Source: Sulfolobales archaeon (GTDB taxonomy: Archaea; Thermoproteota; Thermoprotei_A; Sulfolobales; AG1). Taken from it: a DNA stretch of 64,000 bases. Made by a program: the position numbers and the translations under genes. The notes below the pieces were generated by a model. The model did no database searches. It had not been told where the DNA came from and saw only the letters and a program-made list of their open reading frames with translations. Below, one piece after another: positions 1 through 64,000 of the stretch (positions are counted from its first letter, which is position 1; every line of letters begins with the position of its first letter). The stretch spans positions 224,001 through 288,000 of the forward strand of contig JAWBYA010000002.1 in NCBI GenBank assembly GCA_038867615.1, given 5' to 3'.

Positions 1-282
1 CCTTATATGGGGAGGCATCTTGAGCAGATCCCTATAGCTCACGGGATATCTAGGCTTTATAGCCCCGGCTTTGTTTATCCTCCCAAGCAACTGGATCTTT
101 ATCTTACCCCACCTGCCATCATCTATATATTCAAACTCCCCTATGTAGGCATATCTCTGCATAACCCTGAGTGTTGATGCTATCAGCTTAGATGCTGGGT
201 ATACAACAACCTCGGTCTTGCTCCTAGCCTCGGCGTTTGTTATTGCTGTGAGTGCATTGGCTAGAGGATCCAGGACAACCAT
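1..282 (-). CDS. rps8: 30S ribosomal protein uS8 (runs off window start)
   Basis: Manual translation [18 protein letters not shown]...[28 protein letters not shown]; follows uS14 in spc order. Confidence 0.95.
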
Positions 283-291
283 AATTACCAC

Positions 292-456
292 CTACATATA
301 GATCCTAAAACCTATGGATCTAGCAACTTCTCTGAAGCACTGCCTGCAAAGATATATGCCGTATTTCTGGATAACAGCATCTCTCGATCCGCATCTCCTG
401 CAAATCTGAACGCCTCTCCCCATTTTTCTCTCAAACCTAGGCCTATACTTGCCCAT
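292..456 (-). CDS. rps14: 30S ribosomal protein uS14 (zinc-binding)
   Basis: 54-aa ORF absent from the track: MGKYRPRFERKMGRGVQICRRCGSRDAVIQKYGIYLCRQCFREVA; two CxxC; lies between uL5 and uS8. Confidence 0.96.
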   Translation of the reverse strand: MGKYRPRFERKMGRGVQICRRCGSRDAVIQKYGIYLCRQCFREVARSIGFRIYM

Positions 457-474
457 TCCACTCAGCCCCAGCTA

Positions 475-1080
475 CTATGGTACTATATTAACGTTGTATT
501 TAAGTGCTATAAACACCATGGCTTCCTCTTTAGACACCCTATGCCTTCTAGGTATACTCGATCTAGCCCTATGTCTCCTCATAACCCTATAGCCCTTTCT
601 CTCCATTGTTATAGCAACATCCATGCCAAAGATACCTATCTCGGCATCATACTTAGCCCCAGGGAGGACTAGGTATTCCTTCAGACCTATCGATAGATTG
701 CCATTCTCATCAAAGCTCGAAGCCTTAACCCTCATCCCAATCCCTTCGAAAACCTTTTTTAGAAAATCCTCAGCATCCCTCCTCCTCAGAGTAACCATAG
801 CTGCTATGTTCTCACCCCTTCTAACACCAAACTCCCTAATACTCCTCTTAGCAGCCCTGGGGACAGGCTTTCTACCAGTGAGCCTCTCTAGGAGCTGTAT
901 AGCTTTCTGGAGCCTCTCACCACTCTCACCAACCCCTATGTTTACCGTGACCTTTGCTATGTAGGGCATCCTCATTGGGTTTGATTTCCAGGATTCCAGG
1001 ATCTCCTGCACCCTCTCCCTCGGGATGATCTTGTAGATACTCTCTGGAATAGATTCTAGTCTTAGCTCCCCCTCACTCAT
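475..1080 (-). CDS. rpl5: 50S ribosomal protein uL5
   Basis: [28 protein letters not shown] motifs; operon position. Confidence 0.97.
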
Positions 1081-1841
1081 CTCCCGAGAACCTCCTTTGG
1101 TAGCGATATGACGGGCTTATCCTTACCTATAACAAAGATCTTGTCTGCTGTTGTCTGGAAAACATGGCCCGAGGGATCTTCAAGACTCACTATAGTTCTA
1201 TGCCTCCTCATACCCTTAGTGATCTTAACCACCCTACCAACCCTGCCCACGTTCTTACCACCAATTATTATAGCTAGCGATCCCTCCTCGAATGGTATGT
1301 GCTCCACTATCTTTTTCTCAGGGATCGTTATCACAACGGTATCCATAGTGTTATATAGATCCTCGTCAGCCTTCCTCGGATCAGAAACCCTTACTAGAAC
1401 GTTATAGCCCCCGTATAGGTTGAGCTGTATATGTCCTCCCTTAACAGTAGTCTTGTTCTCAATCCTGAGGGGCTTTATACCGGCCTCTTGCCTCTCTATC
1501 GGGTGGAGCTTCATATAGACAGTGGGGTATGGGATAACCCTATAGATCTCGCCAGTCCTTGTTATCTCAACCACGTCCATGAAGCCCACGGGGAACTTGT
1601 AGTTCTTTCTAATAACACCGTCTATCTTGATAGCACCCTCATTAATGATCTTGATAGCCTCTCTAGACGTTAGGGCTATCTTGAGCATATCTCTCAAAAC
1701 CAGGATGAGAGGTACCGAGGTCTCTAGCGAGTGCGGCCCGGGAGAGGACTTGACAACCCATTTATACTCCTTCCTAAGGATCGGGTAGAACCAGGGTGCT
1801 GCAAGCCTCTTCAGATGCCTTGAACCGCCCATGCTACCCAT
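1077..1841 (-). CDS. rps4e: 30S ribosomal protein eS4
   Basis: [12 protein letters not shown]...[13 protein letters not shown]; ATG at 1841 has a GGAGGGTG RBS. Confidence 0.96.
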
Positions 1842-1842
1842 G

Positions 1843-2229
1843 CTATCCACCCTCCTTGGTCTTCTTAGCCCTCCTCTCTATAATCTTCTTCCTGACATCG
1901 TCTATCTCACCTAGCTTTGTTATCATAACCTTGGAGGCATGTATCATGTAATAAACAGGGGTTCCATCAGCCTTCTTGATCGTAACGCCTTCCACACCCA
2001 CCCTAGATCTCCTAAGATCCACTTCAACCACCTTACCCTCATGACCCTTCCAATCACCCCTAAGGATAACCACGGTATCTCCTGCCCTTACCGGGAGTCT
2101 TTTAACACCGTGCTCTCTAGCGAGATCCTCGCTTAGCATTGCATTGAGGAACCTCCACCTAGCATGTAGAGGAGCCTTGGCGAGAGCCTTTCTCTGCTTT
2201 CCTGGTTTACTAGATCTTGTGAGCACCAT
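1843..2229 (-). CDS. rpl24: 50S ribosomal protein uL24
   Basis: SSKPGKQRK...APLH, VRAGDTVVILRGD KOW motif. Confidence 0.96.
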   Translation of the reverse strand: MVLTRSSKPGKQRKALAKAPLHARWRFLNAMLSEDLAREHGVKRLPVRAGDTVVILRGDWKGHEGKVVEVDLRRSRVGVEGVTIKKADGTPVYYMIHASKVMITKLGEIDDVRKKIIERRAKKTKEGG

Positions 2230-2238
2230 ATTCCCACC

Positions 2239-2673
2239 CTATATAATAATTGTGGCTAGGTTTGCTATAGCAGACCATCTCTCAGCAGCCTCCCTAGCAA
2301 CAGGCCCTCTAATCTCTGTTGCCTTTGGAGTACCCTCTGGTGTCACTATAACTACAGCATTATCCTCAAAAGCAACCCTTGTCCCGTCGGGTCTTCTATA
2401 GGGCTTTCTCTGTCTAACAACGATCCCGTAGAACACCTGCCCAACAGTATCGGGAGATCCTCTCTTAACGGTGATCGTTACCAGATCGCCTACGGAGGCG
2501 AAGGGCTGTCTCCTAAGCCTTGTCTTAACCTCCGGGACACCTATAACCATAGCGATCTTGGCACCACTGTTATCAGCAACAACAACCTTGCTACCCGTAA
2601 CAAGGCCTGGAGTTATCCTCCTCCTAGGATGCGCAGCCCTAGATCTAAGTGTCTTCTTACCCATCCTAGCCAC
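2239..2673 (-). CDS. rpl14: 50S ribosomal protein uL14
   Basis: [28 protein letters not shown]. Confidence 0.97.
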
Positions 2674-3031
2674 CCCTCTTTATAACACCAAGAACCACAA
2701 ATGAGACGCTTTTAGCCAGAGGTCTTGTCTCTCCTATCAATACAACATCACCCGGTTTTGCCCCAATACATGGCGGGTTATGGGCGTGGATCCTGCTCCT
2801 CCTCCTCTCATACCTCTTAAACTTGCTACTATATTTAAGATACTCCCTCTCAACGGTAACAGTTCTCGTCATCCTCGACTTAACCACAACACCCTCTAGT
2901 ATTAACCCCCTAACACTAACGCTACCATGCCAGGGGCACTTATCATCGGTACAACTACTCTTCGGAGGCTCTAGCCCTGGATATGTTATACCTATATTTC
3001 TAACCTTACCCGTAGCGCTCATCATGATCAC
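2666..3031 (-). CDS. rps17: 30S ribosomal protein uS17
   Basis: [28 protein letters not shown]. Confidence 0.96.
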
Positions 3032-3321
3032 CTCTTCTTAAGAACCATCCTAACCCTATCCTCAGGCCTTCCGAGAAGCATATCGCCATCTATATCCACA
3101 ACCTCTCCCGTTTCGGGGATTTTAAAGCGATATCTAGTCCCGCTCTTAAAGGTAACCACCTCTCTCCCCCCAACCCTTATCTCTATAGTCTTCATAGTCT
3201 CGTTAACAACCATCCCCTCAACACCCTCGATACCAGGATCTATTGATGATACAACCCTAACCGGGAGGCCTAGGATCTCGTGGTATCTAAGATTGCTTCC
3301 CCTTCTCTTCACCCTCACCAC
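3028..3321 (-). CDS. rnp1: Ribonuclease P protein component 1 (Rpp29)
   Basis: HEILGLPVRVV...GVEGMVVNETMKT...GRPEDR; conserved position between uL29 and uS17. Confidence 0.92.
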   Translation of the reverse strand: MVRVKRRGSNLRYHEILGLPVRVVSSIDPGIEGVEGMVVNETMKTIEIRVGGREVVTFKSGTRYRFKIPETGEVVDIDGDMLLGRPEDRVRMVLKKR

Positions 3322-3538
3322 CCTTCTCCTTTCCCCTTACTATGCCGAGCTCCTCCTCCCTCAATATGGTGAGTATTCTAGCAATATTCTTCCTAGTGAT
3401 CTTTATCTTGTGAGGCTTATCAAGAGTCCCCATGGTAGCCTGGGTTCTGAGCTTGGTGAGCTCCACCACTAGATCTTGGAGCGTTCTCAGCTTCTCCTCC
3501 CTAGACATAGACCTGATCTCGTCTGGACTAAGGCTCAC
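3287..3538 (-). CDS. rpl29: 50S ribosomal protein uL29
   Basis: EIRSMSREE...RKNIARILTILRE. Confidence 0.95.
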   Translation of the reverse strand: MSLSPDEIRSMSREEKLRTLQDLVVELTKLRTQATMGTLDKPHKIKITRKNIARILTILREEELGIVRGKEKGGEGEEKGKQS

Positions 3539-4233
3539 TAACCACCACCTCCAGAACCTCCAGGACTACCACCAGGCTGGGTCTCTGTACTAGCTGGACT
3601 AGCTGGCTGGGCTGGAGCAGCTGCCTGGGGTTGTTGCACGACCTCTATATAGTCAGCCGGTCTTCCAGGCCTTACTATAATCACCTCTATACCATATATA
3701 CCTGGTATTAAAAGCACGTTCGCCACAGCCCTGTCAACTAGGTAGTTGATCTGGTCACCGCTCCTATATATCTTCCCAGCCCTGAGCTTCTCAAACTTAG
3801 CCCTCTCCGAGGTGAGCTTACCACTCACAACAACCTCGGCACCGAGAGCCCCTGCAGCCATGATCCTTCTTAGTGTTATGAAAGCAGCCCTTCTAAAGTG
3901 AAAGCCCTTCTCGAGAGCCACTGCTAGTCTCGATGCCATAACCCTTGCGTTTAGCTCGGGGTTCTCAACACCCATTATTGTTATCTGTGGGTTCTCTATA
4001 CCGAAGTGCTTCTCGAAAACTGTTTGGAGCTTTTTAATAACCTCACCCCTCCTCCCGATCAGTATGGCCGGTCTATCAGCGTATATAATGATCCTTGTTC
4101 CGAGGGGTGTTTTGGTTATCTCAACACCAGCATAGCCAGCTCTAAAGAATACGGATGAGAGGTACTCGTCGACCTTTGTCCTCAGAATACCGAGCTCGAG
4201 GAAATACCTCTTCTTAGAAAACTTTGTCGAGAA
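3538..4233 (-). CDS. rps3: 30S ribosomal protein uS3 (start codon unresolved)
   Basis: Frame is open from 4248; [19 protein letters not shown]...[32 protein letters not shown] (KH domain) lies upstream of the track's ATG at 3975; no ATG/GTG/TTG at the N-terminus. Confidence 0.93.
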
Positions 4234-4234
4234 G

Positions 4235-4714
4235 CTAGCCCACCTCCTTCACAATAACTTCGAAATTAGTTGTTGTAGAAAACCAAGGCGTAGCCCTGCC
4301 AAAAGCCCTTGGCATGTATCTCTTCAAATACCTACCCTTATGGGCTGCTGCATGCACTATAACAAGCTTCTCGGGATCCATACCCTGGTTCTCCGCATTA
4401 CTCCTAGCATTCCTCAGAACCTTTAGAATATATCTAGCAGCCTTGACAGGATATCTACCAACAGGTGTTTTCCACTCCTGGAAATGGGCGTTAACACCCC
4501 TCCTATGGGCTATCTGCTTCCTATGCCTTGTATAGGGTACAGGGGCTTCTTTCCTAACAACCTTTTCGAGATACGCTATGGCATCATCGAGCTTCATACC
4601 CTTTATAACCTTAGCTATCTCCACACTCTCTTTAAGAGAGATCCTAAGCTCCCTCCCAAGAGCCCTTGCAAATCTATCCCCCGGAATCTGGGGGTATGTC
4701 CAGCGGGGCGGCAT
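4235..4714 (-). CDS. rpl22: 50S ribosomal protein uL22
   Basis: [18 protein letters not shown] motifs. Confidence 0.96.
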
Positions 4715-4880
4715 ATCGCACCACTTGCACTACTATCTATACAACCTGATAGGTATAAAAGCTAAATAGATGTAATTAGTATCCCAAGCTCCAAGGTATA
4801 TAGGTGATACACCCTGTATATAGTTATGTAGCTAACTACACCTATATAACGCCCGATAGCGAGATATATCGAGGGTCTTC

Positions 4881-6200
4881 TTGAAATATGTTGAGAAAGC
4901 CGTTGATGTTTTTCTCTCAACAGGTACAAGGTTTCCCAGAAGGATTATATGGTCCATGGGCATGATCAAATACGCTGCTGCTAAGGCAAACACAGAGCTC
5001 GGACTGCTTGACAGGAAGATGGGGGAGGCTATAATGAGCGCCTCCCAAATGCTTGCCGAGGGGAAGCTTGACAACATGATCGTTGTAGACGTGTTCCAAA
5101 CAGGATCAGGGACAGGGCTTAATATGAATGTGAACGAGGTTGTAGCTGTGAAGGCTTCAGAGTTGAGCGGGCTAAAGATCCATCCAAACGATCATGTCAA
5201 TATGGGGCAGTCGTCAAACGACGTCGTCCCAACAGCTGTTAGAGTAGCCGCTGTGCTAGAGGTTGTGGAGAGCCTTATACCCGCTATGAGATCTTTTGTA
5301 GAGAGTCTTGAGAAACTTGCCCAGAGAACAAGCGATGTCATAAAGCCCGGGAGAACCCATCTGAGAGACGCTCTCCCAGTCACTATGGGGCAGGAGTTCT
5401 CAGCCTATGCAGATGCCTTTAAACATAACCTCAGCCTGCTAGAAGGGGTTCTCCCATATGTTAAGGAGCTACCAATAGGGGGGACTGCTGTTGGTACTGG
5501 TATAAATGCCCACCCGAGGTTTGGAGAACTAGTTGTCGACGAGCTTAGGAGGCAAACCGGGGTTGATTTCAAGGTTGCTGAGAGCAGGTTTAGGGCTATG
5601 AGGCTGCTAAGCGATCTAGTAGCCCTCAGCTCCGTGCTCAGAACAACAGCGATCGATCTGATAAGACTGTGCCAGGATCTCAGACTAATGTTCTCAGGAC
5701 CATTCACAGCAATAGGAGAGATAGACATACCCCAAGAGGTTGCTGGCAGCAGCATAATGCCCGGCAAGACAAACCCCGTCACGGTTGAGGCAGCAATGCT
5801 TGCAGCAGCCCAGGTAGTGGGGCTTGATACTGCTAACAGCTATGCCAACCTCTACGGAGAGTTCGAGCTCAGCATGGCCGTACCACTCATAGGCTATAAC
5901 ATAGTCACACAGATACAGCTTCTCAGAGAGGCTCTGCAGAAGATGGAGACCTATGTGATCGACAGGATCGTCCCTCTGAGGGAGAGGGCGAGAGAGCTTG
6001 CCGAGAAGAGCCCAGCCCTTGTAACAGTGATCTCACCTATAATAGGGTATGACAAGGCTTCCCAGGTAGCTTTAAAGATAACCCAGGGCATATCTATAAG
6101 ACAAGCCCTGAGAGAGCTAGGATTTAGCGAAGATGAGATAAACAAGATACTGAACCTCGAGAGATTAGTAAAGCCTGGGATACCTGCTAAGGAGAGGTAA
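4881..6200 (+). CDS. fumC: Class II fumarate hydratase
   Basis: FQTGSGT, HPNDHVNMGQSSND, GSSIMPGKTNP signature. Confidence 0.93.
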   Translation: MKYVEKAVDVFLSTGTRFPRRIIWSMGMIKYAAAKANTELGLLDRKMGEAIMSASQMLAEGKLDNMIVVDVFQTGSGTGLNMNVNEVVAVKASELSGLKIHPNDHVNMGQSSNDVVPTAVRVAAVLEVVESLIPAMRSFVESLEKLAQRTSDVIKPGRTHLRDALPVTMGQEFSAYADAFKHNLSLLEGVLPYVKELPIGGTAVGTGINAHPRFGELVVDELRRQTGVDFKVAESRFRAMRLLSDLVALSSVLRTTAIDLIRLCQDLRLMFSGPFTAIGEIDIPQEVAGSSIMPGKTNPVTVEAAMLAAAQVVGLDTANSYANLYGEFELSMAVPLIGYNIVTQIQLLREALQKMETYVIDRIVPLRERARELAEKSPALVTVISPIIGYDKASQVALKITQGISIRQALRELGFSEDEINKILNLERLVKPGIPAKER

Positions 6201-6201
6201 C

Positions 6202-7287
6202 CTAGCCCTCGCTGGAGGCGTGGTTTTTCAAATAGATTTCGACAAACTTCTCATAAACCTCTATACCTTTCTCAAACTCCCAGTAGCTTATCTCCTCATG
6301 CTCCGTATGGGATAGCTCGGATCTTCCCGGACCGTAGGCAGCTATGTTTTCCCCAACCCTACCGTATAGGAGATTCATATCACTCGTCCCAGTCTTGATC
6401 ACGAGCTCAGGCTTCATCCCAGCCTTGCTAACAGCCCTTATGAGGGATCTCACAACAGGTATTGTTGGCCTTACCTCAACAGGTTCTATAGGATCTTTGA
6501 GCAGCGATACCCTGCATCCCGCAGGAGCTATCTTCTCCAGAGATCCCAGGATCTCTCTCCACCCAGGCCCCTTGGGAGGATATCTAAGATCTATCACAGC
6601 ACTACCACTCCTAGGGATCACGTTGGCATACTCACCACACCTAACCATGGTTAGGGCTGCGCTAGTGCTACTAGCGCTAGAACCTCCATAGGTGCTCGAT
6701 ATCTTGCCCCAGAGCTCGAAGATCTTCTCACAAGCCGAGTCATAGATCCACGGTGCTGAGGAATGCCCCCCAACCGAGGAGCACTCCACCAGGATCTTGA
6801 GGGAGCCTCTATAACCTATAGCTATCTTACTAGTGTTCGTGGGTTCCCCAATAACTATAGCATCGGCCTTGAACCCCTTATTGATAAGCCCTAGAGCGCC
6901 CCTACTATCGCTCTCCTCACCAACAGAGGCTATAACATATATTGTTGCTAGATCCTCTGGTACAGAGCCCTTGATCCTTATGCTGCTTAACGCAGAAAGC
7001 ATCGCCGCCAGAGGCCCTTTAGCATCAACAGCACCCCTACCCCTTATCCCGTTCTCACTCTCGGAGACCTCGATATACCCCGGCACTGTATCTATATGCC
7101 CTATAAATGCTATGCTGATCCTACCTCTACCCCACTTCGCAACCCCATTCCCATATTCATCTATATATGCCTCTAACCCGAGCTCCCTAGAGATCCTTAT
7201 GAACTCCTTAACAGCCCCCTCCTCATCGCCTGAGGGGCTGTAGATCTTGAGCAAACTCTTCAGTATAGATCTATACGCCTCCAACAC
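6202..7287 (-). CDS. lysK: [LysW]-lysine/ornithine hydrolase (M20 family)
   Basis: GHIDTV, GRGAVDAKGP, GEE, GTSDMN; lys cluster. Confidence 0.9.
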   Translation of the reverse strand: MLEAYRSILKSLLKIYSPSGDEEGAVKEFIRISRELGLEAYIDEYGNGVAKWGRGRISIAFIGHIDTVPGYIEVSESENGIRGRGAVDAKGPLAAMLSALSSIRIKGSVPEDLATIYVIASVGEESDSRGALGLINKGFKADAIVIGEPTNTSKIAIGYRGSLKILVECSSVGGHSSAPWIYDSACEKIFELWGKISSTYGGSSASSTSAALTMVRCGEYANVIPRSGSAVIDLRYPPKGPGWREILGSLEKIAPAGCRVSLLKDPIEPVEVRPTIPVVRSLIRAVSKAGMKPELVIKTGTSDMNLLYGRVGENIAAYGPGRSELSHTEHEEISYWEFEKGIEVYEKFVEIYLKNHASSEG

Positions 7288-8416
7288 ACCCCGCCAGCGA
7301 TGATACTATTACCTCGGAATCCTCTTTAGTAATCATATATGGTGGTAGAAACCTAACCACAGTGGATCCCGCTCTTGTTGCCAGCACACCCCTATCTTGT
7401 AGACATTTGATCACGTTTAGAGGATTAATCCTTAGATCCACGCCAAGCATGAGACCCCTACCCCTTATCTCTTTAACAACCCTGGATCCTCCAAGCTCTC
7501 TTGCTAGAATACCTATGAGCTCCTTACCAGCCTCATACGCCTTCTCCCAAACCCTGTCACCTATATATGCCCTCAAACCCCCTCTAAGGGCTGCCAGGGC
7601 TAGGGGGTTCCCGCCGAATGTTGATCCATGAGATCCTGAAGGGATCTTTGAGGCTATCTCTTCAGTGAAGAGTACAGCAGATATTGGGAAGCCGCCGGCA
7701 ATAGATTTGCCTGCTGTGAATATATGGGGTTTCAACCCTACCTCTGTGAAGGCCCAGTGAGCCCCCGTTCTTCCAAAGCCCGTCTGGATCTCATCGACAA
7801 TTACAAGTGAGCCCCATTTCTCTGAGAATGTGTTGATAGCCTCTATAAGTTCCCTCGAGGCTGGGTTCACTCCCCCCTCTCCCTGTATAACCTCGACTAT
7901 TACTGCAGCTATGTCTGTGCCTTCCAAGGATAGGAGATCCTCTGGTTTGTTGAAATCAACCTGGACAGTAGCTAGATCCAGGCCTTCGAGACCGGCCCAG
8001 TATTTCTTATTACCGGTGACTGATAGCGCTCCAAGCGTTCTTCCATGGAAAGATCCCGCGAAATAGACGATCTTCTTCCTCTTAGTGTAGATTCTTGCAA
8101 GCTTTATAGCAAGCTCGACGGCCTCGGCGCCCGAGTTTAGGAAGGATACGTTCTGGTAATCCCTGGGAACTATTCTTGATAGAAGGTTGAGAGCCTCGTC
8201 CAGGGGCTCTGTATCGTAGGATGTCGATGCTATATAGATACTCTCAAGCTGCTCCTTTATAGATTCTACAACGTATTTGTTACCATGGCCTAGAAAGCCG
8301 ACGCCATTCCCATTATGGGCGTCTATATATCTCCTACCCTCAGAATCCCACACATACTGACCATACCCCCTAACAAGCTTCAAACCCCTCGGTTCGTAGA
8401 ACCTGAATAGCCTCAT
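7271..8416 (-). CDS. lysJ: [LysW]-aminoadipate semialdehyde transaminase (class III PLP)
   Basis: NSGAEAVE, FHGRT, DEIQTGFGRTG, AGKSIAGG. Confidence 0.92.
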   Translation of the reverse strand: MRLFRFYEPRGLKLVRGYGQYVWDSEGRRYIDAHNGNGVGFLGHGNKYVVESIKEQLESIYIASTSYDTEPLDEALNLLSRIVPRDYQNVSFLNSGAEAVELAIKLARIYTKRKKIVYFAGSFHGRTLGALSVTGNKKYWAGLEGLDLATVQVDFNKPEDLLSLEGTDIAAVIVEVIQGEGGVNPASRELIEAINTFSEKWGSLVIVDEIQTGFGRTGAHWAFTEVGLKPHIFTAGKSIAGGFPISAVLFTEEIASKIPSGSHGSTFGGNPLALAALRGGLRAYIGDRVWEKAYEAGKELIGILARELGGSRVVKEIRGRGLMLGVDLRINPLNVIKCLQDRGVLATRAGSTVVRFLPPYMITKEDSEVIVSSLAGCVGGV

Positions 8417-8418
8417 AT

Positions 8419-9267
8419 CTATCTCCTCGCCTCAGAAATGACATACTCAGCTATTATCCCAGCAACGTCTATCCCAGTGGCTGTTGCAAGTCCTTTGAAC
8501 TCCGGTACTGGGTTTACCTCGTTAACCACATAGCCTCCTGATCTTTTCTCAAACACATCGACACCAGCAACCTCTAAGCCGAGGATCTCACAGGATCTTA
8601 TGGCGAGATCCTCAACCTCGGGATCTAGCTTAGCAGCAACAACCTCAGAGCCTCTTGCATAGTTCGTCACAAAACCTCCTATCCTAAACATAGCCCCTAC
8701 AACTCTTGAGCCTACAACAAGGATCCTTAGATCCCTGTCACCCTTGTCAATATACTCCTGCACAAGCCCAACCCTAGCTCTGGGATCCTGCATAACCTCT
8801 CTATGCTCATAAAGGCTCCTAAGCATCTCTGAATCCCTAACGAGGGTGACAAGCCTTCCCCAGCTACCCTGGGTTGGCTTATAAACCACAGGATATCCTA
8901 GGTGCTCCGCAGCCTTCACCACAGACCCAAGACCGAGGGTAACGTAGGTCCTCGGTATGGGTATTCCTTTTAAGGATAGTAGGGAGAGTGAGACACCCTT
9001 ATCCTGGGCGATGAGGGTTGGTATGCTTCTATTTATAACTCTAAATCCCTGGGACTCTATTGCTGCAGATGCTATAGGTGCTATTGTTCTCAGCATGGAT
9101 CTCTGTATATATATGCTAGGCCCCTCCAGATCCTTAACACCTATGCCGAGAGGCTCTTCCTCGAGATGGATCAGTTTTACCTCAGCGCCCCTATCTCTAA
9201 AGGCTCTTGAGAGCTCTTTCTCCTCCCATCTATATATCGTGTAGATCAACCCTACCTTGGAGATCAA
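8419..9267 (-). CDS. lysX: Alpha-aminoadipate/glutamate--LysW ligase (ATP-grasp)
   Basis: KPTQGSWGRLV, EVNPVPEF; adjacent to lysW. Confidence 0.92.
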   Translation of the reverse strand: MISKVGLIYTIYRWEEKELSRAFRDRGAEVKLIHLEEEPLGIGVKDLEGPSIYIQRSMLRTIAPIASAAIESQGFRVINRSIPTLIAQDKGVSLSLLSLKGIPIPRTYVTLGLGSVVKAAEHLGYPVVYKPTQGSWGRLVTLVRDSEMLRSLYEHREVMQDPRARVGLVQEYIDKGDRDLRILVVGSRVVGAMFRIGGFVTNYARGSEVVAAKLDPEVEDLAIRSCEILGLEVAGVDVFEKRSGGYVVNEVNPVPEFKGLATATGIDVAGIIAEYVISEARR

Positions 9268-9270
9268 TAA

Positions 9271-9438
9271 CTATTCTCCCCAGTCCTCACCAGCACTCTC
9301 AAAAGGCTTAAGCAGGATCCTGCCCCCATCTACTATTACTTCGAGGGCAACCCCGCATTCATGGTCAACTAGCTCTCCAGGCACTGCGTCGTCTGGCACC
9401 GAGACTGGGAGACCGCAAACCGGGCATTTCAGCTGCAA
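9271..9438 (-). CDS. lysW: Amino-group carrier protein LysW
   Basis: 55-aa ORF absent from the track, TTG start: MQLKCPVCG...HECG...AGEDWGE with the diagnostic C-terminal EDWGE. Confidence 0.97.
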   Translation of the reverse strand: MQLKCPVCGLPVSVPDDAVPGELVDHECGVALEVIVDGGRILLKPFESAGEDWGE

Positions 9439-9616
9439 GAACTACACCGTAGAAGAATGTAGATGGTCATTTATAAGCACGAGCTACAAACCTTTTACAA
9501 CCATTTTCTTAGTATCAAGATACGCCGTGTAAAAATAAATATTATTTAATGCTTTACAGTGTGCCGAAAAATAATACTCATTTCTATTTATTAGTTTCCT
9601 TGCCCTTTGAGAAGAG

Positions 9617-10672
9617 GTGACGATGGTAAGGGTCTGTGTCGTAGGGGGGTCTGGATACACGGGTGGAGAGTTGCTCAGATACCTCTCCATGCATAGGGAG
9701 GCTGAGGTTAAATATGTAACATCGAGGGAGTATGCTGGCAAACCAATACACTTTGCCCACCCCAACCTCAAGGGGTTTTATAAGGGGTTGAGGTTTGAGA
9801 ACCTGAGTGTTGATAAGATTCTGGGATTATGCGATGCGGTGTTCTTCTCAACACCTCTGGAGGTTTCTCTGGAGTATATACCAAAGGTGGTTGAATCAGG
9901 GGTTAAGGTCATAGATCTCAGCCCGGCTTTCAGACTCAAGGATCTCGATCTTTTCAAAGCCTACTACGAGATCGAGCACAAAGCACCGGATCTAGCTAGA
10001 AGAGCTGTTTACGGATTGCCAGAGATCCATATATATAGAGAGGCTTTGAGAGGGGCATCCCTCATAGCATCTCCCGGGTGCAATGCCACTGCGGCAATTA
10101 TCTCCATATACCCTCTAGCCTCTACAAAGAAGATCTCCTACCCAGTAGTGATAGACGTCAAGGCGGGAAGTAGCGAGGCAGGGGCTAAACCAACACCCTG
10201 GGACCACCACCCAGAGAGGGCTAGCAGTACTAGGCCTTATTCACCCAAAGGGCATAGACATATCGCCGAGGTGCTCCAACTCCTCAGAGAGCTTGGGGAG
10301 AGCGATGATAGGGTTAGCTTGATCCCGCACGCAGTACCAATAGTGAGGGGTGTTTTATCATCAACACACCTATATATAGACATAGACGAGCAGGAGCTGG
10401 TTAAAATATATGTCGAGAGATATGCCGGAAGCCCGTTCATAAGGATCATGTGGGGCTCTCCAACACCATACCCAGACCCCAAGAACCTCGTAGGAACAAA
10501 CATAGCCGACATAGGGTTTGCTGTGGAGGAGAGGGCGAGGAGAGTATCTATATTCGTAGCCCTCGATAACCTTGGCAAGGGTGCAGCGGGACAGGCTCTC
10601 CAGGCTTTCAACCTATCCCTAGGTATTGATGAGAGGGAGGGTCTATGGATACCCCCAACCAGGCCTGTTTAG
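9617..10672 (+). CDS. lysY: [LysW]-aminoadipate-phosphate reductase (ArgC family)
   Basis: VVGGSGYTGGEL, ASPGCNAT, DNLGKGAAGQA. Confidence 0.93.
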   Translation: MTMVRVCVVGGSGYTGGELLRYLSMHREAEVKYVTSREYAGKPIHFAHPNLKGFYKGLRFENLSVDKILGLCDAVFFSTPLEVSLEYIPKVVESGVKVIDLSPAFRLKDLDLFKAYYEIEHKAPDLARRAVYGLPEIHIYREALRGASLIASPGCNATAAIISIYPLASTKKISYPVVIDVKAGSSEAGAKPTPWDHHPERASSTRPYSPKGHRHIAEVLQLLRELGESDDRVSLIPHAVPIVRGVLSSTHLYIDIDEQELVKIYVERYAGSPFIRIMWGSPTPYPDPKNLVGTNIADIGFAVEERARRVSIFVALDNLGKGAAGQALQAFNLSLGIDEREGLWIPPTRPV

Positions 10673-11475
10673 GAGAGATAGTTGTTATAAAGATTGGTGG
10701 AAGAACTCTTGAGAGGAATCTAGACGGACTGGTTGAAAGCATAACTAGGGCCTCGAGATGTGGGAAGATCATATTGATCCACGGTGGAGGAGATCAGGTG
10801 ACAAGGGTGAGCAAAGCACTCGGTATAGAGCCTAGGTTTGTAACATCGCCCCAAGGGATTAGGAGTAGATATACCTCTAAGGAGGAGCTAGAAGTCTTCA
10901 TAATGGTTATGTCCCTGATCAATAAGAGCATCGTTACCTCCCTAGTAAAGAGGGGGGTTAGGGCTATCGGTATAGCTGGGTGTGACGGACCTATACTAGA
11001 GGGTGTGAGGAAGAAACAGCTTGTCATAATCGATGAGAGGGGTAGGAAGAGGGTTATAGAGGGCGGCTATACTGGGAGTATAGGGAGATGCCATAGGGAG
11101 AGGTTATTAGAGTTACTAAAGATCTCAGACGTGGTGGTAGTATCACCCCTAGCAATAGATATAGAGGAAGGCGTGCTCCTAAACGTAGATGGCGATGAAG
11201 CCGCAGCCTCTATAGCAAGGTGTGTAGAGGCGAAGGGAGCTATCTTTGTAACAGACGTCCCCGGAGTTATAATAGATGGTAACGTTGTTAAGGAGATAAG
11301 GGAGAGTGATAAGGAGATCCTAAACAAGATCGGTGCTGGGATGAATAGAAAGGTTATGGCAGCCATGAAATACGTGGGAGAGAGTGGTGGTAAGGCATAT
11401 ATATGTGATGGGACATCAGGAGACGTCTTTGAAAAGGCTCTCAATGGGGAGTGCACAGTAATAGCCAAGGGCTAG
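10645..11475 (+). CDS. lysZ: [LysW]-aminoadipate kinase (ArgB family)
   Basis: IKIGG, IHGGG, SRYT, NVDGD; the start may lie about 30 nt downstream. Confidence 0.92.
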   Translation: MDTPNQACLGEIVVIKIGGRTLERNLDGLVESITRASRCGKIILIHGGGDQVTRVSKALGIEPRFVTSPQGIRSRYTSKEELEVFIMVMSLINKSIVTSLVKRGVRAIGIAGCDGPILEGVRKKQLVIIDERGRKRVIEGGYTGSIGRCHRERLLELLKISDVVVVSPLAIDIEEGVLLNVDGDEAAASIARCVEAKGAIFVTDVPGVIIDGNVVKEIRESDKEILNKIGAGMNRKVMAAMKYVGESGGKAYICDGTSGDVFEKALNGECTVIAKG

Positions 11476-12098
11476 CCTTGTGCTAATGATCTCAAGAGAT
11501 TCTCCACATACCTCCATGTATCGCTAACAACAAGCTCGAGAGGTCTCCTAGCATCTATAAGCACCAGCTCCCCCCTCCTAACCAGCTCGAGATATATTCT
11601 CCTCGCAGCCTCTAGAAGCCCTTTCTTCTCATAGAAACCCCACCTCCCCGTGGTTCTGATCCTCTTTAAACCCTCCTCAGGCTCTATATCTAGATATATA
11701 GCTAGATCTGGTTTTGGAAAAGCATTGTTTATAATCCTCAGCCACTCCGTATCAACACCCATAGCCCCTTGATAGGCTATCGTGCTATAGTAGTATCTAT
11801 CCATAACAACAACCTCGCCCCTCTCCATGGCAGGCTTAACAACAACCTCAACATGGTATGCCCTATCACAAGCCATTGCAAGAGCGTCTATCAACGGATT
11901 ATCGATAGACTTTTCCTTAACCCTCACAAGAGCCTCAGCAAAAGGGCTCTCATAGGGCTCGTACGTATAGATAGCCCTATAACCCCTCGAGACAAGCATT
12001 CTAGTGATCTCCCTAGCAACAGTGGTTTTCCCAGCACCGTCTATCCCCTCTATAACTATGAGAACCCCTTCCACACTAAGCCCGAGATGGAGTAGCAA
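11472..12098 (-). CDS. tmk: Thymidylate kinase
   Basis: IEGIDGAGKTT P-loop, DRYYYSTIAYQG. Confidence 0.95.
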   Translation of the reverse strand: MLLHLGLSVEGVLIVIEGIDGAGKTTVAREITRMLVSRGYRAIYTYEPYESPFAEALVRVKEKSIDNPLIDALAMACDRAYHVEVVVKPAMERGEVVVMDRYYYSTIAYQGAMGVDTEWLRIINNAFPKPDLAIYLDIEPEEGLKRIRTTGRWGFYEKKGLLEAARRIYLELVRRGELVLIDARRPLELVVSDTWRYVENLLRSLAQG

Positions 12099-12293
12099 TG
12101 GGAGATATATAGCATTAGCATTTCATAATCGATACTGCTTAGCAATGTAGTAAGGATTAGGAACATGAGTTCTGCTTCGTCACCAGGTAAGGCTCTGTTT
12201 TTGGATTGTTACCCAAACCCTCTATCACTTTGATAAGAATAACATGTATATGCGAACTTATATCAATCTTAATAGTTATCTCTTTAGGGATAG

Positions 12294-15002
12294 TTGTTGA
12301 GAAGCCCCTCAACGCTAAGGGATCTTGCGAGGTCTGAATTAGAGGTTGGTTCGAGAAAATATAGATATTACAGCATCCCGGCCCTCGAGAAAGAGGGCTA
12401 CGATATTGCAAGACTCCCGGCTAGCCTTAGAATAATCCTGGAATCGATGATCAGGAACTATGATGGTGTCTCCATATCAGACGAGGATATAGAGAATCTC
12501 CTTAAATGGAACCCAAAGAGCCCCAGCGGTGAGATCGCATTCAAAGTGGCCAGGGTTATTACCCAGGATTTCACGGGCGCCTCTCTGATACTAGATCTGG
12601 CCGTGATGAGGGAGTATGTTACAAAGATAGGTATCGATCCTGCAGAGGTTAATCCAAAAGTACCTGTAGACCTGATAATAGATCACTCTGTACAGGTTGA
12701 TTTCTGGGGATCTCCGGAATCGCTTAGAAGAAACATAGAGCTCGAGTTTACGAGAAACTCAGAAAGATACAGGCTATTCAAATGGGCTGCAACAACATTT
12801 AAGAACTTCAGGGTCTTCCCCCCAGGTATAGGGATCATACATCAGGTTAACCTAGAATACCTATCAAAGGTAGTCATAGCTGAGGAGACGAGGGAGGGTT
12901 ATATAGCATACTTCGACACACTGATTGGTACGGATTCACATACACCCATGGTTAACGGAGTAGGCGTCCTAGGATGGGGTGTCGGGGGTGTTGAGGCTGA
13001 GGCCGCTATGCTGGGCCAGCCGGTCATAATACCCCTACCCGAGGTTGTTGGGGTTCATCTCTACGGAGAGCTTAGAGAAGGTGTTACAGCAACAGATCTT
13101 GTCCTAACAATCACAGAGCTTCTTAGAAAGAAGAATGTTGTTGGTAAGTTCGTCGAGTTCTTCGGAGAAGGTGTTTCATCGCTCTCGGTTCCAGATAGGG
13201 CTACTATAGCTAATATGGCTCCTGAGTATGGCTCCACATTATCCCTCTTCCCAGTGGATGAGGAGACTATAAGGTATCTCAGGCTCACAGGAAGACCTGA
13301 AGATCATATAGCCCTTGTTAAGAAATACATGGAGATCCAAGGGCTCTTCGGCTCCCGCAGCGGTGATGGGATAGAGTATTCCGAGGTTGTGGAGCTCGAT
13401 CTAAGCTCTGTCGAGCCAAGCATCGCGGGACCCTCCCTCCCCTGGCAGAGACTGGGATTGGCTGATGTTCCCAAGAGCTTTGCTAAATTTGTTGAGGAGA
13501 GGAGAAAGAAGCCGGGCTTTCTAGAAAAGAGGGTTAGCATCGATGGCGAAGAGATAACCCTAAAGGATGGCGATGTTGTGATCGCTGCTATAACAAGCTG
13601 CACCAACACAAGCAACCCAGAGGTAATGATCGGTGCTGGATTGGTAGCAAAGAAGGCAGCCGAGCTCGGCCTCTCGATACCTAAGTATGTTAAGACAAGC
13701 ATAGCCCCCGGCTCTAGGGTTGTTACAGAGTATCTCTCAAGATCAGGCCTGCTAGCGTATTTAGAAAAGCTCGGTTTCAGCGTCGTTGGGTATGGGTGTA
13801 CAACGTGTATAGGTAACTCAGGCCCGCTGCCAGAAGGGATCTCTAACGCCCTCTCTAAAGACGGGATCATGGGTGTCGCTGTGCTCTCAGGCAACAGGAA
13901 CTTCGAGGGGAGGGTTCACCCAGATGTAAGGGCTAGCTATCTCATGTCACCAATGCTCGTCGTAGTCTATGCTCTTGCTGGGAGTGTTAATAAAGATCTA
14001 TCTAGAGAGCCCATAGCCGTAACACCCAACGGTCCTGTTTATCTCAAATCCATATGGCCCAGCAGGAAGGAGATAATCGAGATCATGGATCGATATGTGA
14101 AGCCTGAGCTCTTCATAGAGAAATACTCAAAGATCTATGAGGATGCTCCAGAGGCTTGGAAGAAGCTCGAAGCACCCAAGGGAGTGCTCTACGAGTGGGA
14201 TCCAAAGAGCACCTATATCAAGAGACCACCCTTCCTAGACGACTTTAGACCAGATAGAGAGCCTGTTATAGAGGATATCATAGACGCAAGACCCCTACTA
14301 ATCCTAGGAGACTCTATAAGCACGGATCACATATCGCCAGCCGGGAGGATAGATCCAGAGAGCCCTGCGGGTAAATATCTATTAGAACAAGGGGTGAGCC
14401 CCAAGGAGTTCAACACCTACGGAGCTAGAAGGGGTAATCACGAGGTTATGGTTAGAGGAGCATTTGCAAACAAGGGTGTGAGGAACAAGATGCTCCAGGA
14501 CAAGGGTATAAGCGGTGGCTACACAATACACTACCCATCTGGAGAGATTATGAGTGTCTATGACGCAGCCATGAGGTATATGAGCGAAGGAGTCCCCCTA
14601 CTAATAATAGCTGGAAAGGAGTACGGCTTGGGCAGCTCTAGAGACTGGGCTGCGAGGGCCCCAAGACTCCTCGGTGTAAGGGCTGTTATTGCTGAGAGCT
14701 TCGAGAGGATACATAGATCCAACCTGGTTGGGATGGGCATAATACCCCTCCAGTTCCCCAAAGGCGTTAACGCAGACACACTTAAGCTCAGGGGAGACGA
14801 GCTATTCGACATAGTGGGGCTGAAGAACCTAACACCAAGAGGAAGAGTTACCATGGTTATCAAGAGACCTAATGGCGATAGAGAGACCGTTGAGCTTATA
14901 GCTAGAGTAGAGACCAAAGCCGAGATCGAGTATCTCAAATACGGAGGCATACTCCACTACGCTTTCATGAAAATGCTCGAAGAACTTAGAAAGGGCGCAT
15001 AG
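12294..15002 (+). CDS. acnA: Aconitate hydratase A
   Basis: QDFTG, DHSVQVD, ITSCTNTSNP, GYGCTTCIGNSG, GSSRDWAA. Confidence 0.97.
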   Translation: MLRSPSTLRDLARSELEVGSRKYRYYSIPALEKEGYDIARLPASLRIILESMIRNYDGVSISDEDIENLLKWNPKSPSGEIAFKVARVITQDFTGASLILDLAVMREYVTKIGIDPAEVNPKVPVDLIIDHSVQVDFWGSPESLRRNIELEFTRNSERYRLFKWAATTFKNFRVFPPGIGIIHQVNLEYLSKVVIAEETREGYIAYFDTLIGTDSHTPMVNGVGVLGWGVGGVEAEAAMLGQPVIIPLPEVVGVHLYGELREGVTATDLVLTITELLRKKNVVGKFVEFFGEGVSSLSVPDRATIANMAPEYGSTLSLFPVDEETIRYLRLTGRPEDHIALVKKYMEIQGLFGSRSGDGIEYSEVVELDLSSVEPSIAGPSLPWQRLGLADVPKSFAKFVEERRKKPGFLEKRVSIDGEEITLKDGDVVIAAITSCTNTSNPEVMIGAGLVAKKAAELGLSIPKYVKTSIAPGSRVVTEYLSRSGLLAYLEKLGFSVVGYGCTTCIGNSGPLPEGISNALSKDGIMGVAVLSGNRNFEGRVHPDVRASYLMSPMLVVVYALAGSVNKDLSREPIAVTPNGPVYLKSIWPSRKEIIEIMDRYVKPELFIEKYSKIYEDAPEAWKKLEAPKGVLYEWDPKSTYIKRPPFLDDFRPDREPVIEDIIDARPLLILGDSISTDHISPAGRIDPESPAGKYLLEQGVSPKEFNTYGARRGNHEVMVRGAFANKGVRNKMLQDKGISGGYTIHYPSGEIMSVYDAAMRYMSEGVPLLIIAGKEYGLGSSRDWAARAPRLLGVRAVIAESFERIHRSNLVGMGIIPLQFPKGVNADTLKLRGDELFDIVGLKNLTPRGRVTMVIKRPNGDRETVELIARVETKAEIEYLKYGGILHYAFMKMLEELRKGA

Positions 15003-15041
15003 TACTCTTTTTAATCTCCCCATAAACCCTATATCTAGGAG

Positions 15042-16256
15042 ATGAGAATGAGTTATAAAACAATTAGAGAGAGATCTCTGGAAGCCCTTAAGATCATAAG
15101 CAACTATATACATAGAACACCTCTCGATAAGAGCACAACGTTCTCAAGAATGTTTGGCGGAGAGGTGTATCTCAAATACGAAAACCTGCAGAAATCAGGC
15201 TCGTTCAAGGCTAGAGGAGCTCTCTATAAGATAAACAGGCTCTACCATCAAGGGGTTAGGGAGGTTGTAGCAGCATCCTCAGGGAACCATGCACAGGGTG
15301 TTGCCTACGCAGCATCGATATACGGTGTGAAAGCAACCATATTCATGCCCGAGACAGCCCCCATAGCAAAGGTAGAGGCTACTAAGGGCTACGGGGCTGA
15401 AGTGATCCTCAGGGGGAGGGTATTTGACGAGGCTTATGAGAGTGCGGCTAGCTATTCGAAAGAGAGGGGTGCTGCCTTTATCCACCCATTCAACGATCTA
15501 GATATAATAGCTGGGCAGGGAACAATAGCACTGGAACTAATGGAACAGATCAGCAGCTTCGACATAGTGCTAGTCCCAGTAGGTGGGGGAGGTCTTATCT
15601 CAGGCATAGCCTCGGTGTTAAAGGAGTCTGGGAGAAATGTGAAGGTCATAGGGATCGAGCCCGAGGCAGCGCCCAAATTCAAAGAATCCCTCAGGCTTGG
15701 AAGGATCACTGAGGTGCCTGTAACCCCCTCACTAGCCGATGGGCTTCTAGCCAAGAAGCCTGGTGATATAACATTCGATCTTGTTAAGAAATATGTGGAC
15801 GATATAGTAACAGTCTCCGAAGACTCCATAGCCAGGGCTATGTATCTGCTTATGCAGAGAAACAAGATCGTAGCCGAGGGTTCCGGGGCTATTGGACTAG
15901 CAGCTCTGCTAGAGGGTAAGGTTAATATTGAGGGTAAGAGGTGTATTGCGATCATAAGTGGTGGTAATGTGGATCTAACGGATCTTTATAGAATAATAAT
16001 GAGGGGTCTCACAGCCGAGGGAAGAATGATCGAGTTTTCAGTAGAGCTCGTAGACGCTCCAGGAGAGCTTAAGAGGGTTTTGGAGGTTATATACGAGTAT
16101 AGAGGCAACATCGTTGAGATAACCCACAAGAGAGGGGGGAGGGATATAGCACCTGGGAGAGCCATAGTGGGCTTGGTAGTCGAAATCCCATCAAAAGACA
16201 TCGGGGATAAGATCACATCAACCCTCTCCTCAAAAGGATATAAAGTTACGAGGTGA
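15042..16256 (+). CDS. ilvA: Threonine ammonia-lyase with C-terminal ACT domain
   Basis: KYENLQKSGSFKARG, SSGNHAQG, VGGGGLISG, ACT-like tail. Confidence 0.9.
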   Translation: MRMSYKTIRERSLEALKIISNYIHRTPLDKSTTFSRMFGGEVYLKYENLQKSGSFKARGALYKINRLYHQGVREVVAASSGNHAQGVAYAASIYGVKATIFMPETAPIAKVEATKGYGAEVILRGRVFDEAYESAASYSKERGAAFIHPFNDLDIIAGQGTIALELMEQISSFDIVLVPVGGGGLISGIASVLKESGRNVKVIGIEPEAAPKFKESLRLGRITEVPVTPSLADGLLAKKPGDITFDLVKKYVDDIVTVSEDSIARAMYLLMQRNKIVAEGSGAIGLAALLEGKVNIEGKRCIAIISGGNVDLTDLYRIIMRGLTAEGRMIEFSVELVDAPGELKRVLEVIYEYRGNIVEITHKRGGRDIAPGRAIVGLVVEIPSKDIGDKITSTLSSKGYKVTR

Positions 16257-16615
16257 CGAGAATCAAGCCCTCAAGAGATCCTGGAGCAGGGATCTTTAGG
16301 GTTTCTTTCGAGATCCTCTTTAACAGCCCGCAGGAGCTTATAGATCTTCTCTCAGAGCTTGAGAAGAGGATCAGGAGTAAGTGGGGCGGCAGCCCCCATC
16401 TATCCTCATCCTCACTCCTATGGGGCTCTGGCAGCGAGATGGTTAGGATAGCCTTCTCAGAGCAGATCGAGAGGGGAGGGTTATCAATAACCCCTGGGCT
16501 TCTCAGAGCATCTGGCGTTATTGAGTGCGTCTCCTCCGATAGATGTGTTGAGATCTATGAAGAGATCTATGAGACTACGAGGCTTAAGAATCTGAGGATC
16601 CGGCTAACCATATAG
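16253..16615 (+). CDS. Hypothetical protein
   Basis: 120-aa ORF overlapping the ilvA stop (GTGA coupling). Confidence 0.65.
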   Translation: MTRIKPSRDPGAGIFRVSFEILFNSPQELIDLLSELEKRIRSKWGGSPHLSSSSLLWGSGSEMVRIAFSEQIERGGLSITPGLLRASGVIECVSSDRCVEIYEEIYETTRLKNLRIRLTI

Positions 16616-16628
16616 CAGCCTCTTTCTC

Positions 16629-17444
16629 CTAGATTTTCTCTAGAATCTCTATATCCTCGGCGCCAAGTCTCCAGCCCATAGATCCTCTGAATTCCTCAAC
16701 CCTTTCAACCCTCTCTGTTTTTGGTATAGCCATAACCATTGGTCTCGATATAAGATAGTTGAGAGCAACCTGTATGGGTGTTTTACCATATTTCTTTGCT
16801 ATAGAGACCACGGTCTCGTTTTTCGCAACACCTCCCCATTCGAGGGGTGTGTAGGCCTGGATCAGGATCTTGTTTTCTATCGAGAACCCCAGGAGATCCT
16901 TCTCTACTTGCTTGTCAAGCACGCTGTATTTCACCTGGTTAGCCACTATCTCGTGCTTTTTAGTAGCCCTTATGGCTCTTGATAGGTTCTCTACTCCAAA
17001 GTTACTCACACCAATGAATCTAGCCATGCCAGCCTCTACCGTTGCCTCTAGAAACTGGATCTGTTTCTCTATAGAGATGCCAGGCCTTGGCCAATGGATC
17101 AATACTAGATCTACGTAACTCGTTCCAAGCCTTCTAAGGCTAGCCTCAAGAGCCTTAATAACCTTAGACTGATCCGAGAACCTGTCTGGAAGGATCTTGG
17201 TTACGATAAACACCCTATCCCTACCAATAATCCTACACACTCTACCAACAAGCTTCTCAGCCTCGCCATTGGCATACATCTCAGCAGTATCTATCAAATT
17301 CATCCCAACCTCGACAGCCCTAATAAGTGCGGTCTCGGCCATTGAGTAACTGTTTATTCTCCAAGTCCCTATCCCGATCGCGGGAACCGTCTCGCCGGTT
17401 CTTCCGAGGGGCTTCCTATCATTAGGATCTATCTGGAACCTCAT
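16629..17444 (-). CDS. Aldo/keto reductase
   Basis: IGIGTW, IDTAEMY, LIHWP, IGVSNF, AIPK. Confidence 0.93.
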   Translation of the reverse strand: MRFQIDPNDRKPLGRTGETVPAIGIGTWRINSYSMAETALIRAVEVGMNLIDTAEMYANGEAEKLVGRVCRIIGRDRVFIVTKILPDRFSDQSKVIKALEASLRRLGTSYVDLVLIHWPRPGISIEKQIQFLEATVEAGMARFIGVSNFGVENLSRAIRATKKHEIVANQVKYSVLDKQVEKDLLGFSIENKILIQAYTPLEWGGVAKNETVVSIAKKYGKTPIQVALNYLISRPMVMAIPKTERVERVEEFRGSMGWRLGAEDIEILEKI

Positions 17445-17792
17445 AGACCCTATCCAATATGATCCATAGTACTGTGAGTAATATATTTATGTTGTGTGTT
17501 GCATACACCTCGATATTTATGACGATTTTTGACAACGACTGCATAACTATATCAATCCAAAAGGGCTTATCATTCACAAATCGATCTTATTCCAACAATC
17601 CCAGGGAACATGGAATCTTTAAAAGCCATTGCGTTTATCATCAACCCTAGGTATCAAAGAGAAGTTTTTCACAAATGTTTGAGAAAATGCATTTTTAACT
17701 CACTATAGATTGCGAAAGTTTTTTGTACCTAGCATTTAGCACGTGTCTTTTAAAAAGTGTTATTAAGCCCGGGTATTTCTATATAACGGTAG

Positions 17793-19031
17793 ATGGTGAT
17801 AAAGGACTACAGCAAGATCTGGGTATGGCTTTTCCTGGATATCTATCTACCCTCGATAATAATGGCTATAGCTAGGGGTATGTTAACAATAACCCTTCCC
17901 CTCTATCTCATCTCAGCAGGTCTGGATCCCGTCTATGTAGGGCTTGGCAGCGCATCTATAGCTCTAGGCAACCTGTTGCTAGATATCCCTGGAGGAGTTA
18001 TCCTCAGGATCACGGGTGAGAAGATCTTTACAAGGATCTCGATGATCGTGTTATCCCTATCATCGCTGGGGATGGTGTTTCTCCAACACCCATGGATCCT
18101 CGTAATGCTCTCCATAATCTTCGGCGGTGGGAGGAGCATGTGGCTCCTTGCTAGAAGATATGTGATAACATATTACGTAGAGTACCAGTATAGGGGAAGA
18201 GCATCCTCTTTCATAGGCATGTCGGAGAGGCTTGGAACATTTATAGGACCGGGGATAGTTGCGTTAGTGATCGATAGGCTCGGCTATCCATGGGTATTCC
18301 TAACATGTTTCACGCTAACAGTAATAGCCGGCATGCTTAACATAGCCGCATCGAGATTACCCATGCCAGGAAATAGAATCGATAGCGAAATAGAGGCAAG
18401 GCATAGATACCACGCACAGGATCTTGCAGCAAGTCAGAACCAGCCTGGATTGCTATCCCTCGCAGCATTCTCAGTAGCCCAGATAGCTGTTCAGGGTGTT
18501 AGATCTAGTAGGAACCTGCTGGTCCCGATCATAGGTAAAGGGATCGGGATGAGCGACAGCAGCGTGAGCCTAGCAGTAAGCATCTCAGGAGCCCTCGACG
18601 TGCTCAGCTCATACCCAGCTGGCGTTATAATGGATAAGAAGGGGAGGCATGTTGCGGTGATGATCAGCTTCTCAATAATGGCTATAGGCTTCCTCCTCCT
18701 AGCTATAACCAATAACGAGACCCTCTTCTACGCATCAGTACTCACAATAGGTTTTGGAAACGGTTTCGGCTCAGGTACAATGATAACCATGGGCGCCGAT
18801 ATTGTATCGAGGATGAGGAGCGATAGAGGAGCAATATTCCTAGCCATATGGCAGTTCATAGGAGACCTTGGGAGCGCCGTATTTCCAATATCAATAGGGC
18901 TGGCGATATCGATCTGGGGAGTATCGGTCTCAAGCACCGTTATATCGGCCATATCAACATCTATAGTTATAGCCTTCAGAACAGCGATAAGCGATAAGAT
19001 CCGTAGAACGGCACAACCCCGCCAAGGTTAG
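17793..19031 (+). CDS. MFS transporter
   Basis: About 12 hydrophobic segments; GVIMDKKGR motif-A-like loop. Confidence 0.88.
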   Translation: MVIKDYSKIWVWLFLDIYLPSIIMAIARGMLTITLPLYLISAGLDPVYVGLGSASIALGNLLLDIPGGVILRITGEKIFTRISMIVLSLSSLGMVFLQHPWILVMLSIIFGGGRSMWLLARRYVITYYVEYQYRGRASSFIGMSERLGTFIGPGIVALVIDRLGYPWVFLTCFTLTVIAGMLNIAASRLPMPGNRIDSEIEARHRYHAQDLAASQNQPGLLSLAAFSVAQIAVQGVRSSRNLLVPIIGKGIGMSDSSVSLAVSISGALDVLSSYPAGVIMDKKGRHVAVMISFSIMAIGFLLLAITNNETLFYASVLTIGFGNGFGSGTMITMGADIVSRMRSDRGAIFLAIWQFIGDLGSAVFPISIGLAISIWGVSVSSTVISAISTSIVIAFRTAISDKIRRTAQPRQG

Positions 19032-19177
19032 ATTCACTGCCCCACAACACTTAGTTCCGAGATTACTAGTATATCTCCAACGACAGAGAGGCGAGTGTTA
19101 AAAACCTCTTTATATAAACCCATATCATGTGTGGGGCAGATATGATTTGTAAATGCTGACCAACTCTAGTTTGTGTA

Positions 19178-20428
19178 TCATCTGGCCCTGCTCTCGTATT
19201 GTTCAAATAGGAGGTAGAATGTTAGGGCAGACGCTAGGATTATTGAGCCGGCTAGGTAGAATGGAGATTCTAGCGATACATTTGACATAAGAAAACCCGT
19301 TACTGCTGGCATGGCTGCGCCTGATAGCCCTGTTGTTAGCGCCAGTATGCTCGAGGCTGATGCTCTTTCTGAGGGGTCTACGAGGCCTAGTATGAAGGAT
19401 CTTATTATTGGAGAGGGTATGTTGATCAAGATCCTCATGGCCATGTATATAACGCTCACAGCAAGGAAAGAAGGTATCAGGGGTATTGATGCAAGCATAG
19501 CTGCTGCGGCGCTCTGGGTAAACACCACAGTACCTATGGTGCCAAACCTCTTAGTAATGGCTGGGGATGCTAGGAAGGATATACCCAGTATGGCTTGGGA
19601 TATTGCGTAGGGTATTGATATAAGGCCCTCCTCCACGGAGAACCTCTTATATAGCCATAGTGAGAGTAGCGATGGTGCCAAGAGACCTGTACCCATAAAC
19701 AGCATTCCAACATATAACGTACTCCTCAGGATCACATTATAGGATCTCGTTGGAGGTTTTAGAAGAGCCCTACTACCTCCACTAGGGTTATGCCCCCCCA
19801 CCTTGAGCATGAGCATCAGTATAGATGCGATCGCAAGCGAAACTGATGATAGCATGAAGATCGGGTGGTAAGACACGGTCTCTCCAAACCCATAGGTTCT
19901 GAGGATATTGGGTACCCCTCCAGCCAGGAACCCTATGATACCCGTCAGTGTCGTTATCGATGCAGCTATGCTGAAAACCAGATTCCTCTTCTCAGGAGTA
20001 GGGGCTGAGTCTGCTAAAAGGGCTGTTACAGAGCCTCCGTAGAGCGCGCTCCCCAAACCACCTATACCTGATATTACTAAGAGGTAGTATAGGTTAACCG
20101 GATATATATAGCCTGCGAGGGACACTGCTCCAATAGCTAATCCTAACGCAGAGATCTTCTTCCTGCTCACTGCATCAGCAATCATACCCCCAGGGAGTAG
20201 CATGAGCGTTGTCACTATCGGGGATACTGTCAATATCAACCCTATATCAACCTCACTATACCCAGCCTTCGACAGATATATTGCTAGAATAACGCTCTGG
20301 GCATTAACAGCTATCGATACAAAGGCCTGTGCAGCTATCACTAACTTTGGATCCGGGTCTAGCGCTATATAAGCCGCAAAGGCCCTCGATATAGATGAGA
20401 AAGCCCTTAGAAGTGGGTTTCTTGACAT
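19178..20428 (-). CDS. MFS transporter
   Basis: About 12 TM segments; GMIADAVSRK motif A. Confidence 0.88.
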   Translation of the reverse strand: MSRNPLLRAFSSISRAFAAYIALDPDPKLVIAAQAFVSIAVNAQSVILAIYLSKAGYSEVDIGLILTVSPIVTTLMLLPGGMIADAVSRKKISALGLAIGAVSLAGYIYPVNLYYLLVISGIGGLGSALYGGSVTALLADSAPTPEKRNLVFSIAASITTLTGIIGFLAGGVPNILRTYGFGETVSYHPIFMLSSVSLAIASILMLMLKVGGHNPSGGSRALLKPPTRSYNVILRSTLYVGMLFMGTGLLAPSLLSLWLYKRFSVEEGLISIPYAISQAILGISFLASPAITKRFGTIGTVVFTQSAAAAMLASIPLIPSFLAVSVIYMAMRILINIPSPIIRSFILGLVDPSERASASSILALTTGLSGAAMPAVTGFLMSNVSLESPFYLAGSIILASALTFYLLFEQYESRAR

Positions 20429-20686
20429 GACCCTGGCTATACTTTTTCACATCAATTATATATTACACGCTAGATCGTTGAGATCATCTCATAAACATAT
20501 ACATAGGTTGTAATATACCACACGTTATTTACAAGCGAAAATGCGATAAGGCATGGTAGCGATTCTATGTATCATCCAGACTACAGATTGGCCGTGCTAT
20601 GAAACCTTAACCCGAACGAGGCCTCCCAAAGGAAGAAAGGAGTATTGTTTTAATTGCCAGAATTGCTATGATGCTTATGGGATGCG

Positions 20687-21469
20687 TTGTTGTATCTCGA
20701 TCTCTATTTCATTGCTGGCTATATAGCTGCTCTTGTAATGCTTATAATAACATCGTATATGGATCTTAAGACTAGAGAGATAGATCCTAGGGTCTGGATC
20801 CCCTTTGTCATAGTTGCTATAGTTATATTGATAGCTAGGTTCTCGATCAATTGGGATCCTGTTTCCACTATCTATTTACTGGTAAGTATGACACCACCCT
20901 TGATCCTTTTTGCGCTGAGCCTCTTAGGAATGATGGGTCTGGCAGACCCAATAGCCCTTGCTATAGTCTCTCTCCTCATCCCAGAGCCTCCCACAGGGCT
21001 TTTGCTCCCGCCGTCTATGGTGGTGCTTATAATAGCATCTATCCTTATGTTCTTCCTCCTAGTTATACCGATGCTCATAATCAACATACCCCGGCTAGGC
21101 CTCATCTCTAGGCACTGCGGTTCTAGATATCTAACAACAATCATAGCCCTCACAGGATTTCCTATGAGTGTTAGAGGTTTTCTAGGATCAAAGTTCCTCT
21201 ACCCATTAATATATCCATCCCTGAACGAGGGAAGAATACAGTGGATCTGTAGATGGTCCTTCGAGATAGAGGAGGATCCAAAAACACATAGAGAAGCAAT
21301 AGCCATGCTCTTAGAGAAGGGGTATGTGAGCGAGAGGGAGACTATATATGTCACGTGGGGAGTACCATACCTGGTATTCTTGCTACTAGGAGTACTGCTA
21401 TACCCACTAGCAGCAGGCTGGGTTGAGGAGCTTATCAAAAGCCTAACTATGTTGCTCCGGGCTTCGTGA
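20687..21469 (+). CDS. A24 prepilin/prearchaellin peptidase (PibD/FlaK-like)
   Basis: SYMDLKTREID and GLAD aspartates; C-terminal YVTWGVPYL. Confidence 0.85.
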   Translation: MLYLDLYFIAGYIAALVMLIITSYMDLKTREIDPRVWIPFVIVAIVILIARFSINWDPVSTIYLLVSMTPPLILFALSLLGMMGLADPIALAIVSLLIPEPPTGLLLPPSMVVLIIASILMFFLLVIPMLIINIPRLGLISRHCGSRYLTTIIALTGFPMSVRGFLGSKFLYPLIYPSLNEGRIQWICRWSFEIEEDPKTHREAIAMLLEKGYVSERETIYVTWGVPYLVFLLLGVLLYPLAAGWVEELIKSLTMLLRAS

Positions 21470-21737
21470 CTGTGTGATTCTCCTCATTATGCATTATGAT
21501 TTATAGAAGTATAGATCTAAACCCTAGAATACCATTACAAAAGTACTGCCCACGATATAATCGCTATGACGACCAGGGCAGGGATAATGGGGGCTTTTCA
21601 ACAGAGCCTAGATCTTCAGCTTCGATACTTGAATAACTATAAATACATAGGTAATACGGATCCTGTGAGATACTGTTTTAGATCAAATGGGCTATTACTA
21701 AATAGGTTTTTCTCCAAACGATACTAAGGGGCTTCTC

Positions 21738-22919
21738 CTGGAAAGGATAGACGCTATATTTGAAAGGATAGCTTCCTCAAGGGTCTTTATAAATAAGGAG
21801 GTTCTTAGACCCGACTATATACCCGAGAGCCTTCCCCATAGAGAGGGGGAGATCGAGAAAGTAGCCCAAGTACTTGGCTCATCACTCCAGGGGATGAGGC
21901 CTAGCAATCTATTCATCTACGGACTAACCGGGACTGGGAAGACCGCTGTTGCTAAATTCGTGCTCAAGAGGCTCGGGATCAAGGGTAGCGAGAGGGGTGT
22001 TAGGATCTATTGGGTCTATGTCAACACAAGGATCGAGAATACTAGCTATAGGGTTTTATCAAGGATCGGTGAGCACCTCGGGGTTAGGATCCCCTTTACA
22101 GGGTTATCGACAGCTGAGGTCTATAGAAGGGTTATGAGCGCTATGGACTCGAGATCCTCTATAGTGATCATAGTTATGGATGAGATAGACTATATGGTTA
22201 AGAGAGAGGGAGACGAGATCCTCTATAGACTTACCAGAGCCAACGAAGAGCTGGGCTCTTCTAGACTAAGCATTGTTGGTATAACCAACGATATAAAGTT
22301 TGTCGAAACCCTCGACGCCAGGGTTAGGAGCAGCCTTGGCGAGGAGGAGATAATATTCCCACCATATAATGCACAGCAGCTTAGGGATATACTGATGGAG
22401 AGGGCTAGAATAGCATTCAAACCAGGCGCTGTGGGCGAGGATGTCATATCGCTCTGCGCCGCTCTAGCTGCCAGAGAGCATGGGGATGCTAGGAGAGCCC
22501 TGGATCTTCTGAGGGTTGCTGGCGAGATTGCCGACAGAGAGGGGTCTGACAAAGTGCTCGAGGATCACGTGTACAGAGCCCGTAACGAGATAGAGAGGGA
22601 CAGGGCTTCCGAGATCATCTTAACACTACCCATACATGGAAAGCTTATCCTATACTCGATAGTAAAGATTCTTGAGGAGGGTAGAGAGGCAACCACAGGA
22701 GAGATCTATCTAACCTATAGAGAGATAGCCAGAAAACAAGGGCTCGAGCCAATAACACAGAGAAGGGCGAGCGACATAATATCGGAGCTCGACATGGTTG
22801 GAATAATATCCGCCATCACTGTTAACAGGGGTAGGTATGGTAAGACAAGAATTATAAAGCTCCAGGTAAGCCCTGAAGTGATTCTAGAAGCCCTCAAGAC
22901 CGACGGGATCTCTGACTAG
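21738..22919 (+). CDS. cdc6: Orc1/Cdc6 replication initiator (Orc1-1 type); probable CTG start
   Basis: VFINKEVLRPDYIPESLPHREGEI lies upstream of the track's ATG; GLTGTGKT Walker A, MDEID, GDARRALDLL, wHTH GRYGKTR; between TAA 21699 and this N-terminus there is no ATG/GTG/TTG, and CTG 21738 follows an AGGGG RBS. Confidence 0.95.
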   Translation: MERIDAIFERIASSRVFINKEVLRPDYIPESLPHREGEIEKVAQVLGSSLQGMRPSNLFIYGLTGTGKTAVAKFVLKRLGIKGSERGVRIYWVYVNTRIENTSYRVLSRIGEHLGVRIPFTGLSTAEVYRRVMSAMDSRSSIVIIVMDEIDYMVKREGDEILYRLTRANEELGSSRLSIVGITNDIKFVETLDARVRSSLGEEEIIFPPYNAQQLRDILMERARIAFKPGAVGEDVISLCAALAAREHGDARRALDLLRVAGEIADREGSDKVLEDHVYRARNEIERDRASEIILTLPIHGKLILYSIVKILEEGREATTGEIYLTYREIARKQGLEPITQRRASDIISELDMVGIISAITVNRGRYGKTRIIKLQVSPEVILEALKTDGISD

Positions 22920-22968
22920 CCTCTCATATATATAAGGAATACGTGATAGATACAATATAGGGTAGGAC

Positions 22969-23430
22969 TTGATCCTCGTTCTCCACGCGCCAACAAGCCC
23001 CCACATGGTGGTAGAGTTTGTCAGAACAGCCTCAGTAGCGAGAATAGCAAGAGACCTGGTTATAGTTATAACAAGACCAGGAGGCCTTGCAGCACAAAGC
23101 GGTGTCCCAGAGGCGTGGAAACACGCCCATAAGAGTGGCCTAGCATTCTCAGTGCTTCCTGAGCTCTCAGACGCTATAGATCTATACAAACCCTCAGAGA
23201 TCTATATCTTTTCCAGAAACAGAGAGTGGGTTGACTTCAAAGAGGTTATGATAGGGAGCAACACAATGCTGATCTTCCCCTCAGGAGAACAGCCCCTCGG
23301 AAAAGAAGGGGTGGAAAGGGCTAGAGGAGTAGGCTTCTCGGAATTCTCCAGAGACCTGGGGCCTGTGCAGAGCCTCTCAATAGCACTATATATAGTTATG
23401 ACAAAGACATCGCTTATCAAAAACGAGTGA
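22969..23430 (+). CDS. DUF2122-like (SPOUT-related) crenarchaeal protein
   Basis: LVLH...VITRPGGLAAQSGVPEA motif, recalled from DUF2122 members. Confidence 0.65.
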   Translation: MILVLHAPTSPHMVVEFVRTASVARIARDLVIVITRPGGLAAQSGVPEAWKHAHKSGLAFSVLPELSDAIDLYKPSEIYIFSRNREWVDFKEVMIGSNTMLIFPSGEQPLGKEGVERARGVGFSEFSRDLGPVQSLSIALYIVMTKTSLIKNE

Positions 23431-23447
23431 TGAAAGATCAGATTATG

Positions 23448-23544
23448 TGGCGGGCCCGCCGGGATTTGAACCCGGGACTTCCGCCCAGCAGATCTGGTCT
23501 ACGGGTTAAGAGCCCGCCGCTCTACCGGGCTGAGCTACGGGCCC
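23448..23544 (-). tRNA. tRNA-Lys(CUU) with 20-nt intron at 45/46 (23479-23498); CCA encoded
   Basis: GGGCCCGTAGCTCAGCCCGGTAGAGCGGCGGGCTCTTAACCCGTAG[ACCAGATCTGCTGGGCGGAA]GTCCCGGGTTCAAATCCCGGCGGGCCCGCCA; BHB with CCGT/GCGG helix and AG|A, AA|G bulges. Confidence 0.95.
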
Positions 23545-23640
23545 AGCCTTAAACTATATTCCTACAGCTCTTAAAGAGCTTTTCGCTAACACCGTGCTGG
23601 TGAAAATCACGTGTTTATTTACCTCAACTCTATACCATAT

Positions 23641-24267
23641 TTAATGGTAGAGCGAGTCGGTGATGAAACGACGGTCATGTGAGAGGTGATGTGTCTTCTC
23701 TTCGCTGATGTTTTCTAGATTGACTATTCTCTTGCCTCTGGGTGTTGGTACTATTGCTATTTTTGCATCTGTAAAGTATATGTTGAGCTCTTTACCTTGG
23801 AAGAGCCTGTCGAGGAATATAGCCAACGCCGCTACCTCTGAGTGGGGTTGTGTTCCTATCGATATATTATGATCAACAATATCATATACCTCTCTCGGAA
23901 CCTTTTCAGAGCCCACTATGACCAGGATATCCCTGTGCCTTTTCACAAGGTCTATCACATTGTCTACTGGTAATCCATACATTGTTAGATGCACCACACA
24001 CCCGCCCTTCTCTCTCCATTCCTTTATAACTCCTCTCCACTCCCTTGTGTAGCTTACTTCGAACCCATCACCGCCCCATCTCGCCACAACCCTTGAGAGG
24101 GATTCGATCAGGCTTTTATCCTCCTCCCCCGAGTATATTATCCCTGCCGCCCCGAATGCCCTAGCTACTAAGCCCACATGGGTTGATATCCTCTTATCCC
24201 TTTCTCTCCTATGCCCAAGCCTTAGCACAACCACCCTGTATCCTAGATCTTTTCTCAACACAACCAT
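23641..24267 (-). CDS. trm56: tRNA (cytidine56-2'-O)-methyltransferase
   Basis: [34 protein letters not shown]. Confidence 0.95.
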
Positions 24268-24438
24268 AGATCCACCTTGGGCTAGCTAGCCCACATTATC
24301 ATGGTTTTTAGAGTATAAAAGAGGTTCGAACCCAACAACCACCAATAGAGCGGACAGATATATCGATAACCACCCGCCAGAATCGCTACCTCAGTATCAA
24401 TAAGTCTGGTAGTGAAGTAGGTATATGGGTAGTGGTGT

Positions 24439-24852
24439 ATGGAGTTCGGAGACGATGAGTATATAGATGTCCACGAGGGTGGAGAACTCTCATGGATGCA
24501 GAGGATCTCTAACATGGTTAAGAGCTATAACCACAGAATAGAAGCCCATGGAGATGCTGCAAGAATAGTTGCTGGAGACTCTGTGTTCGATATAGGGCCT
24601 ATGGGGAGCAAGATCTGTGTGCAAGCCCACCTAGAACTCCCAATAGGGAGCGAGACAGGAATACAGATAGATGAGCTTATCGAGAGAGTGAGGAGAGTAT
24701 ATAGAGCGCTGTATGCAATAAAAGGTCCTTTCAACTATGTTCTAGATGATTCGTTATCGGAGCTGGGGTTGGTGCATATAGTGAAATGCTATGAAAAGCC
24801 GGGGGATCTCGAGAAAGATCTCGAAGAGATCTTGAAATCCTTAAGCCTTTGA
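24439..24852 (+). CDS. Hypothetical protein
   Basis: 137-aa ORF, GGTG RBS, host-like codon usage. Confidence 0.65.
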   Translation: MEFGDDEYIDVHEGGELSWMQRISNMVKSYNHRIEAHGDAARIVAGDSVFDIGPMGSKICVQAHLELPIGSETGIQIDELIERVRRVYRALYAIKGPFNYVLDDSLSELGLVHIVKCYEKPGDLEKDLEEILKSLSL

Positions 24853-25152
24853 GCACTCATAATGCTAAGGATAGATGCTGAGCTTCTTGCCATAGCTAGA
24901 ACGAGGGTTAGGATTATCTATAATGGGGAAAGATCTATCACGATCCTTATGAACAGATCTCCATTTACATACCACACACTCTGGTAGAAATACTCCTCAA
25001 GCAGTACTCAAGACCTTAAGGCTTACTCATCATAAAACGAGTATCTAGTAGTGGAGAGCTAGTGAAAATAGCTGTAAAATCGTGAAACTGAAACAACTTG
25101 CTACGGCTTTAAAGAGTGCCTTTACCCCAAAATGATCTAGTCCTAGGGATTT

Positions 25153-25656
25153 CTAGAGTCTCATGAGCACCTCTATAACAATATCCCAGATCTTATCACC
25201 AACGTGATGTATATTTTTAACAGCCTTCCCCTTCCTAATACTCGTAACCTCTTGGGAGCTCATGAGAGCTCTTCCAACAGCTATGAAAGCTCGCTTCTGA
25301 GGCTCTCTAACCCCTACAAGATCCCCTTGCTTGAATTCAGAAGTCTCTATAATCCCTGGCGCCATCACATCTGCCCCATTAAGTATCCTTGGAACTGCTC
25401 CTTGGTCTATGACTACATAGGGTACTGGGCATAGGTTCTTGTTGAGGAGATGTATTGCCGGTATTCTTTCCTTGCCCTCAAGTTCTATTACTAGCGGTGT
25501 TTTGTCAGCTATATATATTTTAGCATTCTCCCCATAGACCACTATACCCTCCTCAGGCTCTTCTACAGAGCATTTGAAAACCTCTCTAGAGATCTTAACA
25601 AGCTCCCTGAGATCCTTTCTAGATATATGGTGATAATGATACCTCATAGGCATCAC
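25153..25656 (-). CDS. PUA-domain RNA-binding protein (MCT-1/Tma20-like)
   Basis: VIDQGAVPRILNGADVMAPGI, KGKAVKNIHHVGDKIW. Confidence 0.92.
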   Translation of the reverse strand: MMPMRYHYHHISRKDLRELVKISREVFKCSVEEPEEGIVVYGENAKIYIADKTPLVIELEGKERIPAIHLLNKNLCPVPYVVIDQGAVPRILNGADVMAPGIIETSEFKQGDLVGVREPQKRAFIAVGRALMSSQEVTSIRKGKAVKNIHHVGDKIWDIVIEVLMRL

Positions 25657-25669
25657 ACAAGGCTCATGG

Positions 25670-28036
25670 TTATCTCTTAATCCTCATGATAAGCATTGTT
25701 GCTAGGAGCAGTGCTACCACCTGTAGAATAACGATCATCGGTAGATATATTCCCTCGATCCTCGCTATCCTACTCTCAAGCTCAATCGATCTCGAGATGC
25801 CTTCATCCATTCTAGCCCTCACAACACCGAGATCTGTTACCACAGTAGCTACATTGTTCTGGATGGAAGATATTCTGCCAACTATATCGCCTAGAGATGT
25901 TCTAACAACAGCTATATCCCCAGATATGCCGACAACCCTTGCTCCTAGATCATCTACCCTAGCCCTTATATCCCCGAGGCTTGTTGTTATAACAGCCACA
26001 TCGCCCTCAAGTCTTGATATAGATGCATTTATGCTCCTAAGATCTATTCCAAGCCTCCCGATCGAGGTGTTTATCACAGCCACATTGCTCTCGATCGCTA
26101 GTAGCCTTGCATTAGCACTGCTAAGCATACCTACTATCGTCTGCAACTCCCTGTTAGGTGTTATGACAAGCTGCTTCTCAGCAAGCACATAACCACTCGT
26201 CGGGTCGAACACCGAGATAGAGAGGCTACCAGCTGGTAGCGATCCTATATCTATATATACTGTGAAACTACCACTCCCATCGCTCCACACCTCCTTAGAG
26301 AGGATCGTGGATCCTATTGCTATCCCTAACCTAGCCTCTCTAGGCATATTACTCCCATGTATAGCTATGGTGCCGGTATACCCCGCCTCAATATTAGGCG
26401 GAGAGATCTCTATAGATGGCGATCCCCTATCACCTATAAATGCTATATATATATCTTGGTTGAGAGCAGCATTCCTATACGCCCCCGGTACAACGGTTAG
26501 CGAGCCCCTCCTACTATCCGTCCATACGATATATACATTATCGCTTGTCACAGCCATACCGAAATAGTCTCCTACGAAGAAGGATATCCCGAGAAGCGGG
26601 TTGACCGTTATATCGGTAACCCTCATATTCTTAGCAAAAGTCCTCCCACCATCCCTAGAATATGTATAATATATATCATAACCAATACCGCTTGGGTCAA
26701 GCCTCTTATCGCCCCAGGCTATATGTATAGAGCCATCAGAACCCCTAACAGCTATCATTGGGAAGAACTGAGCCGCATAGCCAGCATCATCATTAACCCT
26801 CACAGGCCTACTCCAGCTAGCCCCACCATCCCTAGAAACCACTAGAAAGATATCACCCATATCTGGACCCTCAGAATCACCGGGGCTATCCTCATAAGCT
26901 ATATAGATACTCCCGTCAGGACCAACAGCCATGGCTGGTGTTGGTACTACCCATCTAAACCCATAGAGCCCCGAATATCCTGGGAACCACCAACGGGTCT
27001 CAGCAGCCAAAACAGGTTCTGAGAATGTAACCCCGCCATCTATTGATTTAGCCACCCATATACCCTGAATAATTCTTGACATGCCAAAAACCCTCTCAGT
27101 CTTCACACCGAAGAAGCTTACATAGAGAGTTCCATTCCGATCCACAACGGGGTATGACCACTGGACAATTGTATCAGGAGACCTCCCCTCCCAGCTAACT
27201 CTGAACGGGCCTTCAAAGGTTCTCCCACCATCCCTAGATCTTATGAGTTTTATGCTTAGGTTAACCTCATAATACCCCTTAAACTCAGTATAGGTTATAT
27301 ATATAATATCCCTCAGAGGGTTAGTAGGATCCGGCCCCACAGCTATCCAGGGCTTATCATAGAAAGCAGCAAAGGAGTAGTTAAGGGCTCTCACAAAACT
27401 CCAATTAGCACCACCATCCCTAGATATACCCAGGGTTATCTCGGAAAAAGCGCCTACGGAGAGGTAGGATAGATAGAGCGTCCCATCCCTACCAAATGCG
27501 AGTGATGGGTCGCTTAATGAATCGCCATATGTTGCGATCATCCTGGAGGGTCCGCTCCACGTTTTCCCACCATCAAAAGATCTATATACAACTATCCCCA
27601 CCAAATAGAATGGATCGCCATAGTCATGGGCAGCAACAACAATATTTCTTGGATTAGTAGGGTTCACAGCAATTGATGGCTCGTTCTCGAATGGATAGTA
27701 GTGGGGAGAGTCGCGCGTAACCCTTATATTTGATCCAAAGATGCTGCCCTCGCCAAACCTGCCTCTAGGGCTTTGTAGCATTGGAAGCGTCTGCTGCAAC
27801 TGACTCTGGGTTAAACCACTCTCTATGGTCTCTTTAACACTGCTTGGCATAAGCTTAATAGATCCCCACATATCTCTTAGATAGAGAGCTCCTGAGACCA
27901 GCCATCTAACCTGAGCCGGTATCGCAGTCCTTTCAAAACCACCATCGTTACTGAACTCCATAGTCTGAACAACTATGGGCATTATCCCCATGATCAGCAT
28001 AGCTAACAACACTAAGCTTAGAAATGATCTCTGCAA
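25670..28036 (-). CDS. Secreted Asp-box (BNR) beta-propeller protein with coiled-coil stalk and C-terminal anchor
   Basis: Signal peptide; repeated SxDGGx(T/S)(W/F); tandem I..I.G.VA.I.T.LG repeats; C-terminal TM helix. Confidence 0.85.
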   Translation of the reverse strand: MQRSFLSLVLLAMLIMGIMPIVVQTMEFSNDGGFERTAIPAQVRWLVSGALYLRDMWGSIKLMPSSVKETIESGLTQSQLQQTLPMLQSPRGRFGEGSIFGSNIRVTRDSPHYYPFENEPSIAVNPTNPRNIVVAAHDYGDPFYLVGIVVYRSFDGGKTWSGPSRMIATYGDSLSDPSLAFGRDGTLYLSYLSVGAFSEITLGISRDGGANWSFVRALNYSFAAFYDKPWIAVGPDPTNPLRDIIYITYTEFKGYYEVNLSIKLIRSRDGGRTFEGPFRVSWEGRSPDTIVQWSYPVVDRNGTLYVSFFGVKTERVFGMSRIIQGIWVAKSIDGGVTFSEPVLAAETRWWFPGYSGLYGFRWVVPTPAMAVGPDGSIYIAYEDSPGDSEGPDMGDIFLVVSRDGGASWSRPVRVNDDAGYAAQFFPMIAVRGSDGSIHIAWGDKRLDPSGIGYDIYYTYSRDGGRTFAKNMRVTDITVNPLLGISFFVGDYFGMAVTSDNVYIVWTDSRRGSLTVVPGAYRNAALNQDIYIAFIGDRGSPSIEISPPNIEAGYTGTIAIHGSNMPREARLGIAIGSTILSKEVWSDGSGSFTVYIDIGSLPAGSLSISVFDPTSGYVLAEKQLVITPNRELQTIVGMLSSANARLLAIESNVAVINTSIGRLGIDLRSINASISRLEGDVAVITTSLGDIRARVDDLGARVVGISGDIAVVRTSLGDIVGRISSIQNNVATVVTDLGVVRARMDEGISRSIELESRIARIEGIYLPMIVILQVVALLLATMLIMRIKR

Positions 28037-28182
28037 GCGTATCGCCTCTTAATGATATAATGCTAGGACAGTAATAAAGTATTTTAAGAAGAAATTATCA
28101 TAAACAATATAAATTAGGTTCTTCGCACACCACCAATTGCATAATCTCTCCTCGTGTTTCTATTGATCTTCTCTACACAACA

Positions 28183-28464
28183 TTAGAGACTGCTAACAAG
28201 CTCTGAACATCCCTTCTTATCTCTTCTAGTCAGATAGAGGATCACTATATCCTCTTTATTATCTGCTGCAAAGATAGACACCCCTTCTCTGATCAGCGCT
28301 TTAACCACCCTGTCAAGAATACTTTGATCACTAACCTTGATAAGCAGACTCACCATTTTCTTAGAGCACAGCTCCCTCGCAATATTTTTTGCCTCAAGCT
28401 CTGGGCTTCTCTCCATTCTGAAGGTTTCTATGGGCCTCACACCCTCTCTCAGATCTCTTCCCAC
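28183..28464 (-). CDS. Hypothetical protein
   Basis: 93-aa ORF with GGTGG RBS. Confidence 0.55.
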   Translation of the reverse strand: MGRDLREGVRPIETFRMERSPELEAKNIARELCSKKMVSLLIKVSDQSILDRVVKALIREGVSIFAADNKEDIVILYLTRRDKKGCSELVSSL

Positions 28465-28559
28465 GTTGAAACCACCACGTAATTGGTGTTACGAAACCTA
28501 ATATTGAACCTTGTACCGAGTATGTGGTTGCTTATTAACCCTCGTATATTTTTCATCTA

Positions 28560-29831
28560 TTGTGGCTAGAGATGCCCCTAATAGATCGTTTTTTACTCGG
28601 TATAAAAGGGGTATTAGAACATGTCGAGATCCTTAACCGTAAGAGAGGTGAAGCAGCTAGCTCTCCTAGAGTTGCCACTATATATCGCGATGAGCTTATC
28701 CTCAACATGGTTACCCTATGCTTCTTCCTAACAATACATAGCGTGGTGCCTTATCTCTCCCAATATGCGGTGGAAATCGGTGCAACCGAGGCTGCTGTAG
28801 CTCTACTTGGACCCTTCTTCGCTCTCTCAGCACTAACTATTAGACCCCTATCAGGTATACTAGCCGATCGTGGGTGGACTAAGAGGCTTCTAGCAATAGG
28901 GGCAGTGACCTCTGCAGCAGCCCAGGCTGTATATTTCATAGCATCAGGCCCGGAACTCCTATATGTTGGGAGACTCATACAGGGAGCTGCTGTTGCACTA
29001 TTTATCCCCGCATCTTTCCAAGCAGCATCTATAGGGAGTAGGGAGACCGTGATAAGCTCCCTAGCCTGGAGGAGCACTGTGATCGGTGTATCGTTTGCTT
29101 TGGGACCTGCTATCGGAGGATATATTGTTACACATCTCGGGTACCGGGCCTTATTCATATTCTCTACAACAATGGCTCTCTCAGCATCTATACTATCACT
29201 CATGATCAATAGTGCTAAGCTCTCCCGCCCCGTAGTTAGTATCGATTCTGATGAAAAGAGTCTCGGGTTTATGAGCGCGGGCTTTATCACAGCACTAGCG
29301 TCTCTCCTACTCTATAGCTCTGTGTATGCCTCAATGACGCTCTTCCTACCAGCTTATCATAAAGAGGCTGGGATGGGGGCTTCCTACATAGCTATCTTCT
29401 TCACCGGAATAGCTGTATCAAGCCTTGTATCGAGAATCACATTCACATACGTGCTACGGGTTATAAGCGTTGAAGGAACAGCCATCCTTGGAATGATTCT
29501 CCTCTCCATGGGCTATATACTGGTATCAATAGATCCCCTATCACACAGCATTCTATACTACGGTATAATAGCCGGTATAGGCTCCGGCCTTGCCATACCA
29601 TCCCTTCAGGTAATGGCTATAACGGGGGTACCGCAGAGGAGAAGGGGTACTGCTTCAGCTATATATACAGCCATGTTTGATCTTGGAAATATGACAGGCC
29701 CCATAATGATCGCGTCAATTGCCAAAACATATAGGGATATGATAGGGATATCTAGCTACGCATCGCTAGTGGCATTAATGCCGATAGCGTTTCTCCAAAT
29801 GCTCAGGCTTAAAAGATCTCTCAATAAATAA
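28560..29831 (+). CDS. MFS transporter
   Basis: RPLSGILADRG motif A, GRLIQG, GPAIGG. Confidence 0.88.
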   Translation: MWLEMPLIDRFLLGIKGVLEHVEILNRKRGEAASSPRVATIYRDELILNMVTLCFFLTIHSVVPYLSQYAVEIGATEAAVALLGPFFALSALTIRPLSGILADRGWTKRLLAIGAVTSAAAQAVYFIASGPELLYVGRLIQGAAVALFIPASFQAASIGSRETVISSLAWRSTVIGVSFALGPAIGGYIVTHLGYRALFIFSTTMALSASILSLMINSAKLSRPVVSIDSDEKSLGFMSAGFITALASLLLYSSVYASMTLFLPAYHKEAGMGASYIAIFFTGIAVSSLVSRITFTYVLRVISVEGTAILGMILLSMGYILVSIDPLSHSILYYGIIAGIGSGLAIPSLQVMAITGVPQRRRGTASAIYTAMFDLGNMTGPIMIASIAKTYRDMIGISSYASLVALMPIAFLQMLRLKRSLNK

Positions 29832-29980
29832 AAAGGATTCCGCTATTAATGGAGAAAACATAACTTCTCGCCCTTAAAAAGAGAAAGAGTAAAAAAGCAC
29901 AGATGCTAATTGATCATATGCGAGCCTTTCTCTTTCATAATGAAACACATACCGACTACTACTTTTCTCCCGCTAATCTA

Positions 29981-30364
29981 TTATCCACTCATGCGATCCT
30001 GATCCACGTGCCCGGTAAACAAGGATTCGAGCCTCTCCTTCTCATTAGGGCTTATAACTCTCTCCACATTTATTGCCACTGTAACACCTTTCTCAGTTAT
30101 AACAAGCCTTCTAGAAGTATTCCCATTGGTTATACTCACAAGACCGAGGGACCTCAGGATCTCTAGATCCGCCTCAAGGTCCTTAGAATAGGGACCCCAC
30201 GGGTATCTAGCAAATGAGTATTGTTTACAGCAAATCCCCCTACTCGATGCTATATCAACGATCCTGTGGATATCTTTAATATCAACAGGGCTCTTAACCC
30301 TATATAATATATATAGAATCTTCAGCGCGTCTGGAACACTTGTCAAGCCCAACTCACCCCGCAT
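29981..30364 (-). CDS. Winged-helix protein with GPYS motif (YwgA/SocA-like)
   Basis: YSFARYPWGPYSKDLEADLEILRSLGLV...ITEKG. Confidence 0.6.
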   Translation of the reverse strand: MRGELGLTSVPDALKILYILYRVKSPVDIKDIHRIVDIASSRGICCKQYSFARYPWGPYSKDLEADLEILRSLGLVSITNGNTSRRLVITEKGVTVAINVERVISPNEKERLESLFTGHVDQDRMSG

Positions 30365-30603
30365 CTGGTGATGCTACTAACGCCACGTTCTTAAATACGC
30401 TTTGGGCAATACTATGCCCAGAGATCCTCAGGCCCGCCTTATCTATCTAAAACCATATGATCTATATTTTATATCAGCACCGCAAGATCGATAATACGTT
30501 TCCATAATCAACATAGTAGTGATAAGTGATACAAGATCCCAACACACAGCGAAACCAAGAGAACTAGTGGTAGAACCCGTATTAACCATTATAAACCCGA
30601 AAC

Positions 30604-31353
30604 ATGAAACACTCTGTGGAGCTTATAATGGATCCAAACTCCCTGTTGGGCAAACTATCTGGAGAGGTGATCTCATGCTCGCTATGCACTAGGCTAGCTA
30701 GATATAGGGTTGAGGCCTCACTAAAAGATCCGAGGAGGGTTTATTGGGCTAAACCAGTCCCGGGCTATGGAGATCCTATGGCCAGGATCTTTGTTGTAGG
30801 GCTAGCCCCTGCTGTTAGAGGTGGTAATAGAACCGGTAGGGTTTTCACCGGCGATGAGACTAGCCAGAACCTTATGAGAGCTTTATACGAGGTTGGCTTA
30901 TCCAACCAGCCTTACTCCATATCTGCTGATGATGGCTTAGTGCTTAGAGACGTGTATCTAACAGCGGCTGTCAAATGCGCTCCTCCGGATAATAGGCCTA
31001 ACGCCCAGGAGATTGCTAACTGTAGTCGTTACCTAGAGGCTGAGGTAAGGCTTTTAAAAAGATCCAGGGTTTTTGTTGCTCTCGGGAACATAGCATGGAG
31101 TGCCATGTTAAAGGCTGTTGGAAGTACTCTTGAACCATATCTAAAGGATCTCGATCTAGGGTTCAGACATGGCGCTATATATAGCGTTGAGACAAGGCTT
31201 AGAGGGACTGTATGGCTTATCTCGTCCTACCATCCAAGCCCGAGAAATATGAGGACGGGCAGACTTACCCACGAGATGTTGGTGTCTATATTCAGGAGAG
31301 CAGTAGATCTAGCTAATGCTGATCAAAATACAACAACTCACACCACACGTTGA
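30604..31353 (+). CDS. Uracil-DNA glycosylase family 5 (UDGb)
   Basis: CSLCTRL, GLAPAVRGGNRTGRVFTGD, KCAPPDNRP, YHPSPRN. Confidence 0.92.
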   Translation: MKHSVELIMDPNSLLGKLSGEVISCSLCTRLARYRVEASLKDPRRVYWAKPVPGYGDPMARIFVVGLAPAVRGGNRTGRVFTGDETSQNLMRALYEVGLSNQPYSISADDGLVLRDVYLTAAVKCAPPDNRPNAQEIANCSRYLEAEVRLLKRSRVFVALGNIAWSAMLKAVGSTLEPYLKDLDLGFRHGAIYSVETRLRGTVWLISSYHPSPRNMRTGRLTHEMLVSIFRRAVDLANADQNTTTHTTR

Positions 31354-31949
31354 TCGTTCCATACCTTCAGCTCCTTTATAGCTTTTCTAAGACTCTCCAA
31401 CCTAGCCTTCCCCTCCGCTAATGCCCTGTTAAGTATCGAGACGATCCCGTCGATATCGCTCTTACTTATCAACACCCTCCCCGGATCCTTGACCGGGATC
31501 CCGATCCATATGCCTGTGACAAGCTCAACCAAATACCCCCTCTTGCTCGATGCGACCAAACCGCTGTGCTTGAAACCAGCCTCCCTAACCTTTTTTAAAA
31601 GGATCATTGCGTGCCTAGGGGTTCTTGCCATGATATGCATTATAGGCCCGCTTGCTATCACCCATAGTATCGAGATCACCGGTATTTCTAACAATCTCTC
31701 CAGATCCTCCCTCGAAATCTCTGTATGACTTTTGAAAACAATATATGATTCCTTTCTCCTCCACGGTGCTGGAGCATCTATAGCTATAACCCTCCCTGTG
31801 CAGGAGCTCGTTGGGTAATAGTCCTTGAGGTTAAATATATCGATAAGAAGATCCCTTATCCCGTGGTCTAGATAACCTATATAGAGATCGGTATTCATTC
31901 TCCTAAAAGCCCTCTCCCAATCCTCAGCCCATATCCCAGGATCCACCAA
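31338..31949 (-). CDS. taw3: tRNA wyosine methyltransferase Taw3 (TYW3)
   Basis: YLDHGI, YPTSSCTGR, PIMH, AGFKHSG. Confidence 0.9.
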   Translation of the reverse strand: MVDPGIWAEDWERAFRRMNTDLYIGYLDHGIRDLLIDIFNLKDYYPTSSCTGRVIAIDAPAPWRRKESYIVFKSHTEISREDLERLLEIPVISILWVIASGPIMHIMARTPRHAMILLKKVREAGFKHSGLVASSKRGYLVELVTGIWIGIPVKDPGRVLISKSDIDGIVSILNRALAEGKARLESLRKAIKELKVWNDQRVV

Positions 31950-32071
31950 CAGCTATCCACGCTCTCCCGAATCATAATAAATCCTGGATAGAAAGATAGA
32001 AATAAAGGCCCGCTTGTTACCAAGAGCCCGAGACTTAGATATGGTTATAAGTTACCTTCGAATCACTATTC

Positions 32072-33061
32072 TTGGTTAAGATGCCCAGATGCGATATATG
32101 TAGCGCTAGAGATGCTGTTGTCTACCAAGCCCATACGGGGCTGAGGCTGTGTAAGGTCTGTTTCTTTTCAAACGTTGTTGCTAGGGTTTCTAAAGAGATC
32201 TTTAGATACGGTATGATTAAGCATGGCGATAGGATCTTGATAGGCATCTCTGGGGGTAAGGATAGCTTTGTGCTTCTAGACATACTCTCACAGATCCACG
32301 ATCCGTCGAGGCTTGGTGGAGTAACGATTGTTGAGGGGATAGAGGGCTATAATAGAGCTGAGCATATAGCTGAGATCAAGAGAACAGCTATGGAAAGGGG
32401 TGTAGAGCTGCATGTGGTATCTATCAAGGAGCTTTGGGGAGCCTCTGTAGATGAGATGGTTCGGATGTCCATAGAGAAGGGGCAGAGGATCTCTCCATGC
32501 ACCTATTGCGGTATTCATAGGAGGAAAAGTCTGAATCTCATGGCTAGGGAGCTCGGCTATAGTAAGGTAGCCACGGCCCATAACCTAGACGATGAGGTCC
32601 AGACCATAGTGATCAATATACTCAGGGGAGATATAGCTAGGCTCTACATGAACCACCCCCTAAGACCCAAAGGATCTGGGCTCTTCATAGACAAGATCAA
32701 ACCTCTGAGAAAGATCTATGAGTGGGAGACGGCTAAATATGCATATCTAGCCGGCTTCAAACCCCAAGATGTTGAATGCCCCTACCTAGAGCTCTTCCCC
32801 TCGCTCAGAGCTAGGGTTAGGGATATGATCTATAGGATTGAGGCTTCAAAACCAGGCTCTATGCTAAGACTGCTCGAATGGTTTGACAATACGTTCAACC
32901 CATCAAAGCAGAACAATAGAGAGACGCCAAAGCTAGGTTTATGCTCGATCTGTGGAGAGCCAACATCGCCTAACAGATCTATATGCAAGTCATGCGAACT
33001 CCAGATAAGATCCCTTGGTGAGGTAAAGATCGCTAAGAATGTTTTGAAAACACAGCCATAG
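32072..33061 (+). CDS. ttuA: tRNA 2-thiolation protein (TtuA/Ncs6 family)
   Basis: Zinc fingers at both ends, SGGKDS PP-loop, CTYCG, TAHNLDD. Confidence 0.88.
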   Translation: MVKMPRCDICSARDAVVYQAHTGLRLCKVCFFSNVVARVSKEIFRYGMIKHGDRILIGISGGKDSFVLLDILSQIHDPSRLGGVTIVEGIEGYNRAEHIAEIKRTAMERGVELHVVSIKELWGASVDEMVRMSIEKGQRISPCTYCGIHRRKSLNLMARELGYSKVATAHNLDDEVQTIVINILRGDIARLYMNHPLRPKGSGLFIDKIKPLRKIYEWETAKYAYLAGFKPQDVECPYLELFPSLRARVRDMIYRIEASKPGSMLRLLEWFDNTFNPSKQNNRETPKLGLCSICGEPTSPNRSICKSCELQIRSLGEVKIAKNVLKTQP

Positions 33062-33122
33062 GGATGCGATATTCCAGCATCTTAATAAACCGCCCAACCC
33101 CCACTTACTGAGGGATGAGCTT

Positions 33123-33578
33123 ATGGGAGCTGAGAGCTCTAGCGAGAAGCAAGAGAAAGGATCCGGGGTTGTCGAGCTAAGACTCAGGGGGGTTGTTGAG
33201 GGCTTTGGAGAAGGGATCCTGCTTGTCATAGATGATTTTATTTCGTTCCTAGGAGATCTAGATCCTAAGAAAGGAGTTCTTAGGAAAAAGGGATACGAGG
33301 ACGTAGAGGTTAGGGATAAGATCCTCGTGTTCAGAGGATCTAGAGGCTCTACTGTAGGTACATATGTTATCTACTCGATCTCTAAGGCTGGTTTAGCCCC
33401 GAGGGCCATGATAGTTGACAAGGCAGACCAGGTGGTGATAACGGGATGCGTGGTGGGCAATATTACCCTTGGAGAAACCCTTGGATTCAGAGTAAAAGAT
33501 CTCGCTAGCTATAACGGTCGACACGCAGTTGTGAGAATAAAGGGAAACGAGGGAGTTCTGGAGATCCATAGTAGTTGA
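33123..33578 (+). CDS. Aconitase X swivel subunit (DUF126; phosphomevalonate dehydratase small-subunit-like)
   Basis: ISFLGDLDPKKG, GSRGSTVGTYVIY. Confidence 0.85.
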   Translation: MGAESSSEKQEKGSGVVELRLRGVVEGFGEGILLVIDDFISFLGDLDPKKGVLRKKGYEDVEVRDKILVFRGSRGSTVGTYVIYSISKAGLAPRAMIVDKADQVVITGCVVGNITLGETLGFRVKDLASYNGRHAVVRIKGNEGVLEIHSS

Positions 33579-33656
33579 TACATGCAACTAAGGCTATGTT
33601 GCTTACAAGGCACTATATATCCCCTCTAGCCCTTATCTACTGATGAGGAGCGGGTA

Positions 33657-35519
33657 TTGAGGCTACTGGCAATAGCTCTTCTCCTCCTCATACTCTCAGC
33701 GACACAGCTATCATTGCTAAGCGCTAGTACTAATACCAATACTACTAATTGTGTCAGAATAGATGTCCCAGCAGTGGAGGGTCAGAGTGGGAAGGGCAGT
33801 GTTGTTAGCGTAGCTGTATGTATAAACCCAGGCGGTAATAGCCTGAGGATCTATGGTACAGATAAGATCGAGGCCGACACGCTCATATCGATCATAACAG
33901 CATACATCATAGCCCAGCTACTATCAAACAAACCCCCAAGCAGCTATGATATAGATATCAGCTTCGAGAAAAACGTACAAGACGTATCAGGTCCATCTGC
34001 AGGAGCTATTATGACGTTAGCACTCTACAGCCTGCTAAACAACAGTGAATACAACGGCCTGTCTGGCACAGGTGCTATAAATCTAGACGGCAGTATAGAG
34101 GCTGTTGGCGGTATACCGCAGAAGCTCTCCGCTCTAAGAACTTCTGGGCATAAAGAGGTATTCTTACCAATAGCTAATTATATTCAGTACAGACAGCTAA
34201 TAGAATCACAATTCAGGGATCTAAAAGTGCTCCCGGTAAGCAGTATTGTAGATCTTCTCAATACGCCGCCGCCCCGCTGGTCCCTAGAGGCTGGGGAGGA
34301 GTATGTAATATATGTTATATCAAACGTATCAAGAGATCATGAAGCCGTTATGAAGGATCTTCTGGAAAGGCTTTCGAACATTTATATAAGCAGGGTATCT
34401 GATACAGGTTCCACGGAATATAGATTAGTAATGAGTATAGTGGATAAGGTTAGAAGAAACCCCCCGAGCAATGGGTATGCTTTGATAAACCTATACTACC
34501 TATCACTGGTTCAGCTTATCCAAGCTATAGTGGATAGAGATCTCAACGGGTATGGTAGGATCCTGATCCAGCGGGCTGTTGAGGAGTATAACAAATCGAT
34601 AGACAGGCTTGCCACGGTCTTCTCAGATATACCCAGATCTATGGATCTCGACAGGTTCCTACTATACCTACTGATCTTTGAGAGAGCTGTAAACCTGGCC
34701 AGCTATGATGGTGTGGTTAAGGCTTACACAAGTAGCGGTGATACAGGATCTATAGCCAGGGTAGCGGGCACGCTATATGGAAGAGCCCTCTCAATAGATT
34801 ACTGGCTAGATGTGCTGGGTAACATGACGCATAGCACAGGAGCAACTGTGGAACTGGATAGTGCCTATGGTGTGTCTAGAAACATCCTCCGGATTCTCGG
34901 TGTCTCCAGAATATCTGATACTGCTGTTTCGAACCTAACTAAGATCATAGGCCCTAGAGTAGATCTTGCTGCCCTAGAGACCCTGAACACCGTTTATACT
35001 CTATACTCGTATCTACAGAACTACTCATACACAGTGAGAGGGTCGACATTATCCCAGATTATTAGTCGGGGAGCGGGGACTGGGGCGAGCTCCAACGCCT
35101 TAGATCAGCTGAAAACAAGCGGCTATATAACAAACATGCTCGGAATCATGCATAGCGGCATGGCTAGGAGCATCTATAGCTTCCCACTGTGGGTTCTCAA
35201 CAACACAGATCCACAGTCACAAGATACAGGAATCCTTGTCAGCTCCTTACTATCAACAAGCGCCTCCGCTCTGTCTCTCAACATGCTCTACATGATCCTC
35301 TCTAAAAGGGTTAGCACACCACTCAGTCTAGAGCTTAGCGGTGAGGCTAAGAACGTTCTACAAGGCCCCGCAGAAAGGAGATATCCCGCTGATATCCCAA
35401 TAATAGAGCTGGAGAGACTATCACAACTCCTAACCTTAGCATCTATAGCCATCTCTACTATAACATTATTAATATACATTGCTTTATCCAGAAGCGGTAA
35501 ACCAAACCCAAAGCCGTAG
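33657..35519 (+). CDS. Secreted, membrane-anchored S16 (Lon-like) serine protease without ATPase domain
   Basis: Signal peptide; VSGPSAG catalytic Ser, VGGIPQK Lys; C-terminal TM helix. Confidence 0.85.
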   Translation: MRLLAIALLLLILSATQLSLLSASTNTNTTNCVRIDVPAVEGQSGKGSVVSVAVCINPGGNSLRIYGTDKIEADTLISIITAYIIAQLLSNKPPSSYDIDISFEKNVQDVSGPSAGAIMTLALYSLLNNSEYNGLSGTGAINLDGSIEAVGGIPQKLSALRTSGHKEVFLPIANYIQYRQLIESQFRDLKVLPVSSIVDLLNTPPPRWSLEAGEEYVIYVISNVSRDHEAVMKDLLERLSNIYISRVSDTGSTEYRLVMSIVDKVRRNPPSNGYALINLYYLSLVQLIQAIVDRDLNGYGRILIQRAVEEYNKSIDRLATVFSDIPRSMDLDRFLLYLLIFERAVNLASYDGVVKAYTSSGDTGSIARVAGTLYGRALSIDYWLDVLGNMTHSTGATVELDSAYGVSRNILRILGVSRISDTAVSNLTKIIGPRVDLAALETLNTVYTLYSYLQNYSYTVRGSTLSQIISRGAGTGASSNALDQLKTSGYITNMLGIMHSGMARSIYSFPLWVLNNTDPQSQDTGILVSSLLSTSASALSLNMLYMILSKRVSTPLSLELSGEAKNVLQGPAERRYPADIPIIELERLSQLLTLASIAISTITLLIYIALSRSGKPNPKP

Positions 35520-35618
35520 CCAGCTGTTTCGGATTTCATGAGGGTTTATATGGATTGATATTAAACCCGTAGTTCTGCAATAATGGAACATTATATAAGC
35601 CCTGTTATTCTATGGGAT

Positions 35619-35790
35619 GCCGCCCAGCAATGAGGGTGGCTATAAAGACCCAAGTGGGCGGGTTAAATAAAAACCAGGATGTGGGGGTTTCCCCACAGCA
35701 TTGAGCTGAGGCCGAGGAAGCCATGGGAAGAGCGGTTGATATCAAAAATCAACCGCAATGAAGCCCGAACCCCGCATAACCCCTAACAAA
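35619..35790 (+). mobile_element. Non-coding IS200/IS605 tnpB-3'-end/omegaRNA-like element, copy A
   Basis: Shares blocks with 52984-53132 and 54517-54680; hairpins CCGCCCA/TGGGCGG, GTGGGG/CCCCAC, GCGGTTGAT/ATCAACCGC; one frame reads RMWGFPHSIE; TTATATAA box at 35591-35598. Confidence 0.6.
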
Positions 35791-36040
35791 CCTACATAGC
35801 CTTTCATTTCGATCATCACTGAGTGCTGAAAAAGCTCGCCTCCAGGTAAATCTTTCCCAAGAGTTATCAGGACCCAGAGATCTATTGATCACGAATCCTG
35901 ACTGCTTGAAAGTATGTATCATTAAAGACAGTCTCGTGGTTGGAAGCAAGTGATCATAAACCTTAACTAAATCCCCGCTTGACTCCAAGGCCCCATATGG
36001 GGTGATATTAGTCCCCTTGGGATCTTGGTAATGGTGAAGC

Positions 36041-37363
36041 ATGCTAACCTATGAGCATATGATAAAGGATCCTGTCCATGGATACATAGGGATCACTCGG
36101 GCGGAGAAATGCATAATAGATACTGGGGCTTTTCAGAGGCTTAGGAGAACGTTACAGCTGCCAACCTCTGTCTATGTATATCCAGGGGCTGTGCACACCA
36201 GGTTTGCCCATAGCATTGGCGCTATGCATATAGCCAGCGCGTTTGGCGAGAATATAGCGCAAAGGCTAGGGCTTGTGGGTAGGGATGAGGGTTCCAGGCT
36301 TATCCAGTTCCTCAGACTTGCTCTACTCCTACACGATATAGGCCACGGCCCTTTCTCCCACAGCTTTGAGGAGACGATCCTATACCCAATGGGGGTTAAT
36401 CACGAGATAGTGGGCTCCAGGATCATTGAAAGCAATGACGAGATAGCCTCATGCATAGAGGAGAACAAGGATCTAGGATTTACACCAAAAGATCTTTCAA
36501 GAGCATTGCTAGCCGTTGGAAGCGAGGACTGGCCAGTGCTGGGATACAGTGGTGTTGATCAGGAGATGGAGAAGAGCCTCTTCTATGTGCTTAAAGGGCC
36601 CTTCGCCGCGGATCTCCTAGACTATCTGATCAGGGACTCATACTACACAGGAGCTGGATACGGCTCGGGGATAGATTGGGAGAGGATAGCTAGAAGCACC
36701 ATCCCGCTCCACAGGAGGCTAGGAATACTGGATAAGGCTGTCGATGCATACGAACATGTCCTCATAGCCAGGTTCCACATGTTTGCCACGGTGTATTATC
36801 ATAAGACTACGAGGGCTGTTGAGCAGCTTGTATCGAGACTCCTTGAGGAGAGTAAAAGCTATATTGATTATAGGGAGATGGTGAACAACCCCTCCAGATA
36901 TGTTGAGCTAGACGACACCTATATACTTGGAAACCCCTCTATAAGGGATCTCGAGCCATGCAGAATGCTTCTAAACAGAAAAATACCCTACACTGTTGTT
37001 GAGGAGAAAAGGCTACAGATACCTAGGAGAAACCCCCTCATGATGCTAGCCCTCGATAGGGGTTTTCTTAACAAGCTCCTGCTAGAAAAGCTTGGGAGCA
37101 ACTATAGCGGGGTTGTCTATATAGACACACCACGCCTACCCCTCAACCCGATGCTCAGGGATGATGAGGTTCTAGTGATCTCCGGGGATAGGCGTGTGAT
37201 CAAGGGATTCGAGGAGATGAGCTTTGGAACACTCTCCCACAGTGTCGCTATAGTTAGGCTCTATATGGATAAGAGGCATCTCGATAAGAGGGAGCAGGCG
37301 GTAAAGACATTTAGAGAGATCATCGAGACAAGCTCTATGGAGACCCTCAGGTCTTTCTACTAA
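36041..37363 (+). CDS. HD-domain phosphohydrolase (dNTP triphosphohydrolase/YwfO-like)
   Basis: IKDPVHG, FQRLRR, HTRFAHSIG, LLHDIGHGPFSH, DYLIRD, VYYHKT. Confidence 0.92.
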   Translation: MLTYEHMIKDPVHGYIGITRAEKCIIDTGAFQRLRRTLQLPTSVYVYPGAVHTRFAHSIGAMHIASAFGENIAQRLGLVGRDEGSRLIQFLRLALLLHDIGHGPFSHSFEETILYPMGVNHEIVGSRIIESNDEIASCIEENKDLGFTPKDLSRALLAVGSEDWPVLGYSGVDQEMEKSLFYVLKGPFAADLLDYLIRDSYYTGAGYGSGIDWERIARSTIPLHRRLGILDKAVDAYEHVLIARFHMFATVYYHKTTRAVEQLVSRLLEESKSYIDYREMVNNPSRYVELDDTYILGNPSIRDLEPCRMLLNRKIPYTVVEEKRLQIPRRNPLMMLALDRGFLNKLLLEKLGSNYSGVVYIDTPRLPLNPMLRDDEVLVISGDRRVIKGFEEMSFGTLSHSVAIVRLYMDKRHLDKREQAVKTFREIIETSSMETLRSFY

Positions 37364-37382
37364 GGGTTCTGATGAGATATCG

Positions 37383-40222
<2,840 letters not shown>

Positions 40223-40315
40223 TCAGAATACTATCACGCTATTAACTTATTAAACTAGTCTTTTTCCTTTGCTAAGAGGAAATGCTAAGATATTTACCCC
40301 TTCACGCTTACTTCT

Positions 40316-42319
40316 TTGGTGTGTTTCTTGGTTGTGCGTGATGTTAAAAAGATCCTTGTTGTCGGTGCTGGCACAATGGGGCACGGTATAGCTGAGGTAG
40401 CCGCCATAGCTGGTTATAATGTGACTCTCGTTGACATATCTAAAGAGATCCTTGATAGGGCGCTAGAGAGGATCAGATGGAGCCTCTCGAAACTGAGGGA
40501 GAAGGGGAGCATTAGGGAGGATGTCGAGACGATAATGTCTAGAATAAAAACCTCGCTAGATCTAGAGGAGTCTGCTAGAGAAGCTGATTTCGTGATAGAA
40601 GCAGCACCTGAAAATATAGAGCTGAAGAAACAGATATTCTCAAGACTTGATAGGAGTGCAAGGCCGGGCGTGATCCTTGCTACGAATACCTCCTCACTAC
40701 CAATAGGAGAGATAGCCTCGGCGACATCGAGGCCTGAGATGGTTATTGGTATGCACTTCTTCAACCCACCACCATTAATGCCCCTAGTTGAGATTGTCAG
40801 AGGCCCCCAGACCTCTGATGAAACACTCAAGATCACCGTAGAGATTGCTAAGAAGATGGGCAAGGAGATCGTGATCGTTAACAAGGACATCCCAGGCTTT
40901 ATCGTTAACAGGCTCCTCTCAAGACTCATAGAGCAAGCATGCTACATGGTTGAGGAGGAGGGCTTCTCGATCCAGGCTATAGATAGTGCCCTAAGATACA
41001 GGGCTGGGCTTCCAATGGGTGTTTTCGAGCTTGTCGACTTCACAGGAATAGATGTTGTTGCCTTTATATTCAGCGAGATGAGTGCTAGAGGGTTTAAAGC
41101 CAGGGTATGTAGATCTATCGCTGAGAAGCTAGAGAAGAAAGAACTTGGAATGAAGAGCGGTAAGGGTTTCTACACATATCAAGCACCAGGTGTATATTCA
41201 AGACCATCTATACCGAGGGAGGAGGGTGAGAGGGTTGATATCATTGGGCTCTTCGCACCAATGGTTAACGAGGCTGCATTCCTGCTAGAGAATGGATATG
41301 TAGACTCGCCAGGAACCATCGATACTGCTGTGAAGCTAGGCCTCGGCTACCCACGCGGTGTACTTGAAATGGCTGACCAGTGGGGTGTCGATGCTGTTGT
41401 TGAAAGGCTTAGAGCAATAAGCTCGAAAGAATCTATGAAGCATAATGCTCCTACAGGGTTGCTACTAAAAATGGTCTCCGAGAACAAACTAGGTGTAAAA
41501 ACGGGAAGCGGTTTCTACACATACGCCGGCGTTGAGGAGAAGAGGCTGAAGACGATCACGGTGAGGAAGGAGAACAGGATTGCGTGGATAGTGCTCAGCA
41601 GACCTGAGAGGCTTAACGCTATATCCCCCGAGATGATAGACGAGATCTCTAGAACTATAGAAGAGCTAGAAACGGATGAAAGTGTGAGGGTTATAGTGAT
41701 AACTGGGAGCGGGAGGGCCTTCTCAGCCGGTGCCGATATAACCGCGTTCACAAGCGCGAATCCCGTGAATGCATATATATACTCTAAAAGATTCCAGGAG
41801 GCGCTCAACAAGATCGAGACTACCCCGAAACCGGTGATAGCAGCTATCAATGGCTACGCACTCGGCGGAGGGCTTGAGCTGGCTATGGCATGTGATCTCA
41901 GAATAGCTTCCGAGAACGCTGTCTTAGGGCAGCCGGAGATAAACCTTGGCCTCATACCAGGGGCTGGCGGGACACAGAGGCTCACGAGAATTGTTGGTGT
42001 TGGAAGGGCTAAGGAGATAGTAATGCTTGGCGACCTGATACCTGCGAAGGAGGCTGAGAGGATCGGTCTTGTTAATAGGGTAGTGCCCCACAACATGCTT
42101 GAGAACGAGGTGAGGGCCTTAGCATCTAAGCTTGCTGAGAAGCCCCCAATAGCCATCATGATGAGCAAGGCTGCTATACATCTTGGAGGCGAGGCCCCAC
42201 TAGACTCTGGACTAGCCCTTGAGAGAGCATTGTTCTCGATCCTGTTCTCTACGGAGGATCTCATAGAGGGTGTGTCAGCCTTCCTCCAGAAAAGAAAGCC
42301 AGAGTTCAAGGGGAAGTAG
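40316..42319 (+). CDS. Fused 3-hydroxyacyl-CoA dehydrogenase / enoyl-CoA hydratase
   Basis: VVGAGTMGHGIA, GMHFFNP, PGFIVNR; crotonase AFSAGAD, GGGLELA, PGAGGTQRL. Confidence 0.95.
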   Translation: MVCFLVVRDVKKILVVGAGTMGHGIAEVAAIAGYNVTLVDISKEILDRALERIRWSLSKLREKGSIREDVETIMSRIKTSLDLEESAREADFVIEAAPENIELKKQIFSRLDRSARPGVILATNTSSLPIGEIASATSRPEMVIGMHFFNPPPLMPLVEIVRGPQTSDETLKITVEIAKKMGKEIVIVNKDIPGFIVNRLLSRLIEQACYMVEEEGFSIQAIDSALRYRAGLPMGVFELVDFTGIDVVAFIFSEMSARGFKARVCRSIAEKLEKKELGMKSGKGFYTYQAPGVYSRPSIPREEGERVDIIGLFAPMVNEAAFLLENGYVDSPGTIDTAVKLGLGYPRGVLEMADQWGVDAVVERLRAISSKESMKHNAPTGLLLKMVSENKLGVKTGSGFYTYAGVEEKRLKTITVRKENRIAWIVLSRPERLNAISPEMIDEISRTIEELETDESVRVIVITGSGRAFSAGADITAFTSANPVNAYIYSKRFQEALNKIETTPKPVIAAINGYALGGGLELAMACDLRIASENAVLGQPEINLGLIPGAGGTQRLTRIVGVGRAKEIVMLGDLIPAKEAERIGLVNRVVPHNMLENEVRALASKLAEKPPIAIMMSKAAIHLGGEAPLDSGLALERALFSILFSTEDLIEGVSAFLQKRKPEFKGK

Positions 42320-43160
42320 AGAAGCTAGGAAGAATAGCTGGTGCTCTCACCAGACTCTCATGGAGAGAGCCCGAGTATATTTTTAACCCCTCAACACCCT
42401 CTTCCCTAAGGATCCTATTTACATCATCACCACCTATAGAGCCTGGGTCTCTGCTCTTCGAAGCTATCACATAGCTTACGGCATATCCGAATGAGGGAAC
42501 CCATATTGAGTATCCTCTGACATATCTATATACGTTCCCCATGTTCTTAAAGATCTCCTGGTAGTATTCTGGGTAGTAGAAGGAGCATCCAGCCTGGGTA
42601 ACTACAACCCCTTTATCGCTTGTCAATGAATAGAGCTTTCTATAGAAATCCTCTGTATATAGCTTCCTACCTATCTCGGGTCCGTAGGGGTCCGTCAGAT
42701 CAACGATAACAACATCGAAGATCTCTTTTGTTTTCTCAACATATTCAAGACCATCCATTATAACAACACTCGCCCTGGGATCGTTGAAGCTGTTTCTATG
42801 TATCCTTCCCAGGTATTTCTTAGCCAGCTCAACCAGCTCACCATCTATGTCAACCATAACAGCCCTCCTAACACTCCTATACCTCAGAACCTCTCTCAGC
42901 GTGTAACCCTCGCCACCGCCTATTATTAAAACACTCCCAGGCGATCCGTGTGTAACCATTGCTGGGTGTACAAGGGCTTCGTGATATATAGCCTCGTCGG
43001 CCTCTGTTGATTGCACCAGCCCATCGAGTATTAATGAGAGACCATATTCTTCGAAGACTACTATCTCTACCTCTTGATACTTAGTCCTACCCCTATATAG
43101 TATTTCCTTCACACCCATTACCAACGATGTGGATCTTGATACTGGTTGGATATAGATCAG
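42306..43160 (-). CDS. speE: Polyamine aminopropyltransferase (spermidine synthase family); possible CTG start
   Basis: YHEALVHPAM, IIGGGEG, VDLTDP; frame extends upstream of TTG 43124 to CTG 43160. Confidence 0.92.
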   Translation of the reverse strand: MIYIQPVSRSTSLVMGVKEILYRGRTKYQEVEIVVFEEYGLSLILDGLVQSTEADEAIYHEALVHPAMVTHGSPGSVLIIGGGEGYTLREVLRYRSVRRAVMVDIDGELVELAKKYLGRIHRNSFNDPRASVVIMDGLEYVEKTKEIFDVVIVDLTDPYGPEIGRKLYTEDFYRKLYSLTSDKGVVVTQAGCSFYYPEYYQEIFKNMGNVYRYVRGYSIWVPSFGYAVSYVIASKSRDPGSIGGDDVNRILREEGVEGLKIYSGSLHESLVRAPAILPSFSTSP

Positions 43161-43256
43161 TCTGTCCCTAAAGGCTACTCACCACAAGAATCTCTCTACC
43201 ATTGGATAAAAGAACCTATTTAATTATACCTCTAGCTATTATGGTGTGGAATACAC

Positions 43257-44609
43257 ATGGATCCTGTGGGGGTTGATAAAGATCTCTCGGTACTCCACCT
43301 AGGAGTAGATGATCTTGATACTTTTGGGTGGGGATGTACTACGTTCTATATATATAGGCTCCTTAAGGAGCTATCAAGAACCCCCCTAGGATCTAGAGTA
43401 AAGCTTATCGACTACCCCTTACTAGCCAGGCTCAACCCCTCTATCCCGTTTAAGACAAGGGGGAACGGGGCACTCTCCCTACACATTGCGGGGGAGGAGC
43501 GAGACCTGGCAGAGATTATAGAGATCGCGCTAGCACTTCTCGACTCGAGATCGATGCCTGGTAGGGAGCCGGGAGTTGTATCGATAATCGGTAAGATCGA
43601 TAAGATGCTGGCTAGAAAGATATATATACACCTCTTGACAGATGTAGCAGATATAACCTATGCAGTGAGGGTTATAGAAAAACTCGGCGGAAAGATCCAT
43701 ATTGGTGGGAGGGGCGTTATAGGCGCCCTCGGATCCATAGCATACCACCTCTACGAGGGTGACTGCACATACGAGCTTCTAGCATACTCAGAAGATATTG
43801 AGAATGTGCACATAGATCGAGATAGTGTTGTTGAAATGGATAGGCTTACAAGCCCTCTCACATTCAACAACATAGATCGAGAGACAGGGAAGATCCTGAT
43901 CAAGCCCTCAACAGGAGCTCCAGTAGCGCTGGGGATAAGGGGCGAGAGCCCCTCAATACTGGTTAAGGCCTATGGGATACTTGGTGCTAGGGGGCTTGAG
44001 GGTTACATGATCCTGAGGACTAACCAGGCTACAGATCAGCACCTGATCCCGAGGAGCATTAGCGACGCCAAATACTATAGGACAGGGCTTTTTAAGGGAG
44101 TAGTTGTTGATAACCCTAAGATCATGAGGGGTGGAGATGTGCTTCTAAGGATCTCTGATGGTACTGAGATCACTGTGGCTATCTATAAAGAGATAGGGGA
44201 GGCTAACAAGGTTGCGAGGGAGCTGGTTAAAGGCGATATAATAGCTGTTGGGGGTTCTGTCAAACCATGGCTCTTGGAATGGTCGGAAACCCCTGTGATC
44301 AATGCTGAGGAGCTTAGGATCTTGAAGCTTGCTGAGAAGCATATCGAGATCCCTCCTAAATGCCCGGCATGTGGTGGGAGTATGGAGAGCATGGGTAGTG
44401 GTAAGGGTTATAGGTGTAGGAGGTGCGGGTATAGAGATAGGAGTGTGTCGAAGGTAAAGGTGAGGGTTGAGAGAAATATCAAGATCGGGGTCTATAAACC
44501 TCCTCCACGCAATATGAAGCATTTATCAAAACCACTGTCGAGGATAGGTTTTGAGAAGATCTGTAGAGCTGCGAGCCCGAGTGGCGGTATAAGCTCTGTG
44601 ATCCTCTGA
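43257..44609 (+). CDS. tiaS: tRNA(Ile2) agmatidine synthetase
   Basis: GVDD..GCTT, RLNPSIPFKTRGNG, TNQATDQH, OB fold, zinc ribbon, KHLSKP. Confidence 0.95.
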   Translation: MDPVGVDKDLSVLHLGVDDLDTFGWGCTTFYIYRLLKELSRTPLGSRVKLIDYPLLARLNPSIPFKTRGNGALSLHIAGEERDLAEIIEIALALLDSRSMPGREPGVVSIIGKIDKMLARKIYIHLLTDVADITYAVRVIEKLGGKIHIGGRGVIGALGSIAYHLYEGDCTYELLAYSEDIENVHIDRDSVVEMDRLTSPLTFNNIDRETGKILIKPSTGAPVALGIRGESPSILVKAYGILGARGLEGYMILRTNQATDQHLIPRSISDAKYYRTGLFKGVVVDNPKIMRGGDVLLRISDGTEITVAIYKEIGEANKVARELVKGDIIAVGGSVKPWLLEWSETPVINAEELRILKLAEKHIEIPPKCPACGGSMESMGSGKGYRCRRCGYRDRSVSKVKVRVERNIKIGVYKPPPRNMKHLSKPLSRIGFEKICRAASPSGGISSVIL

Positions 44610-44618
44610 GTATAACCT

Positions 44619-45554
44619 TTACTCCCCGCCAAAGATTCTCTCGAGGATCTTTTCTGGATCGTATTGCTCAAGATCATCGTAACCCTGACCAACACCAACA
44701 AATACTATCGGCTTTCCTATCGATGCTATTATACTTATAGCAGAGCCCCCGGTGGCGTTGGCATCTAGCTTTGTTAGTATCGCTGCATCAACACCCACGT
44801 ATTTATCAAACTCCCTAGCCTGGTTAACCGCATCGTTTCCCGTGAGAGAATCTAATACAAGGATCTTTAGGTCTGGCTTCGAGACCCTCACGATCTTCTT
44901 GATCTCCTCCATGAGATCCCTATCAGTATGCTGCCTCCCAGCAGTATCTATGAGAACCACATCATAGCCCTGTTTCTCAGCATGCCTCACAGCATCGTAG
45001 ACAACTGCACCGGGGTCTGAGCCATATTTAGCCCTGAAGAAGGGAACACCTAGCCTGGAGCAGTGGATTGCAAGCTGCTCCTGAGCCCCAGCCCTGAAGG
45101 TATCACCAGCCACTACCAATACCTTTAAACCATGTTTTGTGAAGAACCTAGCCACCTTAGCTATGGTTGTGGTTTTCCCAACGCCATTCACGCCCATGAA
45201 TACCAGTTTCAGGGGTTTCCTCTCAGCTGCTAGTTTCACGAGATCTCCCTTCCACACACCCCTCAATAGTATTTCTTTTATAGCCTCTCTCAGCTTATCC
45301 TCAACAACAGCGTCTAGATCCTCAAACCTGCTTATCCTAACACCATCCAGCCTTTTAGCAACACCTATCACTATCTCTTCTGCAACCTCGTATGCTATGT
45401 CAGCCTCTACGAGTCTCAACACAAGCTCGTCGGATCTCTTAGCTACATCGTCGTATCTAATCTCTCTCGAAGCTATTGCTCCCAGCGCTTCAGAAATACC
45501 TTTAGATATAGCGGATCTAATAGATCCGAAAACGTTTTTTAAAGCCTTGAACAA
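44619..45554 (-). CDS. ftsY: Signal recognition particle receptor
   Basis: GVNGVGKTTTIAK, DTFRAGA, DTAGR, TKLD, GVGQGY. Confidence 0.97.
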   Translation of the reverse strand: MFKALKNVFGSIRSAISKGISEALGAIASREIRYDDVAKRSDELVLRLVEADIAYEVAEEIVIGVAKRLDGVRISRFEDLDAVVEDKLREAIKEILLRGVWKGDLVKLAAERKPLKLVFMGVNGVGKTTTIAKVARFFTKHGLKVLVVAGDTFRAGAQEQLAIHCSRLGVPFFRAKYGSDPGAVVYDAVRHAEKQGYDVVLIDTAGRQHTDRDLMEEIKKIVRVSKPDLKILVLDSLTGNDAVNQAREFDKYVGVDAAILTKLDANATGGSAISIIASIGKPIVFVGVGQGYDDLEQYDPEKILERIFGGE

Positions 45555-45555
45555 A

Positions 45556-46044
45556 CTAACCGCTCCCGGGCTGCTCTCTCCTCTGCTCAGCAGCCCTCTT
45601 CTCAGCCTCCTCTATGAGCTGGCTCAATGTTGCTCTGAGCTTCTCGTATAAAGCGTATGCTGACGAGATCTCCTGGTTGATGGCGTTGAGAGTGTTTCTA
45701 AGATCCCCCTCCTTTGCAGTCACGATCTTTATAGCCTCTTCTATGGGAAGCTCCATGAGGAAATCGCCTCCAATGCTTGCAACAACCCTATCCTTACCCG
45801 TTATTATACCCCTGGCCATAACATGCCCCCTTCTATCCAGTGCTAGCAAGGCTTCCTCACCCTTGTATTGTTTTAGCTGTTCGAGCGCCTCCCTAGCTAT
45901 CCTCAGTTCTTCAAGCTCTGCTAGCACTATGTTTGCATTCTGCTGGAGAGATCTTATATACTCCTCGATCCTGTTTATATCGCTTACAAGCCTCTCAACA
46001 GCCTCTCTATAGGTTATCCTCGGCCCCTGAGCCCTACTTGACAA
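45556..46044 (-). CDS. pfdA: Prefoldin alpha subunit
   Basis: Coiled coils flanking the VVASIGGDFLME hairpin; conserved position before ftsY. Confidence 0.88.
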   Translation of the reverse strand: MSSRAQGPRITYREAVERLVSDINRIEEYIRSLQQNANIVLAELEELRIAREALEQLKQYKGEEALLALDRRGHVMARGIITGKDRVVASIGGDFLMELPIEEAIKIVTAKEGDLRNTLNAINQEISSAYALYEKLRATLSQLIEEAEKRAAEQRREQPGSG

Positions 46045-46300
46045 TCTCCCACCCTTCTATCCTCGACAGATCCCTTATGAAGCTATTCCTAGCCTCCTCT
46101 GGGGTTATCTCCTCAACACTCATGATCTTTATATTAGCCCTCTTAATCCCATGCCTGCTACCCATAACAGAGTATACATACTCGATCGCGTGTTCCTTTT
46201 TAATGGCTCTCACTTCTAGCGAGAACTTCCTCCACTCGGGATACTTATCACTGCTGAAGAGCGCGAGCCCCTGGATCCTGTAGATCTTCACCTCGCTCAT
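46034..46300 (-). CDS. rpl18a: 50S ribosomal protein eL20 (L18ae/LX)
   Basis: KIYRIQG...EYVYSVMGSRHGIKRANIKI. Confidence 0.93.
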   Translation of the reverse strand: MSEVKIYRIQGLALFSSDKYPEWRKFSLEVRAIKKEHAIEYVYSVMGSRHGIKRANIKIMSVEEITPEEARNSFIRDLSRIEGWEIVK

Positions 46301-46983
46301 CCAGTCTCCCCACCAAGTATTCTACTTATCCTTAATATTTCAGGGCCAGTTGTTCTCGAACCAACTATAACACCATAATCATTAGCCACAATACCTGATT
46401 TAACAAAGAAAACACCGAAGTTGACGGAGGAAACATCCACGGCCACTTTGAATAGATCTGATAGGTATCTAAGCTCTTCCTCTTTAGCATCTGGATGTAT
46501 AACCCCGCCCCTGTTAGTCATAACAGCCGCAGAGCCTACTGTCATAAGCCCCGCGATTGTGCCCCTCACAACGACCTCAACCTCTAGGGTTTCTTTCACA
46601 AGTCTTGCCACCTCATCATCCAAATCCCTATGGATCATTGCTGCCCTCGAGTTGGCCACAACAATATTGCCAAGAGCATTTGGGGGAGCCTTTATAATAG
46701 CTATGTTCCCGCTAAAGCCCTCCCTAATAGCTCTAAGCTCCTCATCCCTTATAGTCCTCGGAACCAGGATCCCTTTGTCATTCCCAGCCACCATCACTCC
46801 AGGAAGCATTGTATCCCCAACCTTTGTTTTAACAACCCTCTTCACCCTCAGAACCCTTAGCAACATCTCCTCAAATCCCTGATCAACAAGGGGGGGTGCT
46901 ATTGCAAGCTCGTTGTTTGCGAAAACATAGACGCCTATGTTAGGGTTACCCATTATGTCGGCCTTCTCAACCGCTATAGCCAT
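46297..46983 (-). CDS. eif6: Ribosome anti-association factor aIF6
   Basis: GNPNIGVY, ALGNIVVAN, TTGPEI. Confidence 0.95.
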   Translation of the reverse strand: MAIAVEKADIMGNPNIGVYVFANNELAIAPPLVDQGFEEMLLRVLRVKRVVKTKVGDTMLPGVMVAGNDKGILVPRTIRDEELRAIREGFSGNIAIIKAPPNALGNIVVANSRAAMIHRDLDDEVARLVKETLEVEVVVRGTIAGLMTVGSAAVMTNRGGVIHPDAKEEELRYLSDLFKVAVDVSSVNFGVFFVKSGIVANDYGVIVGSRTTGPEILRISRILGGETG

Positions 46984-47004
46984 CCCTACTCCCTGGTGCT
47001 TGGG

Positions 47005-47289
47005 CTATTTTGAGGATCTCTTAACCGGTACTGCTAGCAATACCTTGTAGATCTTCTCATCGATCTTTATAATCTTTACAGCAACCCTCCTGGGGGGTTT
47101 CTCGATCTTGTAGCTAAATATGTGTTCATTAACCATGTTATCCACAATAACCCTTTCGGCTCCGAAGTGCCTCTTAACAAACTCCCTTATGAGTCTAATA
47201 GCCCTCTTGCCCCTTGTCCTTCTACTCCCTCCCCAGTATACCCTGCTGAGGGGTATGACATAGACCGCCTCATCCTTCTCCTTCACCAT
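47005..47289 (-). CDS. rpl31e: 50S ribosomal protein eL31
   Basis: YVIPL...RAIRLIREFVKRH...KPPRRV. Confidence 0.95.
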   Translation of the reverse strand: MVKEKDEAVYVIPLSRVYWGGSRRTRGKRAIRLIREFVKRHFGAERVIVDNMVNEHIFSYKIEKPPRRVAVKIIKIDEKIYKVLLAVPVKRSSK

Positions 47290-47298
47290 CTACACCAC

Positions 47299-47457
47299 CT
47301 ACACATCCTTCAGCTTGCTCCTCCTCCAATGCCTAAGCCTAGGTCTATATCTTATCTTCCTCATAGTCTTGGCTATAACCCATACTGGTATGGGAGAGTT
47401 GCTCTTCTCCCTATTTATCAGCCTGAGCTTCTTTGCAAGAGGCTTTGTCCTCGCCAT
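47299..47457 (-). CDS. rpl39e: 50S ribosomal protein eL39
   Basis: 52-aa ORF absent from the track: [13 protein letters not shown]...[13 protein letters not shown]...RHWRRSKLK. Confidence 0.96.
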
Positions 47458-47458
47458 A

Positions 47459-47830
47459 TCACCACCCCTTCTCCTTAATATTTATCTTAATATCTCTCCT
47501 CGTCCTCTCAAATAGGTTTTGGAGGATTGTCTTTAGCTCATCATCAGAGATCGGGATCTTTATCCTACCGCTCTGTGCAAGCGCTATCAACTGATCCTCT
47601 ATGGATTTTACAAGCTCTGGCTTAACAAGCCTGAGGTTGGCAAGCCTCTCCCTAGCCTCGTATGTCAGGATCCTCCTCAGAAGCTCTTGCCTCAGAGCCT
47701 CCTCAGCAGCCTCCCTCTCCTTCCTAACCCTCTCCTGCTCAGCCCTCCTAGCAAGCTCAGCCATCTTCCTCCTCTTTATAAGCTCGAGCTCCTCATCGGA
47801 GATCTCGTACTCACCGCCCTCTATACTCAT
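47459..47830 (-). CDS. PDCD5-like DNA-binding protein
   Basis: [19 protein letters not shown]...[10 protein letters not shown]. Confidence 0.93.
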
Positions 47831-47835
47831 ACCAC

Positions 47836-48315
47836 TTACCCCCTTAGCGCTCTAGGCCTGTATTTAATAAGCTCAGGATGCTTATTAACAGCCTCTCTGA
47901 ATACCTCGAGTGCTACCGAATCGAGATAGGACCTACCCTTCGAAGTAAGGATCCTTCCCCTCCTGGTTCTTGCAACAAACCCTGCCCTCTCAAGCTGCTG
48001 CAGGATCTTCCTTATAATAGAGCCGCTAGCCCTTCTAAAATGAGGAGGCGCAACTCCTCTCCTCTTTCTCCCACCATATATTATTCTGAACCTCTCAATA
48101 CCGATCGGCTCTCCCGCTATATATAGCTTTCTAAGTATAGATGCCGCTCTATAGTACCACCACTCATTATTCTCAGGCGGCCTCTCCTTAGAAACCCCTG
48201 TCTTTACATATAAAGCCCAAGGAGGCTGGTGGATTGTTTCCCCGAAATCCTCTCTCAGCTTCTCAGCAAGCCTCTCTATGAAAAGATCCGCCGGAACCTC
48301 TCTAACACTAACCAC
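47836..48315 (-). CDS. rps19e: 30S ribosomal protein eS19
   Basis: VKTGVSKERPP, WWYYRAASILRK, YGGRKRRG. Confidence 0.97.
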   Translation of the reverse strand: MVSVREVPADLFIERLAEKLREDFGETIHQPPWALYVKTGVSKERPPENNEWWYYRAASILRKLYIAGEPIGIERFRIIYGGRKRRGVAPPHFRRASGSIIRKILQQLERAGFVARTRRGRILTSKGRSYLDSVALEVFREAVNKHPELIKYRPRALRG

Positions 48316-48583
48316 TACGCCGACCCAATTTCTTAAAGCACCAGTGCTTAAAACAATTGATTAACGCATCAGGACATCTGCTCCCTGTGTTGTTACCGTT
48401 TTTGATATCTGTTATATTAAAAGCTTCTAAACCCACATGGAGATATGGCCAGGCCGAGCTAGGTTAGCAAATTACAGCACCAGGATTCTAGGCTAAACCT
48501 GTAAGTCCTAGATCTTTCCTAGAAATGTGATCAAGAAAGCAGTCCCGCATGGTTTGCGACACTTATGTTTTTAGGCTATAACA

Positions 48584-48640
48584 GATCAGCCAGGGGTTCA
48601 CTCGTCACCACTCGGCTCTCGGCAAACTCTTCATCCTAAC
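48584..48640 (-). ncRNA. Candidate C/D-box sRNA
   Basis: AGGATGA(C)-AGAGTTTGCCGAGAG-CCGA(D')-GTG-GTGACGA(C')-GTGAACCCCTGG-CTGA(D); intergenic, AT-rich promoter-like sequence upstream. Confidence 0.7.
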
Positions 48641-48680
48641 TTATAATATTCCTCGAGAATAATATATCAAGGATATAGTA

Positions 48681-48929
48681 TTGAGCCTCCAGGGACTCGT
48701 TATAGGAAGCCTCCTCATATTCTTGGGATTGATCCTGGTGTTTATAGCTATAGCCATAGCTATTCCAGGATCGATGACGAAGGGCTTCGGAATAATAATC
48801 ATAGGGCCAATACCACTTATACTAAGCGATGGCATTAGCACTATCCTAATCATCTCTGCATTGTTGATAGCTGTATTAGTCATAGTCCTCTTACTATGGC
48901 TGAGAGGATATACTATGGCTAGGCAGTAA
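48681..48929 (+). CDS. DUF131-like small membrane protein
   Basis: TM helices with GFGIIIIGPIPLI motif. Confidence 0.75.
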   Translation: MSLQGLVIGSLLIFLGLILVFIAIAIAIPGSMTKGFGIIIIGPIPLILSDGISTILIISALLIAVLVIVLLLWLRGYTMARQ

Positions 48930-48979
48930 CCAGGCTCTTCTACACAGGATCCTCTACTTGCTAAAAATCGCTCTGTAGA

Positions 48980-49126
48980 CTAGGATGCTGGTGCTCCTAT
49001 CATATACAGGATCTCTAATTCGAGCTTTAGAATATCCTCTTGGCTTATAACGGTATCCCTTGCCTCAGATACTCTTCTATCCTGGGCAAGCTTTCTCTTC
49101 TTTGAACGATTCTTAAAATACCCCAC
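48980..49126 (-). CDS. Small hypothetical protein (48 aa)
   Basis: GTG start; MGYFKNRSKKRKLAQDRRV...ILKLELEILYMIGAPAS. Confidence 0.35.
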   Translation of the reverse strand: MGYFKNRSKKRKLAQDRRVSEARDTVISQEDILKLELEILYMIGAPAS

Positions 49127-49200
49127 ACCAATTTTCTTTAACCTGTACATCTGTCATCCCAAATAGATCTAGTTCCTATGAGTAATATAAAGGCTTGCAC

Positions 49201-49437
49201 TTATTCACTTCGACAACTGTCTAAAGCATTCTGGATGCATTCATACGCACTTTCTATCTTTGAGAACCTCTCTAGAAGCTGCCTCACGACATCTATACAT
49301 CTAAGCCTGTTGATAGCCATATACCTTATTATAGAGAGAAGATACGCCCTACCCTCTGATGTTAAAACCCCCCTCTTATCCAGGTAATCCCGCGTCTCAG
49401 CGATGATAGATAGATCTCTGAGTAGCTTCTCATACAA
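49201..49437 (-). CDS. Hypothetical helical protein (about 78 aa)
   Basis: TTG start chosen because the longer track ORF overlaps the tRNA half. Confidence 0.5.
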   Translation of the reverse strand: MYEKLLRDLSIIAETRDYLDKRGVLTSEGRAYLLSIIRYMAINRLRCIDVVRQLLERFSKIESAYECIQNALDSCRSE

Positions 49438-49497
49438 AACACACAGATCCCTCTCTCCCCGATCCCTGTGAAACCCTTGCCCCCAGCTAGTTAAACC

Positions 49498-49503
49498 TTT
49501 AAA
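49498..49503 (+). promoter_or_regulatory. TATA box of the tRNA-Gln 5'-half transcript
   Basis: TTTAAA ending 24 nt upstream of tRNA nucleotide 1 (49527). Confidence 0.65.
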
Positions 49504-49526
49504 TCCTGATAAAGAATTATTATTGA

Positions 49527-49564
49527 AGCCGGGTCGTCTAGCGGCCAAGGATGCGGGGCTCTGG
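49527..49564 (+). tRNA. 5' half (positions 1-37) of tRNA-Gln(CUG); candidate split tRNA
   Basis: AGCCGGG TC GTCT AGCGGCCAA GGAT G CGGGG CT CTG G, followed by trailer CCCTCCGCGCCGCCCCC; no T-arm or acceptor 3' strand downstream. Confidence 0.85.
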
Positions 49565-49580
49565 CCCTCCGCGCCGCCCC

Positions 49581-49632
49581 CTGATGAGAAGAGGGTCTTC
49601 TGATCATGTGATGTGTGCTGGAACTCCTGATC
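49581..49632 (+). ncRNA. C/D-box sRNA directly 3' of the tRNA-Gln half
   Basis: CTGATGA(C)-GAAGAGGGTCTT-CTGA(D')-TCAT-GTGATGT(C')-GTGCTGGAACTC-CTGA(D); two 12-nt guides. Confidence 0.85.
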
Positions 49633-49653
49633 CGGTTTATAGAAGATCCCTAA

Positions 49654-50292
49654 CTACCTATAACCGATCCTCTCGAGCATGCTCGATATAGCCCCCAAAG
49701 ACCTTTCAGCATATAGGCATGAGGGATCCTTATCACCGCATCCCCTCGATAGATGCTCCCTCAACACCCTCAGCTCCTCGAGAAGCGATTCCAAGTACCA
49801 CTTATTGCCAACATACCCCTCCCCCACGAGCTTCGGGCTACCCTCTGCAAAACCTTCTGGGTAGTACATGTCCCTAACTAGGTAGTAGCCGCTCACTATC
49901 ATGAGAGATCCTAGCCTTGTAGCCCCGGGATGGATCCCTCTGCTTAGTAGTGAGACAGTTTCATGATCCCTTACATATGGGATCATAACCCTCAGACCCT
50001 CACCAAAGATCCCCAGCAAATGCGGGAGGATCTCTCCTAAGGCGTTATAGAAATTCTCTGAGAGATCTGTTTCGTTAAACTCGACCCATGGTCTGTAGTT
50101 CTCCCTGCCAGTAAATACTACAAACCCTATCTCAAGACCCTTGATCCTGGATGTAACCTTATAAGCACCCCTGATCCTCCAACCCCTGCACTCAATGATC
50201 GTTGTTCCAGGGATTCTCCCAAGTTCCTGGCATATGCCTGCCTGGCCCACACGTAACCCTAGCAATATATATATCCTCGCAGGATTTAACAT
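49654..50292 (-). CDS. DUF1122-family protein
   Basis: FTGRENYRPWVE, DHET, ATRLG, RDMYYPEGFAEGSPKL. Confidence 0.8.
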   Translation of the reverse strand: MLNPARIYILLGLRVGQAGICQELGRIPGTTIIECRGWRIRGAYKVTSRIKGLEIGFVVFTGRENYRPWVEFNETDLSENFYNALGEILPHLLGIFGEGLRVMIPYVRDHETVSLLSRGIHPGATRLGSLMIVSGYYLVRDMYYPEGFAEGSPKLVGEGYVGNKWYLESLLEELRVLREHLSRGCGDKDPSCLYAERSLGAISSMLERIGYR

Positions 50293-50361
50293 GGTAAGCC
50301 TACATGGATCTTTGATCCGCTGTCAACCATGATTCTATACGATCTAGTCTTGGTTAAGTGG

Positions 50362-51267
50362 TTAGAGAAATACTAGCCTGTCTATAAGCATCAATATAAA
50401 TATGATTGAGAGGTAGGGGCTGAGGATCTTGAATGTCTTGTAAGCCTCTATCCTATCGATCTTCTCCAGGTGTCTCCTCATGACCATTAGCAGCTTTATC
50501 GATAGTGCAGCACCTATTATTAGCGTTAGCCATGATCTATTGCCCGTGAGCACAAAATAGGCTATAATGAGGATCAGCATGAGGATCACGTGGATTATAG
50601 AACCCATAACACCAGCCCTAACACCCTTGACTATAGGCAGCATAGGTACCCCGGCCTTCTTATAATCGTCATAGTTATAGATAACTATATACCATATATG
50701 GGCGTTACTCCAAAGCGCGACAAGCGTTAAAAGGATAAAGGCTTCCGGCGATGGATAGCCTGTATACGCCATATATCCTCCAAAGGCCGGCATGCCCCCT
50801 GCAAAGCCCCCATAGATCACGCTCGTCCAGCTTCTCCTCTTAGTCAGCACCGTATATATACCTATATCTATCAAGAACCCAAGAATACCTGCTATGAAGA
50901 CCCACATATTTATCATATAGCTGATCGCAAGGCCTGGGATTAGGAACGCCATTGAAAGGATCGCTGCAACCCACTTCGAGATCATACCCCTGGGTATCAC
51001 TCTGCGCTTAGTCCTGGCCATAATGCTATCTATATCAGAGTCAAGAACCATGTTAATGCCCGTGGTTCCGAAGATCGTTAGCGATAGTGCGACTAACAGC
51101 TTAATGAGGGTAAGCAGATCTACCGAGGCTCCGGAAGCTATTAGATAGCCAAACAGTCCTGTGAATATTAGGAGCATGCTCTGCCTTATCTTGAAAAGAT
51201 CCGTTACAATGATCGCAGCGTCACGGCTCTTGGAAAGAAGTACCCCGCTAACCCTCACAAATATCAC
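50362..51267 (-). CDS. ctaB: Protoheme IX farnesyltransferase (heme O synthase)
   Basis: NMVLDSDIDSIMARTKRR, DDYKKAGVPMLP. Confidence 0.93.
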   Translation of the reverse strand: MIFVRVSGVLLSKSRDAAIIVTDLFKIRQSMLLIFTGLFGYLIASGASVDLLTLIKLLVALSLTIFGTTGINMVLDSDIDSIMARTKRRVIPRGMISKWVAAILSMAFLIPGLAISYMINMWVFIAGILGFLIDIGIYTVLTKRRSWTSVIYGGFAGGMPAFGGYMAYTGYPSPEAFILLTLVALWSNAHIWYIVIYNYDDYKKAGVPMLPIVKGVRAGVMGSIIHVILMLILIIAYFVLTGNRSWLTLIIGAALSIKLLMVMRRHLEKIDRIEAYKTFKILSPYLSIIFILMLIDRLVFL

Positions 51268-51288
51268 AAGAATAATAACTGTTCGAAG

Positions 51289-52008
51289 CTATATAAGCGG
51301 GGGTTCTAACGTGGTTGGGAGGTCTGGGTTTGAGAGCACCACGGATCTACCATCTATATAGATCTTTATAGCCTTTATCAACACACCAGCCTCCAAGGCT
51401 CTCTTGAGAAGCCCTGGTAATATGGGGTCGATACTGCTAGGGCCAAAGATCTCTGCCTCTGGATGGCCTGCTATGAATACCAGGTATCTCTCATAACCAC
51501 TGCTATTTATAAGAGCCTCTATATGCCTCCTACCCCTAAGACTTATGGTATCAGGATACCTAGCACTCCTATCGCTTGGATGATAATAGACAGCACTCTT
51601 AAGCTCAACAAGGGCTTCTCTACCGCTGTGGGGAGATCTTAGTAGGAAGTCTATCTTAAGACCCCCTAGATCTAGATCCCTCCTAACAACCCTATAGCCA
51701 GCCAGCCATGGTATATAACCCCCCTCAACACTAAGAATAAAAACCCTCTCCTGCAGCTTCGTATCTATCAAAGTCCACCTATCCCCATCAACCTTTGTCC
51801 CAACAACCCTGAGAGGCGTTCTCGGCGAATCGATCTCGATACAGAGAACCTCAGCCCCTGGGAATAACAGATCCAGAAGCCTTCCAGTATTGTTTATATG
51901 AACCCTCGTATCCCTACCACCACATCTAGCAAGCCCAACAAACCTATTCTCCCTCCTAATAAAAACACACTCCGCCACACCAGCTATGCTCAGGATCCTC
52001 AGAGGCAT
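51289..52008 (-). CDS. sfsA: DNA/RNA nuclease SfsA
   Basis: RRENRF, HINNTGRL, IDF...VELKS, YPDTISLRGRRH; probable ATG at 52008. Confidence 0.9.
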   Translation of the reverse strand: MPLRILSIAGVAECVFIRRENRFVGLARCGGRDTRVHINNTGRLLDLLFPGAEVLCIEIDSPRTPLRVVGTKVDGDRWTLIDTKLQERVFILSVEGGYIPWLAGYRVVRRDLDLGGLKIDFLLRSPHSGREALVELKSAVYYHPSDRSARYPDTISLRGRRHIEALINSSGYERYLVFIAGHPEAEIFGPSSIDPILPGLLKRALEAGVLIKAIKIYIDGRSVVLSNPDLPTTLEPPLI

Positions 52009-52205
52009 CCCTATCAATAAGCTGTTTCCCTCACCAGTATTTAGAGCTATTGGGAGAACTAACTTAGCACAAAACGATGCAAGAGAACATCCGGGGAAGC
52101 GTTTCTCCATGTATTAGGAACCTGGTGGTTTTAAAGAAACAGGGTCTGCTTAAACATGAATAATCCCTGCTAGTATAGAGGACTATTGAGCCTGGGATCT
52201 AGGAT

Positions 52206-52940
52206 CTATGTTCTCGAGATCTTTACCCTGTTGCCGGTGATCTCAACCCTTATTCTGGTTACACTCTTTACAGCTGGTATTGCTACATTGAATATTGGGA
52301 TGCCCCCAACCTCTGATTGGTGGACTATCGATGCATGGGCGTGTCCGTGGATCACTAGATCGGGTTTTGCACCAAGTATGACGTTCTCATAACCTCTGTG
52401 ACAGAGGTATGGGTAGGTGTTCTCAGGCTCTCCTTTGAGTGTCTTTGTTGTTGGTGCGTAGTGCATTAGGAGTATGAGGATCTCGCAGTCTGTCCTAAGC
52501 TTTAAAAGAGCCTCCATGGTGTTCTTAACCCTCTTTTCAAAGATCTCTGCTAGCTGGGGTAGGTTTCTCTTCTGCCAGCTTGTCAGCCTCTCCAAAGATC
52601 CCCTGGTTCCGTATACGCAGAGCTTTACACCATTAATGCTGTTCATCCAGGCCTCGTCATCGAGCCAGACTATATCGTTATACATACTCCTAAGCACCTG
52701 GATCTTCTCCATATATTCCTCATTACCAAACACAGAGACCATGGGAACTCCTGGGAATCTCGATGATAGGAAATCCCTCAAAGGCTTCATAGAGCCCACA
52801 TCGCCCTTATCGATCATATCGCCCCCCATGAGGATAATGTTTGGTTTATAGTTGAGCATAGACTTTACAGATGATATGAGCAGCGGGAGGAATCTTGGTG
52901 AGTGAACATCGCTCACAGCCATAATCTCTATAGCTGTCAA
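52206..52940 (-). CDS. Calcineurin-like metallophosphoesterase
   Basis: SDVH, GGD, FGNEE, MHY, HGHAH. Confidence 0.9.
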   Translation of the reverse strand: MTAIEIMAVSDVHSPRFLPLLISSVKSMLNYKPNIILMGGDMIDKGDVGSMKPLRDFLSSRFPGVPMVSVFGNEEYMEKIQVLRSMYNDIVWLDDEAWMNSINGVKLCVYGTRGSLERLTSWQKRNLPQLAEIFEKRVKNTMEALLKLRTDCEILILLMHYAPTTKTLKGEPENTYPYLCHRGYENVILGAKPDLVIHGHAHASIVHQSEVGGIPIFNVAIPAVKSVTRIRVEITGNRVKISRT

Positions 52941-52983
52941 CCGGACCCCGAGTCTATCTAGTTATAGAACAAGATATTTGAAG

Positions 52984-53132
52984 AGCTCGGGCTTCATAGA
53001 GGTTAACATTGTTTGACGCTATCTACCCAGCCCTTGACTTCTGTCAAAGCAGCCCAACCCACGATCCTTCTATATCAATATGTAGGGGAAACCCTGCACT
53101 CCGGCTTTCTACCCAGCCTGCTTGGGTCTTTA
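52984..53132 (-). mobile_element. tnpB-3'-end/omegaRNA-like element, copy B (more degenerate)
   Basis: TAAAGACCCAAG, GGGTTTCCCC and ATGAAGCCCGA shared with copy A; GTGGGTTGGG shared with copy C; reads AGFPLHIDIEGSWVG. Confidence 0.55.
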
Positions 53133-53333
53133 CATATATTTATATTGTTGATGGATTAGCTGTAAAGCATATCAAGATCTTATTTATAGGCAGGTCTAGG
53201 AGGATCTAGCAGATAGCCTCTATGATCATTTATAAATATTAGTGAAAAACGAAACAGCCTGCCATGGCTTGTGTAGCAGCTTATAAGGATAGAAGTGCTT
53301 CTCATAATGGGTGGTTAGAGAATTCCGTTCTCA

Positions 53334-53540
53334 ATGATCGGGGTCAATGCTAAGGGGCATGGTGGTTGGAGAACCTATAGATGTTCTATATGTGCTACAA
53401 CCCTCCTGGTTGGGGATGCAACGATCTATTTCTGCCCTCGATGCTCTCAGACCAGGCATGCTAGGTTCTGCAGTGCTTGTGCTAGGAGAACACATCATAG
53501 GTGCCCCTACTGTGGAACAGATCTCAGGATCTATATCTAG
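53334..53540 (+). CDS. Small Cys-rich zinc-finger protein (four CxxC)
   Basis: CSIC, CPRC, CSAC, CPYC in 68 aa. Confidence 0.75.
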   Translation: MIGVNAKGHGGWRTYRCSICATTLLVGDATIYFCPRCSQTRHARFCSACARRTHHRCPYCGTDLRIYI

Positions 53541-53550
53541 CACACCCTCT

Positions 53551-53886
53551 ATTGTTAGATATAATGATGGTTACTGGGCCTCTATTGTTCATGAAAACAG
53601 GTTTACAATAATATCGAGCGATATACCCCCCGTAAGGTGTCCTAGCACTGGTGAATGCTCTCTAGAAGTTGTTGAGCTGGATAGAGAGATCCTGTCTAGG
53701 ATCTCATCGATCCTAGGAATAGGGGTTGAGAAGATCCTCATGCTGTGTGTGAGCCTTATGGGTATCTGCTCTGGCGTAACAATAAAGATCCTGGTCTTGG
53801 GAGAGCCTGGGGAGGTTGTGAAGCTATTCAGCGATAAGAGGGGAGAGGTATTCAGGCTACTGGCTGAGACCTATGGATCCCCGTAG
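53551..53886 (+). CDS. Hypothetical protein (start uncertain)
   Basis: Downstream part of track ORF 53347-53886; overlaps the start of the Nudix gene. Confidence 0.45.
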   Translation: MVRYNDGYWASIVHENRFTIISSDIPPVRCPSTGECSLEVVELDREILSRISSILGIGVEKILMLCVSLMGICSGVTIKILVLGEPGEVVKLFSDKRGEVFRLLAETYGSP

Positions 53887-54421
53887 CCCTATCGACACAA
53901 TACTCGAGGCGATCGATCAAGATAGCTCGGGGGACTGCCTATACCGAGACTACGATGCCGCAGTAGCAATTATATACGAGGCTCCAAGCGATACCCTCAT
54001 ACTAATAGAGAGGATCGAGAGGGAAGGAGATCCCTGGTCAGGCCACATAGCATTCCCAGGAGGCTTTAGAAGAGCAGGCGAGAATAGCTATGAGACAGCT
54101 GTTAGAGAGGCTATGGAGGAGATCCATGCCGACCTCGAGAGAGAGATCCATTTGGGGAGCATGGGCATATGGATCACAAGGGGATCGGTAAGAGTCGTAC
54201 CCCACCTATTCCTTGCAAGAGAACCCCTCAAAACCTCTCCCGGAAGCGAGATCAAAAGGATCCTTAGAATCAGGATCACAGACCTAACCGAAATACCATG
54301 CCCAGAATCCATCCGAGTACCACCATGCCTCCACGCACCCACCTGCGGTAATAAAGTTATATGGGGGCTGACGGCAAGAATATTGGCGAAGTTGATGAAG
54401 CACGAGCGATCTGAGAGGTGA
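53873..54421 (+). CDS. Nudix hydrolase (CoA pyrophosphatase-like)
   Basis: AAVAII, DPWSGHIAFPGG...ETAVREAMEE, VIWGLTA. Confidence 0.9.
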   Translation: MDPRSPIDTILEAIDQDSSGDCLYRDYDAAVAIIYEAPSDTLILIERIEREGDPWSGHIAFPGGFRRAGENSYETAVREAMEEIHADLEREIHLGSMGIWITRGSVRVVPHLFLAREPLKTSPGSEIKRILRIRITDLTEIPCPESIRVPPCLHAPTCGNKVIWGLTARILAKLMKHERSER

Positions 54422-54439
54422 TGTCGCCGGCAACTGATC
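54391..54439 (+). ncRNA. Candidate C/D-box sRNA overlapping the Nudix 3' end
   Basis: TTGATGA(C)-AGCACGAGCGAT-CTGA(D')-GAG-GTGATGT(C')-CGCCGGCAA-CTGA(D). Confidence 0.7.
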
Positions 54440-54516
54440 ATGGTTTACTGTTTACAAGAAACGATATTAAGTTCGTAGCTCTGCAAGAACATAGGCTCTA
54501 TGTATTTATGGTAGAG

Positions 54517-54680
54517 CTGGGGCGAGTTTTTCCACAGCATTGAGTCAGCGAGTATCTATGAAGAGAGGCTGTGGGTTGGGGTTTCTCTGGACGAGTGGAG
54601 GCCGAGGAAGACGAGGAAAAGCGGTTGGTACAAAAATACCAAACCGCAATGAAGCTCGATCCTAGCAACTGATCCCCCAT
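54517..54680 (+). mobile_element. tnpB-3'-end/omegaRNA-like element, copy C
   Basis: CCACAGCATTGAG, GAGGCCGAGGAAG and GCGGTTG...AACCGCAATGAAGC shared with copy A; reads FFHSIE...LWVGVSL. Confidence 0.6.
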
Positions 54681-54759
54681 ATTAACCATTGATGGGTACA
54701 AATGGGTAATGGGTGTTTTTTATATTTTACCACACGTTAAACAAAATAGATGGTGTTTC

Positions 54760-55965
54760 ATGGTAAAGAAAGGTAGCGCTAGACTGGGTTCTGAGATGAT
54801 AACGATTGCCCAGTACTTAATAGATACTGCATATTTTGATGAGATGAAAAACCTGGCACTGGGTATTGGTAAGCACTATGTAGCCCTCGACATGGTTGTG
54901 AGGAGAGTAATTGAGAGAGACTTTCTGGGAATGGGGTTCAGCCCCTATCTAATGAACCTGGATAGATATACTATTGTAGCAACACTCAAAGAGGTACCAA
55001 AAAGCGGGGAGGAGTTCTGGAAAATAGTGTCATCACTACCATATAACGTCTGGCTAAGATACGCGGGGATCCAGCATATACCTAAAAAGACCCTCATAAT
55101 AACGTACATAATACCGGCCAGAAGCTCTATAGATAGTGTTGTGTCCCTCCTCGAAAAACACCCCGCACTAGATCCCAAGAAGGGTATAGAGGTCTATAGA
55201 TTCAGGCATACATTTTACACAAAGCCAAGGAGATTCAGCAGCTACTTCAACAAAGGGGTCTTGATGACCATGAGCAGTGCAAAGAACCTCATAGCCAAAG
55301 AACTAGAGGTGAGAGAACCCGTAGAATCTACAGAGTTTGTGAGGAGAAGAAAAGATCCTATAGATCTATTAGATGTGATAATAATGTCATACCTAGAAGC
55401 AAAATACCTAGTAACACCTGTATGGACATATAGAAAAATTGGTGCTCTAAAATTCCACGAGGAAGTGCTTGAGAAGCACTTCAAGAGACATATAAAGGAT
55501 AGATACTACCTAGGAGTTTATCTAAAGAGACCACCAAACCCAGGGGTAGTTAACACGGTGTTGATAGCTGTGATCAGTGGGAGAGACGCCATAGGACTAG
55601 CATACAGACTAACCAGAACACCATATGCGGCTGCAACCTGCGATCGCGGTAAGAGGAATAAATGCCTTCTCCAGTTCTTCTGCAGAGAAGAAGATCTAGC
55701 AGTAATAACAGAGATCCTGAACACCTATAACATCGATATAGAGAAATACATATTCACATTTCGAGGAACAGGTTCTCCAAGCTTCCATGATAAAAGGACA
55801 CTATCCTTCGCAGCTTATGATGAGAGCTCGAAGAGATGGTTTGGGCTTGATGAGGCTGTTGAGATGGCGCCAAGGATTGTTCCAAGTATAATTAAGAAGT
55901 ATTTTAAACCGGAAAGGATCCCGAGGGAACTTATTCCTCCATGGATGCAGGAGGAATCAAAATAG
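54760..55965 (+). CDS. Divergent tandem wHTH/Lrp-AsnC-like regulator
   Basis: Two wHTH-like halves (LALGIGKHY..; IDLLDVIIMSYLE...HFKRHI) and an RTLSF..YD...W tail; codon style differs from the host. Confidence 0.55.
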   Translation: MVKKGSARLGSEMITIAQYLIDTAYFDEMKNLALGIGKHYVALDMVVRRVIERDFLGMGFSPYLMNLDRYTIVATLKEVPKSGEEFWKIVSSLPYNVWLRYAGIQHIPKKTLIITYIIPARSSIDSVVSLLEKHPALDPKKGIEVYRFRHTFYTKPRRFSSYFNKGVLMTMSSAKNLIAKELEVREPVESTEFVRRRKDPIDLLDVIIMSYLEAKYLVTPVWTYRKIGALKFHEEVLEKHFKRHIKDRYYLGVYLKRPPNPGVVNTVLIAVISGRDAIGLAYRLTRTPYAAATCDRGKRNKCLLQFFCREEDLAVITEILNTYNIDIEKYIFTFRGTGSPSFHDKRTLSFAAYDESSKRWFGLDEAVEMAPRIVPSIIKKYFKPERIPRELIPPWMQEESK

Positions 55966-56123
55966 TATAGTTCTCGTTGCTTAAAACACGACCCAGTTAT
56001 TAGGGTCGCTGAACTGCTTTATCCTGTACATTTTCTCTACGCTCTTAACTCTTTTTGAAACAACTACTTTTTCTATTTCTATTACTTTCATCTATATCAC
56101 CGTAGCTGTGGGTTAGATTTTTG

Positions 56124-56600
56124 TTAGTGTTCAAGTGTGCTGTGTGTAGGGGGGTTATTTGTGTTCTTGACCTTCTTCACTATCTTGATTTCCTCTATTG
56201 CTGTTTGTGGGTATTGTCCTTCTTCGTCTTTCTCGTATTCTTTAACCATGTCCCATATTGTTATTAGTGTTGTTGCTATTGCTGTTAGTGCTTCTATCTC
56301 TACTCCTGTTTTGTATGTTGTTTTTACTCTTGCTCTTGCTTCTATCTCTGTCTCTCCGATCTCTATGTCTATGTTTACTGAGGTTAGTGGTATTGGGTGT
56401 GTTAGTGGTATTATCTCTGGCGTTCTTTTTGCTGCCAGTATTCCTGCTGTTTTTGCTATCGCTACCACGTCTCCTTTTCTTATCTCTCCCCTCTTTATTC
56501 TCTCTATGGTTTCTCTCCTCAGCTTTATCCTCCCCACTGCTTCTGCTTCTCTATAGACCTCTGTCTTGGCTGTTATGTCAACCATGCTCATTCTACTCAC
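56124..56600 (-). CDS. moaC: Cyclic pyranopterin monophosphate synthase
   Basis: MVDITAK, KGDV, AAKRTPEIIPLTHP, TGVEIEAL, IWDMVK. Confidence 0.96.
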   Translation of the reverse strand: MSRMSMVDITAKTEVYREAEAVGRIKLRRETIERIKRGEIRKGDVVAIAKTAGILAAKRTPEIIPLTHPIPLTSVNIDIEIGETEIEARARVKTTYKTGVEIEALTAIATTLITIWDMVKEYEKDEEGQYPQTAIEEIKIVKKVKNTNNPPTHSTLEH

Positions 56601-56871
56601 CTGGTTCTACCGATTCTATTAGGCTTTTCAGGAGCCTTACCCTTATATTACTCCACACGACCCTATATATTCTCATCCTCCCTATGCTTATCTCCTCAAC
56701 CATTCCTAGTCTTGAGAGCTCCTCTAGGTATCTCCTAGCCACGCTGTGGTGAACCCCTGTCTCCCTCGAGATCCTTGTTATATTCGACTCACCAACCGTT
56801 AATAGGTGTCTCAGGATCCTCACCCTAGCCCTGCTTCCAAGGATCTCTTCAAGCTCGCTGCCCCTTACCAC
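56593..56871 (-). CDS. ArsR-like winged-helix protein
   Basis: LEEILGSRARVRIL...NITRISRETG; coupled to cdc6. Confidence 0.8.
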   Translation of the reverse strand: MVRGSELEEILGSRARVRILRHLLTVGESNITRISRETGVHHSVARRYLEELSRLGMVEEISIGRMRIYRVVWSNIRVRLLKSLIESVEPGE

Positions 56872-58093
56872 CGAGCCTCACCTTTATTAGCTCGTCAACC
56901 CTCTTCTCAAGCGGGTCTAGGGGAGCGCCTCCGATCCCTATCATTGTTGTCCTCCCCCTCATACCCTTACCACTAGGCTTGGCCTCAACAATACCCATTC
57001 TCCTCATATTAACAACATACTCGTATAGCTGTGTATGCCTCCTAGGCTTCTCATCATAGAGCCTACATATATCCCTATACTCGTTCTCAACAGAACCCAT
57101 GGTTACATATGGTGCTTGGGATCTCCTGAGGCTTCTTATAAGCGCCTTGAGGACTAGGAGCTCGTGAAGGCTTAGGTATTGCAGAGAGTCCGAGATTGTA
57201 ACAACATCCGGTGCTACATAACCCCTAGCCCTCCTAACATGCTCGACACTAACAACCTGGGATCCCTCGGAATCCGCTGCCTCACCAGCTAGGAGGAGGG
57301 TCTCTATAGCGGCCCTGGCATTCCCAGAACCGCCTTTATCGCTTCCCTCGAGATCCGCTATATAGCCTATAACATCATCCCCAACAGTCCCTGGGTGGAA
57401 GGCCTCATCCCTCCTCTGGCGCAGTATATCCCTAAGCTCTCTAGACCTATATGGCTCGAAGCTAACTATATATCTCGTAACATAGCTATATGTTGCCGAA
57501 TCCACTTTAGAGAGACCCGAGAGGCTCCTCATAATCAATATATAGTTGATCCTCTTGGTGAGCTCGGGATGCTCATCATAAACCCTCATCAGAAAGTAGA
57601 CAGCATCACTCCCAGCAGCGTCTACGAAATAATCGAACTCGTCGAGGACTATTAGGAGAAACGATCTCTGCCTATCTATGTATTGATGAACATAGCCAAA
57701 GATCTCATGGGGTGAGAAACCCCTCTGGGATATGGGTACATCAGCCTGCCTAGCAATCTCGGATACAACCTCATAGAGCGTTCTATCCCTGTGACAGTTT
57801 ATATGGACATACCTAACATCGACACCCCTCCTCCTAGCTATAGACCTGAGCTCCGTACCAAAAACCCTGGTAGTAACAGTCTTCCCAGTCCCCACGCCGC
57901 CTACAACGACGGCCTTTATACTAGCCTCGCCCGGATTGACTATAAGGGGTTTGAAGATCTCGGCGAGCCTTCTCAACTGATTCTCTCTATGGGGTAGGCT
58001 TGGGGGTACATATTCAGGGTAGAGAGCCTCTTTCCTCCTAAATACGGAGGGCTTTATAAAAGCCTCCTCCATTATTCTCCTTGCACTCTCCAG
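56849..58093 (-). CDS. cdc6: Orc1/Cdc6 paralog (Orc1-2 type); start at CTG 58093 or ATG 58072
   Basis: PEYVPPSLPHRE, GGVGTGKT, LDEFD, GNARAAI, GMRGRTT. Confidence 0.95.
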   Translation of the reverse strand: MESARRIMEEAFIKPSVFRRKEALYPEYVPPSLPHRENQLRRLAEIFKPLIVNPGEASIKAVVVGGVGTGKTVTTRVFGTELRSIARRRGVDVRYVHINCHRDRTLYEVVSEIARQADVPISQRGFSPHEIFGYVHQYIDRQRSFLLIVLDEFDYFVDAAGSDAVYFLMRVYDEHPELTKRINYILIMRSLSGLSKVDSATYSYVTRYIVSFEPYRSRELRDILRQRRDEAFHPGTVGDDVIGYIADLEGSDKGGSGNARAAIETLLLAGEAADSEGSQVVSVEHVRRARGYVAPDVVTISDSLQYLSLHELLVLKALIRSLRRSQAPYVTMGSVENEYRDICRLYDEKPRRHTQLYEYVVNMRRMGIVEAKPSGKGMRGRTTMIGIGGAPLDPLEKRVDELIKVRLGGKGQRA

Positions 58094-58321
58094 AGAAGCC
58101 CCTTATAGAGGATCGTACTGAGGTATATATTCTACATGGGTGGCCAAAACTTTCATTCACGATATGCTATGTATTACCATGGCTCGTAATATAGCGAGCC
58201 CAGTCGATCCTGAGTGGAGGCTAAGCAGCACCTCGAAGTAATACGAACACCCATATAGATCTATGTATACTTTTGTGCACAAAAGAGTTTTTAGGCAGCA
58301 TATCTGATTATAAAGGGAGCC

Positions 58322-58906
58322 TTGTCAACCCCCAAGAGATTCGTACCGGTTTCTGAAAGCATATTGAGAGAGGCTATGAGGATCTCTGAGAGAAGTGGCG
58401 TGCCTGTCAGAGACCTCGTAGAAAAGATCCTAGATACTGTCGTTGGTTATATGAGGTACAAACCAGACCTCCTAGAAGCAATCCACATGCTCGACGCGCT
58501 AGAGGATCTCAGAAGGATAGGGTGTGTGATGCTCCCACAAAGCATTGTGAAAAAGATCCTAGAGGCAGCGCCTGAGAGCGATTTTAGAGAGATAGTAGAG
58601 GAACTGGGTAAAGCAGCAGCATGGTATGGTGTTGTTGCCAAGGCTAAGAGAGGAGCCAATATAGATGATATCCAGGTGGCGCTCCAGATATGGTTACCAA
58701 ACATAGATATACATATAACCAAGATTGAGAATAACCCCGGAAAGTTTAAGCTGGTTATATCACCTCCCCTCAACATATCCTCAGAGAGACTCTCAGCGAT
58801 CCTAGAGACTATTGTGAAGAACATTGTAGCCTCGATGGGGGGTAGCATATCGAGCATATCAAACTCAAGCGGCGTTATATCGATGGTGATAAGCATTGCC
58901 GAGTAG
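58322..58906 (+). CDS. Hypothetical protein with N-terminal ribbon-helix-helix-like domain
   Basis: KRFVPVSESILREAMRISERSGVPVRDLVEKIL. Confidence 0.65.
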   Translation: MSTPKRFVPVSESILREAMRISERSGVPVRDLVEKILDTVVGYMRYKPDLLEAIHMLDALEDLRRIGCVMLPQSIVKKILEAAPESDFREIVEELGKAAAWYGVVAKAKRGANIDDIQVALQIWLPNIDIHITKIENNPGKFKLVISPPLNISSERLSAILETIVKNIVASMGGSISSISNSSGVISMVISIAE

Positions 58907-59456
58907 GAGAACCGTTGGGCTTGACAGAGATCTTATGGAAAAGCTGAAAGAAGTGACGAGAAAAAGAGGCATGGGCCTGTCACCATATCTTAGGAAGCTT
59001 TTATCAGAAGCAATAGAGCTCGAGAGACTTGGTTACTACGCTCCAAGGGCCCTTAAGGAGAAAAGGATCCAGGTTCTTTTGGAGATGTTTAACTTCTACT
59101 ATGTACCCTCCGATATAAATGTCAACAAGGACCCCAGGGCCTATGGGAGGAGACTGGGAGAGGCTATGAAGGAGATAGGGGGCGATGTATACTCAGTAAT
59201 AGAGTATCTAGGGCTTATGCATAAAATAGCTATCGCGCATGATGATAGGATAACTATAGTCAACACTGGAGGAATCGGAGAGGGAAACGCGCAGAAAACA
59301 ATAATAGCAGAGATCTTGAAAGGCATGGCTGAAGGCTCAGGACTGCCGATCGAAGAGCGCGGGGCGACAGCAATTATAGAGATGCCGAAAGAGCTTAAAG
59401 AGGAGCTGAGGAGAAAAGCCCAGAATGAGATCGAGAGGCAGAGGGGGAGGAGGTAA
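58896..59456 (+). CDS. Hypothetical protein with N-terminal ribbon-helix-helix-like domain
   Basis: RRTVGLDRDLMEKLKEVTRKRGMGLSPYLRKLL; overlaps the preceding gene. Confidence 0.7.
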   Translation: MPSRRTVGLDRDLMEKLKEVTRKRGMGLSPYLRKLLSEAIELERLGYYAPRALKEKRIQVLLEMFNFYYVPSDINVNKDPRAYGRRLGEAMKEIGGDVYSVIEYLGLMHKIAIAHDDRITIVNTGGIGEGNAQKTIIAEILKGMAEGSGLPIEERGATAIIEMPKELKEELRRKAQNEIERQRGRR

Positions 59457-59515
59457 TATCAATAACATCGAGCCGGGTTTAAAAAATAAGAAGATATAGA
59501 GACCATGAGATCCTC

Positions 59516-62077
59516 CTATCTAGCGTAGAGCGCGTTGAAGAACAGCTTAAACGTACCATGGGTCTGGGCCCTGAATATTGGTCTGAAGCCATAGAGCAGA
59601 GCCCTACCCTTGCCAACCCTAGCCTCTATAAGGGCTGGCTTCCTGCTAAGGATATTCTCTCCTATGAGCCACCCGCTCCTCAGTATATCCCTCTCTGGAT
59701 AGGTTACAACAGATACGTAGTCCTCGTTATTATGGGATGGTATGACCTCTAGCACGGGTTTGTCGACAAGCATTATATAGGCTATCCTCGGCATTCCATA
59801 GCCCAGTGGATGCTCCATATTCACGACTGCTCTGAGCATAGATCCTGGGCAGAAGAACTGCCTCGTATCAGTTATCTCCTCAGTCAAATCTCTTACCGCG
59901 AGACCTAGACCCTTGTAGGCAAGCTCCACAGCGCTGCCCATCATTATTATCTCACCACCGCTCTCTACAAACTCCTTAAGCCTCTGGATCCCCTCCTTAC
60001 CAAAACCACTCCTATACTCCGGCGGGTAGGGTGGGAGCTTGAATGGCCTCTTTAACCTCTTGCTCATCTCCTCCTCTATATTCTCGCCAACCATCATTGG
60101 GAGGGTATCGTCGGGGAATACTATGGTGTCTACATACTCTCTCAGCTTTCCACTCTTTATAACATCATCCCTTATGATCGTGTATTGATAGCCGTAGTTG
60201 TCGAGAACATATCTAGTCCAGCCCTCCTCCATGTTGCCTCCATAGTATCTCTGATAGATACCTATCCTCAGCATCTTTACCTCGTAGTGGTTTGGATAGC
60301 TTGCGAGGAGATCCCTGTTAACAGCTATTGGCTGAACACCGACCTGTGAGGCAGCCTCTAACAGGAGATCGTATGTGTTTCCAGAATCCTCAACATAGAA
60401 TGCACCTGGGGGTATCTCCACACCACCAGCCTCGATCCCATCCCTAAACCTCCAGATCTTCACACCAGCAGCCAAGAGCCTATTAACAACTCTGTAGGAG
60501 TCGTTAAGCCTTGGATCTATAACATATCCATGAGCCTTCTCAAGCCTCACCGCCGGCGGGGCTACCGATGATATCTGGGCAATCTTAGCGCTGATGGGCT
60601 CTGTGACCTCTATAACCGTAACACCCATGAAATCAGCAACAGTATCTGTAGCTATGTCATAAGGCCTCACGGGCTTGCCATCCTTATCCCTCGTGACATC
60701 TATATCTGGGTATAGGTATCTCTCAAGAAGCCTCTTAGCCAGAGGCCTCCTCGGCTGTGAGAGTGGGACTAGATAGCTACCCTCGGGATATATTACAGAT
60801 CCGGCTTTAATTGGCTCAAGCACCCTATAGATCTTCACGCCGAGCTTTAGCAAGAGATCTATAAGCTTCAGAGTCGTTAGAGGATCATGCCCACCCTCCG
60901 GTATTATGAAGCCATATGGAGGCTCTCTAAGACCTCTCTCAATATTCCTCAAAGCCTTTAGATAAGCGTTTCTCAGAAACATCTCTCTATTGATTGCCAC
61001 TGCATAGAGGATTGCTATCGATGATAAGAGCTGCTGCCTAACAATATCGCTAAGCCTCCACCACCCACCTGGCCATGGGTTCGGGTAGTTCATATAAGGT
61101 CTATCGGCAAACCTACCCCTCCCATAACCCCTTAGCTGGTGTGGATGTATATAGATCGGTGTTGCTATCTTCGCCGAAGCAGACTCAGTAAGGATCCCAA
61201 CTATATTCATGAAATAAGCTATGGTCTGGAAGGCCGAGACAAAGTCGGGCGTGAAGGGTGCTCCTGTCTCAACACCCCTTATACCCTCCATCTCAAGCCT
61301 TGTAGCAGCATATGTTCCGAGGAACTGTGTCTCCCTCCAAGTTATTGGGTCGACGTCTGGGTATATGGGATCCATCTCTGGTGAGAGGAAGAACCTCGCT
61401 CCATAGCTACCCATGTGGTGGTGATCTATATATACCTGGGGACACCAATCGTGGTAGGCTATCTTTGCAAAGAACCTGCTCTCGACAAGGTTGAGCATAT
61501 AGGCGTCTCTATTATTATCATGCCCACAGTATGTGTGGTAGAGCCATGGTAGCGGTGTCCCCTCATACTCTGTCCCTAGGTATTTATTATAGTAATCAAC
61601 AACCATAACCTGCCCGTCTGGGTTGAAGGACGGGAATAGTATCACAACAACGTTCTCAAGGATCTTGAGGGTCTCTTCATCGTTGGAAGAGGCTAGCCTA
61701 TAGAGGAGCTCAATACTAGTCTGGGTACCCCCAACCTCTGTGGCATGGATACTGTTGGTTATAACAACAACAGCCCTCCCCTCACTAACGAGCTTCTCAA
61801 GCTCCTCTCTTTCCAGGGGTTTATCAGGGTTAGCAAGTTTGCATGAGATCTCCCTTATCCTCTCCAGCCTCTCCATATTCTCAGGCGATGATATGAAGGC
61901 AACTATAAAGCTATTACCCCCCGGGGTCTTGCCCATCTCTATAACCTTAACCCTGTTGCTCTCAGAAGCTACCTTATAGTAGTACTCAACAATCCTATCC
62001 CATCTAGCAAGCTTTCTATCCTCGCCTATCTTGAAGCCGAAGAACTCTTCAGGTCTCGTTACCAAACAAAACACCAT
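59516..62077 (-). CDS. M14 zinc carboxypeptidase with C-terminal GATase-like domain
   Basis: IHATE, NPDG, DNNRD, DHHHM; C-terminal EEGWTRYVL...GFRPIFRAQTHGTFKLFFNAL. Confidence 0.88.
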   Translation of the reverse strand: MVFCLVTRPEEFFGFKIGEDRKLARWDRIVEYYYKVASESNRVKVIEMGKTPGGNSFIVAFISSPENMERLERIREISCKLANPDKPLEREELEKLVSEGRAVVVITNSIHATEVGGTQTSIELLYRLASSNDEETLKILENVVVILFPSFNPDGQVMVVDYYNKYLGTEYEGTPLPWLYHTYCGHDNNRDAYMLNLVESRFFAKIAYHDWCPQVYIDHHHMGSYGARFFLSPEMDPIYPDVDPITWRETQFLGTYAATRLEMEGIRGVETGAPFTPDFVSAFQTIAYFMNIVGILTESASAKIATPIYIHPHQLRGYGRGRFADRPYMNYPNPWPGGWWRLSDIVRQQLLSSIAILYAVAINREMFLRNAYLKALRNIERGLREPPYGFIIPEGGHDPLTTLKLIDLLLKLGVKIYRVLEPIKAGSVIYPEGSYLVPLSQPRRPLAKRLLERYLYPDIDVTRDKDGKPVRPYDIATDTVADFMGVTVIEVTEPISAKIAQISSVAPPAVRLEKAHGYVIDPRLNDSYRVVNRLLAAGVKIWRFRDGIEAGGVEIPPGAFYVEDSGNTYDLLLEAASQVGVQPIAVNRDLLASYPNHYEVKMLRIGIYQRYYGGNMEEGWTRYVLDNYGYQYTIIRDDVIKSGKLREYVDTIVFPDDTLPMMVGENIEEEMSKRLKRPFKLPPYPPEYRSGFGKEGIQRLKEFVESGGEIIMMGSAVELAYKGLGLAVRDLTEEITDTRQFFCPGSMLRAVVNMEHPLGYGMPRIAYIMLVDKPVLEVIPSHNNEDYVSVVTYPERDILRSGWLIGENILSRKPALIEARVGKGRALLYGFRPIFRAQTHGTFKLFFNALYAR

Positions 62078-62461
62078 GGTGTTGTACTATAGTTAAGATA
62101 TATCCTTACCTCTAGATCTTTAGCATCATCATAGATAAACAGGAATAGAAAGCCGGCTAGCGACGCATTACAGATCATAGAGACCTATCGATAATCACTA
62201 GACAGACCCACAGCTCTACAACAATGCTTCATAGCCCATACCAGACTCTAATAGCTATACAGACATAGCCGTTGAAGCACCATCATAATGACCTAGAAGC
62301 TAGAACTATACTCAGAGAGCAGAGTGCATCGTTAATAAACCGTTAACTCATATATTCCGCTAAACCTTAGCAATGCTACAACGCTACAGGCTCGATTCCG
62401 TGGGGATCGGGGTAACGTCCAAGAAACAATAGTTACCAAAGAACCATCTGATTTTGGAGAC

Positions 62462-62716
62462 TCATTTCTCAAGCCCTGTACCTACTCTTTTATAGTTGAG
62501 GTTAACGGCCTTCGTATCTTCGCCTATGCTTTCGACGTTGACAAAGCCGTTTATCTCAAGGTATAGTAGGAGTGATACGAACTCCTTGTATGACATATCA
62601 TAGCTCTTCCTCAAATGCTCATACAGCTCTCTATCCTTCATCGCCCCTCCTCTCTCTAGCAAGAGCTCTATAGCCCTTCTAGCAACAAGGTGTTTTGAGA
62701 ACACCAAAGACCCCAC
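62462..62716 (-). CDS. Small winged-helix protein
   Basis: MKDRELYEHL...LLYLEINGFVNV; downstream of cdc48. Confidence 0.7.
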   Translation of the reverse strand: MGSLVFSKHLVARRAIELLLERGGAMKDRELYEHLRKSYDMSYKEFVSLLLYLEINGFVNVESIGEDTKAVNLNYKRVGTGLEK

Positions 62717-62761
62717 CCCGGAGTCACATTACTTCTTAAACAATAAACTGTGTGTTGGTTT

Positions 62762-64000
62762 TTAAGCATATATCGGTGGCGTCATAACCTGCTTTGGAAG
62801 TCTCTGCTTAAACCTCTCTCTCCAACCCTCATAGAATTTGATCATGTCGTCAGAGAGCGTTGGCCTGATCTTTGACATAGCATGGATGAAATGCCTCATA
62901 TAAACCCTAGAGGCTGAAAGATCCTCTCTCAATGCATAGAGAGCAGCCTCCCTAACCATTGCAGCGATATCGGCTCCCGTATAGCCTTCGGCGGATCTAG
63001 CTATATACTCCAGATCTACATCCTCCGCTAATGGCATCTTCCTAGTATGAACCTTAAGGATCTCTAGCCTTGATTTATAGTCAGGTGGTGGGACATATAT
63101 AATCTTATCAAGCCTCCCAGGTCTGAGAAGAGCTGGGTCTATTAGATCAGGCCTGTTAGTAGCACCTATAACCACGACGTTGTTGAGCTTCTCAATACCA
63201 TCTATCTCTGTTAATAGCTGGCTAACAATCCTCTCAGTAACCCTTGTCCCCTCATCGATAGAGCCTCTATGAGGTACTATAGAGTCTATCTCATCGAAAA
63301 GGATCACCGTGGGGGCATAGATCCTCGCCTTCCTAAAGATCTCCCTTATAGCTTTCTCACTCTCACCAACCCATTTGCTAAGGATCTCCGGTCCTCTCAC
63401 CGATATGAAGTTAGCACCGCTCTCAGTAGCAACAGCCTTTGCTAATAGCGTTTTACCAACACCTGGAGGCCCGTAGAGAAGAATACCCTTAGGAGGCTCA
63501 ATACCAAGCCTCCTGAAAGCGTCTGGGTATTTTAGAGGCCATTCAACAGCCTCCCTCAGCTCCTGCTTAACCTCCTCTAACCCTCCTATATCGCTCCACC
63601 TAACCTCCGGGATCTCTACATAGACCTCTCTGAAGCCGCTGGGTATTATCTCTTTGAAAGCCTGCATGAAGTCCTGCTGTGTCACATACATAGACTCAAG
63701 GATCTCAGGATCTATTGTATCGCTCTGCCAATCTATCTTAGGCAGGTATCTCCTCAGCGCGTGGAGCGCTGCTTCTTTAACAAGTGCTGCTAGATCTGCC
63801 CCGGTATAGCCATGGGTTATCTCCGCAATCTTCCTGAGATCTACATCCTCGGCTAGAGGCATGTTCCTCGTATGTATTGTGAGTATCTCAAACCTGCCCT
63901 GCTTATCTGGAAGAGGTATCTCTATCTCCCTATCAAACCTGCCAGGCCTCCTTAGAGCTGGATCGACTGCGTGAGGCCTATTAGTAGCCCCAATAACGAT
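62762..64000 (-). CDS. cdc48: Second CDC48/p97-family AAA+ ATPase (5' part outside window)
   Basis: End of D1 plus complete D2 ([30 protein letters not shown]). Confidence 0.96.

Follow-up and report, generated by a model that had tools for sequence, protein, structure and literature searches.

The window, which is the whole 64,000-nucleotide stretch of DNA analysed here, corresponds to C2:224001-288000 of genome G000, an assembly of 2.22 Mb in 28 contigs that is 94% complete. Inspection of its forward strand revealed one half of a tRNA gene, followed directly by a GC-rich trailer and a C/D box sRNA:

49498-49504, + strand: A/T-rich box TTTAAAT, recognized by eye, the likely TATA box of the 5′-half gene; its end lies 23 nt before A1
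49527-49564 (C2:273527-273564), + strand: tRNA-Gln(CUG) 5′ exon, positions 1-37, 38 nt with one extra D-loop base
49565-49581, + strand: GC-rich trailer CCCTCCGCGCCGCCCCC, whose core (49570-49580) pairs with the leader of a 3′-half gene on contig C5
49582-49630, + strand: C/D box sRNA abutting the trailer (C box 49582-49587, D′ guide 49588-49599, D′ box 49600-49603, C′ box 49609-49614, D guide 49615-49626, D box 49627-49630)

The TATA box, the tRNA-Gln(CUG) 5′ half and the trailer are as the original prediction had described them; it had not foreseen the second 5′ half that uses the same 3′ half, the sRNA next to the trailer or the spread of the split among relatives (see below). The exon comprises the acceptor strand AGCCGGG, the D arm, the anticodon stem strand CGGGG and the loop C-U-CUG-G, with G37 as its last base. 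Over the aligned exon it is 100% identical to contiguous tRNA-Gln(CUG) genes from other families of the same order, which excludes a chance resemblance. The locus has 89-91% identity in the relatives G001 and G005, with an unmutated exon set in diverging flanks, and the position of the TTTAAAT box is kept in the relatives G003 and G002. Two minus-strand ORFs enclose the locus, one of which (49201-49548) reaches into the exon solely through a mechanical TTG start.

The original prediction had found no tRNA 3′ half in the window, and this is indeed the case: ARAGORN and Rfam returned only a tRNA-Lys(CUU) there, and the complement of the trailer has no other occurrence in the window. Three T-loop-like matches were found in the window (1.19 expected by chance), one of them being the tRNA-Lys. 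This tRNA-Lys(CUU) gene, at window positions 23448-23544 (-), is contiguous and 97 nt long, and hence intron-bearing; tRNA-Lys(CUU) is described as split in Staphylothermus by Chan et al. 2011.

A fuzzy whole-genome search with the predicted leader gave a sole meaningful match, which is the 3′ half of a tRNA-Gln on a different contig, and BLAST of the window locus against the genome revealed a second lone 5′ half, that of tRNA-Gln(UUG):

C5:102578-102599: leader AGGGGCGGCGCGCCGGGGAGAA of the 3′-half gene (whole locus C5:102578-102637)
C5:102600-102634: 3′ exon CCCCCGTGACCGGGGTTCGAATCCCCGCCCGGCTA (positions 38-73), then an encoded CCA
C9:3025-3062: 5′ exon of tRNA-Gln(UUG); with its trailer the gene spans C9:3025-3080

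The 3′-half locus begins with an A/T-rich box, AAAGAATAAAAG, located 21 nt ahead of the leader, and then reads AGGGGCGGCGCGCCGG-GGAG-AA-CCCCCGTGACCGGGGTTCGAATCCCCGCCCGGCTA-CCA. The partner had been forecast as GGGGGCGGCGCGGAGG-AGAG-NN followed by CCCCCG...GGTTCRAATCC...CCCGGCT. One such locus exists, and its 11-nt core and whole 3′ exon match the forecast, but 4-5 nt beside the central helix differ and the helix strand is GGAG instead of AGAG. The leader core GGGGCGGCGCG is exactly complementary to the trailer core 49570-49580, and the exon strands are also complementary between the halves (CCCGGCT with AGCCGGG in the acceptor stem, CCCCG with CGGGG in the anticodon stem). The UUG 5′ exon is the CUG exon with 3 substitutions; it has the box AAATATAA 25 nt upstream and is followed by the trailer CCAGGCTGCGCCGCCCCC, which is complementary to the same C5 leader, so that one 3′ half is common to two 5′ halves. 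A/T-rich boxes, spotted by eye only, stand 21-25 nt upstream of all three pieces, each of which may be transcribed from its own box. A sigma-70/terminator scan was disregarded because it is not applicable to archaea.

Across the genome, exactly two 5′ exons (C2 and C9) and one 3′ exon (C5) were recovered with up to 8 substitutions allowed. Neither the 45 ARAGORN calls (introns of up to 200 nt allowed) nor the 44 Rfam tRNA hits include a contiguous tRNA-Gln of either anticodon in this 94% complete assembly, which bears out the proposal that an intact tRNA-Gln(CUG) should be lacking. Its presence in the missing part is unlikely, since the same arrangement occurs in two complete relatives. The exons joined in silico give a cloverleaf that ARAGORN calls as tRNA-Gln(ctg) and tRNA-Gln(ttg), of 76 nt each including the encoded CCA; as a control, 0 genes were called from the halves alone. 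The genome also encodes RtcB (577 bits) and two tRNA_int_endo (EndA-domain) ORFs (112 and 31 bits), which by their domain matches are consistent with a two-subunit splicing endonuclease.

A single gene with a long intron was considered and rejected: the halves lie on different contigs and are 32-900 kb apart in complete relatives. The C5 half is at least 35 kb away from either end of its contig, and the Gln halves of G000 would be at least about 190 kb apart even if the contigs abut. Another rejected candidate is an ARAGORN call at C5:102408-102637, a ‘tRNA-Asp(gtc)’ with a 134-nt intron, which is spurious and fuses a portion of a repeated element with the Gln 3′ exon. The repeated element (C5:~102275-102542) is about 265 nt long, structured and GC-rich, and has 20 other copies in G000 (21 in total, when its last 23 nt are matched with no more than 2 mismatches). 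The copy next to the Gln 3′ half stops 2 nt short of that gene's A/T box and is missing at that spot in G002, indicating that it was inserted later than the split. Rfam at a permissive threshold, over 11 kb around the 3′ half, gave only a chance miRNA match and no match to the repeated element, which is a candidate MITE-like element or small-RNA gene family. A CRISPR array (C1:~634000, - strand, repeats ending ...CTACTATAGAATTGAAAG) also surfaced among the fuzzy leader matches.

A BHB consists of two 3-nt bulges with 4 bp between them, and a model of the trans-precursor was built by hand on this definition. In this model, the inter-RNA anticodon stem is formed by 27-31/39-43, and the central 4-bp helix pairs C32-U33-C/U34-U35 with the leader GGAG, which includes one G-U pair for CUG and two for UUG. 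The modelled 3-nt bulges are G36-G37|C and A-A|C38, and beyond the bulge the CUG model continues with 2 bp, a 2x2 mismatch and an 11-bp helix. Cofolding of the UUG 5′ half with the 3′ half yielded the BHB architecture as the MFE structure (-75.6 kcal/mol). For the CUG pair, the BHB model (-65.0 kcal/mol) lies 9.2 kcal/mol above the MFE (-74.2 kcal/mol), in which the acceptor stem and the 11-bp intermolecular helix are retained and the anticodon region is folded locally. The CUG trailer/leader duplex (an 11-bp G-C helix plus 2 flanking pairs) has a calculated energy of -34.3 kcal/mol, compared with -23.9 ± 3.4 kcal/mol for shuffled leaders (best shuffle -41.0 kcal/mol). This control is weak because both strands are GC-rich and pair easily, and we therefore relied on covariation instead.

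Both loci were searched for in 41 genomes of the same order, G000 included. A CUG 5′ exon that lacks an adjacent 3′ exon was found in 14/41 genomes, namely in 5/6 of genus g1, 2/2 of g3, three of g2, and in G021, G023, G033 and G029, where the 3′ exon of G029 follows 755 nt downstream and is preceded by its own A/T box. The gene is contiguous, with 0-2 short introns, in 18/41 genomes, and its state was left unassigned in 9/41. In 16/41 a 3′ half stands alone, with a GC-rich leader and an A/T-rich upstream region of its own. The tRNA-Gln(UUG) 5′ half is also lone in g1 (6 genomes), g3 (2), G023 and G033, and tRNA-Gln(UUG) is contiguous in g2 and G021. No intact tRNA-Gln was found in the same-genus relatives examined. 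The halves are far apart in the complete genomes G021 (932.8 kb versus 665.7 kb) and G023 (102 kb versus 1009 kb). Trailers and leaders pair up as follows:

Genus g1: trailer CGCGCCGCCCC, leader GGGGCGGCGCG
Genus g3: trailer GCCGCCACCGCC, leader GGCGGTGGCGGC
G008: trailer ACCGCCACCGCCTC, leader GGAGGCGGTGGCGG
G012: trailer ACCGCCACCGTCTC, leader GAGACGGTGGCGG
G010: trailer TCACAACTGCCCTCCC, leader GGGAGGGCAGTTGTGA

These helices are lineage-specific in sequence with their complementarity kept, which is the signature of covariation; between G012 and G008, for example, a compensatory change affects both strands (GCC to GTC with GGC to GAC). All 15 leaders examined close with 4 nt that can pair with CUCU (positions 32-35) and 2 further nt, and the helix reaches about 27-30 bp in G021, G029 and Ignicoccus pacificus. 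When all trailers were set against all leaders in a duplex matrix, the cognate leader came first in 8/14 CUG rows, and in the remaining 6/14 it is outranked only by same-family leaders with an identical core; the G023 row discriminates poorly (cognate -31.7 versus -31.2 for an unrelated leader). In contiguous orthologues, the ends of the 37/38 intron match the start of the trailer and the end of the leader (CCCTCCG...GGGGAGAA in G034; in full CCCTCCGTGGTCGAGGGGAGAA), which fits an origin of the split by breakage within the intron. A tRNA-Gln(CUG) with two introns was observed in L045 (G016 C2:~60700-60813): the first interrupts the anticodon stem-loop ahead of the anticodon, and the second lies at 37/38.

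A wider census, with one genome per species, collected loci in which the 5′ exon is followed by anything but an intron-less continuation; G000 was left out and intron-less genes are excluded by design. It comprises 97 species-level loci, and the 80 for which titles are listed all come from Desulfurococcales or ‘Sulfolobales’ archaea:

70/97 loci: intron of 14-58 nt
10/97 loci: 3′ exon 127-1942 nt downstream
14/97 loci: no 3′ exon in a flank of 605-7662 nt nor elsewhere in the locus
3/97 loci: flank too short for judgement

One census locus, L120 (Desulfurococcaceae archaeon AG1), has an identical trailer and a nearly identical sRNA. In the complete genome of Ignicoccus pacificus DSM 13166 (L080, G041; CP006868.1) the two CUG halves are separate, with a trailer/leader duplex of -63.2 kcal/mol, and the UUG gene is contiguous:

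CP006868.1, 741213-741261, - strand: CUG 5′ half
CP006868.1, 708933-708981, + strand: lone 3′ half, just downstream of another tRNA

Both here (G041 C1:~708850-708981) and in G021 (C1:~665740-665870), a lone Gln 3′ half comes right after another tRNA, and no A/T box is obvious in between. These 3′ halves may be co-transcribed with the upstream tRNA and freed by 3′ processing.

The sRNA behind the trailer has the layout TGATGA, 12 nt, CTGA, 5 nt, TGATGT, 12 nt, CTGA, with all boxes in order and guides of about 12 nt. In Rfam it comes closest to sR20 (28.4 bits, E 0.002) and stays below the gathering score of 44, and it is thus placed in no named Rfam sRNA family. The rRNA genes of G000 are only partly assembled. 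The D guide matches 23S rRNA at 12/12 positions in G001 (10 Watson-Crick, 2 G-U) and at 11/12 in G003, and the D′ guide has no match with up to 2 mismatches in the rRNAs examined. Neither guide matches tRNA-Gln, and the called tRNAs of G000 contain no exact 10-mer target. Another sequence resembling a C/D box sRNA lies at window positions 48584-48638 (-); its best matches, sR32 (22.9 bits, E 0.0019) and sR7 (23.3 bits, E 0.015), each fall short of the gathering score.

Because no A/T box separates the trailer from the C box, co-transcription of the sRNA with the 5′ half is the simplest reading, and the trailer would then run on into the guide RNA. The sRNA is kept beside the Gln 5′ half in genera g1 and g3, where in g3 it lies about 45 nt farther on, after an A/T-rich spacer. 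In g2 it is located upstream on the other strand, and in G028 a similar sRNA follows a contiguous tRNA-Gln(CUG). RNA reads over 49440-49710 were sampled from about 3-5% of each of three same-study metatranscriptome runs and one older run. At that depth three runs (X1, X2, X4) gave 0 reads, which is uninformative for the tRNA half; the fourth, X3, gave 3 stranded reads, all at about 49579-49621 in the sRNA and continuing into unlike sequence as short inserts would, with none on 49527-49581.

These observations raise the question of whether the half gene is kept chiefly as a transcription or processing handle for the downstream sRNA, and not as a source of tRNA-Gln(CUG). Such a role would suit an sRNA that in g1 has no A/T box of its own, begins right behind the trailer and accounts for the sole RNA reads obtained, and dicistronic tRNA-sRNA precursors are known from N. 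equitans (PMC3491384). We nevertheless regard it as improbable, since the UUG 5′ half follows the same trailer logic with no sRNA behind it, the CUG 5′ half of g2 is still conserved with a complementary leader although its sRNA is upstream on the opposite strand, and a CUG anticodon could come from nowhere else in the assembly.

Still less probable, and in our judgement very doubtful, is that the 5′ half is defunct, being a pseudogene or a partial border copy left by an integrated element, with an intact gene elsewhere reading the Gln codons. The assembly is 94% complete, and partial tRNA copies left by integrated elements do exist in this genome: contig C10 (41 kb; GC 48.7% versus about 46% in the largest contigs) is bounded by direct copies of a tRNA-Gly(GCC)-like 3′ part at C10:86-102 and C10:41191-41207 (-), which also occurs at C3:267215-267231 (-). 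These flanks are the usual signature of an element integrated in a tRNA gene, in contrast to the Gln halves: for an att-type duplication the assembly holds no intact tRNA-Gln that a partial copy could duplicate, and the same-genus relatives examined hold none of either anticodon. A remnant would also not be expected to stay unmutated between diverging flanks, or to be matched by a lone 3′ half with a complementary leader that co-varies with the trailer, and the arrangement recurs in the complete genomes G021 and G023. That the junction at about 49565 is an assembly artefact breaking a normal intron-containing gene in this 28-contig draft can be dismissed with near certainty, as the 3′ half lies at least 35 kb inside its own contig with its own promoter-like box, and the exon-trailer-sRNA junction recurs in the independent assemblies of five relatives (G001, G002, G003, G005 and L120; loci L003-L006 and L120), which argues against the misassembly at about 49565-49635 that the original prediction had named as a possible refutation.

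Split tRNA genes are rare, and the cell that has one must join two RNAs into one tRNA. Judged from its sequence, the locus is almost certainly an archaeal split (trans-spliced) tRNA gene, which adds a case to a known class. We further consider it highly probable, from the sequences and the modelled precursor, that three genes jointly supply both glutamine tRNAs of the organism by trans-splicing. A mechanism is proposed where the first gene (window 49527-49581) would give the tRNA-Gln(CUG) 5′ half with its GC-rich trailer, probably running on into the C/D box sRNA, the second (G000 C9:3025-3080) would give the tRNA-Gln(UUG) 5′ half with a related trailer, and the third (G000 C5:102578-102637) would give the leader, the common 3′ exon (38-73) and the encoded CCA. 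Each 5′ transcript would anneal with the 3′ transcript in three helices: that of trailer and leader, with 10-11 G-C pairs and flanking pairs, the 7-bp acceptor stem and the 5-bp anticodon stem. The junction would fold as helix-bulge-helix-bulge-helix. The splicing endonuclease would then cut both bulges, and RtcB would ligate G37 to C38.

A broader scenario, to which we give about an even chance, is that tRNA-Gln(CUG) is a recurrent breaking point in the order. The 37/38 intron would have grown and gained an internal promoter, and the exons would have drifted apart, at least four times (in family f1, within g9, within g11/Ignicoccus and in family f11); tRNA-Gln(UUG) would have come to depend on the same 3′ half in three lineages (g1 and g3 of f1, and f11), and in g1 the excised trailer would also carry a C/D box guide, so that a single BHB cut would both free the tRNA exon and make the 5′ end of an rRNA-methylation guide.

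Outside the window, G000 appears from its sequence to hold a candidate three-piece (tri-split) tRNA-Asp(GUC):

C2:58285-58319, + strand: 5′ exon (positions 1-32), with trailer AGGTAGGCCGCCGGGGCCGCGG and then TTTT
C5:659-707, + strand: middle gene behind a separate TATATAAG box, consisting of a leader, TGTCG as the 5-nt exon (33-37) and a trailer
C2:139496-139533, - strand: 3′ exon (38-73 plus CCA), with leader CTGGGGCCTGTGGGCGCTGCGGAT

ARAGORN makes no genuine call of a contiguous tRNA-Asp in G000. Among relatives, the gene is intact in g2, has one 37/38 intron in G012 and G015, has two cis introns around TGTCG in g3 and consists of three genes in g1, and in both helices the G000 type differs from the G001/G005 type by compensatory changes. 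In the literature searched, tri-split tRNAs are described from Caldivirga only (PMC4033280, as far as the available portions of that source extend); the candidate would add another example to that class, its middle exon being 5 nt long. If the recurrent-breakage scenario is true, this three-gene tRNA-Asp of g1 and the glutamine tRNAs would together span, in living organisms, every stage between an intron and dispersed pieces.

The present locus adds both glutamine tRNAs of a crenarchaeal genus to the split tRNAs, with the same split or its precursor stages in many lineages, and the question of whether split tRNAs are ancestral or intron-derived becomes a comparative one that a single order and a single tRNA can answer. 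Cultured or isolate-level material for a direct test of the joined tRNA is offered by Ignicoccus pacificus DSM 13166 and Desulfurococcaceae archaeon AG1. With standard tRNA finders, such genomes will be reported as having no tRNA-Gln (and no tRNA-Asp) or will be falsely called, and automated annotation will mislabel C5:102408-102637.

According to the available portions of reviews from 2014/2015 (PMC4033280, PMC4390854), split tRNA genes are known from seven hyperthermophilic archaeal species, with 29 genes and 12 anticodons. Chan et al. 2011 describe split tRNA-Asp and tRNA-Lys in four Desulfurococcales and, in the available portions of that paper, report no further cases from the other crenarchaeal genomes re-examined at the time. 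The accessible text of papers from 2021-2025 (tRNAscan-SE 2.0 in 2021, a meeting report in 2023, an endonuclease paper in 2025) cites only the discoveries of 2005, 2009 and 2011. The original prediction named no known split tRNA-Gln(CUG) from a crenarchaeon, and we likewise found no crenarchaeal split tRNA-Gln in full-text searches of the literature; further entries may stand in Chan et al. 2011 Table S1 or in later GtRNAdb-type lists.

The closest parallel is the split tRNA-Glu(CUC)/(UUC) of N. equitans (Randau et al. 2005), where, as described in the portions available of PMC3218864 and PMC4390854, two 5′ halves that differ at the wobble position use one common 3′ half, the joint is at 37/38, the flanks are GC-rich and complementary, and a BHB-cutting endonuclease and a ligase are needed. 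Unlike that system, the tRNA here is Gln, one trailer continues straight into a C/D box sRNA, and the host is a crenarchaeon of the Desulfurococcales/‘Sulfolobales’ group with a genome of free-living size (2.2 Mb) and not a reduced nanoarchaeon. N. equitans also has a tRNA-Gln(UUG) encoded by two separate genes; the tRNA identity is the same, but its joint is reported at 32/33 (PMC3218864, available portions), whereas here it is at 37/38, the phylum is another one and both isoacceptors are split.

The split tRNA-Asp and tRNA-Lys of Desulfurococcales, as far as the account of Chan et al. 2011 available to us extends, share with the present case the same broad order, a 37/38 joint (in Asp), an intron-bearing ancestor and contiguous genes in related species. 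In those species the two halves adjoin each other or are separated by about 5 kb, and each genome has a single split tRNA, whereas here the halves lie on different contigs, one 3′ half serves two 5′ halves, the trait extends across a whole family and other lineages, and the tRNA-Lys(CUU) of the window is contiguous. The phyletic spread of the split tRNA-Gln is unusually wide. The split tRNAs of Caldivirga (2009; PMC4033280, PMC4390854, available portions) similarly have pieces common to synonymous tRNAs and leaders that match introns of related species, but that order is Thermoproteales and its tRNAs are Gly, Ala and Glu. Finally, C/D box sRNAs in tRNA introns (tRNA-Trp; N. equitans tRNA-Met) and dicistronic tRNA-sRNA precursors (PMC3491384, available portions) also couple a guide RNA to a tRNA precursor, from which tRNA processing enzymes would release it. 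In contrast to those, the sRNA here sits in the trailer of a split-tRNA half, the equivalent of the intron in a trans-spliced tRNA, and a guide RNA attached to a split-tRNA trailer is new relative to the cases in the literature searched, as described in the accessible portions of these sources.

Follow-up and report, generated by a model that had tools for sequence, protein, structure and literature searches.

A C/D-box guide RNA encoded directly behind the 5' half of a split tRNA-Gln(CUG) gene in a Sulfolobales archaeon

Did tRNAs originate as halves, or were their genes broken afterwards, and by what? Split tRNA genes lie at the heart of this debate. The window analyzed here is a 64,000-nt stretch of DNA from a hot-spring Sulfolobales archaeon (GCA_038867615.1, JAWBYA010000002.1:224001-288000), located on contig C2 of an assembly (G000) of 2.22 Mb in 28 contigs that is 94% complete. 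Within it, the 5' half of a tRNA-Gln(CUG) gene runs through a short GC-rich trailer straight into a C/D-box sRNA (Table 1). The locus raises the question of how one promoter could serve both RNAs, how the two products would be parted, what the sRNA guides and how the arrangement came about. Taken as a whole, our reading is that a single TATA-driven unit feeds tRNA trans-splicing, that the cut at the BHB motif frees an sRNA piece, that this sRNA guides modification of 23S rRNA and that the unit descends from a tRNA-sRNA tandem. We put the probability of this reading at roughly 65%.

Table 1. Features of the locus and of the second tRNA half (positions are those of the window unless a contig is named)
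Feature	Position	Strand	Remarks
TATA box of tRNA-half promoter (TTTAAAT)	49498-49504	+	centre ~26 nt 5' of tRNA position 1 (A49527)
5' half of tRNA-Gln(CUG), positions 1-37	49527-49564	+	38 nt; sequence reading and homologues
GC-rich trailer, 5' part of the 'trans-intron'	49565-49581	+	17 nt, CCCTCCGCGCCGCCCCC; pairs with 3'-half leader G000:C5:102578-102599
C/D-box sRNA, complete dual-guide	49582-49630	+	boxes read; homologue alignment, profile search, Rfam
Box C (TGATGA)	49582-49587	+	sequence reading
D' guide	49588-49599	+	12 nt; sequence reading
Box D' (CTGA)	49600-49603	+	sequence reading
Box C' (TGATGT)	49609-49614	+	sequence reading
D guide	49615-49626	+	12 nt; sequence reading
Box D (CTGA)	49627-49630	+	sequence reading
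DUF1122 gene, convergent	49654-50292	-	stop codon 24 nt past box D; outside the unit, sets its 3' limit
3' half of tRNA-Gln with leader	G000:C5:102578-102640		AGGGGCGGCGCGCCGGGGAGAA, C38, CCCCG, 4-nt variable loop, T arm, CCCGGCU, A73, CCA

The 5' half comprises one strand of the acceptor stem, the D arm, the 5' strand of the anticodon stem and the loop CUCUGG with the anticodon CUG. The same 38 nt, at 100% identity, begin intact or intron-bearing tRNA-Gln(CUG) genes elsewhere in the order (L010, L015, L017, L013 and others). An A+T-rich gap of 22 nt separates the TATA box from the half, and a TATA-like element (CTTTAAAT or CTTTATAA) is found at equal distance in 5/5 members of the genus that bear the sRNA. 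This distance agrees with those of the archaeal tRNA and tRNA-half promoters in the available part of PMC3491384. The trailer leads into box C without a gap, box C starting 1 nt past the final trailer-leader pair. From box C to box D the sRNA measures 49 nt, with a D'-C' loop of 5 nt.

Over the ~1.2 kb 5' of the tRNA half (48316-49526) there are short ORFs only, none with a Pfam match. A 115-aa ORF on the minus strand (49201-49548) overlaps the half and is probably spurious, and C/D-box-like stretches can be made out by eye at about 49350-49425. Run on the window, ARAGORN and Rfam (at the gathering score) missed both the tRNA half and the sRNA and returned tRNA-Lys(CTT) only; that gene (23448-23544, minus strand) is probably intron-bearing, given its 97 nt. 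Many other ARAGORN tRNA calls in the genome carry introns, some of them implausibly long.

The 40 nt preceding box C belong to tRNA and trailer; they are rich in G+C and contain neither a TATA-like stretch nor a T-run. A TATA box for the sRNA would fall at ~49545-49560, within the G+C-rich sequence of the D arm and anticodon stem, which is invariant in five genomes and in intact tRNA-Gln genes. There is thus no room for a separate sRNA promoter, which argues strongly that tRNA half, trailer and sRNA are co-transcribed. The sequence-only reading had placed a tRNA half, a trailer and a complete C/D'/C'/D sRNA behind one promoter, and in this it was right: the anatomy can be read directly, a single promoter is recognizable and the block is nearly invariant in 5 genomes. 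Its coordinates, its box assignments and both of its target strings, which are the guides reverse-complemented, were also correct. A metatranscriptome contig of 218 nt (run X20, depth 14.2) spans 49529-49631, and hence half, trailer and sRNA. This contig, which constitutes the RNA coverage of the sRNA, bears the variants of a relative in the same genus and runs 115 nt beyond the sRNA, and contigs cannot show transcript ends. Since a further contig of run X20 (record 3) includes promoter-upstream sequence belonging to a different half gene, carried-over DNA or read-through may contribute. Matches in runs X14 and X15 show only the presence of the DNA in relatives, and run X22 gave no match.

Comparison with relatives indicates a genuine sRNA of ancient origin. 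An alignment of 12 homologues from 4 families shows no change in the boxes or the guide cores, and a sequence-only model built from this alignment matched in 126 of the 151 genomes of the order on which it was run. In five genomes of the genus (G000, G003, G002, G001 and G005) the segment between tRNA +1 and box D hardly varies, with both flanks diverged; in the sixth (G004, 81% complete) we found a UUG-type half only and no sRNA. UGAUGA and CUGA lie close to the 5' and 3' ends respectively, with the core G/A kept in 12/12 homologues. The base preceding box C is C or U, as against the purine of the RUGAUGA consensus. Internal D' and C' boxes and two guides of 12 nt make the RNA a symmetric dual guide; the layout sought was 12-nt guide spacers in about 50-60 nt overall. 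A fibrillarin gene is present in the genome. The best Rfam match, over exactly 49582-49630, was to sR20 (RF01140; 28.4 bits, E 2.5e-4), which has the same box layout and similar guide cores. Since 28.4 bits is below the gathering score of 44, the sRNA is not a member by Rfam's own measure; it is likely to be a distant relative of sR20 or else a case of guide convergence.

Both guides fit 23S rRNA. For a target we asked for 9 bp or more of guide complementarity in rRNA or tRNA and for Watson-Crick pairing at position 5 counted upstream from box D or D', and sites were located by a contiguous-run scan of 23S; a search allowing up to 2 mismatches over 12 nt does not return helix 69. The D' guide forms 9 Watson-Crick bp with GACCCUCUU in helix 69, using guide positions 3-11 from box D' and a G:C pair at position 5, with positions 1-2, adjoining box D', unpaired. 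The D guide forms 10 bp (2 of them G:U) with AGUUCCGGCG in helix 71, with A:U at position 5. We take the D' target to be the 3' strand of helix 69, the C predicted to be methylated lying near E. coli C1920, and the D target is presumably the part of helix 71 with a U near E. coli U1956. In the partial 23S gene of the assembly itself the D target lies 34 nt downstream of the D' target, and both sites also occur in relatives. When the guides were shuffled (1000 trials), the criterion was reached 41 times for D' and 183 times for D, and once for both within 100 nt.

The targets that the sequence-only reading had called unassigned can now be placed in these two helices. As far as the available text of Dennis et al., 2015 (PMC4644070) goes, methylation hotspots include helices 68, 69 and 71, and the 9-bp criterion is relaxed for 'double guide' sRNAs with targets <100 nt apart, a class into which the present guide pair falls. 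In other families the D guide fits helix 71 less well (7-8 bp by eye in G028; none in G027, where the 23S sequence differs), so the D target is less certain than the D' target. Judged by these pairings, the guides would direct 2'-O-methylation of 23S domain IV, at the C of helix 69 and probably at the U of helix 71.

We found no guide target in 16S rRNA, none in the ARAGORN-called tRNAs (a set without any tRNA-Gln piece) and, by eye, none in the tRNA-Gln 3' half. Against the precursor of the 5' half the guides match only once, over 7 bp where exon and trailer meet. This pairing of the D' guide, suggested when the locus was read by sequence, is not conserved: one member of the genus has changed its trailer with no change in the guide, and sister-genus trailers are unrelated. 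A genome-wide search (up to 2 mismatches) gave scattered, apparently coding matches only and was uninformative. A perfect D-guide match (GAGUUCCGGCGC) in G001 and G010 turned out to span the boundary between an rRNA intron and its exon; once spliced, the sequence reads AAGUUCC..., like that of the window's own genome.

Introns interrupt the 23S gene at or beside the predicted target sites in relatives (L026 in G003, L027 in G001, L025 in G010 and L077-L079 in G012). They follow CUCUUA in helix 69 in G003 and G012, and GGGUAAG, before helix 71, in G001, G010 and G012. Guide binding, methylation and removal of the rRNA introns may interact at these sites.

The tRNA-Gln(CUG) gene is, on the evidence of the assembly, split: its two halves lie apart in the genome, and a TATA-like box precedes each of them. 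None of ARAGORN's 50 calls over the whole 2.22 Mb is a tRNA-Gln, no intact tRNA-Gln gene was found in the 94%-complete assembly and there is no 3' exon within ~1.5 kb of the CUG 5' half. When the genome was searched with the reverse complement of the trailer, one site preceded a tRNA 3' part (Table 1). A TATA-like GAATAAAA lies ~27 nt 5' of this 3' half as a promoter element of its own. The genome contains no other tRNA-Gln 3' half, even with 6 substitutions tolerated. A 'tRNA-Asp(gtc)' with a 134-nt intron, called by ARAGORN at G000:C5:102408-102637, is an artefact, its 3' part being the tRNA-Gln 3' half. The G+C-rich 200 nt 5' of the 3' half gave no Rfam match (E < 0.05). The CCGG that flanks the sRNA on its 3' side could pair with the leader, a possibility discarded because only G000 and G003 share it.

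Two tRNA-Gln 5' halves are encoded, CUG in the window (C2) and UUG on contig C9 (3025-3062). The UUG half (L035, G000:C9:3025-3085) has a promoter-like A+T-rich upstream region, and its own trailer pairs with the leader of the single 3' half, from which it appears that the two isoacceptors share that half. No sRNA follows the UUG half, so the sRNA would be dispensable for trans-splicing.

The CUG trailer and the leader form a duplex of 11 bp + 2 bp. An hBHBh' motif at 37/38, drawn by hand and checked by script, consists of valid pairs throughout and has an energy of -65.0 kcal/mol. Its 5'-splice bulge is GGC (G36-G37-C; 3 nt), with the cut after G37; its central helix is 4 bp (C32-U35, CUCU, with GGAG); and its 3'-splice bulge is AAC (A-A-C38; 3 nt). 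Outside the motif follow 2 bp, a 2x2 internal loop and the 11-bp GC helix, and the acceptor and anticodon stems form between the two transcripts. Left unconstrained, the minimum-free-energy cofold (-74.2 kcal/mol) forms local hairpins in preference to the tRNA/BHB structure. It retains the acceptor stem and the 11-bp trailer-leader helix, mis-pairs the anticodon region and yields no cloverleaf for the CUG half. Mis-folding of tRNAs in minimum-free-energy predictions is an expected caveat.

The strongest evidence for a split gene is the co-variation of trailer and leader. In 10 genomes besides G000 the pairs are complementary within a genome and different between genomes. By eye, the leader fits its own trailer in G000, G003, G001, G007, G012 and G010; the longest duplexes computed for the others are 12 bp (G005), 12 bp (G002), 14 bp (G033), 11 bp (G023) and 13 bp (G021). 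Within the Desulfurococcales/Sulfolobales order, at least three families have a split tRNA-Gln(CUG) gene. Beyond the window's own family, such genes are seen in families f9 (L011, G021) and f11 (L012, G023; L016, G033), with computed duplexes of 11-14 bp; the 3' halves of G021, G023 and G033 are L088, L087 and L086, and single-contig genomes are among these. The 3' half of G021 sits directly behind another tRNA gene.

The enzymes needed for the proposed route are encoded in the assembly: two splicing-endonuclease (EndA) paralogues, RtcB and, for the sRNA, the fibrillarin mentioned above. The two endonuclease paralogues presumably form the crenarchaeal alpha/beta type. A 74-nt contig of joined tRNA-Gln(CUG) was recovered from run X20 (record 5), for which identical intact genes of other community members are a possible source.

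These elements suggest the following scheme. The promoter would drive a primary transcript of ~105 nt, made up of the 5' half, the 17-nt trailer and the dual-guide sRNA. The trailer would anneal to the leader of the 3'-half transcript, encoded on another contig, and the tRNA body would then fold, creating the BHB at 37/38. The alpha/beta splicing endonuclease would cut both strands and RtcB would join the exons to give tRNA-Gln(CUG). The same cut would release a trailer-sRNA piece, to be trimmed to the limits of the L7Ae/Nop5/fibrillarin particle, and the mature sRNA would guide 2'-O-methylation in 23S domain IV, with its D' guide at the C in the 3' strand of helix 69 and probably with its D guide at the U of helix 71. 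We infer this order of processing. Release of the sRNA by BHB cleavage had already been suggested in the sequence-only reading. The suggestion survives in part: the cut would separate G37 from the trailer-sRNA, but the 17-nt trailer would stay on the sRNA, so trimming would still be needed, and coupling of the two events is not required.

On this last point, the available part of Breuer et al., 2021 (PMC7994747) reports from Tripp et al. that archaeal C/D sRNAs mature from any transcript by virtue of their own box motifs. If maturation is independent of the flanks, coupling to splicing is plausible but not obligatory, and the main rival to our scheme becomes processing that is uncoupled from splicing: the sRNP would assemble on the nascent transcript and generic nucleases would excise the sRNA, so that each transcript would yield either a tRNA half or an sRNA. 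The diverse contexts in which the sRNA family is found in relatives (divergent, spaced, unlinked) speak for this too. It would, however, oblige 5'-to-3' trimming to degrade a tRNA half that is structured and carries a 5' triphosphate. Both products are most simply obtained by an endonucleolytic cut, for which the BHB is the sole recognizable site between them. We regard uncoupled processing as unlikely, if still the rival to be taken most seriously.

The sRNA might also play an active part at the break. Its L7Ae/Nop5/fibrillarin particle, assembled beside the trailer helix, could shield the free 3' end of the 5'-half precursor and aid or time trans-annealing at high temperature; RtcB could join leader, trailer and sRNA into a hairpin-capped or circular RNA; or a mobile sRNA in the intron loop could have helped to break the gene. 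We hold these ideas to be decidedly unlikely, and they are of interest for what would follow. If RtcB joins the leader to the trailer-sRNA, guide output would be tied stoichiometrically to the synthesis of tRNA-Gln(CUG). If a mobile sRNA helped to break the gene, the locus would be a direct example of the kind lacking from Randau's N. equitans proposal.

The history of the unit was approached through 30 sRNA loci, compared for neighbouring tRNA-Gln pieces (within ~1.5 kb). In the window's genus (g1) half, trailer and sRNA are fused at 5 loci, in 5/5 genomes with the sRNA, and this comparison shows the tight fusion to be specific to that one genus. In g3 the half and trailer are followed by ~49 nt and then by the sRNA (2 loci, L006 and L007). 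In g2 the sRNA is divergent, upstream across ~65 A+T-rich nt; three of its 4 loci lie beside a split CUG half and one beside an intact tRNA-Gln(UUG). In f5 an intact tRNA-Gln(CUG), intron-bearing or intron-less, is followed 20-45 nt on by the sRNA (4 loci), and coordinates place G017 and G038 in a similar arrangement. No tRNA-Gln piece lies within ~1.5 kb at 14 of the 30 loci. The g2 genome G011 (L019/L042) has an intact intron-less tRNA-Gln(UUG) where 3 congeners have the split CUG 5' half; replacement, repair by a processed copy or independent splitting could account for it. The remaining one of the 30, L044 (G105, labelled f10; a 541-nt contig), differs very little from its sRNA/tRNA-Gln counterpart in G008 (g2) and is probably mis-binned.

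The sequence-only reading had suggested that the unit may derive from an intron-borne sRNA whose host gene lost its cis 3' exon; in a related form of this idea, insertion of a mobile sRNA into the intron would have split the gene. The trailer start (CCCUCC...) and the leader end (...GGGGAGAA) match both ends of a 22-nt cis intron in the tRNA-Gln(CUG) gene of G034 (L009), from which the break would lie in a former 37/38 intron loop, exactly at the present sRNA site. A role for C/D sRNAs in gene splitting in N. equitans is also proposed in the accessible sections of PMC3491384. Against such an origin, the order 5' exon, sRNA, 3' exon is found at 0/30 loci, and no genome has the sRNA within a tRNA-Gln intron. 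A scan of 185,579 species (one genome each) for an anticodon arm followed by this sRNA within 35 nt gave 3 records, all of the split type, labelled 'Desulfurococcales', 'Sulfolobales' and 'Desulfurococcaceae' archaea. There are, moreover, split CUG genes with no such sRNA behind the trailer, both in g2, where it is divergent, and in f9 and f11: the sRNA model finds none in G021, the copy in G023 is far from both tRNA-Gln loci, and G033 has its copy and the 5' half on separate contigs. In f5 the sRNA is outside the gene, downstream of the 3' exon. An origin from an intron is in our judgment decidedly unlikely.

We favor a retained tandem. Splitting of the gene probably came before the fusion and is probably the more widespread of the two. 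The spaced, divergent and downstream positions of the sRNA in relatives, together with its failure to appear inside any tRNA-Gln intron, suggest that the fusion is probably a surviving tRNA-sRNA tandem and not a former intron. The sRNA would be an old neighbour of tRNA-Gln(CUG) that was kept with the promoter-bearing 5' half when the gene split at the 37/38 intron. The spacer would then have been lost in the window's genus, leaving the sRNA dependent on the tRNA-half promoter. The split, spaced and fused states were ordered here by comparison of loci. Independent promoters for this sRNA do exist elsewhere, as indicated by ATATATTA in the g3 spacer, at a promoter-like distance of ~19 nt 5' of the sRNA, and by TATAAT plus a T5 run between tRNA and sRNA at two f5 loci (L052 and L060), but a start of its own in the window, with adjacency reflecting tight gene packing only, is very improbable given the invariant G+C-rich tRNA sequence at the TATA position throughout the genus.

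Transcripts that join a tRNA to an sRNA are already known. Available parts of the literature describe dicistrons of tRNA-Val and sRNA8 in N. equitans (PMC3491384) and of tRNA-Met and sR44 in Pyrobaculum, with spacing that is fluid between species (PMC6009581), and cite others in I. hospitalis and T. tenax (PMC7994747). As in these, the sRNA of our locus lies directly 3' of tRNA sequence on the same strand and lacks a separate promoter, its 5' end would come from tRNA processing and spacing ranges from fused through spaced to separate promoters, as with Pyrobaculum sR44. The partner is different: here the sRNA follows only a 5' half and its intron-like trailer, and the discriminator and the 3' strand of the acceptor stem belong to another transcript. 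With no tRNA 3' end beside the sRNA, RNase Z cannot cut, which sets the locus apart from the RNase Z type. Its sole defined cleavage site is the BHB, which forms only once the second transcript anneals.

C/D sRNAs are also known from introns, in euryarchaeal pre-tRNA-Trp and, as a candidate, in the tRNA-Met intron of N. equitans (PMC3491384, PMC3218864 and PMC7994747, in the parts available). The tRNA-Trp intron resembles our locus in that the intervening sequence lies at 37/38 and the splicing endonuclease parts the sRNA from the 5' exon. Here, however, the intron would be in trans, and the BHB cut would define the 5' side only, the 3' side being a free transcript end. Moreover, the tRNA-Trp intron methylates its own tRNA, whereas our guides fit 23S rRNA. 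Having neither a cis 3' exon nor a supported target in tRNA-Gln, its host tRNA, the locus does not belong to the tRNA-Trp type.

With the split tRNAs of N. equitans, Caldivirga maquilingensis and Desulfurococcales, as described in the available sections of PMC3218864 and PMC4390854, the locus shares separate promoters, a GC-rich trailer and leader and a BHB at 37/38. The tRNA-Glu of N. equitans likewise has two isoacceptor 5' halves for one 3' half, as CUG and UUG do here. The split tRNAs listed in those sections do not include tRNA-Gln(CUG), the N. equitans entry being tRNA-Gln(UUG), split at 32/33, and none of the halves listed there is described with an sRNA. According to the same excerpts, Chan et al. 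sought a C/D sRNA in the long tRNA-Asp spacer of Aeropyrum and found none. Our own partial search of the literature, which covered articles without their supplements, found no description of an sRNA on a tRNA-half transcript or of a split tRNA-Gln(CUG). Whereas tRNA-sRNA dicistrons and intron-borne sRNAs are established, a guide RNA on the transcript of a tRNA half appears to be a new variation on them, and this is the first case that we have found.

The locus thus adds to the known split tRNAs an unlisted one, tRNA-Gln(CUG), whose 3' half is common to a UUG 5' half. It also places a guide RNA on a tRNA-half transcript whose sole defined processing site requires two RNAs to meet, and so offers a clean test case for whether maturation of a C/D sRNA can be made dependent on tRNA splicing. 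Its relatives provide a graded series in which events can be ordered: intact gene with downstream sRNA, split and spaced, split and fused, and divergent. The value of the locus lies mainly in this series, as a record of the co-evolution of split tRNA genes and guide RNAs, and in the test of splicing-dependent maturation.
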